Origin: Thermodesulfobacteriota bacterium
GTDB lineage: Bacteria > Desulfobacterota_D > UBA1144 > Nemesobacterales > JAJCZQ01
Direction: 5' to 3'
DNA: 64,000 nucleotides
Assembly (NCBI GenBank): GCA_965215275.1
Contig: OZ244044.1
Location: forward strand, 1,792,001-1,856,000
A program made the position numbers and the translations under genes. Position 1 is the stretch's first letter, and the number at the start of each line of letters is the position of its first letter. Under the pieces are notes generated by a model. That model worked only from the letters and a program-made list of their open reading frames with translations. It searched no databases and was not told the DNA's origin. Positions 1 through 64,000 of the stretch are shown here, piece by piece.

Positions 1-775
1 TTTCTTTCAGTTTTCTTGCTTCTGATAATGATACGGAAAGTCCCAGTGCTATATCTTTGTCCAGGTGGTCACCACCCAGGGTCAGGTTCTCTGTATATTT
101 TATACTTCCTCCTGAAAAAACACCAAGATCGGTCGTTCCTCCTCCACAATCTATCATAATAACTCCGATCTCTTTTTCATCTTCTGTCAGCACTGCCTCG
201 CTTGATGCGATCTGTTCCAGTATAACGTCAGATACGTCCATTCCAGCCAGATGTACGCATTTTATAAGGTTTTGGGCTGCAGTTACCTGTCCCGTGACTA
301 TGTGGACCACGGTTTCCAGTTTTATACCGCACATACCTATTGGTTCTTTTATTTTTGGTTCGCCATCCACGATGTATTCCCTGGGTATTACGTGAATGAT
401 CTCCCGATCGGCTGGTATAATAAGAGCATTGGCGGATTCTATTACTCTTTCCACGTCCCGTTCCGTAACCTCTCTGCTTCGCAGCGTTATCATTCCATGT
501 CCCGTGATCCCCTTGATATGACCGCCTGCAATGCCAACGTTAACATTTTGAATTTCACACCCGGACATTCTCTCCGCAAGCTCAACGGCGAGTTTTATTG
601 ACTCCACCGTTCTTTCAATATTTACCACTACTCCTCTTTTTAGTCCGTGCGAAGGCTTAGAACCTAATCCAATTATCTCTACTTTACCGTTAACCACTTC
701 ACCAACGATGGCACATATCTTGGTTGTGCCAAGGTCGAGCCCCACTATTATGTCTTTTTTTTCTTTTGTGGCCAT
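1..775 (-). CDS. ftsA: Cell division protein FtsA (5' part; runs off window start)
   Basis: Manual translation from the ATG at 773-775 gives MATKEKKDIIVGLDLGTTKICAIVG; directly follows ftsQ in the dcw cluster; absent from the ORF track because it is truncated. Confidence 0.93.
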   Translation of the reverse strand, partial: MATKEKKDIIVGLDLGTTKICAIVGEVVNGKVEIIGLGSKPSHGLKRGVVVNIERTVESIKLAVELAERMSGCEIQNVNVGIAGGHIKGITGHGMITLRSREVTERDVERVIESANALIIPADREIIHVIPREYIVDGEPKIKEPIGMCGIKLETVVHIVTGQVTAAQNLIKCVHLAGMDVSDVILEQIASSEAVLTEDEKEIGVIMIDCGGGTTDLGVFSGGSIKYTENLTLGGDHLDKDIALGLSVSLSEARKLKE

Positions 776-781
776 GATCTA

Positions 782-1489
782 TTAAGCGTTAAAATCGATA
801 ATCCCTAATTCCTCCGAGCTTATGTTTATGTATTTTTCCATGAGGTTTTTACTTCTTGCCTTACTTATGATCTTTTCCACTCTGTACCATTTAATTGTAA
901 GATTATCTGTTCCAAAGTCTATATATCTTCTGTCATTTGTTATCATTCTGATGCCCAGGCTGTTTGAGAGCCTTATTTCCGATATTTCTTTCCAGTTCAA
1001 TACATTACTCTGTTTAGACAGCTTTAAAAGTGCAATAGCGTCAAGTATAAGTGCATCATTGTGTTTTCCGTCCATGCTGATGACAGGAAAATCCATACTT
1101 TCTATTCTGCTGGTCTTTCCAAATATCTTTCCATCGTCGCTTATATAGGAATATTCAGTCTGATCTTTTGCAAAGATACAGAACGGCTTACGTTCCTGTA
1201 CCTTTATTACGACCCTTTTGGGGTACTCCTTGGAGATCGAGACATTTTTTATCCACGGGTTTTTTAATATTTCATTTTTAACACGTTCGCTGTAGAAAAA
1301 TATGTTACTTATTCCTTTCATAATACCTGACCTTTTAATTATTTCATTGTCAGACACTCGAACGTTTCCGTTTACAGTCACCTTTTCGACCATGAAATAC
1401 TCGTATTTGAATATCAGTATGTAAAAGGCGACAGATACTACTGCTATACTGGTAAGAATAAAGGTCCTTGCGGCTAAGGGTTTGTTCAT
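782..1489 (-). CDS. ftsQ: Cell division protein FtsQ/DivIB
   Basis: N-terminal TM helix then POTRA-like segment (VTVNGNVRVS...NPWIKNVSISKEYPKRVVIKVQER); lies between murB and ftsA. Confidence 0.88.
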   Translation of the reverse strand: MNKPLAARTFILTSIAVVSVAFYILIFKYEYFMVEKVTVNGNVRVSDNEIIKRSGIMKGISNIFFYSERVKNEILKNPWIKNVSISKEYPKRVVIKVQERKPFCIFAKDQTEYSYISDDGKIFGKTSRIESMDFPVISMDGKHNDALILDAIALLKLSKQSNVLNWKEISEIRLSNSLGIRMITNDRRYIDFGTDNLTIKWYRVEKIISKARSKNLMEKYINISSEELGIIDFNA

Positions 1490-1492
1490 CTT

Positions 1493-2389
1493 TTACCTGT
1501 CTCCTAATATTTTTACTTCCGCCTCTAAGGTAATACCTTCTTCTTCATAGGCTTTTTCCTTCGCAAGTTTAATTAAACTTATCACGTCGTCTGCACTTGC
1601 CTTGTTGTGATTGACGATAAAGTTCGCATGAAGTTCGGAAAACTTTGCTCCTCCGATCTGATATCCCTTGAATCCGAGTTTTTCCAGAAGTTTTCCGGCG
1701 GCAATCGTATCCGGGTTTTTAAATATTGACCCGGTGTTTGGAAAGTTCACCGGCTGTGTCTGATTTCTGTAAGTGAGATATTCCTTGACGTTCTGCAGGC
1801 TTTTCTGTCTGTTTTCTCTTGTCAGTTTAAACAGTGCCTTTGTGATCACGCATCCTGGCGGGAGGTCCGTTCTTCTGTATTCAAAGTTTATTTCATCTCG
1901 TTTGAGCTGTGTTTCTTTACCGTTGTTCCAGATCCATACTTTATCAACGATGTCCTTGATCTCTTTACCGTTCGCCCCGGCGTTCATATATACTCCACCA
2001 CCGACCGTTCCTGGAATACCAGCTGCAAATTCAAAACCACCAAGTCCCATATTAAAGGTTTTGTTCATAATGGCCGACAGCATTGCTCCGCATTCGGCCA
2101 GAACGCGGTTATCCCTGGTTATGCTGAACTTTTTTAATTTTTTAGTGCTGATGACCATTCCTTCGATCCCGCTGTCTTTTATAATGGTGTTTGACCCGGC
2201 ACCGAGAACTGTGGTTTTAACGGATAACCTGTAAGTAACGTTAAGTATTTTTACGAGTTTTTCCACACTGTCGGGATAGACTATCAGATCAGCGTTACCG
2301 CCGACCTTCAGAGTGACGTATCTGCTCATTGGAAATCCCAGGTGAGTTTCGGGGTTATATTCCTTTATCTGACCCAGTAGTTCGCTCAT
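1493..2389 (-). CDS. murB: UDP-N-acetylenolpyruvoylglucosamine reductase
   Basis: LGAGSN, GIPGTVGGGVYMNAGA, GSIFKNP and HANFIVN motifs. Confidence 0.97.
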   Translation of the reverse strand: MSELLGQIKEYNPETHLGFPMSRYVTLKVGGNADLIVYPDSVEKLVKILNVTYRLSVKTTVLGAGSNTIIKDSGIEGMVISTKKLKKFSITRDNRVLAECGAMLSAIMNKTFNMGLGGFEFAAGIPGTVGGGVYMNAGANGKEIKDIVDKVWIWNNGKETQLKRDEINFEYRRTDLPPGCVITKALFKLTRENRQKSLQNVKEYLTYRNQTQPVNFPNTGSIFKNPDTIAAGKLLEKLGFKGYQIGGAKFSELHANFIVNHNKASADDVISLIKLAKEKAYEEEGITLEAEVKILGDR

Positions 2390-3753
2390 TGAAGTATTTT
2401 TAATAGTTCTTCTCCGTACATCCAGACGTTCCCTGCCCCGGCCGTTAAAATTATATCTCCAGGACTTACGCTGTTCTTTATTTTCTCAAACAGCTCTTCC
2501 CTGTCCCTTACGTAGCAGGCACCGCTGTTCCCTGCTCTTACTATTTCTTCCACTAATTTTTTAGAGGTAACGCCGTTCAGCGGGTTCTCTCCCGCTGGAT
2601 ATATATCGAGCACGTAAAGTTTTTCCACCTTTCCCAGGACTTTGACGAACTCCTGAAAGAGCATGTCCGTTCGCGTGAAGCGGTGAGGTTGAAATATCAG
2701 CATGGGTTTTCTGGAAAAGGAATCTTCAATTGATTCAAGTGTAGCCTGGATCTCTGTGGGGTGGTGTCCGTAGTCATCAATGACCAGTACGTCGTTTGCC
2801 TTTCCCTTTAGCTGTAACCTTCTGTCTATTCCCGTGAAGCTGTTCAATCCTTCTGCAATGTCATTGAAGTTCATTTCAAATTCAAGACCAATGGCAATTG
2901 CGCTCAGTGCGTTAAGTGCGTTATGCTTACCCGGGATCGAAAGTTCTATCGTTCCAAGTTTATCACCTTTGTAAAAAGCATTGAACTTGGTATTAAAGCC
3001 ATCGATTTTTACGTCTTCCGGATAAAAATCCGTTTTTTTATCAAATCCGTATGTAACGAACCTTTTCTTACATTCAGAAGCGATATAGCTGACCCTGGGG
3101 CAGTCCGTACAGAGTACCGCCAGTCCGTAAAAGGGTATTTTATCTATAAAACCTGCAAATGAGTCGACCAGGTTTTCTATATCTCCGTAGTGATCAAGAT
3201 GTTCCTTGTCAACGTTGGTAAGAACCGTAATGATCGGAGATAACCTCTGAAATGATCCATCGCTTTCGTCAGCTTCAACCACCATAAGGTTATTTTTCCC
3301 CAGATGGGCATTTGATCCAAGGTTTTTTATTTTACCCCCGACTACAATGGTCGGGTCGAAATTACCATACCTCAGGACCGTCGATATGAGAGAGGTCGAG
3401 GTCGTTTTCCCGTGGCTGCCTGTTATGGCTATCCCGTATTTTAATCTCATGGTCTCGGCAAGCATTTCTGCTCTCTGTACTACGGGAATATTGTTCTTTT
3501 TAGCCTCCATGATCTCCGGATTGTCCATTCCTACCGCTGAAGATATCACCACGGCGTCACTTCCTGAGATATTATCAGGGCAGTGACCTATACTTACCTT
3601 TATCCCCAGGCTTTCCAGTCTCTGCGTGGTGCCTGAACTCTTTATATCCGATCCGGATATCTCATAGTTCATGTTGTTAAGCACTTCGGCTATACCGCTC
3701 ATTCCAATTCCACCGATCCCAACAAAATGCAGTTTTTTTATCTTTCCATACAT
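2386..3753 (-). CDS. murC: UDP-N-acetylmuramate-L-alanine ligase
   Basis: HFVGIGGIGMSGIA, GSHGKTTST, EADESD and DDYGHHPTEI motifs. Confidence 0.98.
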   Translation of the reverse strand: MYGKIKKLHFVGIGGIGMSGIAEVLNNMNYEISGSDIKSSGTTQRLESLGIKVSIGHCPDNISGSDAVVISSAVGMDNPEIMEAKKNNIPVVQRAEMLAETMRLKYGIAITGSHGKTTSTSLISTVLRYGNFDPTIVVGGKIKNLGSNAHLGKNNLMVVEADESDGSFQRLSPIITVLTNVDKEHLDHYGDIENLVDSFAGFIDKIPFYGLAVLCTDCPRVSYIASECKKRFVTYGFDKKTDFYPEDVKIDGFNTKFNAFYKGDKLGTIELSIPGKHNALNALSAIAIGLEFEMNFNDIAEGLNSFTGIDRRLQLKGKANDVLVIDDYGHHPTEIQATLESIEDSFSRKPMLIFQPHRFTRTDMLFQEFVKVLGKVEKLYVLDIYPAGENPLNGVTSKKLVEEIVRAGNSGACYVRDREELFEKIKNSVSPGDIILTAGAGNVWMYGEELLKILQ

Positions 3754-4829
3754 TATCGTTCACTCGTTAGAGAGCAGAGCTGTTCAACGATCAGGTCCGC
3801 AGCGTCGGGTTTTGCAAGTTTTAAGGAGATCTCTGACATTTGATCAAGTTTTTGAGTGTTAAGTATACAGTTTATCCTGTTTGATAGACCGATTTCATCA
3901 AGAACGTTTTCTTCAATAACGAAAGAAGCTCCTGCCTTTTCCATGAATCTGGCGTTGAGCAGTTGATGGTCATGTGCGGCATGAGGCAGAGGGATAAGAA
4001 TGGAAGCCTTGCCCGTTGCAGTGATCTCCGATATGGTACCCGCGCCGGCCCTTGATATTATCAGGTCGCTTTTTCTGTAAAGTTCTGCAATGTCGTTCCT
4101 GAAGCTGAACACGTTCGAGTTTAGTTTAAGTTCATTATAGGTACTTCTGACCATGTCTTCGTTCTTTTTTCCCGTCTGGTGGAATATCTCTAATTTTCCG
4201 ACTGTCACCTTTGCTAAAGCTCTGGGTACGACCCTGTTGAGAGCGGCGGCACCCTGGCTGCCACCTATAACAAGTATGGTTTTCTGTCCGTCCGTTTCAG
4301 GTTTATGTTCATTGCTTTTCTGTCTGAACTCAGGTCGCAGCGGATTTCCCGTAAGAACGCTTTTTTTTTGAGAGAAATATTTTGCACTGCCGGCAAAAGT
4401 TAAAAATATTTTATCTGAAAATCTGGATAAAAGGCGATTCGTCAGTCCTGGTACCATATTCTGCTCACAGATGGCAGTTGGAATGGACCTTAAACGCGCG
4501 CAAAGCACCGTGGGACCAGACGCGTATCCCCCGACCCCAAGAACGACTTCCGGGTTAAAGGACCTGATGATCCTGGATGCTGTAAAAATGCCGTCCAGCG
4601 CGGATATAACGGCCCTGATTTTCTCGCCGGTTCCTTTACCGACAAATCCCCTTGAGTTTATAAACTCAATATCAAAACCCATTTTTGGTATTATATCTTT
4701 TTCCAGTCCGTTTTGTGTTCCTACGAAAAGTATCCTGTTATCTTCAGACCTGTTTTTGATCTCTTTGGCTATTGCCAGAGCTGAAAATATATGTCCACCT
4801 GTTCCTCCACCGGCAATTATTATTTTCAT
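3753..4829 (-). CDS. murG: Undecaprenyl-PP-MurNAc-pentapeptide GlcNAc transferase
   Basis: GGGTGGHI, GGSQGA and SRAGAGT motifs. Confidence 0.97.
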   Translation of the reverse strand: MKIIIAGGGTGGHIFSALAIAKEIKNRSEDNRILFVGTQNGLEKDIIPKMGFDIEFINSRGFVGKGTGEKIRAVISALDGIFTASRIIRSFNPEVVLGVGGYASGPTVLCARLRSIPTAICEQNMVPGLTNRLLSRFSDKIFLTFAGSAKYFSQKKSVLTGNPLRPEFRQKSNEHKPETDGQKTILVIGGSQGAAALNRVVPRALAKVTVGKLEIFHQTGKKNEDMVRSTYNELKLNSNVFSFRNDIAELYRKSDLIISRAGAGTISEITATGKASILIPLPHAAHDHQLLNARFMEKAGASFVIEENVLDEIGLSNRINCILNTQKLDQMSEISLKLAKPDAADLIVEQLCSLTSER

Positions 4830-5938
4830 CTTTTTTTTGCCTTTGATACATTAAGTATTATTCCCATTGCCGTCAGGCTGCATATAAGTGAACTTCCACC
4901 ATAGCTTATAAAAGGCAGTGTGATCCCCTTTGTCGGGATCAGTCCGACTGCCACTGCCATATTTGTCACTGCCTGGATCGCAATGAGAAATGCAAAGCCG
5001 CACACGAGGTAGCGTCCAAAAGGGTCCGGAGCTTTCATGGCGATCTTTATACTTCTGTAAAAAATAAACAAAAAAACCATAATTACGCAAGCTACGGCTA
5101 TAAAGCCCAGTTCTTCCCCTATTATTGAAAATATAAAGTCCGTGTAGGCATGGGGTAAAAAGAACAGTTTCTGGGTACTGTTCCCCAGTCCTGTGCCGGA
5201 GATCCCTCCTACTCCAAAGGCAATAAAGGACTGTACCGTCTGGTACCCGGTCCCGAGCGGGTCTTTCCATGGATCTAAGAACGACAGCAATCTCTCCATC
5301 CTGTAGGTCTTTGTCATTATTGCAAAGGTGGAAAAGATCGCCACGATAAAAGGCATGGTAAGGATATACTGTATTCTCACGTTACCTATGAACATCATTA
5401 TAATACAGATTATAAGTATGATCGCTGAAGTGCCAAAGTCCGGCTGCAGGAATATAAGGGTTATGAATATCCCGGCCATGACAACGTGGGAGAGGAATCC
5501 AACGGAGAAACTCTTTATTTTATCCTTTTTTTTGTCAAGCGAGTGGGCGAGGTAAAGCAGAACCACGAATTTAGCCAGCTCGGCGGGCTGAAAGGTGAAC
5601 GTTCCCAGTTCCAGCCATCTTTGAGCGCCGCCAACTTTCTTTCCCATGCCCGGTATTAACACGGCTATGAGAAGGATCAGGCAGATCATGTAAGCAGGAT
5701 AAACAAGATTTCTCAACAGCCTGTAATCCAGGTGCATGAAAACTATCATTGAAGACAGACCCAGCAGAAGATAGAGTGAATGCAGTTTGAGAAACCTTAA
5801 AGGGTCGTCGTAAACTTCAAGTGCGTAAACCGAACTTGTGCTGTAAACCATCAGTGCACCAAAGCATGATATGAAGACCACTAATATGAACAGAGGAAAA
5901 TCGTAGTTATTTTTTAAGGAGTTATATGCTTTTGACAA
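4826..5938 (-). CDS. ftsW: Peptidoglycan glycosyltransferase FtsW (start uncertain: TTG 5938 or ATG 5968)
   Basis: GAQRW, FQPAELAK, QPDFGT, TDFIFSIIGEELG and LPFISYGGSS SEDS motifs; the ORF-track start at 6022 overlaps murD too far. Confidence 0.95.
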   Translation of the reverse strand: MSKAYNSLKNNYDFPLFILVVFISCFGALMVYSTSSVYALEVYDDPLRFLKLHSLYLLLGLSSMIVFMHLDYRLLRNLVYPAYMICLILLIAVLIPGMGKKVGGAQRWLELGTFTFQPAELAKFVVLLYLAHSLDKKKDKIKSFSVGFLSHVVMAGIFITLIFLQPDFGTSAIILIICIIMMFIGNVRIQYILTMPFIVAIFSTFAIMTKTYRMERLLSFLDPWKDPLGTGYQTVQSFIAFGVGGISGTGLGNSTQKLFFLPHAYTDFIFSIIGEELGFIAVACVIMVFLFIFYRSIKIAMKAPDPFGRYLVCGFAFLIAIQAVTNMAVAVGLIPTKGITLPFISYGGSSLICSLTAMGIILNVSKAKKR

Positions 5939-7250
5939 TTTCTTTAAATATCCCTCCTCTTTGTTCATAGGATTCGAACATATCAAAACTTGAACAGGCC
6001 GGAGAAAAAAGCAGAGTGACATTGCGGCATGGAACTGAAAAAGCGGTTTTGACCGCCTCGTTCAGATCGCTTACCATCGTTGTGCGGACATGGTCTCCTA
6101 CCTGCTGTTTTATTCTCGTTTTTGCTTCCCCAAAAAGTATCAGATGTTTTACCTTACTTCCTAAAGCGGACTTTAAAACGGAGTAATCCATCCCTTTGTC
6201 CTTACCTCCCGCAAGAAGTATGATGGGGGATGGAACGCTCTCAATGGCTTTAAGCGTGGCATCCGGGTTCGTGGATTTGGAATCATTGTATATATCAAGG
6301 CCCAGATGGTTCCCTATGTATTCGATCCTGTGAGGAAGCGGCCTGAAGCCCTTTATGGCGTCTTCGATCGCTTTGTTTTTACAGCCGAGCAGTTTTGCAG
6401 CGGTTATTGCACACATTGCATTTTGTAAATTATGAGCACCTCTTAGCATCAGGCCGTTCAGATCGAATTTATCATCTCTGAAAGAGATGAGATTATTTCC
6501 AGTAATTGCCAGTTCATTATTTTTTCCCTTTCCAAAAGGAACGACCGTGGACCTGATGTCTGGCAGGTGATCTCTGACCCGTTCGTGATCCGTGTTTACG
6601 ATCGCCCAGTCGTCTTCGGTCTGATTTTTAAAAATATTCATCTTTGAGCTGAAATACTCGTTAAAATCCCTGTGATGGTCCAGATGGTTGGAAGATATAT
6701 TAAGAAAGATGGCAATATGGGGCCTGAACCTGTCGATCGTCTGCAGTTGAAAGCTGCTCGTTTCCAGCAGGATAAGATCGTAGTCCGATGAACGATGGGC
6801 GATCGATATTGCGGGTGTTCCTATGTTCCCACCGACAAAGACCCTGTATCCGGAACTGGAGAGTATTTCACCTGTTAAGCTGGTCGTGGTCGTTTTTCCG
6901 TTTGTCCCGGTGACCGCAATAATGGGTTTTTCTATAAACTGATAGGCGAGTTCTATCTCACTGATCGTTTTTTTGCCCAGGTCCAGGGCTTTCCGTATAA
7001 ATGGAGTATTGGGACTGACCCCAGGGCTGATCACTATCTCGTCACACCACTTTAAGTAACTTTCCGAGTGTCTGCCGAACTCGATCTGCACTCCTGAACT
7101 GCACAGCCCGTTTATTTCAGCTGGCAGGTTATCGGCAGAGGACAGGTCAGAACCCCTTACTTCTATATTTTTACCCTTTAAAAACCTTATAGTTTCAATT
7201 CCGGTCTTTTTCAGTCCTATGACCAGATATTTTTTTGCGTTCCCGCTCAT
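5922..7250 (-). CDS. murD: UDP-MurNAc-L-Ala-D-glutamate ligase
   Basis: VTGTNGKTTTT, ETSSFQL, NDSKSTN and SPACSSFDMF motifs. Confidence 0.97.
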   Translation of the reverse strand: MSGNAKKYLVIGLKKTGIETIRFLKGKNIEVRGSDLSSADNLPAEINGLCSSGVQIEFGRHSESYLKWCDEIVISPGVSPNTPFIRKALDLGKKTISEIELAYQFIEKPIIAVTGTNGKTTTTSLTGEILSSSGYRVFVGGNIGTPAISIAHRSSDYDLILLETSSFQLQTIDRFRPHIAIFLNISSNHLDHHRDFNEYFSSKMNIFKNQTEDDWAIVNTDHERVRDHLPDIRSTVVPFGKGKNNELAITGNNLISFRDDKFDLNGLMLRGAHNLQNAMCAITAAKLLGCKNKAIEDAIKGFRPLPHRIEYIGNHLGLDIYNDSKSTNPDATLKAIESVPSPIILLAGGKDKGMDYSVLKSALGSKVKHLILFGEAKTRIKQQVGDHVRTTMVSDLNEAVKTAFSVPCRNVTLLFSPACSSFDMFESYEQRGGIFKEIVKSI

Positions 7251-7251
7251 T

Positions 7252-8364
7252 TTACCTTAGTTTCAGGGTGGCCAGTGCCATAAGGGCAAACACTATTGAT
7301 ATTATCCAGAACCGTATTACGACTTTGGACTCTGACCATCCGCTTAGTTCAAAATGATGGTGCAGGGGGGCCATTTTCAAGATCCTTTTTCCCGTTAATT
7401 TAAATGACGTCATCTGCAGGATCACTGAAAGTGCCTCTATAACGAAAAGTCCACCTACGATCACCAGAAGCAGTTCCTGCTTGATTACTATTGCTGAAAA
7501 CCCTATGACTGCTCCCAGCGTCATAGAACCTACGTCTCCCATAAAGACCTGGGCCGGATGAGAGTTGTACCAGAGGAACCCTAGACACGCCCCGCCTATT
7601 GCAGATAGAAAAACTGCCAGTTCTCCGCCCACGGGTATATAGGGTATCTGCAGGTAGCTTGAAAATTCAGAGTTCCCGGCAATGTAGGCCAGGATAATGT
7701 AGGTCGATATCGCAACTGCGATTGAACCTATGGCCAGTCCATCGAGTCCGTCGGTGAAATTGACGGCGTTCGATGTACCGATTATGACAAGGAGTGCAAA
7801 TGGGATATAAAAGATCCCCAGTTTTATAACGGCTTTTTTAAAAAATGGAAAGACCACTGACGTATGTTCATAGAAGGTATTCTCGTTAACTCCATAGGAC
7901 ATGGTGAACACCCCTTCCTGCACGGAAAGTAAAAGAACTATGAACATGGAACCGACTATCATCTGGAGCAGGAGCTTGACCCTTGCTCTCATGCCGTTGT
8001 TACTGGTGAGCTTGAACCAGTCGTCCAGAAATCCGATAAGCGAGAAGCCGATCATGGAAACAAGCATCACGATCATTATCATGTTGCTTATATTTACCCA
8101 TAAGAGAGTTGAAATTATAATTGCAAGGACGATGAAGGTACCTCCCATCGTGGGGGTTCCTGATTTGGCTTTGTGGGAAGATGGTCCGTCTTCTCTGATA
8201 CTTTCCCTGACCTGCCTTGCCTGCAGGAAATTTATGAACTTCTGTCCGAGGAATATGCAGATAAGGAACGCGGTAACCCCTGCTCCGAACGAACGAAAAG
8301 TGATGTATTTGAACACGTTGAATAAAATAAAATGTTCTTTCAGATAAAATAAAAAATAGAGCAT
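7252..8364 (-). CDS. mraY: Phospho-N-acetylmuramoyl-pentapeptide transferase
   Basis: KSGTPTMGG, NAVNFTDGLDGLA, FMGDVGS and MAPLHHHFE motifs. Confidence 0.98.
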   Translation of the reverse strand: MLYFLFYLKEHFILFNVFKYITFRSFGAGVTAFLICIFLGQKFINFLQARQVRESIREDGPSSHKAKSGTPTMGGTFIVLAIIISTLLWVNISNMIMIVMLVSMIGFSLIGFLDDWFKLTSNNGMRARVKLLLQMIVGSMFIVLLLSVQEGVFTMSYGVNENTFYEHTSVVFPFFKKAVIKLGIFYIPFALLVIIGTSNAVNFTDGLDGLAIGSIAVAISTYIILAYIAGNSEFSSYLQIPYIPVGGELAVFLSAIGGACLGFLWYNSHPAQVFMGDVGSMTLGAVIGFSAIVIKQELLLVIVGGLFVIEALSVILQMTSFKLTGKRILKMAPLHHHFELSGWSESKVVIRFWIISIVFALMALATLKLR

Positions 8365-8368
8365 TGTA

Positions 8369-9742
8369 TCAGTTCAGAAACTTTATCGTGTTTTCCATTT
8401 TCATACCGCGGGACCCCTTAAGCAGTATAAAATCATTATTTTCTGCGTTTGCAACAAGAATTCTTGCAGCTTCCTCGTGCGTTTCAACGTGCAGGTTGTC
8501 CACTTCACCTTCAAGTTCTTCATTTATAAGCTTTGATAGTTCTCCATAGGTTATCACCATATCTATGTTCAGGTTTTTTATATGCCTGCCAATTTCCTTG
8601 TGCTCGCTGCCGCTGCCGGGTCCGAGTTCAAGCATATCTCCCAGTACGGCGATCACCTTGTTGTCGTTTTTTAACCTGGAAAGTTCAGTAAGGGCACTGG
8701 ACATGGACGTGGGATTGGCATTATAGGAGTCGTTGATGATCCTGAATCCATGATCGGTCTGTATTATTTCAAGTCTCATGCTTACGGGTTCGTACGTTTT
8801 TATGCCTTCAACTATCTCCTCCAGCGAATACCCTAATGAGCATGCTATTGCTGACGCACAGAGAGCGTTCATAACGTTATGTGTACCAAAGCCCTTTATT
8901 CTCGCTTCCTCGGACCTGCCGTTTATGATCAGGTCGAAGGTTATGGCTTCAGTTCCCCTGCTCCTTATATTATCAGCACGTATATCAGCGCTCTTGCTGC
9001 TTAGACCGTAGGTGATCTTACGGCAGTTCAGTCCGGAGGCCATTATACTTATGTACGGGTCGTCCACGTTTACAATAAAGTCATTGTCCCTGCCGAACTT
9101 TTCGATCATCTCTCCCTTTGCTTTTGCCACGCCTTCAAGGGTTTTCATCTTTTTCAGGTGTCCTCTGCCGATGTTCGTTATAGCTCCTATGTCCGGTTGG
9201 GCCATACTGGTGAGCTGTCTGATCTCGCCAAAGTCGTTCATCCCGATCTCAGCCACGCATATATCGTGGCTGTCGTTCAGTTTAAGCAGCGTCAGCGGGA
9301 GTCCGAGATGGTTGTTTAGATTGCCCTGATTTTTCAATACCTTCTTTTTTACTGACAGGATGCCGGCGGTTATTTCTTTTGTTGTTGTTTTACCGTTCGT
9401 GCCGGTGATACACGCGACTTTAAGCTTTTTATAACGATTTCTCCATGTGTTTGCCATCTGTCCGAGCGCTTCAGCAGTGGAACGCACTTTCATTATCGTT
9501 TTATTATCTTTCATTTTCAGATTTTCAGGTACACGTTCAAGTATCACGCCGGCTGCCCCTTTTTCAAATGCCTCGTTAATAAAGTCATGACCATCGAACC
9601 TGTCTCCCCTTATGGCGATGAAGAGATCTCCTGAAACTATCTTTCTGCTGTCAATTGATATATCGCTGAAGTACCTTGCTGCGGACCTGTCCGACACTAC
9701 TTCACAACCTGATGACCTTATTATGAATTCTCGTTCGAACAT
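8369..9742 (-). CDS. murF: UDP-MurNAc-tripeptide-D-Ala-D-Ala ligase
   Basis: TGTNGKTTTKE, INDSYNANPTSM, LGDMLELG and KGSRGMKME motifs. Confidence 0.97.
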   Translation of the reverse strand: MFEREFIIRSSGCEVVSDRSAARYFSDISIDSRKIVSGDLFIAIRGDRFDGHDFINEAFEKGAAGVILERVPENLKMKDNKTIMKVRSTAEALGQMANTWRNRYKKLKVACITGTNGKTTTKEITAGILSVKKKVLKNQGNLNNHLGLPLTLLKLNDSHDICVAEIGMNDFGEIRQLTSMAQPDIGAITNIGRGHLKKMKTLEGVAKAKGEMIEKFGRDNDFIVNVDDPYISIMASGLNCRKITYGLSSKSADIRADNIRSRGTEAITFDLIINGRSEEARIKGFGTHNVMNALCASAIACSLGYSLEEIVEGIKTYEPVSMRLEIIQTDHGFRIINDSYNANPTSMSSALTELSRLKNDNKVIAVLGDMLELGPGSGSEHKEIGRHIKNLNIDMVITYGELSKLINEELEGEVDNLHVETHEEAARILVANAENNDFILLKGSRGMKMENTIKFLN

Positions 9743-11233
9743 CTATCCTTCTGAACCGTCCAGAAATTTTTTTACGACCTCTCTGTCGTCAAAATCGATC
9801 TTCTTATCTCCGATGATCTGATAGTTCTCATGACCCTTACCCGCTATCAGGATAATGTCGTCTTTTCCGGCAAGTTCGATCGATCTTTTTATGGCCTTCT
9901 CTCTGCTGACGATCTTCGTATAGTTGTTACGAATTGAAGGTACGGACCTGATCCCTACCTCAATGTCGTTAATGATCTTTTCAGGGTCTTCCGATCTTGG
10001 ATTATCTGAAGTTATTATCACGTGATCAGAGAACTGACCGGCGATTTTACCCATCATGGCCCTTTTGTCTTCATCCCTGTCTCCTCCGCATCCAAACACC
10101 GTGATAATACTGCTTTTTTTGAATGGTCGAAGGGCCTTTAAGATGTTCTGGAGTGCGTCGGGTGTATGTGCGTAGTCTATAAAAACTTCAAATCCCGCAC
10201 GGCTTGTAATTTTTTCCAGCCTGCCGGGAACCGTTATATTTTCGGATATTGCGGACCCGATACAGGATAAAGGAACTCCAAGTTCAGACGTGATCGTTAC
10301 TGCCGCCAGGATATTATATAGATTATGTGCTCCTATGAAACTTGATCTTATCCTTAATTTTTCTCCTTTTACCATCAGTTCTGCCTCTATGCCTGAGCGG
10401 GACATCCTGTGACTTATGGAATGTACGTCCGCGTCGTCTGACAGCAGGGAGTAGGAGGCCGTTCTGTCGTCCGTTCCCGCGGCTATTTCCCTGCCGTAAT
10501 GGTCATCGGCGTTAACCACTGCGACCTTGTTCTTTTTAGAACTGTTCTTTAAGACCCTGGTAAAGAGTTTTTTTTTAGAGTCGAAGTACGAATCCATTGA
10601 GCTGTGATAATCCAGATGGTCTCTGGAAAGGTTAGTAAACGCGGCACAGTCAAAATTACAGCCGTCAACCCTGTTCAGGTCCAGAGCGTGGGACGATACT
10701 TCCATGCACACGTTACTCACCTTGTTCTGCCTCATTTCGTACAGAAGTCTGGCAAGTTCTATCGAATCGGGAGTTGTCATGGAGGAGGCTGATGCTTTTC
10801 CAGCGAACCTGTTCTCAATGGTCCCTATGGTCCCGGTTATCCTGTTCTCTTTTTTCCAGATGGCATCAACTATGTTCGATACGGTGGTTTTACCGTTTGT
10901 TCCCGTGACCCCCACTAACGTCAGATCGTCTGACGGATCAAGGTAATAGCTTGAAGCGGTAAAGGGTGTGCATTCCCTTGTGTTGCTTACTCTTACGTAC
11001 GTGATGTCCTCCCGCGTGTTTTCCGGCATGTCCTCCAGAAGTATAGAGGATGCTCCTTTTTCGGCCGCAGAACCAATGAAGTCGTGTCCATCAAAGTTGC
11101 TGCCCCTTATCGCACAGAACATGTATCCCTTTTTTACTTCTTTCGAGTTTGAAGTTATGCCCGTCACTTTACTTTGAAGACTGCCGGTCACGTTTAAGTA
11201 GCTAACATTTTTAAGAACGTCGATTACCTTCAT
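9743..11233 (-). CDS. murE: UDP-MurNAc-dipeptide-meso-DAP ligase
   Basis: TGTNGKTT, MEVSSHAL, DYAHTPDA and DNPR (mDAP-type) motifs; ATG at 11233 overlaps the ftsI stop. Confidence 0.97.
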   Translation of the reverse strand: MKVIDVLKNVSYLNVTGSLQSKVTGITSNSKEVKKGYMFCAIRGSNFDGHDFIGSAAEKGASSILLEDMPENTREDITYVRVSNTRECTPFTASSYYLDPSDDLTLVGVTGTNGKTTVSNIVDAIWKKENRITGTIGTIENRFAGKASASSMTTPDSIELARLLYEMRQNKVSNVCMEVSSHALDLNRVDGCNFDCAAFTNLSRDHLDYHSSMDSYFDSKKKLFTRVLKNSSKKNKVAVVNADDHYGREIAAGTDDRTASYSLLSDDADVHSISHRMSRSGIEAELMVKGEKLRIRSSFIGAHNLYNILAAVTITSELGVPLSCIGSAISENITVPGRLEKITSRAGFEVFIDYAHTPDALQNILKALRPFKKSSIITVFGCGGDRDEDKRAMMGKIAGQFSDHVIITSDNPRSEDPEKIINDIEVGIRSVPSIRNNYTKIVSREKAIKRSIELAGKDDIILIAGKGHENYQIIGDKKIDFDDREVVKKFLDGSEG

Positions 11234-13152
11234 ATATCCTGACTCAAAGTGAATGAGCATATGGTATCACTTTTTATTTTTTGTCCCGTTTCCGGAGACT
11301 GGGAAACTGCAAAACCGGCTCCGTCGAACTTTACCTCCACCCCCGTCTGACTTGCCCACTTTAATATGTCTCTTTTGCTTTTTCCGGCCAGATCGGGCAT
11401 CAGCTTTTCTCCCGAGAAGTCACTATCCGCCGGTACCCCTAAATGGAACAGGGTCTTTTCCGTAATGGACCTGAAAATAGGAGCTGCCACGGACCCTCCA
11501 TATATGGATTTTTTCGGATTGTGCACAACGACCGCAAGGGTGATCTCAGGTTCATATGCGGGAGCAAATCCTACAAAGGACGCTATGTACCTGTCTTTGT
11601 GGTAACCTCCCGTTTCCAGGTCCGGTATCTGGGCCGTTCCGGTTTTTCCGGCAACCTTATATCCGTTGATCTTCGCATTTTTTCCAGACCCGTTCTCCAC
11701 GACGCCCTGTAAGATGGAGGTGGCCTGCATAGCCGTTTCGTAGGAGATCACTTTTTTCAGTGCCTCCGGACTTTTTTGTTTAACCGTTATACCGTCCGGT
11801 GAGTTTATCTGCTTAACGATGTGAGGTTTCATAAGGTATCCACCGTTGGCAATGGCCGACATGGCAGTTGCCAGTTGAAGGGACGTAATGGAGACCCCTT
11901 GTCCGAATGAAATGGTCGCCAGTTCCAGCGGTCCCCATTTTCTGCTGTTCGAAAGCATCCCAGGGGATTCTCCCGGCAGATCAACTCCCAGGACCTTGCC
12001 AAATCCAAAGTCTCTCAGATAACTGTAGAGGTTTGCTTTTCCCACGTTCTCTCCGATCTTGGACGCACATATGTTACTTGATACCTGTATGGTTTCAGAA
12101 ACCGTTAAGATCTCGTGAGGGTAGGCGTCTTTTATAACCTTTGAACCGATCTTCCTTTTTCCGTTTTCACAATCGTAAGTTGAACTGGATTCCACCACTC
12201 CTTCTTCCAGAGCGGCTGCCACAAGGAACACTTTCAACGTTGAACCTGGTTCGAACATCTGCCATATAGAGAAATTCCTTCTGTATTGCTCGGGGAATTC
12301 TGCAAATCTGTTAGGGTTAAAGAACGGATAGGAGGCCATGGCAAGTATCTCTCCCGTGTTCGGGTTCATTGCGACCGCCATTCCACTTTCCGCCTCGGTT
12401 TTTATAATGCCGGTTTTGAGTTCCTTTTCCACTATATGCTGTATAGTGGAATCGATCGTCAGTTGTACTTCATGTCCTCTGGCGGGACTTTCAAGATCAG
12501 CCGGGGTCCTGAGTATCTGTCTTCCCTTGGCGTCTTTTCTGAATCTGATCTTTTGAGGGGTTCCCGACAGTACTTTGTCCATGCCGTACTCTATTCCCTC
12601 GATACCCTTTGAGTCTATATCGGTAAAACCAAGTACCTGTCCGAGCAGATATTCGTTAGGGTAGACCCTCTTGGGTTCCTTTAAAAAACCGATGCCCTCG
12701 ATGTTCAGACCCTTTAATTTTTTTACCAGCTTCTCGTCAGCTAACCTTTTTAACCATACGAATGATTTATTTGACGAGACAAGGGCAAGGACCTTCCTGT
12801 ATTCAAAGTGGGTGTTCGCGGATATTTCCTTAGCGAATTTTTTAGGGTCCCTGATCTGTTTTGGATTTATATAAATGGAGTCGGTATCAACGTTCGTGGC
12901 AAGATACCTGTTGTTCCTGTCAAGGATGTTGCCCCTTCTGGGCAGGAGACCGAACGAACCGAAATGCTGTTTTTCTGCTATCTTGAGTGATTTGTTACGG
13001 TCTGCTACCTGTAACGTGAATGCCTTATAGGCTATGGTCGTAAACGATAGAAAAACGATAAAAGCCGAAATGTAAATTTTCCATTTACCTGTTCTGGAAC
13101 CGTCTTTATAATGGTAAGACCGGTTCCTGTTCCGCTTTTTTATAGTTTTCAT
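11230..13152 (-). CDS. ftsI: Penicillin-binding protein FtsI/PBP3 with C-terminal PASTA domain
   Basis: RGNILDRN, EPGSTLK (SxxK), SSN and KTGTAQ motifs; C-terminal MPDLAGKS PASTA-like segment. Confidence 0.95.
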   Translation of the reverse strand: MKTIKKRNRNRSYHYKDGSRTGKWKIYISAFIVFLSFTTIAYKAFTLQVADRNKSLKIAEKQHFGSFGLLPRRGNILDRNNRYLATNVDTDSIYINPKQIRDPKKFAKEISANTHFEYRKVLALVSSNKSFVWLKRLADEKLVKKLKGLNIEGIGFLKEPKRVYPNEYLLGQVLGFTDIDSKGIEGIEYGMDKVLSGTPQKIRFRKDAKGRQILRTPADLESPARGHEVQLTIDSTIQHIVEKELKTGIIKTEAESGMAVAMNPNTGEILAMASYPFFNPNRFAEFPEQYRRNFSIWQMFEPGSTLKVFLVAAALEEGVVESSSTYDCENGKRKIGSKVIKDAYPHEILTVSETIQVSSNICASKIGENVGKANLYSYLRDFGFGKVLGVDLPGESPGMLSNSRKWGPLELATISFGQGVSITSLQLATAMSAIANGGYLMKPHIVKQINSPDGITVKQKSPEALKKVISYETAMQATSILQGVVENGSGKNAKINGYKVAGKTGTAQIPDLETGGYHKDRYIASFVGFAPAYEPEITLAVVVHNPKKSIYGGSVAAPIFRSITEKTLFHLGVPADSDFSGEKLMPDLAGKSKRDILKWASQTGVEVKFDGAGFAVSQSPETGQKIKSDTICSFTLSQDI

Positions 13153-13457
13153 TTTCTATTACTGATAATAGTCGCTCTTTCCATGTAAAAGATATCGTTC
13201 TGGGTCGGAAATCTGAACCCCAGATTACTGGCTATGATCTCCAGTTTGTACGGTGACTGAAGATTTGACAGCCTGGCCCTTAATTTCTGCCTTTCCTGTA
13301 CCAGTGATTTTTCTCTTTCAGTGTTTTCTGATATTGCGTATCCCGTGTCTATCTGATCCACCTTTATCTTCACAAAGGCCATTGAGAACCCCAGGGTTAA
13401 AACTATTGTCAACAGTGCTATAGATCTTTTGTTCATTGTTTTATATCCTCTCTCCAA
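13149..13457 (-). CDS. ftsL: Cell division protein FtsL-like
   Basis: Short TM plus coiled-coil protein between rsmH and ftsI. Confidence 0.75.
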   Translation of the reverse strand: MERGYKTMNKRSIALLTIVLTLGFSMAFVKIKVDQIDTGYAISENTEREKSLVQERQKLRARLSNLQSPYKLEIIASNLGFRFPTQNDIFYMERATIISNRK

Positions 13458-14406
13458 TTCTCATTTTGGCACTTCTGCATCTTGGATTTTCCATACGCTC
13501 CTCTTCGCTGGGTCTTATGGGGGACTTGGTCAGTATTTTCAAGGTGCTTTTTTTCTGGCAACCGCACACGGGCAGGTCTGGTGGACAGATACAGTTTGAA
13601 CTGAATTCCTTGAAGTAGTTCTTAACGACCCGGTCCTCAAGGGAATGAAAGGATATTATTATCAGCCGCCCTCCGGACTTTAACAGATCGACCGCTTTTT
13701 TTATAAATACCCTTAGATTATCTATTTCGTTGTTCACTGCTATTCGGAGAGCCTGGAACGTCTTTGTTGCAGGGTGTCTGCTTTTTGAATGAAATCTTTT
13801 CGGGATCGAACTGGAAACTATCTCTGCCAGTTCTGCAGCGGTCTTCAGCGGGCCGGATTTTCGTGCCTTGACGATAGACTCGGAGATCCTTTTTGAAAAA
13901 TTTTCCTCTCCGTAATTTTTTATCAGACCTTCGATCTCTTCCGCGGTCATCTCGTTCAGCAGATCGAACGCGGTAAACTGAAGTTTTATGTCCATTCTCA
14001 TGTCGAGGGGGCCGTTACCTGAGAAGCTGAATCCCCTGTTGTCGTTTTCAAGCTGAAAGGATGACATGCCGAGGTCTGCGATTATCCCGTCTACTTTTTC
14101 CACGCCGAGGTCCCTGACCACGCTGTCAATGTCGACAAAATTCTTATTTACGAGGGTCACCTGACTTTTAAACGGTTTCAGGTACTGCTCGGAATACATC
14201 AGAGCTCCCTCGTCTACGTCCAGACCGATTATCTTTGACCTGCAACCCGACATTTCAAGAAGCTGCATGGAGTGTCCTCCTAATCCCACCGTTGCATCTA
14301 CGTATACGCCATCTTCCACCGGGTTAAGATAGTCAACGGCTTCTCTCAACAGGACCGTTTTATGTACAGGCTGATTAACTTTTGTAGCGACTTTATTCAT
14401 TTTCAT
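13441..14406 (-). CDS. rsmH: 16S rRNA m4C1402 methyltransferase
   Basis: HKTVLLRE, DATVGLGGHS, PLDMRM, HPATKTFQALRIAVN and SFHSLEDR motifs. Confidence 0.98.
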   Translation of the reverse strand: MKMNKVATKVNQPVHKTVLLREAVDYLNPVEDGVYVDATVGLGGHSMQLLEMSGCRSKIIGLDVDEGALMYSEQYLKPFKSQVTLVNKNFVDIDSVVRDLGVEKVDGIIADLGMSSFQLENDNRGFSFSGNGPLDMRMDIKLQFTAFDLLNEMTAEEIEGLIKNYGEENFSKRISESIVKARKSGPLKTAAELAEIVSSSIPKRFHSKSRHPATKTFQALRIAVNNEIDNLRVFIKKAVDLLKSGGRLIIISFHSLEDRVVKNYFKEFSSNCICPPDLPVCGCQKKSTLKILTKSPIRPSEEERMENPRCRSAKMRIGERI

Positions 14407-14849
14407 AGTCCGTATTCTGCAAGGATCTCCCTGTTTTTGTTGAACTGCAGATGAGAGCCCTTAAACACCTCCTCATACCAGATATTTTTATCCCATATCT
14501 CGATTTTCTTCAGCATACCCACCATCACTACCTCTTGTGTGATGTTTGCGTGCTTTCTCAGCAGCTGGGGTATTAAGACCCTGCCCTGTCCGTCAACGGG
14601 GCAGTCTGAAGCCCCTCCCATTAAATATCTAATAGAAGCCAGCAGGTTCTCGTTAAACTGGGGCAGGGCGGACATACTGTTCTCGATCTTGCTCCATTCC
14701 TGTAGAGGATAAGCCACCAGACACCTGTCAAAGTTAGTTATGATGAAGAACTCCTCGTCGTATTTTTCACGACAGATCTCCCTGAACTTGGAAGGAATAC
14801 TGACCCTTCCGGTGCTTGTTACCTTGTGTTCATATTGTCCGCGGAACAT
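14403..14849 (-). CDS. mraZ: Division/cell wall cluster repressor MraZ
   Basis: MFRGQYEH, GRVSIPSKFR, DGQGRVLIP and IEIWD motifs; first gene of the dcw cluster. Confidence 0.96.
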   Translation of the reverse strand: MFRGQYEHKVTSTGRVSIPSKFREICREKYDEEFFIITNFDRCLVAYPLQEWSKIENSMSALPQFNENLLASIRYLMGGASDCPVDGQGRVLIPQLLRKHANITQEVVMVGMLKKIEIWDKNIWYEEVFKGSHLQFNKNREILAEYGL

Positions 14850-14854
14850 GATTA

Positions 14855-14900
14855 ACCAAACTGTACCATTTTATGCCATAATATATACTTTATATGCCAT
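14855..14900 (-). promoter_or_regulatory. Putative MraZ-binding direct repeats
   Basis: Minus-strand TGG cores (plus-strand CCA) at 14856, 14866, 14876 and 14897, ~10-bp period, between the promoter and the mraZ ATG. Confidence 0.65.
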
Positions 14901-14906
14901 TTGATT

Positions 14907-14935
14907 ACGATATAAGAAATAAGTTAAAATGTCAA
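14907..14935 (-). promoter_or_regulatory. sigma70-type promoter of the dcw operon
   Basis: TTGACA (14935-14930), 17 nt, TATCGT (14912-14907). Confidence 0.6.
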
Positions 14936-14994
14936 GCGTTATGAGGATAAGTAAAAAAATTATATGTTTTAAGCGGTTTTGAACTGGATGATCA

Positions 14995-15213
14995 ATGCCG
15001 GATATTTTCATAAGACTTCATAAGAAAAGTCAGAATGTATTGCTGCAGTCCGTTCTGGGCAGCTATTCACATTTGATGTGGGTGAGAACCGAGGACCGGA
15101 AAAGTGCACTTGTCAGGGTTGCCACGACCGATGACCTCTATCAGGAAACTGTCGGTGTACTCAAAAGTATAAGGTCATACATTGGCTATGATATTGTAAA
15201 AGCTGATAAATGA
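14995..15213 (+). CDS. Small hypothetical protein, DUF4911-like
   Basis: 72 aa; stop overlaps the murJ start; resembles the DUF4911 pattern from memory only. Confidence 0.55.
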   Translation: MPDIFIRLHKKSQNVLLQSVLGSYSHLMWVRTEDRKSALVRVATTDDLYQETVGVLKSIRSYIGYDIVKADK

Positions 15214-16760
15214 GCATGGACAGCGGTACTGTCAGGAACTGGGGATTGGTCGGGCTGTTTACCTTTGTAAGCAGGCTGATCGGCTATGTCAGGGACGTTA
15301 TAATCGTTTATTTTTTCGGTGCTTCATATCAGACCGATGCATTTTACGTTGCGTTCAGGATACCTAACCTTCTAAGGCGTCTGTTTGCGGAAGGGTCGAT
15401 CACGGTAGCGTTCGTACCGATATTTACCAGATATCTGAACAAGGGGAAGAGTTCGGCCAGGGACGCTCTCAATTCAGTATTTACGGTCCTTTTCCTTGTA
15501 GTTTTTGCCGTATCGGTACTGGGAGTGATATTTTCTCCTTTGATAGTAAAGATATTCGCCTACGGATTTGATGAAAGGACCATGAACCTGGCGGTTGAGT
15601 TAAACCGTATCGTGTTCCCCTATATTCTGTTTATATCCCTTGCTTCGCTCGCAATGGGCATTTTGAACTCCTTAAAGCACTTTTTTGCCCCGGCTTTTTC
15701 CCCGGTCCTTTTCAATCTGGCAATAATAGGGAGCATTGCTCTTTTTTACGGATTTTTTGAAAAACCGATAACTGCACTTGCGGTGGGCGTCTGTACAGGC
15801 GGATTACTTCAACTGGCGATCAACGTACCTTTTCTGATCAGAAAAAGGTACATGTTCAGGTTCACTGCCAAGCTGAATCATCCTGCGGTAAAAAGCATGG
15901 CGCTGCTGATGGTCCCGCAGCTTTTTGGAATAGCCGTTTACAATCTGAACATCATTGTAAATACGCAGTACGCCTCGTTTATGCCCAGCGGAACGGTCAC
16001 GTTCCTGTATCTTTCGGAAAGGCTGATCGAGTTCCCTCTTGGGATCATAGCCGTTTCTATTGCCACCGTGATGTTACCGAGACTGTCCCAGGACATTGCA
16101 GGTGGTAACATGGATGCCTTCAGAAAAGGTTATGCCTATTCACTGAGGTTAATGATGTTCATTATCGTTCCCTGCCTCTTCGGACTGATTGCCCTCAGGG
16201 TACCGATCTGTTCAGTGCTTTTTGAAAGAGGGGAGTTTACAAGGGACGAGGTAATATGGACGGCACACGCTCTTTTGGGATATTCGGTGGGGTTATGGGC
16301 AGTTGGCGGGCTCAGGATCACGGTGCCGGCGTTCTATGCACTGAGGGATACTAGAACGCCCGTTACGGTGGCGTTCATTGCATTTGTTACAAATGCGGTC
16401 CTGGGCTATTTTCTGGGACTTTACCTGTCTCTTTATCAGTTTGGTCTGGCCCTGGCGAGTTCCATTTCCGCCACTGTAAATTTTCTTTTACTTATATATC
16501 TTCTTAACAGGCGTACGAAAAACCTTCTTTCCCGTGGGTCCGCAGGTTTTGCCGTGAAGACGGTCGCCTTTTCAGTGATAATGGGCCTTGCGGCATGGAA
16601 GGCCTCTCAGTACGTAAACTGGACCGGTAACGAAACGTACTTGAACGTTTTGTTCCTGGTGCTGATCATTTTATTATCGCTTGCTGTCTACTGTGGTTTG
16701 TCAAAAATGTTTAACGTCAGGGAACTGAACGACCTGAGGGAGATGATACCCAGGAAGTAA
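15210..16760 (+). CDS. murJ: Lipid II flippase MurJ (MviN)
   Basis: SRLIGYVRD, AFRIPNLLRRLFAEG and ERLIEFPLG motifs; many TM helices. Confidence 0.96.
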   Translation: MSMDSGTVRNWGLVGLFTFVSRLIGYVRDVIIVYFFGASYQTDAFYVAFRIPNLLRRLFAEGSITVAFVPIFTRYLNKGKSSARDALNSVFTVLFLVVFAVSVLGVIFSPLIVKIFAYGFDERTMNLAVELNRIVFPYILFISLASLAMGILNSLKHFFAPAFSPVLFNLAIIGSIALFYGFFEKPITALAVGVCTGGLLQLAINVPFLIRKRYMFRFTAKLNHPAVKSMALLMVPQLFGIAVYNLNIIVNTQYASFMPSGTVTFLYLSERLIEFPLGIIAVSIATVMLPRLSQDIAGGNMDAFRKGYAYSLRLMMFIIVPCLFGLIALRVPICSVLFERGEFTRDEVIWTAHALLGYSVGLWAVGGLRITVPAFYALRDTRTPVTVAFIAFVTNAVLGYFLGLYLSLYQFGLALASSISATVNFLLLIYLLNRRTKNLLSRGSAGFAVKTVAFSVIMGLAAWKASQYVNWTGNETYLNVLFLVLIILLSLAVYCGLSKMFNVRELNDLREMIPRK

Positions 16761-16804
16761 TGGGGTGGTGCTTGGTGCTGAATTAAGTACTGGTTTTTCG
16801 GATC

Positions 16805-17458
16805 ATGAAAAATACCGTTTTTTTAAGTCCCGTACGTCTGGACGAATTAGAGGTCAAATATGCAGAGATGCTTGAAGATGATCCTGCCTCAGACTGTTTT
16901 GTCCCGCTTTCGCAGCTGTTGATAACGAGAAGAAAAACGGATGAGGCCCTAAAAGTACTCAGCAGAGGAGTTCGGCACGATAAGGAGAACGTTACGGCAA
17001 GGTATTTACTGGGAAAGATATATTTTGAGCGGTGGATGGTAGATAAAGCCAGAAAAGAGCTTGAGATGGCAGTGAAACTGGACCCTGGCAACATTGATGC
17101 TTCAAAAGTGCTGCTGCAGATATATTCAAGCAGGGGAGATCTTGAAACTGCCCTGGACCTTGCAAGGAACCTGTGTTTCTGCCATCCTAATAACAAAGAG
17201 ATCAGAGACCTTTTTGATCAGGTCAAAGGGATCGGTCCTGCCGGCAAGGACGGGAGACGGAACTTCCGTTCGGCTGTTTATCTGAAGGAGAACGAAAGCT
17301 GCCAAGGTAACGACCTTGCAACTGAAACGCTTGCGGATTTATATTCTGATCAGGGACATTATGATAAGGCGGTTAAAATATTAGATATACTTCTGAAGCA
17401 GGATCCATTTAATATGAAACTGTTACAAAAAAGGCAGAAGACAGAAAGCCTTAAATAA
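16805..17458 (+). CDS. Tetratricopeptide repeat protein
   Basis: TPR-like helices (ARYLLGKIY...AVKLDPGN); C-terminal ATETLADLYSDQGHYDKA motif. Confidence 0.75.
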   Translation: MKNTVFLSPVRLDELEVKYAEMLEDDPASDCFVPLSQLLITRRKTDEALKVLSRGVRHDKENVTARYLLGKIYFERWMVDKARKELEMAVKLDPGNIDASKVLLQIYSSRGDLETALDLARNLCFCHPNNKEIRDLFDQVKGIGPAGKDGRRNFRSAVYLKENESCQGNDLATETLADLYSDQGHYDKAVKILDILLKQDPFNMKLLQKRQKTESLK

Positions 17459-17467
17459 GTACAGATC

Positions 17468-17962
17468 GTGCAAGGGAGGAACATATTGAAAATATTAATT
17501 ATAAACGGTCCGAATCTTAACATGCTCGGAAAAAGAGAGACGGATATCTATGGCAGCGTCAAGTTGGAGGATATAGACAGGTTACTGACGGACGAGTCCA
17601 AGAGCATTGATGAGAACCTGGTCCTGGAATTCTTTCAGTCGAATTCAGAAGGTGAAATAGTAGGTCATATTCAGCTTGCTCTTGACAGCTGTGACGGGAT
17701 ACTGATCAATCCCGCTGCTTACACCCACACGAGCGTGGCAATTCGTGATGCGTTACTGTCCACCGGACTTCCGGTGGTCGAGGTACATATTTCCAATATT
17801 TTTAAGCGAGAGGAGTTCAGGCACAGGTCCTTTGTGTCAGAGGTCTGCGTTGGAGTGATCTCCGGGTTCGGAGTGGATAGTTATTTACTGGGGCTCAGGG
17901 GGCTGTATAATTTTATCCGTTATTCTGGCGACAGGGCCGAAAGTGACCCGGTACGGGATTAA
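17468..17962 (+). CDS. aroQ: Type II 3-dehydroquinate dehydratase
   Basis: [35 protein letters not shown] and EVHISN motifs. Confidence 0.97.
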
Positions 17963-18066
17963 AAAAGTGAAAGCACCTGAAAACCTTTCAGTTTTATCTG
18001 CAGGTCCGTTATCACCGGGCATAATGGACGGCTTTTTGTTTGAGGTACCAAGGGTATAAGGGCATT

Positions 18067-19785
18067 ATGAAAAATAACTGGCTTCTTGCTAAAGAGAACT
18101 CAAAGCTCAGAGGGAAAATTACCCAGCGGACCGATATTTTGCCGGTTACGGCACAACTGCTGATAAACAGAGGGATCAAAGACGATCTGGAGGCTTCTGA
18201 TTTTTTAAACCCCAGGTTGTTCGATCTCCCCTCACCGTTTCTGATGAAGGACATGGACGTTGCGGTCAGAAGACTTTACAAAGCACTGATAAACGGCGAG
18301 AAGGTTGCCATATACGGCGATTATGACGTTGACGGAGTAACGTCCACTTCGCTGTTTTACGGTTTTGCACACCAGCTTGGTATGAACGTCGTGGCCTACA
18401 ATCCAGACAGAATAAGTGAAGGATATGGAATTAATACTGAAGCAGTTAAGCAGCTTGCCGAGCAGGGAGTGACTTTGATCGTTTCCGCTGATTGTGGTAT
18501 AACGGCACACCATGAGGTTGAATTTGCCAGGGAACGCGGAGCTGATTTTATCATTACCGATCATCACCAGCCACCTGACAAGGTTCCAGGCTCCGTGGCA
18601 GTATTGAATCCTCAGCAGAAGGACTGTAACTATCCCACCGGAGAAATAACGGGCGTGGGCGTTGTTTTTAACCTTGTACTGGCCTTCAGACGTTTTTTAA
18701 GGGATAAAGGGTTCTTTAAGGATGGAGAGCCGAGAGAGCCGAACCTCGCTGACTGTCTGGACCTTGTTGCACTTGGAACGGTCGCTGACTGTGCACCGCT
18801 TCTCAACGTCAACAGGATCATGGTCAAGGAAGGGATTAAAAGGATAGCTAATTCCAGAAGACCGGGAATAAGGGCTTTGAAAGACGTCAGTGGTTTAAGG
18901 GACCGGGTGAGTTCCTATGATCTGGGTTTTAAACTTGCTCCCAGGATAAACGCCGTGGGAAGGCTTAAAAGTTCACGGGCAGCCATTGACCTTTTAACCA
19001 CGGACGACCCTGAGGTGGCAAAAAGCCTTGCCGTGGGCCTGGATAAGGAAAATACAGACAGAAAGATCATTGAGAAAAGCGTACTGGACGAAGCGATCAG
19101 AATGTACGAGACGAACGATAGCTTTAAAAAGAGCGGTTCGATCGTTCTGTCCTCGGACAGATGGCACCAGGGGGTCATCGGTATAGTGGCTTCAAGGCTG
19201 AGTGAGCTGTACAGAAAGCCGACTTTCCTGATCGCCCTTGATGACAGCGGATCAGGCAAAGGTTCGGGCAGGAGCATAGAAGGAATAAATATTTATAGTA
19301 TACTCTCGGAGATCGGGGAGGTGTTTGAAAGTTACGGCGGGCATGAACAGGCAGCCGGCATAACTATAAAAAAAGACAGAATAGAGGATTTCAGAAAGCT
19401 TTTTTCAAAGGCCGTTTCAAAGATCAGGGTGGCTCGGGACAGGGTAATAAATATAGATATGGAACTTGAACTGGACAGGATCGATCTGCCGCTGCTGAAA
19501 GAGATCCAGCGCCTTGCTCCTTTCGGCGTTGGTAATCCGGAGCCTGTCTTTATGGTCAGCGAAGTAAATATAGAGAATCAGAGACTGATCAAAGGGCAGC
19601 ATTTTAATGCACTGATAAGCAACGGAAGGTCCTCTCTTGATGCGGTGTGGTTCTACGCTGATAATAAAACTGAACTGCCAGAGGTTGCCGATGTTATCTT
19701 TACTCCTAAAATAGACACGTGGAACGGTGACGAGAGGATAAAACTTCATATTAAAGACGTTCACCGGAGAGATGAAGGCGGATAA
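18067..19785 (+). CDS. recJ: Single-stranded-DNA-specific exonuclease RecJ
   Basis: YGDYDVDG, TDHH (DHH), LGTVAD, APRINAVGRL and GGHEQAAG motifs. Confidence 0.96.
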   Translation: MKNNWLLAKENSKLRGKITQRTDILPVTAQLLINRGIKDDLEASDFLNPRLFDLPSPFLMKDMDVAVRRLYKALINGEKVAIYGDYDVDGVTSTSLFYGFAHQLGMNVVAYNPDRISEGYGINTEAVKQLAEQGVTLIVSADCGITAHHEVEFARERGADFIITDHHQPPDKVPGSVAVLNPQQKDCNYPTGEITGVGVVFNLVLAFRRFLRDKGFFKDGEPREPNLADCLDLVALGTVADCAPLLNVNRIMVKEGIKRIANSRRPGIRALKDVSGLRDRVSSYDLGFKLAPRINAVGRLKSSRAAIDLLTTDDPEVAKSLAVGLDKENTDRKIIEKSVLDEAIRMYETNDSFKKSGSIVLSSDRWHQGVIGIVASRLSELYRKPTFLIALDDSGSGKGSGRSIEGINIYSILSEIGEVFESYGGHEQAAGITIKKDRIEDFRKLFSKAVSKIRVARDRVINIDMELELDRIDLPLLKEIQRLAPFGVGNPEPVFMVSEVNIENQRLIKGQHFNALISNGRSSLDAVWFYADNKTELPEVADVIFTPKIDTWNGDERIKLHIKDVHRRDEGG

Positions 19786-19864
19786 ACGTGCCTTTATAAT
19801 GCTTGGTTTATATGATACTGTCTTCTGCGTTCATAACTGATAATGTTATTTAAGAGGTTCTCCA

Positions 19865-20617
19865 TTGTATCCTAATCTCATTGAATTCAGTTCCTTTCAT
19901 ATCTCATCCTTTTACGTAATGGTGCTGGCAGCCTCTCTTGTTGCTTACTACGTATGTGAGAAAGACCTGGTCAGAAGAGGGAAAGATAAAAGTACTGCTG
20001 ATATAGTGCTGATCGCCAGCTTTATAGGCGGGATGGTGGGTGCAAAGCTGCTTTTTTTGTATCAGAATGTGGCGTTTTCAGAGGTGGTCCAGGACCCGCT
20101 CCGCTATTTTTCGTCGGGCTATACGTTCTTTGGCGGGTTTATCGGGGCTTTACTTATGCTCTATCTGGTGTCTGTATATAAAAAGGTGAGTTTCTGGTAC
20201 CTGACCGATATTTCTTCAGCTCCGGTCATTATTGCTTATGGAGTAGGCAGGATCGGGTGCTTACTCGCTGGAGATGATTACGGGGTACCAACGGATGTGC
20301 CTTGGGCAATGTCGTTCCCGAACGGTTCTCCTCCTACTCTGGAAAATGTCCATCCAACCCAGATCTATGATTCGATCAGTATGCTTATCGTGTTTTACTT
20401 CCTGTGGAACCTGAAGAGCAGAGGTCGTGCGACCGGTTTCCTTACTTCACTGACCTTTATTGTACTTGGTACACAGAGGTTCTTGATGGAGTTTATAAGG
20501 AACACCACACCGAGTTCCGTTTATGGATTATCCCAGGCGCAGCTGATAGCCCTGTCTTTGGTATGTGCAGGTATAATAAAAATGGGAATTATATACTTAA
20601 CTATGCAAGATAAATGA
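19865..20617 (+). CDS. lgt: Prolipoprotein diacylglyceryl transferase; last 11 residues supplied by the inserted IS end
   Basis: GRIGCLLAGDDYG, HPTQIYD and RFLMEFIR motifs; native tail displaced to 23956-24006. Confidence 0.88.
   Translation: MYPNLIEFSSFHISSFYVMVLAASLVAYYVCEKDLVRRGKDKSTADIVLIASFIGGMVGAKLLFLYQNVAFSEVVQDPLRYFSSGYTFFGGFIGALLMLYLVSVYKKVSFWYLTDISSAPVIIAYGVGRIGCLLAGDDYGVPTDVPWAMSFPNGSPPTLENVHPTQIYDSISMLIVFYFLWNLKSRGRATGFLTSLTFIVLGTQRFLMEFIRNTTPSSVYGLSQAQLIALSLVCAGIIKMGIIYLTMQDK
20584..20609 (+). repeat. Left terminal inverted repeat of the IS1595 element
   Basis: GGGAATTATATACTTAACTATGCAAG; reverse complement of 23930-23955 with one mismatch. Confidence 0.95.
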
Positions 20618-20632
20618 CATTAGCATTGTAAA

Positions 20633-21277
20633 TTATACACGAATGGTTTTTTTCAATTCTCCGTTATACCACTCCCCGCCCATTTCCTTTTTGATATAAT
20701 TTATTTTAAAATCAATATTATCTTTTAAATCATCTATCATAAGATCTTTATTATTTTTATATACATCTATATCGTTTTGTCCTACGATCTCACCCATGTC
20801 TGGACACAACACGCAAAATTCACCATTTCTATTAGAATCAGAAAAAGAATATATTCTGTATTTACCTTTATATGTTTCAATCTGTTTTAAATCCTTCATA
20901 TAATAATCTGGATTATATTTTTCATTTATCATGTAATCACTCCTCCTTTTACTTTCATATTTACGGGTAACTCCTTCTTTTTTATCAAGTTCTTTTATTC
21001 TATCTAATTGTAATTCAAATTGATTTATCTGATAATCCTTCGCATCGTCCCTTTCTCTGCCAGACACAGTAAGTACTCCAACCTTTTTACCATATTCTGC
21101 ATGCTTAAATTTCCTATGACCTCCAGTTCCTTTTATCTTCACATAACCAGCTTTTTTTATTCGCTTAATTAACTCCCGAACAGATATAACTGTTTTTCCT
21201 TCATAAATATGCTCAACCAATGTTGGTTTACGCTCATAAATCTGTTGAATTCTTGTTAGTTTATTATCTTCTTCCAT
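20633..21277 (-). CDS. HicA-like toxin domain fused to a C-terminal HicB-like domain (putative)
   Basis: ISVRELIKRIKKAGYVKIKGTGGHRKFKH...VLTVSG fits the HicA/YcfA pattern; C-terminal NGEFCVLCPDMGEIVG...MIDDLKDNIDF resembles the HicB N-domain; RBS AAAGGA before ATG 21277. Confidence 0.65.
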   Translation of the reverse strand: MEEDNKLTRIQQIYERKPTLVEHIYEGKTVISVRELIKRIKKAGYVKIKGTGGHRKFKHAEYGKKVGVLTVSGRERDDAKDYQINQFELQLDRIKELDKKEGVTRKYESKRRSDYMINEKYNPDYYMKDLKQIETYKGKYRIYSFSDSNRNGEFCVLCPDMGEIVGQNDIDVYKNNKDLMIDDLKDNIDFKINYIKKEMGGEWYNGELKKTIRV

Positions 21278-21360
21278 ATTTTTTCCTTTTATCAATTTTC
21301 TATATTATTCAATAACCTTTATCCTTATATGTAATAGAACAAATTAAAATCAATTATATT

Positions 21361-22715
21361 TTATTTACAATAACCAAGTCTTTTGTTTTCTTTTATAAGT
21401 CCTGATAATGTGAATTTGTTGCTCTTCAATTTATTACAGGGTCCACAAAGTAAAATTCTGTTCGATATATGGTTTAGTCCACCATCAGAACGTGGAGTGT
21501 TATGATCTAATTCAAGATATCTCGGGTCATCAAATTGACGGTTGCAACCCTGACATTTGCTCTCCTCTTGATCTAACAGATATTTAAGCATTTCTGCTCG
21601 AGTCATTTTATGACCTTTAGGTTCATCTATCTTTAATTTGGTTTTGAGAAAAGGAACTGCCTCTTCACCTTTATCTGTTCTAACTGGTAAATCTGAAGTC
21701 CAAGTTATATTTTTTCTAAAAAGCTGATGCTGTGTTCCAGAGTATCCTTTTTTCCTACCTTTTACTATTAAGCCTTGCTTTTCAAACAAACCAAGAATTA
21801 CATCCTTAGCCTTATCCCATATATCAATTCCTACCCACTGCCTGTTTAGTTTTTCAGAAGCTACTAATGTAGTTCCACATCCACAAAAAGGGTCTAATAC
21901 TATATCTCCTTCATTAGAAGATGCTTTTATTATACGTTCATATAATGCTGGAGGTTTTTGTGTAGGATAACCTATTCGTTCTTTTGCTACAGCATTTAAA
22001 CTATCAATTATCCAAGTGTCATGACATATTCTTCCTCTATCTAAATAATACTTATACTCTTTGCTGTCTATTTTTCTTATACGATATGCTCTACCATCTT
22101 TATCTACTTTATCAAAATGGTTGGATTTTTCCTCTCGGTATGGTTCATATTGTGGATTAAATATCTTATTTTTGGTTTTACTATAAAACAGTATTATATC
22201 ATGTTTTTTACTGAACGACTTCTTACTTGCCCCGCCAGTATTGTATTTCCACACTATTTCATTAACAAAGTTTTTATATCCAAAAATAGCGTCCATAATG
22301 GCTTTTATATAATGACTTGCTGTTGGATCACAGTGCAGATAAATACTTCCATCTTTTCGTAGTATCCTTTTCATCTCTAATAAACGAACAGCCATGAAAC
22401 AGACAAACGCACCCATTCCGTCCGAATGAGCATTTCTTGCACTTTCTATAGCTTCCATGAGTTCTGGAAAATCATCAGTTATTTTATCAACCCACTCTTG
22501 ATGAACATCCCTGTCCCAAGACCATCTGTCCTGAAAAGAAGCACCAGAAGATAAACTATCAGGTGTAGCATGAAAATCTCTATTTTTGTTAAAAGGAGGG
22601 TCAGTTGCAATTAAATGAACAGATTCGCTGTTCATTGCTCGGAGAAAATCTAAATTGTCTCCGTGAAATAAAGTGCGATTCTGCCAATTTGATGGGGGGG
22701 GGTGGAGGCTTTCAT
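21361..22715 (-). CDS. Beta-class N6/N4 DNA methyltransferase fused to a C-terminal HNH endonuclease; 5' end out of frame at a G9 tract
   Basis: LFHGDNLDFL, DPPF (motif IV), YPTQKP, LDPFCGCGTT (motif I), then CQGC...ELDHNTPRSDGG..N..LCGPCNKLK; ATG 22715 joins the main frame only with G10 or G7 at 22694-22702. Confidence 0.88.
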
Positions 22716-22727
22716 AGTCGTTTGTTC

Positions 22728-22892
22728 TTAGCGTTTACGCTTTTTGTCTGATCTATTTTTATTCAATAACCGAACTTTATCGTTTTCTTTCTTTACTTGA
22801 TCAGATTGCTTTCTTGGAGTAAATAAAGCACGAGCTATTTGCTCTGGTGAAACATCAACAGGCGGTAGTAGATAAGCATGCCTCTTGGTCAT
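22728..22892 (-). CDS. Small basic hypothetical protein directly downstream of the IS1595 transposase
   Basis: Strong RBS AAGGAGG before ATG 22892; 54 aa MTKRHAYLLPPVDVSPEQIARALFTPRK... Confidence 0.6.
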   Translation of the reverse strand: MTKRHAYLLPPVDVSPEQIARALFTPRKQSDQVKKENDKVRLLNKNRSDKKRKR

Positions 22893-22932
22893 TGCATCCT
22901 CCTTAACAACATTATTACATACTAAATAACCA

Positions 22933-23877
22933 TTAAGCAATTAAATCTTCATACTTCAAACGTTTTCCGATCATTGAAGCGTATATCTCTTGCATCATTT
23001 TTTCAGTATCGTATTTCCGCAAGTTGTGCCGATTGGCAAATTCATTAACGTATCTATGTAGATGTTTAGGACTAATATGGTGAAAGGTCCCGTAATACCC
23101 TCTTTTTAGTAAAGCCCAGAAAGATTCTACACCGTTAATATGAGCTTGTTTGTTTACAAATTCTCCAACGCTGTGTTTTACCGTCTTATGATTAAAACTC
23201 ATACCTTCATAGCTCTTATAATCGTCTGTATAAACCGTTGAATTACCATCTACATGTTTACCGATAAATTCTTGCAAACTTGATTTGTCGGTATTATTAA
23301 CAACAGATGCACTTATATTGTTTGTGTTTCTATCTTTTACACCAACTACAGCCGTCTTGCCAACGACCCCACGACCTGCTTTTAGCTTTTTGCTTGAATG
23401 TTTATTTTGTTCAAGACCACCAAAATATGCTTCATCCACTTCTACGGGACCTGACATCTTACCACCCATATTCATCCAAGCCTCACGTAACCTTTGAGCC
23501 ATGAAATAAGCAGATTTCTGTGTTATTTTTAAATCTCTGTAAAGTTTCATGCTGGATACACCTTTTAATGAAGTGGACCATAAGAAAATAGCAATAACCC
23601 ACTTTTGATAACTGATCTTCGATCTTTCCATTAAACTACCAATACGAACACTGAAATTGCGTCTGCAATCACCACACCAATATGGCATAGGTTTTCCAGA
23701 AGGAACTTTACTCACTTTTACACTACCGCATCTAGGACAATGTAAATGCTTGTTATCTTTTCCCCAACGTTGCTCTTCAAACCACTGTTCTGCAACTTCA
23801 TTATTAGGGAATTTCTTAAATAACTCTATAAGTGATATTCCTTTACGATAATGTTTTCCAGGTGCTTTATATGACAT
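22933..23877 (-). CDS. IS1595-family DDE transposase
   Basis: Zn ribbon CPRC...CGDC; VEVDEAYFGG, VYTDDYKSY, HINGVESFWALLKRG and HLHRYVNEF motifs. Confidence 0.95.
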   Translation of the reverse strand: MSYKAPGKHYRKGISLIELFKKFPNNEVAEQWFEEQRWGKDNKHLHCPRCGSVKVSKVPSGKPMPYWCGDCRRNFSVRIGSLMERSKISYQKWVIAIFLWSTSLKGVSSMKLYRDLKITQKSAYFMAQRLREAWMNMGGKMSGPVEVDEAYFGGLEQNKHSSKKLKAGRGVVGKTAVVGVKDRNTNNISASVVNNTDKSSLQEFIGKHVDGNSTVYTDDYKSYEGMSFNHKTVKHSVGEFVNKQAHINGVESFWALLKRGYYGTFHHISPKHLHRYVNEFANRHNLRKYDTEKMMQEIYASMIGKRLKYEDLIA

Positions 23878-23929
23878 ACTATTTATCCTCTTGATTATTG
23901 ATTTTATAGTATTATACTATCATACAAAC

Positions 23930-23955
23930 CTTGCATAGTCAAGTATATAATTCCC
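23930..23955 (-). repeat. Right terminal inverted repeat of the IS1595 element; contains the -35 of the transposase promoter
   Basis: Minus strand reads GGGAATTATATACTTGACTATGCAAG; TTGACT, 17 nt, TAGTAT points at the transposase. Confidence 0.93.
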
Positions 23956-24010
23956 ATAAAAATAGTACTGATATCATCAGGAAAGAAAGAGGAAAGGGCA
24001 GGTTGATCAT

Positions 24011-25336
24011 TTGAGAATAATAATAGTAGGTGCCGGACAGGTGGGGCTTTTTTTAGCAGGTGAGCTGTGTAACGATCATGACGTGGTGGTTATCGAGAAC
24101 GACAAGGAAAGGTCACTGCATATAAAAGACAGCCTTGACGTGCTGTCCATTCACGGCGAGGGGGACGACCCAAAGGTCCTGGCAGAGGCCGGACTGGAAG
24201 AAGCTGACGTATTTCTTGCCGTAAGTGGTGACGACAGGGCCAATATACTGTCTTCACTGCTTGCTGACTTGATGAATTTAAAAAGCGTGGTTTGCAGAAT
24301 AAGGAACAAGGACTATGTGGAACATACCAGCCTTCTGAAAAGTAACAGGATACACGTTGTTAACCCCAGCGAGATAATCTCGTCCAAGTTCGCTGACCTT
24401 GTAAGTCATCCTTTTGCATTGAGGACCGAACTGTTTGGAGAGAACAACGAAGTTGAACTGTTCAAACTCAGGGTGGAAGAAGGTGCGGAAGTTGCAAATA
24501 AAATGCTCAGAGACCTTGAACCTGCCAGTTCCTGGATATTTGTGGGCGTGTCACAGAATGGGAAAATGAAAGTCCCTAAGGGCGACACGGTACTGTATTC
24601 TGGAGATTATGTCTTTGCACTTGGCGATCCCGGCGTCATACAAAGATTAAAAAAGCTCTTTGATCTGGGGGAGGACAGTATAGGTTCTGCAATAATAGTC
24701 GGGGGAGGAAGACTTGGAAGAACGGTTGCGGCCACCTTGTTAAAAAATAAAATAAAGGTCAAGATAATAGAGAGTGATCCCACCAGGGCGGACCTGGTCG
24801 CGGAGGACCTCCTTGGAGCTGCGGTGTTCAAAGGCGATGCAACGAACGCTGAGTGCTTAAAGGAAGCCGGCGTTGAATCAACTGATTATCTGGCCGCTCT
24901 GACCGGAGATGACGAAAAGAACGTTTTAAGCGCCCTTCTTGCAAAAAACCTTGGTGTAAAGCAAACGACCGTGCTCTATACGAAGCCGGATTACATAGGC
25001 GTGCTTGAGGCAATTGGCGTTAACAGGGCGGTAAGTGTAAGACATGCGATCGCGAACGAGGTCCTGAGCCTGCTGCATATCAGAGGAGTGGAACATATTA
25101 CGCTTCTGGAAGAGGGAAAAGGCGAGGTGCTGGAATTTAAAATCCATGAAGGGTCAGAAGTTATAGGGAAAAAGTTAAAAAATATTGATCTTCCAGAAGA
25201 TGCCATAGTAGGTATCTGTATCAGAGAGGGTAAGATACAGATACCCAGAGGAGAGTTCTTCCTGCGACGCGACGATCGTTTAATTGTCTTCACGCTTCCC
25301 AATGCTGTAAAAAAGGTGGAACAGATACTTGGATAG
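24011..25336 (+). CDS. trkA: Trk system potassium uptake protein TrkA
   Basis: Two RCK_N/RCK_C modules (IIVGAGQVG; IIVGGGRLG; IPRGE). Confidence 0.93.
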   Translation: MRIIIVGAGQVGLFLAGELCNDHDVVVIENDKERSLHIKDSLDVLSIHGEGDDPKVLAEAGLEEADVFLAVSGDDRANILSSLLADLMNLKSVVCRIRNKDYVEHTSLLKSNRIHVVNPSEIISSKFADLVSHPFALRTELFGENNEVELFKLRVEEGAEVANKMLRDLEPASSWIFVGVSQNGKMKVPKGDTVLYSGDYVFALGDPGVIQRLKKLFDLGEDSIGSAIIVGGGRLGRTVAATLLKNKIKVKIIESDPTRADLVAEDLLGAAVFKGDATNAECLKEAGVESTDYLAALTGDDEKNVLSALLAKNLGVKQTTVLYTKPDYIGVLEAIGVNRAVSVRHAIANEVLSLLHIRGVEHITLLEEGKGEVLEFKIHEGSEVIGKKLKNIDLPEDAIVGICIREGKIQIPRGEFFLRRDDRLIVFTLPNAVKKVEQILG

Positions 25337-25390
25337 TGGACCGAACGGGGTCGTGTTTAAAAAATTCTAATTTAAAGGATAATGTGACTG

Positions 25391-26668
25391 ATGAGAGTTC
25401 TGGTTATAGGTAGTGGCGGCAGGGAGCATGCTTTATGCTGGAAGATCAGACAGAGCCCTCTGGTCAGGGAACTGTTCTGTGCACCTGGGAACGCGGGGAT
25501 CAGCAAGGACGCCAGGTGTGTGGACATTCCAGCAACGGAGATTGACGGGCTTTTACAGTTTGCGAAAAGAAACGACGTTGACCTGACGGTCGTAGGGCCG
25601 GAACTGCCTCTGACGCTGGGGCTTGCTGATGTTTTTGAAAAAGAGGGTTTAAAGGTCTTTGGACCCTCAAAAGCCGCTGCTGAGCTTGAGGGAAGCAAGG
25701 TCTTTTCCAAAAGTTTTATGAAGAGACACGGGATCCCGACCGCGGAGTACAGTACTTTTACTGATCACGATGAGGCCCGAAAGTTCATCAGAACGGTAAA
25801 GCCCCCGTTCGTCGTAAAGGCGGACGGTCTTGCAGCTGGTAAAGGGGTGATCTTATGCGGCAGTACTGCAGAAGGTGAGAAGGCACTGAACTCGCTAATG
25901 CTGGACAGGGTGTTCGGGGAGGCAGGTGCCAGTATTATAATAGAGGAGTTCTTAGAAGGGCAGGAAGCATCTGTATTCGTGATAACTGACGGAAAGAAGT
26001 ATCTGATGCTTGAACCTTCCCAGGACCATAAGGCAGTATATAATGATGATAAAGGTCCAAATACCGGTGGTATGGGAGCATACTGCCCGGCTCCGATAGT
26101 TACAGAGAACTTGCTTGGGACCATAGCATCTGAGATCGTTGAACCGACCCTGCACGGTATGGCATCTGAGGCAAGAAGGTACAAAGGGGTCCTTTATATA
26201 GGTCTGATGATCGATGGGAACGATATAAAAGTACTTGAGTATAACTGCAGGTTCGGGGATCCGGAAGCTCAGCCCGTTCTTTTCAAAATGAGAACTGACA
26301 TCGTTCCGATCATGGTTGAGGTGGCAGAAGGTAAACTTACCTGTCAGGAGATCGGGTATAAGGCAGGTGCCGCTGTCTGCGTTGTGATGGCTTCAAAAGG
26401 TTATCCTGGAAAATATGAAAAAGGGATACATCTGAGCAAGATAGACCTGTTGAAGGAAAGTGAATACGTTGCCGTCTTTCACGCGGGAACCAGGCTCGAT
26501 AATGGCAGTATAGTTACAGATGGGGGCAGGGTACTTGGTGTGACCTGCACAGGTAACACGGTAGAAGATGCCGTTGCAAGGGTTTATAAAGAGGTCAGCG
26601 TTATAGATGACGGGAATTTGCACTACAGGACGGATATAGGAAGTAAGGCGTTCCGGGCCAGTTCTTAA
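25391..26668 (+). CDS. purD: Phosphoribosylamine-glycine ligase
   Basis: GSGGREHAL, KADGLAAGKGV, GPNTGGMGAY and EYNCRFGDPE motifs. Confidence 0.98.
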   Translation: MRVLVIGSGGREHALCWKIRQSPLVRELFCAPGNAGISKDARCVDIPATEIDGLLQFAKRNDVDLTVVGPELPLTLGLADVFEKEGLKVFGPSKAAAELEGSKVFSKSFMKRHGIPTAEYSTFTDHDEARKFIRTVKPPFVVKADGLAAGKGVILCGSTAEGEKALNSLMLDRVFGEAGASIIIEEFLEGQEASVFVITDGKKYLMLEPSQDHKAVYNDDKGPNTGGMGAYCPAPIVTENLLGTIASEIVEPTLHGMASEARRYKGVLYIGLMIDGNDIKVLEYNCRFGDPEAQPVLFKMRTDIVPIMVEVAEGKLTCQEIGYKAGAAVCVVMASKGYPGKYEKGIHLSKIDLLKESEYVAVFHAGTRLDNGSIVTDGGRVLGVTCTGNTVEDAVARVYKEVSVIDDGNLHYRTDIGSKAFRASS

Positions 26669-26694
26669 GTGAATTTAAATATTTGACAAAAATG

Positions 26695-26724
26695 TTGACA
26701 TTGTTTGAATTATCGGAATAAAAT
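26695..26724 (+). promoter_or_regulatory. sigma70-type promoter of rpsL-rpsG-fusA
   Basis: TTGACA, 18 nt, TAAAAT upstream of the rpsL RBS (AAGGGAG). Confidence 0.55.
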
Positions 26725-26759
26725 AGCAGTTTAAATTTTTAAGGGAGACAGAAGTATAA

Positions 26760-27618
<859 letters not shown>

Positions 27619-27668
27619 AAGCACAGCTGACGGACAGCTGGCAGCTTTTGGAGGATTATTGAAGTTCA

Positions 27669-29759
27669 ATGTCGGAAAAGACCATACCAATAGATAAAGT
27701 CAGAAATATCGGGATCGTTGCCCATATTGATGCAGGAAAGACCACGACTACGGAGAGGATTCTCTACTACACCGGTCTTACGTACAAGATAGGTGAAGTC
27801 CATGAAGGGACTGCGACCATGGACTGGATGGAGCAGGAGAGAGAGCGAGGCATCACCATTACCTCGGCAACCACGACCTGCTTCTGGAGAGATCACAGGA
27901 TAAACATCATTGACACTCCGGGACACGTTGATTTTACAATTGAGGTCGAGAGGTCTTTAAAGGTCCTGGATGGGGCCGTGGTCGTTTTTGACTGCGTTGG
28001 AGGGGTTGAGCCTCAGACCGAAACCGTCTGGAGGCAGGCGGACAGGTACAAAGTGCCAAGAATGTGTTTTATAAACAAGATGGACCGCGTTGGAGCTAAT
28101 TTTTACAAAGTCGTGGGTCAGATCAAGGACAGACTGGATGCCAACCCGATCTGCCTGCAGATCCCCTGGTTCGAGAACGGTGAATTCAAGGGGATAGTTG
28201 ACCTTATTAAGATGAAAATGGCCATATGGGACAGTGAATCTCTGGGAGCTAAATATAAATTTATCGATATTCCAGGTGATATTAAGGACCAGGCAGATGT
28301 TTACAGAGAGAAAATGGTCGAAGGTCTTGCTGATTACTGTGAAGAAATAATGGAGTTATACCTGGGTGGTGAAGAGGTCCCTGAAGAAAAGATCGTGAGC
28401 GCTGTAAGGAGGAACACGACAGATCTGAAGATAATTCCCGTGCTGTGCGGTTCGGCTTTTAAGAACAAAGGCGTTCAGCTGCTCCTGGATGCCATTATCG
28501 AACTTATGCCCGCACCATCGGACCTTCCTCCCGTTAAGGGATTGATACCAGGCTCCGATAAGGAGGACGTAAGGCTGCCTTCCGAGGATGAACCGTTTTC
28601 CGCCCTAGTCTTTAAGATAATGACCGACCCGTTCGTTGGACAGCTGACGTATTTAAGGATCTATTCCGGCAAGCTTGTTTCAGGTACTACCGTTTATAAC
28701 ACGTCAAGGCAGAAAAAAGAAAAGATCGGAAGACTTTTGAGGATGCATGCAGACAAGAGAGAAGATATAAAGGAGAACGTTGCCGGGGGGATCGTAGCGG
28801 CGGTCGGTTTGAAAAATACGATTACCGGAGATACGTTATGTGAAGAGTCCAGGCCCATAGTCCTTGAAAGCCTTCATATTGCAGACCCTGTAATATCTAT
28901 TGCAATAGAGCCAAGGTCCAAAGCCGATCAGGAAAAACTGGGACTGGCCTTGAACAAGCTGGCACTGGAAGACCCGTCGTTCAGGATCAAGTTTGACGAG
29001 GAGACCAGTCAGACACTGATCTCGGGAATGGGAGAGTTACACCTGGAAATTATCGTGGACAGACTGGACAGGGACTTTAACGTTAATGCCAGCGTAGGCA
29101 AACCGCAGGTAGCTTACAGAGAATCCATTACGCAGGATGCGGACGTTGAAAATAAATTTATAAGACAGACGGGTGGCAGAGGTCAGTATGGCCACGTTAA
29201 GATCAGGGTTGAGCCGCTGGAAAGGGGAGCGGGATTTAAATTTATAGATGAAATTAAAGGTGGAGTGATCCCGAAGGAGTATATCCCTGCCGTTGAGAAA
29301 GGTATCCTGGAAGTAATGAGGACCGGCGTCGTGTCTGGATATCCCGTCGTGGACGTGTCCGTGACTTTATATGATGGTTCTTTTCATGAAGTGGATTCGT
29401 CGGAGATAGCGTTTAAAGTCGCTGCTTCTCAGGCGTTCAAAGACGCGATCTTAAGATCAAATCCAGTTATACTGGAACCGGTGATGAACCTTGAGGTAGT
29501 AGTGCCGGAGGATTTTATGGGAACGGTAATAGGCAACCTGAACTCTCGCAGGGGGCGTATAAACAACACTGAAGCCCGAGGCAACATGCAGGTGATCGAG
29601 GGACGGTCGCCGCTGGGTGAGATGTTCGGATATGCCACAAATCTGAGATCAATGACCGAGGGACGTGGAACTTTTACAATGGAGTTTTCACATTATGAAC
29701 CGCTGCCGGAAAGCATTTCTGAAAAGCTAAGGGTGGATGCCCAGGCCGCTACGTCTTGA
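27669..29759 (+). CDS. fusA: Elongation factor G
   Basis: [25 protein letters not shown] and GMGELHLE motifs. Confidence 0.99.
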
Positions 29760-29874
29760 CAGATGCCTTACGGAGCATTTTCAGTTTCGCCTTAAATGCC
29801 TGTACGATATATACCATAATCGGATTTACGGAAAAGGCGCGCTGACGGAGTAAAAGATAAACGTCTGACCGGTT

Positions 29875-30252
29875 TTATCCCTCCAGCAGTACCACTGCGA
29901 CCGAGTAGTTTTTTTCATGGGAGATAGAGGTGTGTATTTTGCTGACACCTTTCCGTCTGGCAAAGGATCTGGTCGTACCAAGAAGTTCAGTCCAGGGCTT
30001 TCCTGATTCGTTATGCCTGACCTGTATACCATGAAAGTTTATACCACTTCTGAATCCCGTGCCCAGGGCCTTAACAAGGGCTTCTTTAACCGCGTAGTTT
30101 GCAGCGTATCTCTGTACGTTCTGACCTCGCTTACTGATGAAATCGATCTCCATGCCGGTAAAGACTTTAGCGAGGAACCTTTCTCCCCATTTATTTATTA
30201 TTTTTCTTATTCTGTCGTTCTGTACTATATCTATGCCCATTCCTAATATCAC
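29875..30252 (-). CDS. acpS: Holo-[acyl-carrier-protein] synthase
   Basis: GMGIDIV, AVKEALVKALGTG and SISHE motifs. Confidence 0.95.
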   Translation of the reverse strand: MILGMGIDIVQNDRIRKIINKWGERFLAKVFTGMEIDFISKRGQNVQRYAANYAVKEALVKALGTGFRSGINFHGIQVRHNESGKPWTELLGTTRSFARRKGVSKIHTSISHEKNYSVAVVLLEG

Positions 30253-30268
30253 TGTCCTTACTCCTCCT

Positions 30269-30985
30269 TTACCGGTCTATAAGTCTGATCATATCTCTGA
30301 CCGCTGTTTCCATGCCCACGAGCACGGATCTTGATATGATGCTGTGTCCTATGTTAAGTTCTTCTATACCGGCTATCCGGGCAATTTGTCTTACATTGTG
30401 GTAGTTCAGCCCATGTCCGGCGGAGACTCTCAGGCCAAGTGTCAGAGCGTGCTCTGCGGCACGTTCGACCTTCGTCAGTTCTCTGTTCCGTGATCTCTCG
30501 TTCTTTGCGTTTGCGTACAGTCCCGTGTGGATCTCAACCATATCTGAGCCTGCCTCCTGCGACATATCTATCTGCTTCCTGTCGGGGTCAACGAACAGGC
30601 TTACGGATATATTATATTTTTTTAATCTGGTAACGACTGCTTTGACGTCTGTGAAATTCGTAGCGACGTCCAGTCCGCCTTCGGTGGTCAGTTCCTTTCT
30701 TTTTTCAGGAACGATAGTTGCCATATCAGGACCGGTCTTTGTGGCGATCTTGACCATCTCACTGGTGGCTGCCATTTCCAGGTTGAGTTTGGTCTGAACG
30801 CATTTTCTCAGTATTTCTAGGTCCCGTTCCTGCACGTGTCGTCTGTCTTCTCGCAGGTGCACCACTATACCGCCTGCTCCTGACAGCTCTGATATCAAGG
30901 CGGCGGACACCGGGTCGGGCTCCGTTCCGCCCCTTGACTGTCTTAACGTGGCAACGTGGTCAACGTTTACGTTTAATCTTGGCAT
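30269..30985 (-). CDS. pdxJ: Pyridoxine 5'-phosphate synthase
   Basis: [26 protein letters not shown] and ELNIGHSII motifs. Confidence 0.98.
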
Positions 30986-32361
30986 TCTTTTAACCCTATT
31001 TCCTTTTCAATATGATCATAAATATCGCGGACAATGCCGTTTATATCAGACAGGTCTTCACCTTCAGCCATTATCCTTACAACTGGTTCGGTACCTGAAT
31101 ATCTGATATTGATCCTTCCCCTGTCCCCAAGTCTGCCTTTATAATGCTCGACCATTTTTTCCAGTCCGGGAACCTGATCAAGCGGAGGCTTTGCGGATAT
31201 TTTTACGTTCTTTATGACCTGAGGGAACATCCTGATCCTTTCCGCAAAGCAGGATAATGGTTTTTGCAGTCTTTTCATAATTGCCAGAACCTGAAGTGAC
31301 GCCAGAATTCCATCACCGGTCGTGGTATGATCAAGAAATATAATGTGTCCTGACTGTTCTCCTCCGAGGTTTATCCCTTTTTCTCTCATGAGTTCTGCCA
31401 CGTATCTGTCTCCCACGTCAGTACGGTGAAGCCTGATCCCCTTCTGCCTCAGAAAAAGCTCAAGGCCCATGTTGCTCATTAAAGTTGCAACTATCTCGTT
31501 CTTCTTCAGTTTTTTTCCGTTTATCATTTCTTCAGTACAGATCGCAAGAATAATGTCCCCATTGGCAACCGTTCCTTTTTCGTCGCATATTATAACCCTG
31601 TCGGCGTCTCCGTCCAGGGCGATCCCGATATCTGCTTTGTTCTTCAGAACCGTTTCTGTCAGCAGCTGCGGATTAAGGCTGCCGCAGTTGGTGTTGATGT
31701 TCTTCCCGTCAGGTCTGACCCCCAGAGCTGTCACTTCTGCTCCTAATTCGCTGTATACTGCCGGAGCTGCCTTGTAAGCCGCTCCATTGGCACAGTCCAG
31801 TACGATCTTCGTTCTTTTCAGATCGAGCTCTTCAGGAAAGGTACTTTTGACGAAAGAAGTGTATCTTCCGACGGGATTTTTTATTACTGCCTTTCCGATA
31901 TTGTTATCTGAACCTGTCAGTTTTTCTTCAGGGTCGGACATCAACCTTTCGATTTCCAGTTCTTTCTCGTCTGCGAGTTTAAAGCCGTGTCTGTCAAATA
32001 TCTTTATTCCGTTGTCCGTGTAGGGATTGTGCGAGGCTGATATTACCAGTCCGGCATCTGCCTTAATGTCCCTGGTTAAAAAGGCGATCGCGGGAGTTGG
32101 TAAAGGTCCTGCCAGATAAACGTTAACTCCCATTGACAGCAGACCGGACGATACTGCATGTTCAAAGATATCACAGGATTCCCTTGTATCCTTGCCAATG
32201 ATCACCTTAGGAACGGATGACCTGCGGGAGCTTGTAATAATACATGCAAGTGCTTTTCCCAGAATGAGTGCTACCTCTGGGGTCATAGGGTATTTATTTG
32301 CAACGCCTCGTATGCCGTCAGTACCGAACAGGTTTTTTGAACCGGACAATTTATATTCCAA
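30973..32361 (-). CDS. glmM: Phosphoglucosamine mutase
   Basis: [28 protein letters not shown] and RYSGTEP motifs. Confidence 0.97.
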
Positions 32362-32362
32362 C

Positions 32363-33331
32363 TCAGTTGATGTTTATTTCAACTGTTTCAGGTGAGATAC
32401 TGCTTAAATGTAAACTATCGGAGTTTGGATAGTCAACTTTTACGGGCAGTTCATATTTGCCGGGCTCGGTGTTTTTCAGGTCGTCAGCGTCAACGTAAAC
32501 GGATATATCATCGCTGTTAAGCTTGTTAACGTGGCTGTATGGTCCGTCAAATGCGAGAGTTATTACGGTCGGGCCTGAAGCTGTATACCTGATCTCTTCA
32601 AAGTTATTAAAAGAGATGTTCAGGTTGTTGAACTCTTTTATAAGGTTTTCTTCCTTGATGTTCACGTTTATTTTCACAAGGCTTGTACCCTCTAAACTGA
32701 ACAGTTCGTTCGGGGACTCCAAAGGGAGTTCAATGGAGAAACTTGATCTTTCTCCCTCCAGGCTTATAAAGCGCGTGTCGATAGTTGTATATTTCCTTAT
32801 AAGTTTCCTAGGTCCTTTTACCTTTACTTTAGCAGGTGAGACCTTCGGACTGCCTTCGATCAGGAACCCCCTGTTGGGTTTGCCAAGTACTGGGTTGATC
32901 TTCATCGTTTTGGTTACGAGCCTGTCGATCTCTATTGAGATCTCAGAAGGGCTTGTGCTTATGGCCTTGACTTTTTTCGGAAGATTTATATTAGCGGTCT
33001 GAACCTGAACGTTTGACACGCCTGTGCTGAAACTGGACAGGTCGTAAGATATTGGCGGGATCGGATTGTTGAAGGAAAAGATATCATACCTTGGACCTCT
33101 GACGGTAAGGTTAACCCTGTCGGGCGGGTTATTTACTATGATCAGATTTACCGGCAGGTTCGTGTACCTCACGGGAACGGAGAAATTCTTTTCTATATCG
33201 AATTCCAGGTTCGTTGCAAACCAGAGCAGCGTGGCTATTGTGAACGCAATTATTATCTTACCGTAATTATTAAAAAGTGGATTTACGATATTCAGTCCTT
33301 TAAGACGGCTGTGATCGGATTTCAGATGCAT
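32363..33331 (-). CDS. cdaR: CdaR/YbbR-like diadenylate cyclase regulator
   Basis: N-terminal TM plus YbbR-like repeats (VNLTVRGP; VKVKGP); lies between cdaA and glmM. Confidence 0.82.
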   Translation of the reverse strand: MHLKSDHSRLKGLNIVNPLFNNYGKIIIAFTIATLLWFATNLEFDIEKNFSVPVRYTNLPVNLIIVNNPPDRVNLTVRGPRYDIFSFNNPIPPISYDLSSFSTGVSNVQVQTANINLPKKVKAISTSPSEISIEIDRLVTKTMKINPVLGKPNRGFLIEGSPKVSPAKVKVKGPRKLIRKYTTIDTRFISLEGERSSFSIELPLESPNELFSLEGTSLVKINVNIKEENLIKEFNNLNISFNNFEEIRYTASGPTVITLAFDGPYSHVNKLNSDDISVYVDADDLKNTEPGKYELPVKVDYPNSDSLHLSSISPETVEININ

Positions 33332-33338
33332 TGCTGTT

Positions 33339-34142
33339 CTAATTTGTTGATTCTGACAAAGACTGTTTCTCTTTACGTTCTGATGGCTTTATATTAAGCA
33401 GGCTTGCCAGGTTATTATAAAGTGCTGATGGTTCAAGTTTCTGCTTTATCTCTCCCTGTACTGCAAGAGATACGTTCCCCGTTTCTTCTGATACGACGAT
33501 CACGACGGCGTCAGTTTCAGAAGTTAATCCGACCGATGCTCTGTGGCGCGTTCCAAAGCTCTTCTCCAGGGCCGGATCGGTATCTAACGGGAAAAAGGAC
33601 CCGGCGGAGGCGATCTTATTGTTGGAAATAACGATCCCTCCATCATGTAACGGGGATACAGGATTGAATATGCTTATTATCAGTCCCATCGAGATGTCGG
33701 CTTCAAGGCTCGTGCCGAGTTCTATATAGTCCGCCAGGCTGGTATTTCTTTCGATCGCTATGATCGCCCCGATCTTTTTGTCTGCCATGTAAGTGGAAGC
33801 TTTTACCAGTTCATCAACGGTTCTTTCTTCTGACAGTACTTTGCTGAACCTGAGTAAGAACGGCTTCTTTCCTATATTGGTCAGGGCCTTTCTTATATCG
33901 TTTTGAAAAAGTATCACTATAATAAGGATAATAGAACCGAAGAAATGGTTCAGTATCCAGTGCAGTGTAAAAAGTCCCGTACTTTTGGACAGGAAAAACA
34001 AAACGATCAAAGCCATCAGTCCAGACAGCATCTGAGCTGCTTTTGTTCCCTCTATGATCTTCAGGATATAGTAGATCACCAGGGCAACGAGCAGTATGTC
34101 CAGAGGGTCCAGTATGTATCTGAAGTTCGATGCAAGTTCCAA
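33339..34142 (-). CDS. cdaA: Diadenylate cyclase CdaA (DacA)
   Basis: Three TM helices; SPLHDGG, GTRHRA and VSEETG DAC motifs. Confidence 0.95.
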   Translation of the reverse strand: MELASNFRYILDPLDILLVALVIYYILKIIEGTKAAQMLSGLMALIVLFFLSKSTGLFTLHWILNHFFGSIILIIVILFQNDIRKALTNIGKKPFLLRFSKVLSEERTVDELVKASTYMADKKIGAIIAIERNTSLADYIELGTSLEADISMGLIISIFNPVSPLHDGGIVISNNKIASAGSFFPLDTDPALEKSFGTRHRASVGLTSETDAVVIVVSEETGNVSLAVQGEIKQKLEPSALYNNLASLLNIKPSERKEKQSLSESTN

Positions 34143-34157
34143 TTTTTAATTCCTTTG

Positions 34158-34994
34158 TTAATTCCTGTTGTAGATCGCGTTGGTCATCATAGCGATTAAT
34201 TTCATATGACGGACGTCATGAACCCTTATGATCGAAGCTCCGTTTATGATCGAGATTACCACGCTTGCCGCGGTTCCTTCTAACCTGTCCTGAGGGGGCA
34301 GGTCTCCCAGCAGCTTACCAATGAACGATTTTCTTGAAGTTCCTGTCATTACCGGCCTTCCCAGCTCAGAAAAGCGGGAGAGGTTTCTGATTATCTCAAT
34401 ATTCTGTTCAACCGTTTTTCCAAATCCAATACCTGGATCAACTACAATACTTTCAAATTCAACTCCAAGGGACAGTGCCTTCTGTATCGAGGAATCAAGG
34501 GATGAGATAATGTCTTCGATCAGAGAAGCGTAGCTTACTCTCTGCTGCATATATGCGGGGCGGCCAGACGTGTGCATCAGAACTATCCCGGCTTTGTGCC
34601 GAGCCACCTCTTCCGCTGATCTTTCATCAAAATTAAGTCCGCTTATATCGTTTATTATAGAGACCCCTAATTTGAGCGCCTCTCGGGCAACTGCAGATTT
34701 TGTTGTATCAACTGAAAATATACAGTTAAATCTTTCACTGGCCTTTTCAAGGACCGGCATTATTCTGTCCAGTTCTTCCTGTTCCGTAACGTGACGTGAA
34801 CCGGGACGCGTTGATTCAGCGCCAATGTCGATTATGTCCGCGCCTTCTGAAAGCATTTTATCTATCCTGAATAAACAGTCATCTACCGTTTTGTAAAGAC
34901 CGCCGTCATAGAACGAGTCAGGGGTCACGTTCAGAATACCCATTACGAAAGTCCTCTGACCCAGGTTTATGGTCTTATTCCTTAATTTCAGCAA
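34158..34994 (-). CDS. folP: Dihydropteroate synthase
   Basis: MGILNVTPDSFYDGG, DPGIGFGK, GTSRKSFIG and RVHDV motifs. Confidence 0.97.
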   Translation of the reverse strand: MLKLRNKTINLGQRTFVMGILNVTPDSFYDGGLYKTVDDCLFRIDKMLSEGADIIDIGAESTRPGSRHVTEQEELDRIMPVLEKASERFNCIFSVDTTKSAVAREALKLGVSIINDISGLNFDERSAEEVARHKAGIVLMHTSGRPAYMQQRVSYASLIEDIISSLDSSIQKALSLGVEFESIVVDPGIGFGKTVEQNIEIIRNLSRFSELGRPVMTGTSRKSFIGKLLGDLPPQDRLEGTAASVVISIINGASIIRVHDVRHMKLIAMMTNAIYNRN

Positions 34995-35130
34995 GTCAGA
35001 ATTTCTTTTTTCAATTTGCCTGTTAATAGTGGCTCAACCTGCAACTAAGCTGTCAAATGCCATATATCAATTATATGACATATATCAGCAAAATAAAAAT
35101 AAGCTGTAAGCGTGCGGAACTGATCTGATC

Positions 35131-36957
35131 TTAAGTGGCGGCAAGATCCGGGTTATATTTCAGCACCAGACCGTTCAGTTCCTTGCTGTCGACCACTTCT
35201 TTTTCTAACAGAACGTTGGCAAGTGCATGCAGGATCTCCAGATTATCTTCCAGCAGTTTTTTGGATCTTTTCCAGCACCCGTTCACGATATTTTTAATTT
35301 CTCTGTCAATAAGCACGGCGGTTTCATCGCTGTACTCGGTGTGTCTGGACATCTCCTTGCCAAGGAATACCTGCTCGTCAGCCTTGCCAAAGGTCACGGG
35401 TCCCAGTGCTTCGCTCATTCCCCATTCGCATACCATCTTTCTTGCGATCTCCGTTACCCTTTCAAGGTCGTTACCAGCTCCGCTCGTTCTTTCATTGAAC
35501 ACTATTTCCTCTGCAGCTCGTCCGCCCAGAAGTACCATGATAGTGCTGTGAAGATACGTTCTGGAGTGGGTGTATTTATCTTCTATCGGCAGCTGCTGGG
35601 TAACTCCAAGAGCCATGCCCCTTGGAATGATGGTAACCTTGTGTATCGGGTCTGCTTCCGGCGTGAATTTAGCCACAAGTGCGTGTCCGGCCTCATGATA
35701 CGCGGTAATACGCTTTTCCTTTTCGCTTATCATCATGCTTTTTCGTTCAACGCCCATCATCACTTTGTCCTTTGCGTATTCAAAGTCGTCCATTGCTATC
35801 TTGTCCCTGCCACGTTTTGCCGCGTGAAGTGCTGATTCATTTACCAGGTTCTGAAGGTCGGCCCCTGAAAATCCGGGAGTGGACCTTGCAATAAGTGAAA
35901 GATCAACGTCGCTGTTAATGGGCGTGTTTTTGGAATGGACCTTTAATATCTCTTCTCTTCCTCTGACGTCCGGTCTGGGAACCACGACCTGCCTGTCAAA
36001 TCTTCCAGGTCTTAATAATGCCGGGTCCAGAACGTCTGGTCTGTTCGTGGCCGCCATTACTATTACTCCTTCATTACCTTCAAATCCGTCCATTTCCACG
36101 AGCATCTGATTCAGGGTCTGTTCCCTCTCGTCGTGTCCTCCACCAAGACCAGCCCCCCTGTGCCTTCCAACGGCGTCAAGTTCGTCAACGAATATTATGC
36201 AGGGAGAGTTTCGCTTGGCCTGTACGAACAGTTCTCTCACCCGGGAGGCTCCCACGCCCACGAACATCTCTACAAAATCACTTCCGCTTATTATAAAGAA
36301 AGGAACCCCTGCTTCGCCGGCGATAGCTTTGGCAATAAGGGTTTTACCCGTGCCGGGAGGTCCAACGAGCAGAACTCCCTTAGGGATCTTTCCACCCAGT
36401 TTAGTGAATTTCTTCGGGTCCTTGAGGAACTCCACTATCTCGCTGACTTCCTCTTTTGCTTCGTCAACGCCTGCAACGTCCTTGAACGTGACCTTGTTCT
36501 GACCTTCGGTCAGCATTCTGGATTTATTTTTACCAAACGACATCGCCTTGGTCCCGCCTGTCTGGATCTGTCTCATGAACAGCACCATCAGTAAAATAAG
36601 TATGATCAACGGAGCCCAGTTAAACAGTATCTGCGTCAGCGACCCTTCTTTCTTTTTGGAAAAACTGAAGTTTATATTTTTATCCGTAAGGCGGTTGATC
36701 AGCTTTTCAGTTGATGGTCCAACGGTTTTGAACCTTGTGACGTTCTCTCCTGCTTCCGTGTACCTGAGGTTCCCCTTTATGCTGTTTTCGCTGAACACGA
36801 TATCACTGACGTCGCTTTGTTCCACCAGAGTTAAAAATCTGCTGTAGCTTATATCTTTATGTATTGTCCTTGGTGTGTTTACGAGCTGGTACAGCGCAAT
36901 GATTACAACGAAGATCAAAACCCAGATAGCTAAATTTTTTAATATTGGACTGTTCAT
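35131..36957 (-). CDS. ftsH: ATP-dependent zinc metalloprotease FtsH
   Basis: Two TM helices; [21 protein letters not shown] and HEAGH motifs. Confidence 0.99.
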
Positions 36958-37258
36958 CTGCTTATCCTGTTACATGTCTTTATGAAAAATAAGATAATCA
37001 CTTATTATAAACGTTCAATAATAAAAGTTATCACACTATCTGTTTTCTTTCAATGTTCGAAATGCTGAAGGGTCCGGCATGACCATGGAACGGAGACCGT
37101 TATATACGTATCCAGCACAGGTTTTCCTTCAGGAGAAGATCCTTTTTACCGTCTTCATGGCAAGGCCACAGATACCATTGTTGCGGCCGTTCACTTCAGT
37201 TCGAACGCTTTATCATTTATCTGTTTTACGTTCGTCAGTACCCACGTGCGGGAGGGTT

Positions 37259-38194
37259 TTACGAATACGCTGCCACGGTATTTCCCATAACCTCCACGTT
37301 GCTCTGCTTACCGACCGGAGCAGGTGCGATTATCGCAAGTTCCATTCCGGTATTAAAATAGTTCTGAAGTTTTTCCCTGCATTTGGAAGCTGGGCCCGCC
37401 AGTGCAACTGCCTCAACTAGTTCATCAGAAAATACTTCCGCGGGGTTTGCACCACCCTGTATCTGCTCTACTATATCGCCAAACCCGATATTTTTTATCA
37501 GTCTTTGATAGAAGGGGAACCTTGCGTAACCGGAAAGACCTTTTTTAGCGGATTCGATCGCCTTGCCTTCATCTTCTGATACGAAAGAGGGAATTCCATT
37601 TGTTATCGTGATGTCGGAAATGCTCCTGCCTGCTTTTTCCGCCCCTGTTTTAACGTTCCTGATCAGTTCGGTCATATATTCCGGCGGGCACATATACGGC
37701 ATTAACCCGTCGGCTACCTCACCTGCCAGTTCTGCTGCTGACTTTGTCAGGCCTGCTATGTAAACGGGAAGATGTGGCAGCTTTCTCTTCAGTGTCAGTC
37801 TTTCGGAACTTCCATCCGCCAAGGCCCTGACCTCCGTTACATAATTTCTCATATCCTCTACCGGATCACCCATCTCAATTCCGTATCTGCTGTTGACGGG
37901 CTTGTGACTTACTCCCAAGCCAAGTATCATCCTTCCTCCTGTGATCTCCTGAACGGTAAGTGCCGTTGCCGTGGCTACAACGGGCTGACGCATGTATATA
38001 TTTGCTATCCACGTTCCGACTTTAATCTTTTCTGTGGTTTCTGCAAACACCTGTGCATTTGATAAGGCACTGTAAGGAGGAACTTCGGGGGAAAATATGG
38101 CATCTAATCCACCCTCCTCACAGATGCGTGCAAGCGACCTGAGATCTTCCAAGCTGCATCCCCAGACTGGTGAAATCGTGGCGATTTTACTCAT
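37259..38194 (-). CDS. LLM-class (luciferase-like) flavin/F420-dependent oxidoreductase
   Basis: TEKIKVGTWI, GRMILGLGVSH, PVYIAG and LAGEVADG motifs. Confidence 0.85.
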   Translation of the reverse strand: MSKIATISPVWGCSLEDLRSLARICEEGGLDAIFSPEVPPYSALSNAQVFAETTEKIKVGTWIANIYMRQPVVATATALTVQEITGGRMILGLGVSHKPVNSRYGIEMGDPVEDMRNYVTEVRALADGSSERLTLKRKLPHLPVYIAGLTKSAAELAGEVADGLMPYMCPPEYMTELIRNVKTGAEKAGRSISDITITNGIPSFVSEDEGKAIESAKKGLSGYARFPFYQRLIKNIGFGDIVEQIQGGANPAEVFSDELVEAVALAGPASKCREKLQNYFNTGMELAIIAPAPVGKQSNVEVMGNTVAAYS

Positions 38195-38405
38195 TATCGT
38201 TCTCCTTTGGTATTTAGTTTATACATCATTAAGTTGGTTTTTTGTTTCAACGATATAATTATAACACGTTCTTACTGTCATTGACAGAGCAGAAAAGTAA
38301 AATAGTTCATCTACTGGACTTTAACGGTACTCTGCCACGGCTCACCCAGCAGTATCCCATTAATTTACCTTTACAACTCGTTGTTCGTTGTGTACAATTC
38401 AATAA

Positions 38406-38522
38406 ATGTTTGACTTAGAACCACATGAGAAAGAGGGTGCGGTTTACATAGCGGGTGTATTTGTTTTAATTGCCTCGATTATGCTGATAGCGTCACTTAC
38501 GCACGTTATACTTTCACCTTAA
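38406..38522 (+). CDS. Putative leaderless 38-aa single-TM peptide
   Basis: MFDLEPHEKEGAVYIAGVFVLIASIMLIASLTHVILSP; TTTACA-17-TACAAT promoter ends 7 nt before the ATG. Confidence 0.6.
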   Translation: MFDLEPHEKEGAVYIAGVFVLIASIMLIASLTHVILSP

Positions 38523-38986
38523 CTGATCCCCCATTTTAACACCTGCAAAACTGCATCTTGCGGATCTATCACCTTGTTGGTATTGTCGTAAAATGTAATT
38601 TCGTCCTTGACCTTCTCATATCTCAGGCTTAACAGCTGTACTGTTCTGTGCATGCTCTGTTTTACCTGCGTGCCGTCTCTGGAGGCAAGTCCGTATATAA
38701 ATATGCTGCTTCTGCTCTGGATGACGAAACTGAACTTCTTTTCCGTCCTGATCACAAAACCACTGCAGCGGTCCTGAAAACTGAAAAGGAGCGGGACCAG
38801 ATCTTCGTGCAGTCTGTGCAGTCTGATGGGACAGGCACTGTTCCCGCTGAAATTATCAACTCCTGACCTTGCAATATTGAAAAGTATGTTCAGTGCTTCA
38901 CTGTCTTGTGCCTCGAAGGTCTTGCCTTTTTCAGAAGCCGCTGTCTTTTGTGACATGGCTTTGATCTCTTTTATAAAATCATCCAT
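38519..38986 (-). CDS. Hypothetical protein
   Basis: 155-aa ORF with RBS-like AAGGA; no family recognised. Confidence 0.7.
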   Translation of the reverse strand: MDDFIKEIKAMSQKTAASEKGKTFEAQDSEALNILFNIARSGVDNFSGNSACPIRLHRLHEDLVPLLFSFQDRCSGFVIRTEKKFSFVIQSRSSIFIYGLASRDGTQVKQSMHRTVQLLSLRYEKVKDEITFYDNTNKVIDPQDAVLQVLKWGIS

Positions 38987-39072
38987 TTAAAAAGCCGTTC
39001 CTTTTATTTGCTGCTTCTGGGTTATATAATAGTACCTGATGGTTGCTGCATACATCAGCGAGGTTGTAAAAT

Positions 39073-40713
39073 ATAGAGAATATATACGGTAAAACTTCCG
39101 GATTAACGAGATCCCAGCTCAAGACCGTCTCAAGGCTTTACAGACGCCGGGTTCAGCCAGCCAGTCTTATAAGCAGCGAGCTTGTAAGGACCCTTACTCA
39201 GACCTCTTACGAAATCGGCAGAAAAATATCCCTGTTGATCAACAGAAGGGGCAAGGTCCATTCAGTGTTCCTGGGCGATGCGTATGAGATCGATTATGAA
39301 AAGCTCTTAGGAAGGTTCAGGGAAGCTAAATTCAGATTAAGGGGATTCAAGGTGATCCATTCCCATTTTAACGATTTCAGTTTATCCAGGGACGATCTTG
39401 CCACTCTTATAAAAGAGCGGCTGGATATGATGGGCGTGGTAGAGGTAAAGGAGAACGGACACGCCGGGAGATTGCAGTTTGCACATATATCCCTGTCAAA
39501 CGGTAACCCGGATGAAAAGTGGAAGATCTATTCGTTTGACGACGTAGGCAGGGTAGATATTGAATGGAACTATCTTCTGGACGATATCCAGCGAAAGCTG
39601 GAGAGATCATACAGGCAGTCAGGGGGGAATACCAGTAACGAAGGGGCTTTACTGGTTGCTTTCAGCACTCAGGGCAGAGAAGCGGCCGAACGGTCGGTTG
39701 AAGAACTTAAATCACTTTCTGAATCAAGTGAGAGGAGGGTGCTTGGTTCTGTGTTTCAGATAAGAAAAAGGGTTGACCCGAGGTATCTTATAGGTAAAGG
39801 AAAATTAAGGGAGGTCGTTCTTCAGGCTGAACACATTGGTGCGGGCACCATAATTTTCGACGTGGAACTGACCCCTGCCCAGATCAATCTGATATCGGCG
39901 CAGACCACACTGAACGTTATTGACAGAACTCAGCTTATACTGGAGATCTTTCAAAGGCATGCAACCTCAAGCGAGGGAAAGATCCAGGTCAGACTTGCCG
40001 GTCTTAAATATAATTTACCAAGATTAAGAGGCAGGGGAGTTGAACTTTCTCAGCTCGGTGCAGGTATTGGAACAAGAGGTCCCGGAGAGACCAGACTGGA
40101 ATATCAGCGCAGGACCATAAGAAAGCAGATCGAAAAACTTGAGAAGCAGATAGATAAGATCAGTTTCAGAAGGAAAAGCACTCGTGAAAGAAGGACGTCG
40201 ACCGGTATCAGGTCAGTTTCACTCGTTGGATACACGAACGCCGGTAAGTCCACGCTTTTTAATACGCTTACCAATGACAGGGTCAAGGTACAGGACAGGC
40301 TCTTTTCAACGCTTGGTCCTACCACCAGAAAGATCAGACTTCCTTCAAGGACGGACGTGCTGATAATAGATACCGTGGGGTTTATAAGCAATTTACCGGA
40401 AGATCTGATAAATGCTTTCAGAGCAACACTTGAGGAAATAGGCGAAGCTGATCTTCTTCTTCACGTTATTGACGCAAGTGACCCGATGATCGAGGAAAGG
40501 ATAGGATCTGTGGAAAGTATACTGAACTCCATGGGTTTTGGAGATATTCCCGGGTTAATGGTCTTTAATAAAAGAGATAAGACAGACGAGCAGACTGTAC
40601 GATTCCTTGAAAGGGCATATGATACAACTGTGGTCTCTGCTTTGAGTAAGATAAATATAAAGGGCCTGCTGGAATTGATCGATCGGAATATACAGCAGGT
40701 TTATCACGGTTAG
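39073..40713 (+). CDS. hflX: GTPase HflX (long N-terminal form), probable AUA start
   Basis: GTRGPGETRLE, GYTNAGKSTL, DTVGFI and NKRD motifs; frame open upstream to ATA 39073 (IENIYGKTSGL...), preceded by in-frame TAA and RBS GAGGT. Confidence 0.93.
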   Translation: MENIYGKTSGLTRSQLKTVSRLYRRRVQPASLISSELVRTLTQTSYEIGRKISLLINRRGKVHSVFLGDAYEIDYEKLLGRFREAKFRLRGFKVIHSHFNDFSLSRDDLATLIKERLDMMGVVEVKENGHAGRLQFAHISLSNGNPDEKWKIYSFDDVGRVDIEWNYLLDDIQRKLERSYRQSGGNTSNEGALLVAFSTQGREAAERSVEELKSLSESSERRVLGSVFQIRKRVDPRYLIGKGKLREVVLQAEHIGAGTIIFDVELTPAQINLISAQTTLNVIDRTQLILEIFQRHATSSEGKIQVRLAGLKYNLPRLRGRGVELSQLGAGIGTRGPGETRLEYQRRTIRKQIEKLEKQIDKISFRRKSTRERRTSTGIRSVSLVGYTNAGKSTLFNTLTNDRVKVQDRLFSTLGPTTRKIRLPSRTDVLIIDTVGFISNLPEDLINAFRATLEEIGEADLLLHVIDASDPMIEERIGSVESILNSMGFGDIPGLMVFNKRDKTDEQTVRFLERAYDTTVVSALSKINIKGLLELIDRNIQQVYHG

Positions 40714-40867
40714 GGTGTGTTTTGGTCACCGGTATTATTCCTGCAGGAGCGTGATTGTCGTGCAGCAAGGTCTCCGTCCGTCGAGGACATATCTCTGATC
40801 GACAGCCACATATCTGTTAAGGCACACAGCAGATTTCAAACTTAAATCCCTGTGATGGTCTGATAAT

Positions 40868-40896
40868 AAAAAGGGTACGAAAATCGTACCCTTTTT
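40868..40896. terminator. Bidirectional intrinsic terminator
   Basis: AAAAAGGGTACGA-AAA-TCGTACCCTTTTT perfect hairpin between convergent genes. Confidence 0.85.
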
Positions 40897-40920
40897 ACCT
40901 ATGATTTTATCTGCTAAAAG

Positions 40921-41112
40921 TTACCAGGGCTTGGATGCGTCGTCCTGACCTTTCAGGTTTTTGATCCATTTGCTATCATCATATATCGATACACCGTAAA
41001 TAATTGCCAGGTTGGCAATTATAAGACCTATATCGGTGTTATTTGTCTGTTCCGCCCTTTTTTTTATCTTATCATGAATAGGGTCGGGAATGTTTATAGT
41101 AATCTCAGCCAT
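40921..41112 (-). CDS. Small protein with ribbon-helix-helix-like N-terminus
   Basis: MAEITINIPDPIHDKIKKRAE; RBS AGGAGG. Confidence 0.6.
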   Translation of the reverse strand: MAEITINIPDPIHDKIKKRAEQTNNTDIGLIIANLAIIYGVSIYDDSKWIKNLKGQDDASKPW

Positions 41113-41136
41113 TTTTAACCTCCTGCTAATTGACGT

Positions 41137-42144
41137 TTAATCGTTAGCGCCAATACCTTTTTCTTTTCTGTAAGTGTCAAGGACCTCTCTTTTAACCGTT
41201 GGATGGAGAGTGAAATCATTTGGCGGTGCGCCCTCTGCAGATGCTTTTACCTCTTCAGGTGAGAGATAGCTGAACTTTGTATCTCCAGCTACTTCGCCCA
41301 GTTGTGAAGGTTCAAGTTTCCAGTCCGTTAAAGCTTCATCGCCAAGACCAAATCTCTTTGTGAGTTTGTTGATCTCTTCAAGTCTGCCTGGCAGCGGACC
41401 TTGAGGCTGGATCAGTCTCAGATCTTCAAGGAGTTTCACCGCTTCCGGGTCCCTGCTGAAGGGATTACCAACTCTTTTCTCAAAGAACATGGTCTCAAAA
41501 GGCGGGCGACATCTCTGACCACCGGCTTCCATGCTTTCTGCTGGATACCCTACGGTCATGAGCCAGCTGAACACATAGGTATCGGGCAGGTTGAACTTTG
41601 ACTTGGTATTTCTTCTTGCTCCGCCGCTGGCACCATTAAGGCAGGTTCCCAGTCCCAGTGCCGTAGCTACCAGTGATGCGTTCTGAATGGCATTCCCCAG
41701 ATCAATTCCCGCAAGCCTGTGCATAATTGCGTCAGGCAGCAGACCCGGCAGGGGGAACAGATTTGATACCCTGTCATACTCCCAGCCATGTGCCTTGTCC
41801 AGTGCTCCGGTCCTCATAAGATCATGGATGGATTGTCCCTGTGTGTCATAATTAGCCATATCGTAGCACCAGAAAATAAGCACAGGTGCCATCTGAGTGG
41901 TTATCTGACTCCAGTCCGAGATAAACTCCCATATTTCAGGGTCTTCATCTCTGTATACTACAATTGCTCTCTGACCATTGAAGTTACCTGCTGATGGTGC
42001 AAGCCTGGAAGCTTCCAGCATTGCCTGGATCTTCCATTTCTCAACCTGTTTATTAGGTTCATACCATCTGATGGACCTTCTGGTGCCAATTGCACTGAAA
42101 GTATCCATTACACTAACTTCGCCGGATGAAGGTAAGTTACTCAT
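41137..42144 (-). CDS. Nitroreductase family protein
   Basis: RRSIRWY, LAPSAGNF, ATALGLGTC and MTVGYP motifs; RBS AAGGAGG. Confidence 0.88.
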   Translation of the reverse strand: MSNLPSSGEVSVMDTFSAIGTRRSIRWYEPNKQVEKWKIQAMLEASRLAPSAGNFNGQRAIVVYRDEDPEIWEFISDWSQITTQMAPVLIFWCYDMANYDTQGQSIHDLMRTGALDKAHGWEYDRVSNLFPLPGLLPDAIMHRLAGIDLGNAIQNASLVATALGLGTCLNGASGGARRNTKSKFNLPDTYVFSWLMTVGYPAESMEAGGQRCRPPFETMFFEKRVGNPFSRDPEAVKLLEDLRLIQPQGPLPGRLEEINKLTKRFGLGDEALTDWKLEPSQLGEVAGDTKFSYLSPEEVKASAEGAPPNDFTLHPTVKREVLDTYRKEKGIGAND

Positions 42145-42198
42145 TCCATGTTTCCTCCTTAATATTTACGAATTTAATTATAAATCTGTTTAAGTATA

Positions 42199-42227
42199 AT
42201 GATATTGTTTTATGGTTCATTTGTCAA
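42199..42227 (-). promoter_or_regulatory. Promoter of the nitroreductase gene
   Basis: TTGACA (42227-42222), 17 nt, TATCAT (42204-42199). Confidence 0.6.
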
Positions 42228-42242
42228 GATGTAAGTAAATTA

Positions 42243-42400
42243 GGGAATTATAAAGGAAAGTTGACAAGTTTACCTTAACTGTTCCGAGTGCAGAGTTCCT
42301 CTATCCCCGATCTCTTTTGATCTGATACTCTTAGCACTCATCGGGAGTATTTCTACCTTATTCCCACCCGATATGAAGTCTCCTTCATCAAGAGTATTGA
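42243..42400 (-). ncRNA. Putative omegaRNA/reRNA scaffold overlapping the tnpB 3' end
   Basis: Nested stems ATACTCTT/AAGAGTAT, ATGAAG-GAGA-CTTCAT and ATCGGG/CCCGAT; potential pseudoknot GAGTGC/GCACTC; boundaries approximate. Confidence 0.6.
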
Positions 42401-43492
42401 TATTTTTACCTGCATTTATGTCCCTGTCTTCTGAATAACCGCAATACATACAGTTAAAAGTCCTGACTGACAGAGGCTGTTTGGGATTTACCTTTCCGCA
42501 TTCAGAACAGGTCCTTGTTGTATAATGAGCTTTAACCAAAACCAGCTTGCCTCCAGCTATCCCGGCTTTGTAAGCAAACTGACGTTTGATCTTGCCCCAT
42601 TGCTGTTCCGTTATGGATTTAGCAAGATGATGGTTCTTTACCATTCCTTGTATATTCAAATCCTCTAATTTTATATGATTACTCTTCTTTACGGTCTCTG
42701 TTGTTAATCTGTGTATAGCATTATTTTCACGATCGGTAGTTCGTTCCCATTCCTTCGCTAACGATAAAACTTTCTTCTTTCTGCTGTCAGAACCTTTTAC
42801 CGCTCTTGAAACAATTCTTTGCTTTCTTTTCAGTTCCTTCCTGTCTATCCTGATACCGGGAATTTTAGTTCCATCTGAAAAAGCTAATCTGTTTGTTATT
42901 CCAAGATCTATTCCTATGGATTTATCCAAAGGTCTCTTCTTCTCATTTGTAAACTCACACAGAAACTGTATCTTTATTCTTAACGAACTCCTGATTATTC
43001 TTATTACAGTTTTAGGTTGCTTTAAAACAACTCCGTCAGGCATACTACCTTTGAAAGATAACCTCCCAGTCCCTTTATCGTTAAATAAGTCCTTCTGCCG
43101 ATCTTTTCAATGTTTTTATAATTGTTTGTTTCAAAACTTCTGACGGGTCTGTTCGGACCTTTATATTTTGGTCTGCCTACCTTTTTTGCTTTCCTGCCAG
43201 CTTTTTTATTCCTTAAATAATTCAGATAGGGACCGTAAGCATTATCCAGCCTTTCCAGAACGCTTCTTTGAGCTACCACGTTAAACTTTTCAAATTCCCT
43301 GTCCTGCTCCCGGACCTCGGTCAGTTCGTTAAACTGCTCGTATTTGGATACGGTTTTTTCATACCAGTCATAAGACCTTAATCTGTGATACAGGGCACCG
43401 TTGTAAAGATCGGTAAGCTGTTGCAGAAATTCATCCAGCCTTTTATGAAATCCACTATCTGCCTTTACAGTTCTTGTAATCGTTCTAACCAT
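42270..43492 (-). pseudogene. tnpB: RNA-guided endonuclease TnpB, split by a 1-nt frameshift near 43062-43077
   Basis: N-half LYNGAL...LERLDNAY...GRPKYK; C-half RuvC IGIDLG / LEDL / DRDINA plus Zn finger CSEC..CMYC; adding one base gives ~407 aa. Confidence 0.9.
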
Positions 43493-43498
43493 ATAATA

Positions 43499-43527
43499 AC
43501 ATTACCTTTTTCTATTCTGTTTGTCAA
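43499..43527 (-). promoter_or_regulatory. Leaderless promoter of tnpB
   Basis: TTGACA (43527-43522), 17 nt, TAATGT (43504-43499), 6 nt, ATG. Confidence 0.65.
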
Positions 43528-43583
43528 TTTTTTCTTGTTAACTTATTTTTGTCAACTTTTCTTTATAATTCCCGTAAATTACA

Positions 43584-43612
43584 TTTACAAAATATATCAG
43601 TTAGTTTAAAAT
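43584..43612 (+). promoter_or_regulatory. Promoter of the thiolase gene
   Basis: TTTACA, 17 nt, TAAAAT; RBS AAGGAG downstream. Confidence 0.6.
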
Positions 43613-43644
43613 TAAACATAATTTCATCAAGGAGAGACTAGATC

Positions 43645-44805
43645 ATGAGCGACCTGAAAGATGTTTATATCATAGGGGTAGGAAACACGGCCTGCGGAAG
43701 ATTTCCAGACAAACCGGCACATATCCTTGCAAGGGAAGCGGCCTGGGCAGCGATCAAGGATGCCGATATTCATCCCCGGAAAATAGAGATTGCTTTTTGT
43801 GGTCATGTTTATCAGGGTATGGGAGTGGGACAGAGAGCACTTAAGGAGATCGGTCTTGTAGGGCAGCCCACTATTAACGTTGAAGGGGCGTGCGGAAGCG
43901 GAACGCTGTCGTTCTGGGAGGCATGGAGGACGGTGGCATATGGCCAGTACGACATAGCACTTGCTCTGGGCGTTGAGAACCTGAGCAGGGTACTGTCTGG
44001 CGGGCCGTTACCGCTTGAAGAGGACGATCTTGAGGTTTCATTAGGTATGGGCATGCCGGGACTTTACGCGATAAGAGCAAAAAAATATATGGATGAATAC
44101 GGGGTTACGATGGAGCAGCTCGCCAAGGTGGTCGTTAAGAGCAGGTACCATGCTTCACTGAACCCGAATGCACAGTACAGAAAGACCACAACGGTCGAAG
44201 AAGTACTTGGAGCTCCGATGATCGCGGACCCGCTCACGCGTAACATGTGCTGTCCCGTTGGTGATGCAGCGGCAGCGGCAGTGCTCGTTTCGGAAGATCT
44301 TCTGGAAGACTATGCCAAAAAACTGCCGATCAAGGTACTGGGCTGTATTGCTCAGTCAGGTAAGTACAGCAGTGCGACCGGTCTTACGTGTGACCCGTCG
44401 GAGAACGTTGTCAGAACGTCGAAACTGGCGTATGAAATGGCGGGATTAGGTCCTGAGGATATGGACCTGGCCGAGATACATGATGCGTTCTCCATTGCCG
44501 AGATGATGGTCGTGGAAGCACTTGGGTTTTGTGAAAAAGGAGAAGGTGCAACGCTGATCGACGAGGAAAGTACCTGGCTGGGAGGAGATAAGGTTGCCGT
44601 TAATCCAAGTGGTGGCCTGTTGTCTCGTGGGCATCCCGTTGGTGCGACCGGACTGCTGCAGACCGCCGAACTGGTGTATCATCTGAGAGGAGATGCCGGT
44701 GAACGTCAGGTTCCGGACGCCAAGGTCGGTATTATAGAAACAATGGGTGGAGCTCAGCCGGCAATGGATGGTATAACGTGCGTTGTCAGCATACTGGGTA
44801 AATAA
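43645..44805 (+). CDS. Thiolase family protein (SCP2-thiolase-like)
   Basis: NVEGACGSG, AEIHDAF and NPSGGLLSRGHPVGATG motifs. Confidence 0.92.
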   Translation: MSDLKDVYIIGVGNTACGRFPDKPAHILAREAAWAAIKDADIHPRKIEIAFCGHVYQGMGVGQRALKEIGLVGQPTINVEGACGSGTLSFWEAWRTVAYGQYDIALALGVENLSRVLSGGPLPLEEDDLEVSLGMGMPGLYAIRAKKYMDEYGVTMEQLAKVVVKSRYHASLNPNAQYRKTTTVEEVLGAPMIADPLTRNMCCPVGDAAAAAVLVSEDLLEDYAKKLPIKVLGCIAQSGKYSSATGLTCDPSENVVRTSKLAYEMAGLGPEDMDLAEIHDAFSIAEMMVVEALGFCEKGEGATLIDEESTWLGGDKVAVNPSGGLLSRGHPVGATGLLQTAELVYHLRGDAGERQVPDAKVGIIETMGGAQPAMDGITCVVSILGK

Positions 44806-44832
44806 ATCAGTTCCCTTAGTTCGTTATTTAAC

Positions 44833-44869
44833 AGAGCCGTGCTGCCAGGAACGTGGTAACACGGCTTTT
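44833..44869 (+). terminator. Intrinsic terminator after the thiolase gene
   Basis: AGCCGTGCTGCCA-loop-TGGTAACACGGCT followed by TTT. Confidence 0.7.
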
Positions 44870-45057
44870 CGTTTTCAGCTGTTATGCCGGTTTTGACAGC
44901 ATTTTTCTGCAGGGACGTATTATCAGGGTAATTTATATAGTTTCAAAGTGAATAACTCTGCTGGATTTTATTGTATAATTGTAAAAAACCACTGATTTCA
45001 ACTGTAAACTATAGAAGTCCTGTATTAATAAATCATATGATCCTCTGATCGTTCGTT

Positions 45058-47286
45058 ATGGCGAAGAATAAAAAACCTATACATAAAGATGGCAGATCCA
45101 CTTTGGTCAGTGAGATACTTTCGGCGATTTTATTTACGACCGGGCTTTTTTCGTACCTGAGCCTGATATTTTACAGTTCAGAATCCGTGTATGACCTTAA
45201 GAACACCATGGGTGCGGTAGGTGTTTTTATTTCCGGGACGTTGGGACACTCGTTCGGAGTTGTTTCCTTTTTGATCCCGTTCGCTATGTTCTGTTCCGCT
45301 TACGTTGTGTTTACGAATAAGCTGCAGGTGATACAGCTTGTAAAGGCGTTGTTCGCCATTATTTTTGTTCTGTCCTTAACGACTTTTGTCGGACTGACCT
45401 TTCAGGGGGACCTCCTTGGATACGAACCGGCCGGTGGTTCGGTCGGGAATTTTCTGGCCTTGAGCATAAAGGATTCATTTGCAGGAACTCTGGGGTCTTA
45501 CATCATAGTAACGGTTTTTCTCCTGTTGAGCCTGATGTTAGTGACCGAGTATAAATTATCCCGTCTTTTTGTTTTATTAAAAGCCCTTACTGTCAGCCTT
45601 ACCAGGACTGCTGTTAATTTAACCGTAAAGATCCCTGAACTTCTGTCCTTTGGAAAAAGCGTTAATGGTAAAACCAGAAGATCAAAGAGCAAAGAGGAAC
45701 AGCCGGCGATTTATTTCAAACGCAGGGACAAGACCGATAAAGCCGTCCTGAGTGATGACGGTGAAGTGGCCTCGTCACCTGAGATCGTGTTGGAACTGGA
45801 TAACGACACCTCAGATCAGAACGGTTCGGGTCAGGTGGACCTGCCACTGAAAAAGGATTTTGAACTTCCTTCTTACAAGCTGCTTGATATGGGTGACGAT
45901 ATCGAGATAAAGGTTGACGAGGAATTTATCTATAAAGAGGCAAAGCTCATTGAGGACAAGCTGAAGGATTTTAACGTTTCGGGCGAAGTGACACAGGTAA
46001 AACCAGGTCCCGCGATCACGATGTTCGAGTACAAACCCGCTCCAGGGGTTAAGATCAGCAAGATCTCTTCTCTGACGAACGACCTTGCAATGGGACTGAG
46101 TGCGTTAAGCGTGAGGATAATTGCACCAATACCCGGCAAGGACGTAATTGGTATTGAAGTTCCAAATCAGAAACGAGATGCAGTTATGATAAGGGACCTG
46201 ATCGAATCCTCTAAATTTATGGAAAAGAGCTCAGCCCTTACTCTTGCACTTGGAAAGGATATTGCAGGCAAGCCATTCTATACCGATCTGAGAAGTGCCC
46301 CTCATTTAATGATCGCCGGGACCACAGGGTCTGGTAAGAGCGTTTTGCTGAACGCAATTCTCGCCAGCCTCGTTTATAAATTAACTCCAAGGGAACTTAA
46401 GTTCATTATGATAGATCCCAAGATGCTTGAACTGTCGATCTACGACGGCATACCTCATTTGCTGCATCCCGTCGTTACAGAACCGGCCAAAGCGGCGGCG
46501 GCACTTAAATGGGCCGTGAACGAGATGGAAAACAGGTACAGGCTGCTTTCCGAGGAAACGGTCAGGGACCTGGAAACCTATAATCAGAAGATCGAAGCCG
46601 AAGACCCTGAAAACAAGTGGGACAGATGGCTTCCCTATATAGTTATTATAATTGACGAACTCGCGGACCTTATGATGGTTGCCCCAAGTGAGATCAAGGA
46701 GTCCATTATCAGACTTTCCCAGAAGGCACGAGCGGCGGGGATCCATCTGATAGTTGCCACTCAGAGACCTTCTGCAGATATTGTGGCCGGGCTCCTGAAA
46801 GCGAACTTTCCTTCCAAGATCTCATTTCACGTGTCATCTAACACCGATTCAAGGATAATACTGGGTAAGGGTGGGGCGGAAAGCCTTCTTGGAAAAGGTG
46901 ACATGCTGTATCTGAAACCAGGGGTTGGTTCACTTATCAGGATCCAGGGAGCTTTAATATCGGACCGGGAGAGAGAAAGGATCACGGAGCATTTAAAGGT
47001 GCAGGGACAACCTGAATATAACAAAAGTATTACGCACATTGAGGATCCCGAGGACGATCAGGATCTCGATGAAGAAAAGGATGAGCTGTATAATGATGCT
47101 CTGAGAGTTGTCGTGGAAACAAAACAGGCTTCTGCGTCCATGCTTCAGAGAAGGCTCAGGATAGGTTATAACAGAGCTGCAAATATAATAGAGATGATGG
47201 AGCGAAAAGGTATCGTGGGTCCGCAGGAATCCGCGGGAAAACCAAGGGAAGTCTATATGGACGCAGATCAGACAGAGAGGCTGTGA
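45058..47286 (+). CDS. ftsK: DNA translocase FtsK
   Basis: 4TM N-domain; AGTTGSGKS, IDELADLMM, ATQRPS; gamma domain LQRRLRIGYNRAA. Confidence 0.97.
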   Translation: MAKNKKPIHKDGRSTLVSEILSAILFTTGLFSYLSLIFYSSESVYDLKNTMGAVGVFISGTLGHSFGVVSFLIPFAMFCSAYVVFTNKLQVIQLVKALFAIIFVLSLTTFVGLTFQGDLLGYEPAGGSVGNFLALSIKDSFAGTLGSYIIVTVFLLLSLMLVTEYKLSRLFVLLKALTVSLTRTAVNLTVKIPELLSFGKSVNGKTRRSKSKEEQPAIYFKRRDKTDKAVLSDDGEVASSPEIVLELDNDTSDQNGSGQVDLPLKKDFELPSYKLLDMGDDIEIKVDEEFIYKEAKLIEDKLKDFNVSGEVTQVKPGPAITMFEYKPAPGVKISKISSLTNDLAMGLSALSVRIIAPIPGKDVIGIEVPNQKRDAVMIRDLIESSKFMEKSSALTLALGKDIAGKPFYTDLRSAPHLMIAGTTGSGKSVLLNAILASLVYKLTPRELKFIMIDPKMLELSIYDGIPHLLHPVVTEPAKAAAALKWAVNEMENRYRLLSEETVRDLETYNQKIEAEDPENKWDRWLPYIVIIIDELADLMMVAPSEIKESIIRLSQKARAAGIHLIVATQRPSADIVAGLLKANFPSKISFHVSSNTDSRIILGKGGAESLLGKGDMLYLKPGVGSLIRIQGALISDRERERITEHLKVQGQPEYNKSITHIEDPEDDQDLDEEKDELYNDALRVVVETKQASASMLQRRLRIGYNRAANIIEMMERKGIVGPQESAGKPREVYMDADQTERL

Positions 47287-47966
47287 AACTGATGACAGGG
47301 GTTTATTATCTGATCATGATCTTTGCATTACTTTTCTCCAGCCAGCCTGTTTTATCGGGCGAGAAGGGTAGACTGGATGAAATTGTTGACAGGGTACAGA
47401 AAAAATATAATGGGATAAGTGATTACCGTGCTGATTTTTTGCAGGAGGCTGAAGTGCGTGCACTTGGCAGGACGCAGAAAGCCTCGGGAGAGGTCTGGCT
47501 TAAAAGACCTGACAAGATGAAATGGGTCTTTCAGGGTCCCACGAAAGAAGTTTACATTTCAGATGGGAATAAAGTGCTTTACTACAATGAACGGGATAAT
47601 CAGCTGCTGGAGACGACGTTTGCCGGAATTAACGGCAATACTGATCCTATGATGCTTCTTTCAGGTTTAGGAGAGATCAGGAAACTGTATAAGATAAGAT
47701 TCGCCGATGATAAAGGTTTACGTGTGAAGAATACCGATCTGCTTGAGCTTATTCCAGATGGAGCGAGCGATAACAAGAGCAGGATCTTTATAAATGTAAA
47801 CAGGTCGAGCTCGCTTGTGGATACGATCCACCTTTTTGATCCGTTCGGTAATCAGACCAGGATCTCACTGTCAGAAGTCCGGACGAATACGGATATCCCG
47901 GACGGCGTTTTTGCTTTTAAATCTCCGAAAGGCACGGAAGTGATAAAGCTGCCCATAAAAAGATGA
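47283..47966 (+). CDS. lolA: Outer-membrane lipoprotein carrier LolA
   Basis: Signal peptide; ADFLQE, WLKRPDKMKW and ISDGNK motifs; ftsK-lolA synteny. Confidence 0.85.
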   Translation: MKLMTGVYYLIMIFALLFSSQPVLSGEKGRLDEIVDRVQKKYNGISDYRADFLQEAEVRALGRTQKASGEVWLKRPDKMKWVFQGPTKEVYISDGNKVLYYNERDNQLLETTFAGINGNTDPMMLLSGLGEIRKLYKIRFADDKGLRVKNTDLLELIPDGASDNKSRIFINVNRSSSLVDTIHLFDPFGNQTRISLSEVRTNTDIPDGVFAFKSPKGTEVIKLPIKR

Positions 47967-48287
47967 CCTAGGGATACTGAAGTATATAAACCCCGAAAAA
48001 AGCGGGAAGCTGAACAGAAGTAACTGTTTACAGTGCCTGTTTTACCTTTTGCAGGTTGATATAATGCAGCAGTCGATATATAATTTCACTTCAGGTTCAT
48101 CTGTTTTTATGGTTATGATCACAAAGGTTGTTTTATGGTGAGGTGAGTTGATATATCAGGTACAATTAATTAAAGGGAATTAAAGGTTATGGGACGTGAA
48201 CGTGCATTTGGCGTTTTTCTTTTCGTTTATAAAGGTATGAACACCTGCACTCATAAGCTGAACGCATTGTACTTTGAGGTATGAGAT

Positions 48288-50435
48288 ATGGATAATGAGG
48301 TTTTAAATAAGATCGATGAAAGGTTACCCGGACCGGTCCTGAAAGAACTGAACGGTTTTAAGGAAGATATAGAGAGATACAGAACCGGACAGATCGGCGA
48401 GGTGAAATTTCAGAAGATAAGGCTTCAGCTCGGAACTTACGCTCAGAGACAGTCGGGAGTTCAGATGCAGAGGATCAAGATCCCCTACGGCAGGGTGACC
48501 TCTGACCAGATGAGAAGACTGTCCGAAGTTTCAGATAAGTACTCCACGGGGTCTATGCACCTGACAACGCGTCAGGACGTACAGCTTTATTATCTGGACC
48601 TGCAAAGCGTTCCGGACATGATGAAGGAACTGGCCGATGCGGGAATAACCACCCGTGAGGCATGTGGAAATACCGTCAGGAACGTAACAGCTTCTCCTTT
48701 CACCGGTGCTTCTCCTAACGACACGTTCGACGTGACACCCTACGCCGAGGCATTTAAAGAATTTATGCTCCGAAACCCTATATGCCAGAATATGGGAAGA
48801 AAGTTCAAAGTGTGCTTTGAGAGTGACCCGGATGTGGATAATGCCGGGATAATGATCCATGATCTGGGATTCAGGGCAGTGATCAAGGAAGCTGACGGCA
48901 GACGACAAAAGGGGTTTCAGTTGTACGTCGGAGGTGGTCTGGGAGCTTCACCTTCGCTGGGTCATCTGTGGAGCAGCTTCGTTCCGGTCGAGGAGATGAT
49001 CCCCCTGTCAACCTCCATAATAAGGGTGTTTGACAGATATGGTGAAAGAAAGGTAAGAATGAAAGCCAGGATGAAGTTCCTGATCCGGAAACTGGGACTT
49101 GACAGGTTCAGAGAACTCGTTGAGGAAGAAAGAGCTAATTTGGAAGTGGATGCTTCATGGAACGACTATTTAAGATATATTTCAGATAACGAGGTCCCGC
49201 CGGATAAAGAGTATGACCTTGAACCTGTCTCGGGTTCCATTAAGGATGATCCCGATTTTCTGGACTGGAAAGCGGCAAATGTCTCTCCTGCCGGGACCGA
49301 AGGATACTCAGTTGTAACCATCAAGATAAAGCTCGGGGACGTTTCCTCTGATTCAGGCAGATTTCTGGCCGATACAGCCGACAGGTACGCAGATGGGAAC
49401 TTGAGGATAACGATACAGCAGAACCTTCTTATAAGGTGGGTTCCGAATGAAGCAGTACCTTCTCTTTACACTGCTTTGAAAAGTAATGACCTTGCTGACC
49501 CGGGTGCGGATTCGTTCAGGGATATAACCGCCTGTCCAGGTGCCGATACGTGCCGTCTGGGAATTACGTCCGCTAAAGGTCTTGCAACCGAGCTTGCCGG
49601 TCTTATGAATAACGGTCTTGGGAAATATAAACAGACGTGCAAGGACCTGAAGATAAAGATCTCAGGATGTCCTAATTCCTGTGCACAGCACGTTGCGGCA
49701 AGTATAGGTTTCCAGGGAGCTTCCATTACCAAGGACGGAAGATCGGTGCCTGCCGTGATGCTGTTTCTGGGAGGAGGGCTTTACGGGGACGATACACGGC
49801 TTGCGATGCCGATAGGTAAAGTTCCGACAAGAAATGCACCTGAGGTAGTGAACAGGTTGCTTGAGATGTATGAAAATGATAAGGAGAACGGGGAGCATTT
49901 TGATCTTTACGTCAGGAGACTGGGCAGCAAAGCCATTAAAACTGTCCTGAAAGAGTACAGTGATATTCCTTCTTATGAGGATGATCCTGATTTTTACAGG
50001 GATTGGGGGTATGAAGAGGAAAAATTTGAATTACAGCAGGGAGTTAAAGGAGAATGTGCCGGAGTAACGGTTGAAGAAAAAACTCCCACTTTTGCTGACT
50101 CCGAGAAGAGGTTTGAGCAGGCTCAGGCGTTCTTTATTCACGGAGAGTATGAAGACTGCATTAATGAACTCTATCTTGCGTGTTCTGACAGTGCTCATGT
50201 ACCGCTTTATGCAAAACTTGTTGATCCGTTTACCCCTGAGCAGACGATCTGGGAGTTTGAGAACATTCTTGTAAGAACCGGTGATGCAGATAAAAGATGG
50301 ATGAACGTTTCAAAGACCTTCACTGATTACAGAACGGGCAGCTACGGTCCTGAAGATGCAGTTAAGTTCCTTGAACTGGCAAAAGATTTTAATACCGAAT
50401 GCAGAAGAGTTCATTCTGAACTGACCAAAGGGTGA
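48288..50435 (+). CDS. Siroheme nitrite/sulfite reductase with C-terminal extension
   Basis: HLTTRQDVQ, ACGNTVRNV, GRKFKV and CPGADTC...SGCPNSC (4Fe-4S/siroheme ligands). Confidence 0.92.
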   Translation: MDNEVLNKIDERLPGPVLKELNGFKEDIERYRTGQIGEVKFQKIRLQLGTYAQRQSGVQMQRIKIPYGRVTSDQMRRLSEVSDKYSTGSMHLTTRQDVQLYYLDLQSVPDMMKELADAGITTREACGNTVRNVTASPFTGASPNDTFDVTPYAEAFKEFMLRNPICQNMGRKFKVCFESDPDVDNAGIMIHDLGFRAVIKEADGRRQKGFQLYVGGGLGASPSLGHLWSSFVPVEEMIPLSTSIIRVFDRYGERKVRMKARMKFLIRKLGLDRFRELVEEERANLEVDASWNDYLRYISDNEVPPDKEYDLEPVSGSIKDDPDFLDWKAANVSPAGTEGYSVVTIKIKLGDVSSDSGRFLADTADRYADGNLRITIQQNLLIRWVPNEAVPSLYTALKSNDLADPGADSFRDITACPGADTCRLGITSAKGLATELAGLMNNGLGKYKQTCKDLKIKISGCPNSCAQHVAASIGFQGASITKDGRSVPAVMLFLGGGLYGDDTRLAMPIGKVPTRNAPEVVNRLLEMYENDKENGEHFDLYVRRLGSKAIKTVLKEYSDIPSYEDDPDFYRDWGYEEEKFELQQGVKGECAGVTVEEKTPTFADSEKRFEQAQAFFIHGEYEDCINELYLACSDSAHVPLYAKLVDPFTPEQTIWEFENILVRTGDADKRWMNVSKTFTDYRTGSYGPEDAVKFLELAKDFNTECRRVHSELTKG

Positions 50436-50451
50436 TCTTATCGGTATTGAT

Positions 50452-50742
50452 CTATCTGAACAGACTTCTGAAAAACCTGTATATTATACCAAAAAAAGTC
50501 GGTTCCTCGGTGTTCTGCAGAGGTACGAAACCCTCTACCGATTGTGCCAGGATATCCTTGGCTTCATTATAATGATTTTCTGGCACGAAAATTGGTTTGT
50601 TATTCAATCCTCCAATAATTGGTCCAACGTACAGGGAGCCAAAATGCTCATTCCTTATGTAGTATGGAATATCAGCGGAATCCAGCAGGCTTCTTATAAC
50701 GGCGAGTTCTGATTCACTGTTAGGCACATATAGCTTTTTCAT
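50452..50742 (-). CDS. DUF2007-like small protein
   Basis: SESELAVIRSLLDSADIPY...IFVPENHYNEAKDIL pattern. Confidence 0.7.
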   Translation of the reverse strand: MKKLYVPNSESELAVIRSLLDSADIPYYIRNEHFGSLYVGPIIGGLNNKPIFVPENHYNEAKDILAQSVEGFVPLQNTEEPTFFGIIYRFFRSLFR

Positions 50743-50836
50743 TCTTTAACGTATATAGGCGAACCTGTTCTGCACTTTCAGGCAATATTGATCATATAAG
50801 AGGGTTTTAATACAAATATCTTTGGGCTTTTACTCT

Positions 50837-51277
50837 TCAGAGACGGTAGCCGCCTTTTATATATTTTTCCAGTTCTCTGATCTGGAACTTCTGATGTTTG
50901 ATAATATGCGTAAGAACGTCCCCTATTGATACAAGTCCTTCAAGCTTTCCATCTTCTATGACGGGCAGGTGCCTTATATGGTTCTCGGACATAAGGGCCA
51001 TACACTTATCAATAGGGTCAACGGGAGTTACAGAGATCACGTTTTTTGTCATAAGGTCACCGACTTCTGTATTGATGGATGACCTGTCCTTTAAGATGAT
51101 CTTTCTTGCATAGTCCCTTTCTGAGAATATACCCACTATCTTTCCTTTCTCGGTAACCACTAATGCACCGATATCTTTTTCCTCCAGTATTTTCAGGGCA
51201 TTGAAAACGGTGGTTTCCGGTGAAATGGAAAAGACCTCTTTACCTTTGACCTTTAATATATCTATTACATTGTTCAT
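50837..51277 (-). CDS. CBS domain protein
   Basis: Tandem CBS domains (IGALVV..GIFSERDY; IRHLPV..GLVSIGD). Confidence 0.92.
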   Translation of the reverse strand: MNNVIDILKVKGKEVFSISPETTVFNALKILEEKDIGALVVTEKGKIVGIFSERDYARKIILKDRSSINTEVGDLMTKNVISVTPVDPIDKCMALMSENHIRHLPVIEDGKLEGLVSIGDVLTHIIKHQKFQIRELEKYIKGGYRL

Positions 51278-51763
51278 TTTCTGATTTTTCCCAATACAAC
51301 TTCTTATTACTATTATACTTTAAAAATACTCTGTCAGACAAGGATATTTCAAAATATACTGTGGATACCCGAACTGTACCATTATTCGGCAGTACTGCTT
51401 CCGGAGAAAAATTCGGAATGGATGGTCTTGAGATAACGATGTTCATTAGTGAATGGGCAGACAAGGTCAGTTTATTAACTGACCGCTTATATAAGTTTCA
51501 TTTTTAAGAACCGGCATTACTGCGTTGATCTTATCAATAAAGTTGTGTGTATGGAGATGTTTTCTGATGAGAAAGGCAGGTTTGCAGGTTTTATACATGG
51601 CAGAACGGTGATAGTTCGGGTTGAACCGGAGTTAGCGGTAAAGAAAAACAGTGTAAATACAAGGGGCGTAGTCCCAATGTCGTTGTTGTATTTTGGATTT
51701 AATTCAAGGAAAGTCTGGAAAAGGGACTGCCAGATCTTGTGATAGAAAGTCTTACTTGATATG

Positions 51764-52487
51764 TTACTTTCGTGCTAAAAAGATCCGTTCTCCCATCATT
51801 GCTCCAAATTTTATGATCTCTTTATCCGAAAGGAATGTCTCTGGTGTAACAGTTTCCACGTGAAATCCAGCATCGCGTATTCTGTCTATGTAATCTTTTC
51901 CGCATAATCGGACATGAAGACATTCACCAAAGGTTTTGAGGCGTTCTTCAGGGTCAGTTATTGATGGGTCCTCAAATGTTTTTTGAGTTAAGATCGGGAC
52001 TAGTATTACAGCCATGCCGTCATCCTTTAATACTCTGTACAGTTCACTTATAGCTTTTTTATCATCCTGAATATGTTCCAGTACATGACTGCAGATGATC
52101 AGATCGAAAGACCGGTCTGGATATCTGATGTTCGTTATATCCATTTCTACCATCACGTCCCGGTCACTTAGACCAGCGGATAAGTATCCTTTACCAAAAT
52201 ATTCCTTTAACTTTTGTGCAAGGCACACGGCTGGTGCGATATCAAGCACTTTGATAGATGGAATGGGGGGGGGGATATGTCTTTAAAAGGAAAAGGTATA
52301 TCAAGCGATGTCTTTCATAGGAACCGCATGTCGGGCATTTAGCATTTTTACGACTGTTAATGCGATTATTAATGGGAAGAAACTCTCTGGACGATCTTTT
52401 GCATACTGGGCAATACATTTCTTTTCCACAATGATAATATATTGCTTTTAGAACACTAATGAAATATGTACGAATAAGGTGAAGCAT
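51764..52487 (-). pseudogene. Class I SAM-dependent methyltransferase, frameshifted in a G10 tract (possibly phase-variable)
   Basis: N-part CPVC...CPTCGSYERHR; C-part VLDIAP...MDITNIRYPDRSFDLIICSHVLEH; G9 at 52265-52274 would restore a ~240-aa ORF. Confidence 0.85.
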
Positions 52488-52781
52488 AGCCGTTCATTCA
52501 AAGTGATAATACATGGTGAAAAGGTAACTAAAATACCGATTTAATACAGATAATGGACCATCTGATCAATGATGAGAAAAAAGGATACTATAGCTCAGTT
52601 CTGAATTTTTGCAATCAGGTCATTGCTGATAACGCCGTATGCTACCTCTTCCACAGGTTTTTATAGACCAGTCTTCTTTTAAAGGTATAGATCTGGTCTA
52701 GCATTTCCAGATTACGCCAAAGCTGAATACCTTACGAAGCTGGAAGAGTGCCAGAAGTCCAGTAAATACAATGGTAAGGAC

Positions 52782-53024
52782 CGTAGTTCCAATGTCGTTG
52801 TTGTATTTTGGATTTAATTCAAGGAAAATTTGGAAAAGGGACTGCCAGATCTTATGATGGAAAGTCTCACTTGATATGTTACTTTCGTGCTAAAAAGATC
52901 CGTGTTCCCTTAAATATTCCAAATTTTATGATTTTTTATCCGAAAGGAATATATCTGGTATAATAGTTTCTATGTGAAATCTAGCATCGCATATCCTGTC
53001 TATATAATTTTCCCCGCATATCCG
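52782..53024 (+). repeat. Degenerate direct duplicate of ~51667-51911 (methyltransferase 3' end and downstream region)
   Basis: Long shared runs, e.g. CAATGTCGTTGTTGTATTTTGGATTTAATTCAAGGAAA and TTGATATGTTACTTTCGTGCTAAAAAGATCCG. Confidence 0.9.
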
Positions 53025-53036
53025 AAATTATTTCTT

Positions 53037-53957
53037 ATGATAACAGTAGTAATCTGCACCTATAACAGAAGAAGTTATTTAAAGAAGGCAATAGATAGCA
53101 TTATCAACCAAACCTTTGACCCTGACCTGTATGAACTGATCATAGTTGATAACAACTCTACCGATGGAACAAAAGATTTTGTTTTAAACAATTACAGTCA
53201 CTCCAGAGTAAAGGTAAGGTATTTGCATGAACCAAACCAGGGACTTTCACATTGTCGGAATACGGGTCTTCGGAACGCAAGTTTTGAATATATAGCATAT
53301 ATTGACGATGATGGGATTGCTTATCCTGACTGGCTTGAAAATATGGCAAAAGGGATAAAGAATCAGAATGAGAAATTTGCTGGAATAACAGGTGCGATAT
53401 TTCCTATATGGGAAATTCCACGACCAAGATGGCTTTTAGATTTAGATAGGTTGACTATGTTTTACTCAATATATTACCCTGACAAAAGGACTGTTATTGG
53501 TTACGGTTATGTTTTTGGCGGAAACATGGTGTGGAAAAAAAGTCTTTTAATAGAATGTGGTGGATTTAATACAAAATTAGGAAGAGTAAAAAACAATCTG
53601 ATATCAGGAGAAGAAAGTCTTACTGCTGAGAAAATAGAAAAAAAAGGATATGAATTCATATACGACCCAAAGATGAGAATAAAGCACCATATTCACAAAT
53701 CCAGAATAAGTATAATGTGGTTAATTAAAAGATCTTTCTGGGGAGGTTATTCACGTATCGCAATGGAAAATATAAAAACAAAAAAAAGCATTTTAGCAAA
53801 GTTCATACAATCGTTTAAGGAGATTAAAAAAGCACTTTATAACCTTGGGTCAGTTCCTAAATCCATTATATTTGAACCGAGGTATTATTTTTTGATTAAA
53901 ATAGTTGACGCTGTAGATTCATTAGGAAGACTCTATGCTTTAGTAATAATAAAGTAA
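53037..53957 (+). CDS. GT2 glycosyltransferase (copy A1)
   Basis: VVICTYNR, IIVDNNSTD, YIDDD and GEE motifs; start set at ATG 53037 by alignment to the paralog at 57176. Confidence 0.92.
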   Translation: MITVVICTYNRRSYLKKAIDSIINQTFDPDLYELIIVDNNSTDGTKDFVLNNYSHSRVKVRYLHEPNQGLSHCRNTGLRNASFEYIAYIDDDGIAYPDWLENMAKGIKNQNEKFAGITGAIFPIWEIPRPRWLLDLDRLTMFYSIYYPDKRTVIGYGYVFGGNMVWKKSLLIECGGFNTKLGRVKNNLISGEESLTAEKIEKKGYEFIYDPKMRIKHHIHKSRISIMWLIKRSFWGGYSRIAMENIKTKKSILAKFIQSFKEIKKALYNLGSVPKSIIFEPRYYFLIKIVDAVDSLGRLYALVIIK

Positions 53958-54015
53958 CCTTGCGTTTTTTCCAGTCAGTAAAAATATATCTATAGGCTTT
54001 GGTTTTATTACCTAA

Positions 54016-54828
54016 TTCATTAAGAATAAAGTTGTTAACTTATACAAAAAACTAATTAAATACTTCAGTATTTACGCCCACTCAAAGTGTTTTTCAATAT
54101 GGTTTTAACCAATAATGCAATAAAAATACCCTCTCCCTCAATCCATTATCAGTCTGATTTCTGTTCCTTCATGTTGTAAAGGACTTCCAGTAATATTGTT
54201 TATATCATCGGTAATTAAAACTCAATAAATTGTCCTTTAGTTGTTAAGAGAGTATAAAAAATTTTTGACCTGTTATCCATTAAGACTATCCCTGAAAATA
54301 TATTGAACTTCCAGAAAAAGGGTATTACGATATGTTTTACCAAGGATAAGGATATTGGTCCTTACACAAAAATTATTTCAACCTTAACACTTTATCCCAG
54401 TGCTATAATCATCCCTGATCACATTATCTGCTCAAGATACAGAAATATGGTAAAAGAGAGTGAAAACTAACTTATACCGTATAACCATTAGACACTTAAC
54501 TATTGGCTCGAAAACTGCAAATCAAAAATACATGAAATTAATTTGTTCTTTAATTCCGGGTTCGGAACTTTATTTTCACCCCAAAGCCTGCCAACTGTAA
54601 CTGTAGATGAAAAGATCTTTACAGAATTAAAGTCCCTATGCGGATGATGTCTGGTTAAACGCCATGAGACTATTGAATAACGTCAAAGTTAGTTACATAA
54701 AGACACCGCAGTATATCTATTTATACGGACATAAAAATAATAGTAAAGCACCTGACACTCTACATAGTATAAACATGAACAGAAAGCAAGTGTTTAACAA
54801 ATATAATCTATACGAACGGATAAATTAG
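54016..54828 (+). pseudogene. Decayed copy of the 58118-59032 glycosyltransferase-like gene (B1)
   Basis: Collinear nucleotide similarity (GGTCCTTACACAAAA, GATCACATTATCTGCTCAAGATACAG, GCGGATGATGTCTGGTTAAACGCC) with stops and deletions. Confidence 0.88.
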
Positions 54829-54846
54829 TCTGTTATAGAGTGATTG

Positions 54847-55812
54847 TTATCGATAGCCAAATAATGATCTGTATATTAACTTCTGCAGACCTTCAGGGAG
54901 AAATCTCTTGAACACATTAAACCATACCCAAGACATGATTCTGAATAACAGAAAACTTTGTAATCTTCTATGCTGGACTTCTAAATTATTATATTGGGTT
55001 TTCAAATCTCTATTTTCAACCCACCATCTTCTATTTTGGACTGTAGTACTATTAGTTTTCAGATGTTTTGCGGTCATAACCTTCACCCAATGTTTTTCAT
55101 ATAACTTTCTGTGTTTATTTATAATATAAGCATAATAGATATCTGATTTACTGATATTACTCAAATACAATGAATTTTTATGTACTCTATAGTTAAATAA
55201 ATATTCAGGTATTACTTTTATTTTCCATCCATCTTTAGCTATGTTTATCCAGTGCTCCCAGTCTTCATGATTCTTCAAATTTTCATCATACATCCCCACT
55301 TTAACGGATGCTTCTCGTCTGAAACAGGACGATGGTATTATATAACACCATGTTAATATCCTAACTAAACTCGTATTGCCTTTGCTATAACTACGCTTGT
55401 CAACAATATCTCCAAACATATTAAAAAAAGGAGCTACTATCCCAACATCTTTATAGTTTTCAAACACATTCCTTGCTTTCTCTAAATAGGTCGGTTCCAA
55501 ATAATCATCCCCATCAAGACAACATATATATTCAGAGTCTGCCTTCTTTATACCTTCATTACGAGCTGCTGAAACTCCTCTGTTTTTATCCAGTTTTATT
55601 AAGTGAACATTGTTTGAAATCTCATTCAGAACCTTGATCGTCTCAGGGTCGTCCGAGCGATCATCAACTACTATCAATTGCACGTCCTGCAATGTTTGAC
55701 CAAGTACCGAGTTAATTGCCTTCTTCAGCAATTTCCCTTTATTGTAAGAGGTAATTACTACCGTGAACTCGTATACAGATAAACTTCTTGAATTATAACT
55801 GTTTCGTCCCAT
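54847..55812 (-). CDS. GT2 glycosyltransferase (copy C1)
   Basis: VVITSYN, IVVDDRSDD, CLDGDD and EDWE motifs. Confidence 0.92.
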   Translation of the reverse strand: MGRNSYNSRSLSVYEFTVVITSYNKGKLLKKAINSVLGQTLQDVQLIVVDDRSDDPETIKVLNEISNNVHLIKLDKNRGVSAARNEGIKKADSEYICCLDGDDYLEPTYLEKARNVFENYKDVGIVAPFFNMFGDIVDKRSYSKGNTSLVRILTWCYIIPSSCFRREASVKVGMYDENLKNHEDWEHWINIAKDGWKIKVIPEYLFNYRVHKNSLYLSNISKSDIYYAYIINKHRKLYEKHWVKVMTAKHLKTNSTTVQNRRWWVENRDLKTQYNNLEVQHRRLQSFLLFRIMSWVWFNVFKRFLPEGLQKLIYRSLFGYR

Positions 55813-56749
55813 GAGATTTTATAAAAAAATTTTTAACCTTCCTGTGTACCCAGTAAGTTATTAATCTGTCTAAAAATAGGTTAAACTTTACTAAATATCC
55901 TTTATTTATTGGATTACTGTTCATTGTATAACTAAAACTAACTATAGATGGGTACTTCAGAGTTAATATATAAGATAAATGTCTATTCCTCTGTTTCTTT
56001 GATAATATATGTTTTAAATTATTATAGTAATTATGAAATAAAACTAATTCCGGATCATAAAGAAAAGAATCCTTGTCATATCCATAGAACTCAACCATTC
56101 TAAAACACAAAAATGTACCCTCGTGTCCCACCATACCATCCTCAAAACCTCCCACCTCAATAAAATCCTTCCTCTTGAACATTGAGACACATTCAGCATT
56201 TATACAGCAAGGAATAACTTCATCTCCTAAATCATAATGACACGGTTCAATTCTAATCAAACCGGTATGGATCTGTTTTACCTTACCTCTAATTGCCACT
56301 AATTTAGCGTCATTCATCAGAACTTGAACCTTATCAAACGCTATGTCCACGTCTTCAAGATAACCATCGGCATCAACAAAAAAAATAACGGGTGCATTGC
56401 AGTATAAACTCCCTATGTTCCTTCCCGTTCCACATCCCACGTTTTTATTCATAACAATATGCTTTAGGGAATAGGACCGTAACTTCTCTTTAGCTGGTTC
56501 GGATAGACCATTATCAACAACTACTATTTCATACGACCCTGATTTGGCACATGTTATAGAACTCAACGCTCTGAATAATAACTCATCTTCATTATAAACA
56601 ACCAGCAAAAAACTTATCCAGGGCTCTTGGATATCTTGCAAATTATATGAATTAACCTCTTCTATACTATCACTATACTTTTCTATTGAGAGCGGTGGCT
56701 TTTTATGCTCTAATTTTAAATCGAGATAATCCTTGAGGTTGTTTTTCAT
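55793..56749 (-). CDS. GT2 glycosyltransferase
   Basis: SFLLVVYNE, EIVVVDNG, FVDADG and VGGFED motifs. Confidence 0.88.
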   Translation of the reverse strand: MKNNLKDYLDLKLEHKKPPLSIEKYSDSIEEVNSYNLQDIQEPWISFLLVVYNEDELLFRALSSITCAKSGSYEIVVVDNGLSEPAKEKLRSYSLKHIVMNKNVGCGTGRNIGSLYCNAPVIFFVDADGYLEDVDIAFDKVQVLMNDAKLVAIRGKVKQIHTGLIRIEPCHYDLGDEVIPCCINAECVSMFKRKDFIEVGGFEDGMVGHEGTFLCFRMVEFYGYDKDSFLYDPELVLFHNYYNNLKHILSKKQRNRHLSYILTLKYPSIVSFSYTMNSNPINKGYLVKFNLFLDRLITYWVHRKVKNFFIKSHGTKQL

Positions 56750-56909
56750 TTTAACAAAGTCGGTGTATTGTTCTGCCTAACTGTAAATAGTGATAGTAAT
56801 ATCTGTATCCCAGAACAGTATGCATAATTATATATAAATCCTGAAAAGTACATTATGACGGTACAATTTCTACTTTTCATTTCAATCCCGTGGCAAACAT
56901 GGTGTTTTT

Positions 56910-57162
56910 AGCTGAGAGAACAAAACTTTGTTTCATGGAGACAATTTAGATTTTGTACGAGCAATGAATAGTAATAGTGTAGATATAGTAAAAACAGACA
57001 CACCTTTCAATAAAAGCAAAGACTTTTCTGCTGACAGAGCAGTATGGTTTCTGAAGCAAAGGTTTCAGTATAGATGGTCTTGGGATGACTCTGTTCATGA
57101 AAGGTGGTAAGACAAGACCGCTGATAACTTTTCTATTATGTAAAGTTGCGTATATAGTTCCC
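56910..57162 (+). pseudogene. Remnant of an IS1595-type element: 5' fragment of the DNA methyltransferase plus a degenerate TIR
   Basis: FHGDNLDFVRAMNSNSVD...PFNK...RWSWD matches the 21361-22715 MTase N-terminus; 57137-57162 reads GGGAACTATATACGCAACTTTACATA on the minus strand, TIR-like. Confidence 0.75.
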
Positions 57163-57175
57163 TAATTTACTTCTT

Positions 57176-58102
57176 ATGATAACAGTAATAATTTGCACCT
57201 ATAACAGAAGAAGTTATTTAAAGAAGGCAATAGATAGTATTATCAACCAAACCTTTGACCCTGACCTGTATGAACTGATCATAGTTGATAACAACTCTAC
57301 CGATGGAACAAAAGATTTTGTTTTAAACAATTACAGTCACTCCAGAGTAAAGGTAAGGTATTTGCATGAACCAAACCAAGGGCTTTCACATTGTAGGAAT
57401 ACGGGACTTCGGAACGCAAGTTTTGAATATATAGCATATATTGACGATGATGGGATTGCTTACTCTGACTGGCTTGAAAATATGGCAAAAGGAATAAAAG
57501 ACCAGAATGAGAAATTTGCTGGAATAACAGGTGCGATATTTCCTATATGGGAAATTCCACGTCCAAGGTGGCTTTTAGATAAGTGGCAGATTGCTATATA
57601 TTACTCAATATATAAACACCGTGACAAAAGAATTGTTATTAGTCGAGGTGTCAAGATAGGTGTTTTTGGCGGAAACATGGTGTGGAAAAAAAGTCTTTTA
57701 ATAGAATGTGGTGGATTTAATACAAAATTAGGAAGAGTAAAAAACAATCTGATATCAGGAGAAGAAAATTTTACTGCTGAGAGAATAAAAAATAAAGGAT
57801 ATGAATTCATATACGACCCGAAAATGAGAATAAAGCACCATATTCACAAATCCAGAATAAATATAAAATGGTTAATTAAAAGAGCTTTCTGGGGAGGTTA
57901 TTCACATATAGCAGCAGAAAATATAAAACAAAGCGTTTTAACAAAGTTCATACGATCGTTCAAGGAGATCATAAGAGCACTTTTTCACATTGGGTCAGTT
58001 CCTGCTATCATTATATTTAAACCAAGATATCATTTCCTGATTAACATAATTAACGCTGTAAATTCATCAGGAAGGATCTATGGTTTGTTGAGAATTAAGT
58101 AA
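57176..58102 (+). CDS. GT2 glycosyltransferase (copy A2)
   Basis: N-terminus near-identical to 53037-53957. Confidence 0.93.
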   Translation: MITVIICTYNRRSYLKKAIDSIINQTFDPDLYELIIVDNNSTDGTKDFVLNNYSHSRVKVRYLHEPNQGLSHCRNTGLRNASFEYIAYIDDDGIAYSDWLENMAKGIKDQNEKFAGITGAIFPIWEIPRPRWLLDKWQIAIYYSIYKHRDKRIVISRGVKIGVFGGNMVWKKSLLIECGGFNTKLGRVKNNLISGEENFTAERIKNKGYEFIYDPKMRIKHHIHKSRINIKWLIKRAFWGGYSHIAAENIKQSVLTKFIRSFKEIIRALFHIGSVPAIIIFKPRYHFLINIINAVNSSGRIYGLLRIK

Positions 58103-58117
58103 TCTTGGTTTTAACCT

Positions 58118-59032
58118 ATGTTCATGGAGAATAAAGTTGCTAACTTATTTAAAAGACTAATTAAACACTTTAGTACCTATGTCCACTTAAAGTTTTTAAA
58201 TATGTTTTCAACCAATAAGGCAGTAGCCAATATACCTTCTTCAATCCCACCCATTATTATCAGCCTGACCTCTATCCCTTCACGTTTTAAAGAACTTCCA
58301 ATAGTGCTTGAAAGTTTATGCCATCAGTCAGTAAAACCCGATAAAATTATCCTCTGGCTGTCAAAAGAGTATAAAAATAAAAAGTTTGGTCATTTGTCCA
58401 TGAAAACTATCCCTGAAAATATACTGAACTTTCAGAAAAGGGGTATTACAATACGTTTTACGCAGGACATCGGGCCTTACACAAAAATCATTCCAACCCT
58501 GAAACTTTATCCCAATGCCGTTATCATAACCGTCGATGACGACCTTATGTATAAACCAGACCTGGTAAAGTATTTATATGAAAAACACCGGCAATTACCT
58601 GATCATATTATCTGCTCAAGATACAGAAATATGGTCAAAAAGAATGAAAACGAACTTATACCTTATAACAATTGGGAACTCAACTGCTGGCTTGAAAACT
58701 GCAAATCAAAAATACATGAAACTAATTCGTTCTTTAATTCCGGATTCGGAACTTTATTTCCACCTCAGAGTCTGCCAACTGTAACTGCAGATGAAAAGAT
58801 CTTTACAGAATTAAGTCCCTATGCGGATGATGTTTGGTTAAACGCCATGAGATTACTGAACAACGTCAAGGTCAGTTGCATAAAAAAGCCGCAGTATATC
58901 TATTTATACGGACATAAAAATAATAGCAAAGCACCCGACACTCTACGTAGTATAAACATGAACAGAAAGCAAAACGATATTCAGTTAAAGCAAGTATTTG
59001 ACAGATATGATCTATACGAACGGATAAATTAG
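58118..59032 (+). CDS. Glycosyltransferase-like protein (GT-A fold, copy B2)
   Basis: IISLTSIPSR, DIGPYTKIIP, ITVDDD and ADDVW motifs. Confidence 0.82.
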   Translation: MFMENKVANLFKRLIKHFSTYVHLKFLNMFSTNKAVANIPSSIPPIIISLTSIPSRFKELPIVLESLCHQSVKPDKIILWLSKEYKNKKFGHLSMKTIPENILNFQKRGITIRFTQDIGPYTKIIPTLKLYPNAVIITVDDDLMYKPDLVKYLYEKHRQLPDHIICSRYRNMVKKNENELIPYNNWELNCWLENCKSKIHETNSFFNSGFGTLFPPQSLPTVTADEKIFTELSPYADDVWLNAMRLLNNVKVSCIKKPQYIYLYGHKNNSKAPDTLRSINMNRKQNDIQLKQVFDRYDLYERIN

Positions 59033-59050
59033 TCCGTTATGGAGTGATTG

Positions 59051-59968
59051 TCATCTATAGCTAAATAATAATCTGTATATTAACTTCTGCAGACCTTCAG
59101 GGAGAAATTTCTTGAACACGTTAAGCCATACCCAAGACATGGTCCGGAATAACAGGAAACTTTGTAATCTTCTATGCTGGACTATCAAGTTACTAGTTCG
59201 CCGATGTTTTGCGGTTACGACCTCAACCAAATGTTCTTCATATAACTTTCTGTGTTTATTTATAATATAAGCATAATAGATATCTGCCTTACCAATATTA
59301 CTCAAATGTAATGAATGTCCGTGCACTCTGATATTCACTAAATATTGCGGTATTACTTTTATCTTCCACCCATCTTTAGCTATGTTTATCCAGTGCTCCC
59401 AATCTTCATGATCCCTCAAATTCTCATCATACATACCTACTTTAACGGATGCCTCTCGTCTGAAGCAGGATGGCGATATTATATAAAACCATGTTAATAT
59501 CCTAACTAAACTCGTATCACCCATGCTATGACTACGTTTGCCAGTAATATCTCCAAACACATTATAAAAAGAAGCTACTATTCCGACATCTTTATCATTT
59601 TCAAATACGTTCCTTGCTTTCTCTAAATAGGTCGGTTCCAAATAATCATCCCCGTCAAGACAACATATATATTCAGAATCCGCGTTCCTTATACCTTCAT
59701 TACGAGCTGCTGAAACTCCTCTGTTCTTATCCAGTCTTATTACGTGAACATCTTTTGAGATCTGGTTCAGAACCTTGATCGTTTCAGGGTCGTCCGAGCG
59801 ATCATCAACTACTATAAGTTGCACGTCATGCAACGTTTGACCAAGGACCGAGTTAATTGCCTGCTTCAGCCATCTCCCTTTGTTGTAAGAGGTAATTACT
59901 ACGGTGAACTTAAACCCGTAAGATAGTTTATTTGAATTTGAACCGTTATATTCTTTGACAGCCTTCAT
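59051..59968 (-). CDS. GT2 glycosyltransferase (copy C2)
   Basis: Paralog of 54847-55812 with the same motifs. Confidence 0.92.
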   Translation of the reverse strand: MKAVKEYNGSNSNKLSYGFKFTVVITSYNKGRWLKQAINSVLGQTLHDVQLIVVDDRSDDPETIKVLNQISKDVHVIRLDKNRGVSAARNEGIRNADSEYICCLDGDDYLEPTYLEKARNVFENDKDVGIVASFYNVFGDITGKRSHSMGDTSLVRILTWFYIISPSCFRREASVKVGMYDENLRDHEDWEHWINIAKDGWKIKVIPQYLVNIRVHGHSLHLSNIGKADIYYAYIINKHRKLYEEHLVEVVTAKHRRTSNLIVQHRRLQSFLLFRTMSWVWLNVFKKFLPEGLQKLIYRLLFSYR

Positions 59969-60614
59969 AAGGGATCACCAATCCTCAGAGTCATACACTT
60001 AAACTGTTCTGTAACAAAATTTCCCATCTGAAGATAGGAGAATTACATAGTTGATTTGACAAATTGTATTGCTCATCAGCTTTTCCAGACCTTGGTTTGT
60101 CGTTTTTACTGCCTGAAAAAATATGAATACACAATCAAATCCTATCCAGTTCATCTCAGGCAAACAGTTTCTGATTATTAATATCTGATCTGTCATAGTG
60201 TGAAATAAAACGTTCAGTCAATTGGTTTTATGATCATCAATATTTAGTGTAATGTACAAATTTGTATTGGCAAAAGTCAAATATGTAATGGCACCTGAAG
60301 CACTCAAAGGAAATTATATGCAGTAGTGGGAACGTCTGTGTTGTGAGTTCTTACGCCGTTTTATTTTATGAGAAGTTTTACATTTAAGACAGACAGTTTT
60401 ACCACACCATCTTATTTATTCAGACCAACCGCCTTGCGTTCAACAGTTTTAACTCGTCTTTTTACTGTCTTTATAATACCTGTAATACAGCTAAAAATAT
60501 AATTATATCAAGCAGTTATGACAGATTTATTTAAAATTATTTTAAAGTTTTATGTATTTTTGTATATAGGTTCCCAATTTAACATACGGTTTTTATCAAC
60601 TATAATATGGGTTA

Positions 60615-61886
60615 ATGTACCCAAATATTGAAAGGCTTAATTCAACTGGATTATTCGACATCAGGCCCGGTCTCAACAGAATTAACACGGTCCTTAATTA
60701 TCTTGGAAACCCTCATAACAATATCAGATACGTTCTTATAGCAGGCACAAATGGCAAAGGTTCCGTGGCCTCAATATTATCTAATATACTGATCCATAAC
60801 GGACATAAAACGGGTTTATATACCTCACCTCACTTAACCTCCGTCACCGAAAGAATAAAAATCAACAGTAAGAACATTGATAAAAAGGAGCTGAACAAAG
60901 TACTGGGAAACGTTTTTGAAGCATGTACTGAAACTGATGTAAAACTCAGCTATTTTGAACTGGTCACCGCTGCTGCTTTTTTATACTTTGAGAAGCAGAA
61001 AATCGATACAGGCGTTTTAGAGGTCGGAATGGGTGGCAGGTGGGACGCAACAAACGTCATCATCCCACTTGTATCAATAATTACCAGTATATCAATCGAC
61101 CATACAGACCATCTTGGGTCCACTACTGAACTTATTGCAGGAGAGAAAGCTGAAATTATAAAAAAAACCGTACCCGTGGTATCGGGTGTCATGGGAAAAG
61201 CCCATAGGATAATAATTGATAAAGCAAAAAAGACCAGTTCCGACGTGTTCGTAATACAAAAGGACTTTAACTATGAAAAAGCTGAGGACGGAAAGTTCAG
61301 TTACAGTGGAATTTTCAACAGTATAAACAATTTGACTTCCAGTCTTGCAGGAGAGCATCAGATGACCAACTCAGCCATTGCACTGGCGGCAGCGGAACTG
61401 CTTGACTCAAGATATAAAATAAAGATAGATCTTGAAAGTGTCAGAAAGCCCTTGAGTTCGGTACAGCTGCAGGGCAGATTTGAAATAATAAGTACCCAGC
61501 CTGCCGTAATACTGGACTCCGCTCACAACGTTGGTTCTGCAAATGCACTGATCAATACACTTGATGAGTTCCTGCCGAGCGAAAAATGGGTCTTTCTTCT
61601 CGGGATGTCAAAAGACAAGGATCATAACGGGTTCACCTCGACGATCTCACGCAAGGCCGCCAAAGTGGTTGTAACTACCATCCCGGGAGAAAAAGGTACA
61701 GACGCCCGGACGCTTTTCAAAACGTCAAGGACCCATGTTGAAGATACAGAGATAGTCAGTGACTATAAAAAAGCATTTATATATGTTAAAGGTTTAAACA
61801 TGCCGGTATGTATTACCGGGTCCATTTATCTTATAGGACTTATCAAACGGTTCCTGAAAAGTAAAACCTGCAACGTTCAGGAATAA
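60615..61886 (+). CDS. folC: Dihydrofolate/folylpolyglutamate synthase
   Basis: IAGTNGKGS, YTSPHL, EVGMGGRWDATN and LDSAHN motifs. Confidence 0.96.
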   Translation: MYPNIERLNSTGLFDIRPGLNRINTVLNYLGNPHNNIRYVLIAGTNGKGSVASILSNILIHNGHKTGLYTSPHLTSVTERIKINSKNIDKKELNKVLGNVFEACTETDVKLSYFELVTAAAFLYFEKQKIDTGVLEVGMGGRWDATNVIIPLVSIITSISIDHTDHLGSTTELIAGEKAEIIKKTVPVVSGVMGKAHRIIIDKAKKTSSDVFVIQKDFNYEKAEDGKFSYSGIFNSINNLTSSLAGEHQMTNSAIALAAAELLDSRYKIKIDLESVRKPLSSVQLQGRFEIISTQPAVILDSAHNVGSANALINTLDEFLPSEKWVFLLGMSKDKDHNGFTSTISRKAAKVVVTTIPGEKGTDARTLFKTSRTHVEDTEIVSDYKKAFIYVKGLNMPVCITGSIYLIGLIKRFLKSKTCNVQE

Positions 61887-61910
61887 GCTGATCGCACAAG
61901 ACAGAAAATA

Positions 61911-62951
61911 ATGAAGATGAAACGAGTGGGGATCGTAAAAGATGAGCTGTTCTTAAGGCACGTAAACGGCTTTCAGCATCCTGAATGCCCCGAGCGGCTT
62001 GAGTCTATCTACAATATGCTGAAAGAAACGGACATCATATCAAAGCTAAAGATCATGGACCCGGCTGACGCGGCCGATGAGCAGATACTGAAGGTCCACT
62101 CCGAACCTTATTACGAAACGGTAAAAAAGACAAAAGGAACCAGGACGTACAGGTTCGATCAGGATACTTCGTCCAATCCCTACACGTACGAGGCCGCGTT
62201 AAGGGGCTCCGGAGGCTTTATATCGGGATTAAATAAGGTATTAGATAACGAGCTGGACATTGTCTTTGCCCTGCTTCGTCCACCGGGACATCACGCCGAG
62301 TCGGACAAGGCCATGGGTTTCTGCTTCTTTAATCACGTGGCGATCGCAGCAGCACATCTGCTTTCACGAGGAGTAAAAAAGGTCCTGATATTTGACTGGG
62401 ACGTACATCACGGGAACGGCACGCAGCATATATTCTATAAAGATCCCAACGTCCTGTTCGCGTCCATACATCAGTTCCCGTTTTACCCCGGCACGGGGAG
62501 TTTAAACGAGACCGGCAGCGAATACGGCCTGGGATTTACGGTGAATATTCCCGTGCCTCCGATGCTGAACGACAACGATTACAACCACCTGCTTGACGTT
62601 ATAATGTCTCCTGTAATTGAACAGTTCAAACCTGACTTTATTCTTGTCTCTGCCGGGTTTGACGCTTATTACGTTGATCCGCTGGGTGGAATGCATATAA
62701 CCGAAAAAGGTTTTGCACAGCTTACAAGATTTGTGATAAACGCCGCTGAAAAGCATTCAAAAGGAAGACTTGGACTGGTGCTTGAAGGAGGTTATAACGT
62801 TCAGGGACTTGCAGATATAAGCAGGCTTGTTTTTGAAGAACTTCTTGATATGAACAAAACCGAGATCGTTATTCCCGATACTTCACCAAATACCGAGTTC
62901 GTAATCGAAGGAGTTTTAAGCAGCTACTCCTCGTACTGGAAGTTCAAATAA
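61911..62951 (+). CDS. Histone deacetylase family (Zn-dependent amidohydrolase)
   Basis: HPECPERL, RPPGHHA, GFCFFN, DWDVHHGNGTQ, SAGFDA and LEGGY motifs. Confidence 0.95.
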   Translation: MKMKRVGIVKDELFLRHVNGFQHPECPERLESIYNMLKETDIISKLKIMDPADAADEQILKVHSEPYYETVKKTKGTRTYRFDQDTSSNPYTYEAALRGSGGFISGLNKVLDNELDIVFALLRPPGHHAESDKAMGFCFFNHVAIAAAHLLSRGVKKVLIFDWDVHHGNGTQHIFYKDPNVLFASIHQFPFYPGTGSLNETGSEYGLGFTVNIPVPPMLNDNDYNHLLDVIMSPVIEQFKPDFILVSAGFDAYYVDPLGGMHITEKGFAQLTRFVINAAEKHSKGRLGLVLEGGYNVQGLADISRLVFEELLDMNKTEIVIPDTSPNTEFVIEGVLSSYSSYWKFK

Positions 62952-63012
62952 AAAAAACAGACCTCGACTGCGAACGGCGATCAAGGGACCGCCCTATATC
63001 CTTACCCGCTGA

Positions 63013-63828
63013 TCAGCTAAACGACCTTCGATAATCCGTCCCGTCAATATACATAAAGTCACACATCTCATGAAGTCTGGATAATATGCGCTTTCCTATT
63101 CTTTCCTCCAAGAGCTCGGAGTTTGAAGGATCGTTCCCTGCGTGCTCCCTTGACAGAAAATTGGTCGTGATCAAGGTTTTCTTGGACGTGTTGTACCTAT
63201 CAGAGATCAACTGATCTAAAATGCCCTGCTCCCACTCAGTATTCTTGCCCTTACCCATTTCATCTATTACAAGCACCTCCACCTTCAGCAGGGGCTGAAG
63301 TATGTCTGTTTCATATAAGCCTTGTGAATAAGCCTGCTTGAGTTCGGATAAAAGCAGAAAAAAATCCTTAAATAAACAATCGATCCCTTTCTCTATCGTA
63401 AGTTCTGATATGGTGCCGATCACAAGGTGCGTTTTACCTACTCCCGGAGGTCCCATTAAAACGTAACCTTTTTTATTCTCTGAATACTGGTTTATAAATT
63501 TGTCCTTTATGTGCTTCAAGGCGTTCTGCTGACTTGTGGACTCGGGTTTATAGGTGTCTACCATCAATACTGATGAGAATTTCACGGGTATTTCCGCACG
63601 ATTGTACTTCTTTATATTGCTTCTCAAATAGCCACAGGCCGGACAGGGAAGATACACTTCATAGTTATTTTTATTTTTATCGATTACAGACCCTATACCA
63701 TTACATAACTGACACTCGTCCACACACCTGCATGCTTTAAGGTGAGAGAATTTCTTATGTTTACGAGCAACGTAACCCTGATGACGACAGTCAAGACAGC
63801 CTATTTGTTTTTTGCGCTCGATGATCAC
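63013..63828 (-). CDS. DnaC/IstB-like AAA+ ATPase with N-terminal Cys-rich (Zn) region
   Basis: CxxC pairs; Walker A GPPGVGKT; Walker B LVIDEMG; ITTN; RILSRLHEM. Confidence 0.85.
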   Translation of the reverse strand: MIIERKKQIGCLDCRHQGYVARKHKKFSHLKACRCVDECQLCNGIGSVIDKNKNNYEVYLPCPACGYLRSNIKKYNRAEIPVKFSSVLMVDTYKPESTSQQNALKHIKDKFINQYSENKKGYVLMGPPGVGKTHLVIGTISELTIEKGIDCLFKDFFLLLSELKQAYSQGLYETDILQPLLKVEVLVIDEMGKGKNTEWEQGILDQLISDRYNTSKKTLITTNFLSREHAGNDPSNSELLEERIGKRILSRLHEMCDFMYIDGTDYRRSFS

Positions 63829-64000
63829 CGTTTATCAACTTCAAATGGATTAAAAGATATGTACTTTTCTATTATGAGGTTTTTCAAATAAGTATGCAAT
63901 AATTTTTCTTTCGACCGCTCATTGACGTAATCATCACGACTGGCTAAAAACCTTTCCACATCATCTTCGAAAGTCTCACTGTGCACTTCATACAGACACC
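63825..64000 (-). CDS. 3' end of a hypothetical protein (runs off window end)
   Basis: Open frame ...SETFEDDVERFLASRDDYVNERSKEKLLHTYLKNLIIEKYISFNPFEVDKR*; TGA overlaps the GTG start of the ATPase. Confidence 0.55.
   Translation of the reverse strand, partial: CLYEVHSETFEDDVERFLASRDDYVNERSKEKLLHTYLKNLIIEKYISFNPFEVDKR

Follow-up and report, generated by a model that had tools for sequence, protein, structure and literature searches.

In ISDra2, the omegaRNA of TnpB, a RuvC D-E-D protein, overlaps the tnpB 3′ end. The loop of its stem 1 pairs with the last scaffold bases, and the 5′ strand of stem 2 follows right after stem 1 (PMC10097598). The pseudoknot formed in this way joins positions −5 to −3 with −103 to −105, plus non-canonical −6 and −2, and residue Q80 of the protein bonds the TAM adenine at −2 (PMC10097598). 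In Fanzor1 and Fanzor2, which occur in eukaryotic TIR transposons, and in the IS607 TnpBs, the scaffold takes in end sequence recognized by the transposase, its boundary is adjusted to the host transposon, and a fixed TSD or flanking base joins the scaffold or the TAM (PMC10711439). By cleaving vacant sites, TnpBs of IS605 elements drive the maintenance of the transposon via recombination (10.1101/2023.11.20.567912; 10.1101/2023.03.14.532601).

TIR-flanked TnpBs have already been published. Six DDE-associated branches (DDE-1 to DDE-6) carry TnpB between inverted terminal repeats, with its 3′ end near the transposon end; for solo TnpBs that share these ends, movement in trans was proposed (Altae-Tran 2023, PMC10691335). 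The text of that paper names IS630, while IS1595 appears once, as a row of a profile list; the sections compared hold no analysis of RNA structure, TAM or TSD for these branches. A 2026 review, which describes the TnpB–DDE pairing as rare, names ISL2, IS630 and IS1031; IS1595 is unmentioned in the parts consulted (PMC13565253).

Here we describe a tnpB element in a window of 64,000 nucleotides from a Thermodesulfobacteriota genome; its features all lie on the minus strand. The initial annotation had noted an omegaRNA-like tail at the 3′ end of the gene. From the comparative sequence analysis below, we consider it probable that this tail serves as omegaRNA scaffold for a TnpB that is the only cargo between IS1595-type TIRs, with a guide taken from host DNA beginning at the right TSD. 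The system would share with ISDra2 the RNA overlapping the tnpB 3′ end, the topology of stem 1, stem 2 and the terminal pairing, and a TAM predicted to be read by the same helix position. Unlike ISDra2, its right end is a 25-bp TIR and not an IS605 hairpin end, its 8-bp TSD is variable, a Y1 transposase is absent, stem 2 is crossed by an additional 5′ helix (P1), which makes a second pseudoknot, and a TAM of roughly one base (G or A) is predicted in place of TTGAT. The published branches DDE-1 to DDE-6 may include this IS1595-shelled clade. A literature search, largely without subscription papers, found no paper on TnpB in IS1595 ends, and neither the RNA model nor the residue–base link described below was found in the literature searched.

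The element, its tnpB gene and its relatives

The element (42243..43573; 1,331 bp) is bounded by a right TIR (42243..42267) and a left TIR (43549..43573) of 25 bp, which differ at one position, and by exactly matching right (42235..42242) and left (43574..43581) copies of an 8-bp TSD. Inside the left TIR, a TTGACA −35-like hexamer starts at 43555 (a consensus match only). The sole gene of the element is tnpB, and no transposase lies inside. With its 25-bp TIRs and 8-bp TSD the element falls outside IS200/IS605 and IS607, and the corresponding models NF038281 and NF038280 stayed below cut-off. As in IS1595 insertion sequences, for which an 8-bp TSD is usual (PMC8101967), the TIRs start with GG; unlike these, the element carries tnpB and lacks a transposase. 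The TIRs of the IS1595 transposase elements in the same genome also start with GG. In that genome, PF12762 gave 28 matches, one of which was tested and was assigned to NF033547 (IS1595). Many of these matches sit between TIRs of the same type, one TIR being nearly identical to that of the window element. We conclude that the window element is an IS1595-type non-autonomous element with tnpB as its sole cargo. Its shared ends suggest that the mover is likely an IS1595 transposase encoded elsewhere.

The genome holds eight full copies of this family (family A; 85 to 89% identity to the window copy) and one 326-bp internally deleted copy, along with eight family-B and three family-C tnpB copies having the same end type. 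The family-A copies fall into three TIR subtypes (G000 C1, 1624687/1834243, 155905/327507/1441464 and 198064/869665/1270922). Each subtype is altered in concert at both ends, and the C-terminal part of tnpB is 84 to 90% identical, which suggests shell swapping or the tracking of different transposases. Two oppositely oriented family-B elements are placed back to back with about 16 bp between them (G000 C1:1616480-1619604). The TIR type of the window element also bounds paired non-coding MITEs of about 420 to 445 bp (G000 C1:17470-21955 and 1898058-1900957), the first pair being flanked on the outside by a matching 8-bp repeat, as a composite transposon would be. It also bounds 4.3- to 4.5-kb elements without a transposase (G000 C1:1028600-1033127 and 1496307-1500591), which have single ORFs of 1,065 to 1,183 aa.

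In the window copy, tnpB is split into an N-terminal frame (43022..43492; 156 aa), which contains Arg76, and a C-terminal frame (42270..43043; 257 aa) with the RuvC D-E-D residues and the zinc finger. The frameshift lies near 43067, where the gene is one base shorter than its siblings, and an uninterrupted ORF with RuvC D-E-D is thus lacking in this copy. Assembly error was rejected as the cause, since 43067 is spanned without a difference by contigs from two studies (runs X1 and X5); contigs of the sibling copies hold one extra base at the break. Six family-A siblings are intact and encode proteins of 404 to 407 aa, and in a seventh the frame is open but lacks the usual ATG. Among the six intact siblings, dN/dS was 0.15 to 0.31 with the RNA-overlapping codons excluded. 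Sibling protein P0003, from the copy at C1:1270922-1272243, exceeded the cut-off of NF040570, TnpB of the element matched PDB 8bf8 (ISDra2 TnpB) at E 3e-28, and family-A residue 76 aligned with ISDra2 Q80. The RuvC D-E-D triad was retained in 114/114 full-length proteins. Because the window protein is broken, the window RNA would work only with the TnpB of a sibling. Standalone omegaRNAs can act in trans (PMC10691335).

Relatives of the same build were found in genus g10 of the same order (23/36 genomes with a protein match). Among the best 80 of 487 matches, the same build occurred, judging by genome titles, in Arenicellales, Pseudomonadales, Paracoccaceae, Binatia, Gemmatimonadota, Rhodothermales and Dehalococcoidia. 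An IR pair was present at 102 of 122 distinct loci by a loose criterion that also admits a few spurious pairs, and 97 of these 102 elements did not exceed 1.37 kb, which leaves no room for a second gene. An unrelated ORF of 592 aa is present in L132, a copy of 3.4 kb. At IS1595 transposase loci, a TnpB match was found in 0/66 cases. An autonomous element with both a transposase and tnpB was therefore found neither among the 102 IR-bounded elements nor among the 66 transposase loci. IS1595-like IR pairs were present at only four of the 81 metagenome and viral loci (L236, L237, L239 and L316); L316, the sole locus on a viral contig, encodes a distant TnpB (26% identity) and has IS1595-like IRs without a matching TSD. 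A FastTree phylogeny of 60 chosen rows placed families A and B with their relatives in one clade (support 100), and family C with the C-like copies in a separate lineage. These two lineages suggest that IS1595 shells likely captured TnpB at least twice.

The divergent promoter region that separates a nitroreductase-family from a thiolase-family gene is interrupted by the window element (42199-42227 and 43584-43612). In the genomes of two relatives, G001 and G002, these two genes are adjacent and the element is absent from this site. The 161-bp gap in G001 contains a single TSD copy, and thus a clean empty site, and shows two differences from the first 16 bases of the predicted guide; in G002, a short additional stretch lies at the insertion site. 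Both filled junctions of the window element were seen in contigs of three runs (X1, X3 and X5). An empty-site joint was not found in contigs of four runs, which as contigs cannot show absence.

The same insertion site was occupied by diverged element variants in different genomes (L051/L054, L013/L067 and L098/L127), which suggests long persistence or re-homing. At L011, L012, L017, L025, L032, L034 and L036 of genus g10, elements are inserted right where host genes begin, and an in-frame start and a few extra N-terminal residues are lent by the right TIR or by sequence near it (for example, MTIIP before KIAVIG). The IS1595 transposase elements L184, L207, L208 and L215, from different genomes, agree almost completely in TSD and right flank (ATGTTT or ACATTT, followed by CACGTG or CACAG), which may point to a preferred target.

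Structure and covariation of the predicted right-end RNA

The predicted omegaRNA scaffold, a comparative model, spans 42243..42397. It includes the tnpB stop codon (42272-42270), which is separated from the right TIR (42267-42243) by 2 nt, as the initial annotation had stated. The helices listed there were also confirmed as exact Watson-Crick pairings on the minus strand. These are the 8-bp closing stem (P1; 42397-42390 with 42332-42325), the GAGA hairpin (H1; 42373..42388) and the 6-bp stem (P3; 42372-42367 with 42345-42340). Equally exact is the proposed pairing of GAGTGC with GCACTC (P4; 42339-42334 with 42291-42286), and the two further small hairpins can be seen in the sequence (42322-42309 and 42302-42292). 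Between P4 and the TIR lies a conserved (A/G)GAACAGT motif (42278..42285). Folding of 191 nt of the minus strand gave −43.5 kcal/mol (z −1.37), with 17/200 shuffles as stable, which is not above chance, and Rfam gave no match up to E=1.

We collected 115 right ends and dropped 11 of C type, three that were badly anchored and one for which anchoring failed, leaving 100. A structure-blind MAFFT alignment comprised 35 of the 95 distinct ends, near-copies and the shortest and longest variants being excluded. In this alignment, 90.3% of the aligned cells were paired, compared with 71.1±0.9% in shuffles (0/500 as high) and 35 to 57% with slid partners, and double-sided changes occurred at 21/30 pairs. 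Such changes were present at 7/7 pairs of P1 (85.8% paired), 5/6 pairs of H1 (82.6% paired), the loop of which is variable in relatives, and 6/6 pairs of P4 (99.5% paired). P3, the predicted counterpart of ISDra2 stem 1, was 98.9% paired. Thus, covariation among homologous tnpB 3′ ends, which had been proposed as a check, was found, and in the 35 ends it supports a scaffold of omegaRNA (reRNA) type overlapping the 3′ end of the gene.

A cognate-strand test with 23 subfamily representatives gave the same picture. The closing stem reached −8.9 kcal/mol with cognate and −5.6 kcal/mol with non-cognate strands, and P4 reached −10.8 versus −6.4 kcal/mol (0/20000 permutations in each case). The control pairings P1 5′/P4 3′ (2162/20000) and P4 5′/TIR end (2957/20000) showed no cognate preference. 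Since P1 and P4 cross, the pseudoknot is real. The initial annotation was therefore right that the GAGUGC/GCACUC helix exists and covaries; however, this helix is a pseudoknot only with respect to the extra 5′ closing stem and is not the guide-adjacent one. By analogy, P4 would correspond to ISDra2 stem 2, and P1 would be an added 5′ helix.

A further pairing, absent from that annotation, joins the loop segment GGGAAU (42365-42360) with the TIR end (42248-42243; 86.2% paired). We predict that this GGGA(AU)/TIR-end pairing is the guide-adjacent pseudoknot, because its topology matches that of ISDra2; its register matches the ISDra2 pairing as well. At least four terminal pairs are possible in 93/100 ends, and A-U is replaced by G-C in 5/35 rows, plus one C-G change. 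Double-sided changes are found at only 2/6 pairs, the GGG/CCC core barely varies, the sixth pair fails in 18/35 rows, and the preference for cognate over non-cognate strands is modest (168/20000 permutations). The terminal CCC is also needed by the transposase, which we counted against the evidence for this pseudoknot.

Minimal scaffolds, in which some 68 nt separate the GGGA loop from the end of the element and P4 is reduced to a simple hairpin, occur at L130, L133 and L152 (Binatia) and may be useful as minimal omegaRNAs. A search of the genome with the RNA model also returned short or decayed copies that keep the omegaRNA and the right end with little or no tnpB (G000 C1, 1742862-1743187, 1484800, 1886810, 292558, 655970, 494675, 522312, 1790313, 1953596, 1113616 and 1976521). 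Of these, a 326-bp and an approximately 221-bp copy have both TIRs. The decayed copies are candidate stand-alone guide RNAs.

Guide source and the base beside the left TSD

Two sources of the guide had been considered in the initial annotation, the flanking host DNA and the TIR itself. For the TIR to serve as guide, the scaffold would have to end at TTGTCAA, and the nuclease would target element ends. TTGTCAA resembles IS605 right-end motifs, and the TIR segment has 34 genome matches within two mismatches. Nevertheless, TGTCAA stands at the position of the supposed scaffold end in only 33/115 ends, and the TIR end is paired within the scaffold, with the conserved GGGA loop, so that the TIR option is unsupported. 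Such a guide would moreover lead to cutting at both ends of the element itself, and it fails to account for the biased base outside the element, which varies with the TAM-reading residue (see below). We regard this reading as extremely unlikely.

The guide is likely the host flank, starting at base 1 or 2 of the TSD. This option agrees with the one-sided base bias described below, with the terminal pairing and with the empty site seen in a relative. The predicted guide (42223..42242) would comprise 16 to 20 nt of TSD and host flank, and its end overlaps a host −35-like hexamer at 42227. We infer the scaffold/guide junction to ±1 nt: the pseudoknot register puts the guide start at 42242 (TSD base 1), and the Q80 geometry puts it at 42241 (base 2). 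All right flanks of the own A and B copies start with T (17/17). The asymmetry of TSD base 1 is weak, with p = 0.09 for own A and B and p = 0.03 for C-type copies, and none is clear in 56 others. Elsewhere in the genome, the flank guide has matches with two mismatches only.

A guide that begins in the right TSD requires a TAM 5′ of the left one. In the window this position is occupied by TG (43582..43583), the G at 43582 being the predicted TAM base read by Arg76. G stood 5′ of the left TSD at 59/64 sites, compared with 14/64 on the mirror side. In other genomes of the main clade, the count was 51/56 (mirror side, 12/56; unique sites, TSD with at most one mismatch), and in the own family A it was 8/8 (mirror side, 2/8; at most two mismatches, A5 excluded for lack of a TSD). 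IS1595 elements without tnpB, a control set of the 18/66 transposase loci that had a usable TSD, had G at 3/18 and 3/18 (6/36 sides). In family B, the base was A at 4/4 sites, and in family C at 3/3.

The base corresponded to the residue aligned to ISDra2 Q80. At sites with a matched TSD, Arg went with G in 59/61 cases and Gln with A in 8/8; two Arg sites break the rule, Leu occurred once, with A, and Lys with three G and three A. In the poorer class of rows without a matched TSD, Gln again went with A (8/8), and Arg went with G in 14/26. Three held-out metagenome loci, found afterwards, had Arg and G. In the FastTree phylogeny, Gln arises twice inside the Arg clade, in family B and in an Arenicellales subclade, each time with A. 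Kinship inflates all p-values, and therefore the independent residue switches carry the real support. These are the two switches within the clade and one in an outside lineage with a weaker alignment. Taken together, the sites bear the genomic signature of a variable flank guide with a TAM on the other flank.

A bias of this kind could also arise without TnpB, through a special transposase or through survival at host start codons with a TIR-supplied ATG. Several g10 copies indeed lie at host gene starts and lend an in-frame start; in addition, the control set is small (18 elements), and the actual partner transposase may lie outside it. However, 25/51 G sites read GG, CG or AG, of which GG and AG cannot end an ATG, GTG or TTG start, and the window copy sits in a promoter region. 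The Gln-type copies in the same genome have A, and a dimeric transposase acting on symmetric TIRs predicts a mirrored bias, which is absent. In our view, an origin of the bias independent of TnpB therefore has very little probability.

Proposed retention by TnpB and its implications

We propose the following model, which extends to this family what is known of the IS605 TnpBs. Read-through transcription would yield an RNA with the whole right TIR in its scaffold, where the terminal CCC closes the pseudoknot. A short TAM immediately 5′ of the TSD, G for Arg-type and A for Gln-type proteins, would be recognized by TnpB, which would cut the empty allele. The filled allele would escape, because its left junction matches the guide over only 7 to 8 nt and the TAM base is missing at its right junction. 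Repair from the filled copy would then restore or spread the element. As the transposase itself shows no such bias and would supply no TAM, only insertions beside the right base would be kept, and others would be lost. By our estimate from the odds of the base bias, such a retention filter needs an approximately hundred-fold difference in survival and a supply of empty alleles, for which precise excision or relatives are candidate sources.

Alternatively, the TnpB-RNA complex could bind TAM-containing DNA or the right TIR and thereby direct the IS1595 transposase, the bias then arising at insertion. In this reading, residue 76 would recognize a one-base TAM, and the transposase would act in trans. 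This would fit a bias that is nearly absolute (59/61 and 8/8), while IS1595 elements without tnpB are unbiased, and that follows the TnpB residue across the three family-A TIR subtypes. However, the RuvC triad is intact in 114/114 proteins, which favors cutting; Cas12k, which steers a transposase, is nuclease-dead. No adaptor gene is present either, and no element holds both genes, given that 97/102 measure at most 1.37 kb and 0/66 transposase loci have a TnpB match. Steering is thus unlikely. Another possibility is that the TnpB-RNA complex binds its own left junction without cutting, via the TAM and a 7- to 8-nt TSD seed, and shields the end from the transposase, so that excision is rarer for copies next to the TAM base. 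The TSD automatically gives each filled site a TAM-adjacent seed match, and the bias would be explained without empty alleles. Shielding needs no catalytic residues, yet these are conserved, and stable binding on a seed of 7 to 8 nt is an assumption; we consider it quite improbable. Cutting of the empty allele and retention of the filled one is therefore the reading we prefer.

Like Fanzors and the IS607 TnpBs, the present system would have a scaffold that takes in transposase-recognized end sequence and a boundary adjusted to the host transposon (PMC10711439). Unlike in those systems, the TSD consists of eight variable bases and would therefore be mostly guide, and the transposase supplies no TAM. 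Reviews ask why TnpB seldom pairs with DDE transposases, whose target choice supplies no TAM. In this family, a likely solution would combine a TAM reduced to about one base, the incorporation of the TIR into the scaffold, and the use of the variable TSD as guide seed. Insertion sites that follow a single TnpB residue would be natural evidence that TnpB shapes the persistence of a transposon moved by another enzyme, and they make retention versus targeting directly testable. The model predicts compact nucleases (about 400 aa) with near-minimal TAMs and a one-residue G/A switch. If, on the other hand, steering were true, the family would represent a minimal two-part system for TnpB-directed transposition without Tn7 machinery.
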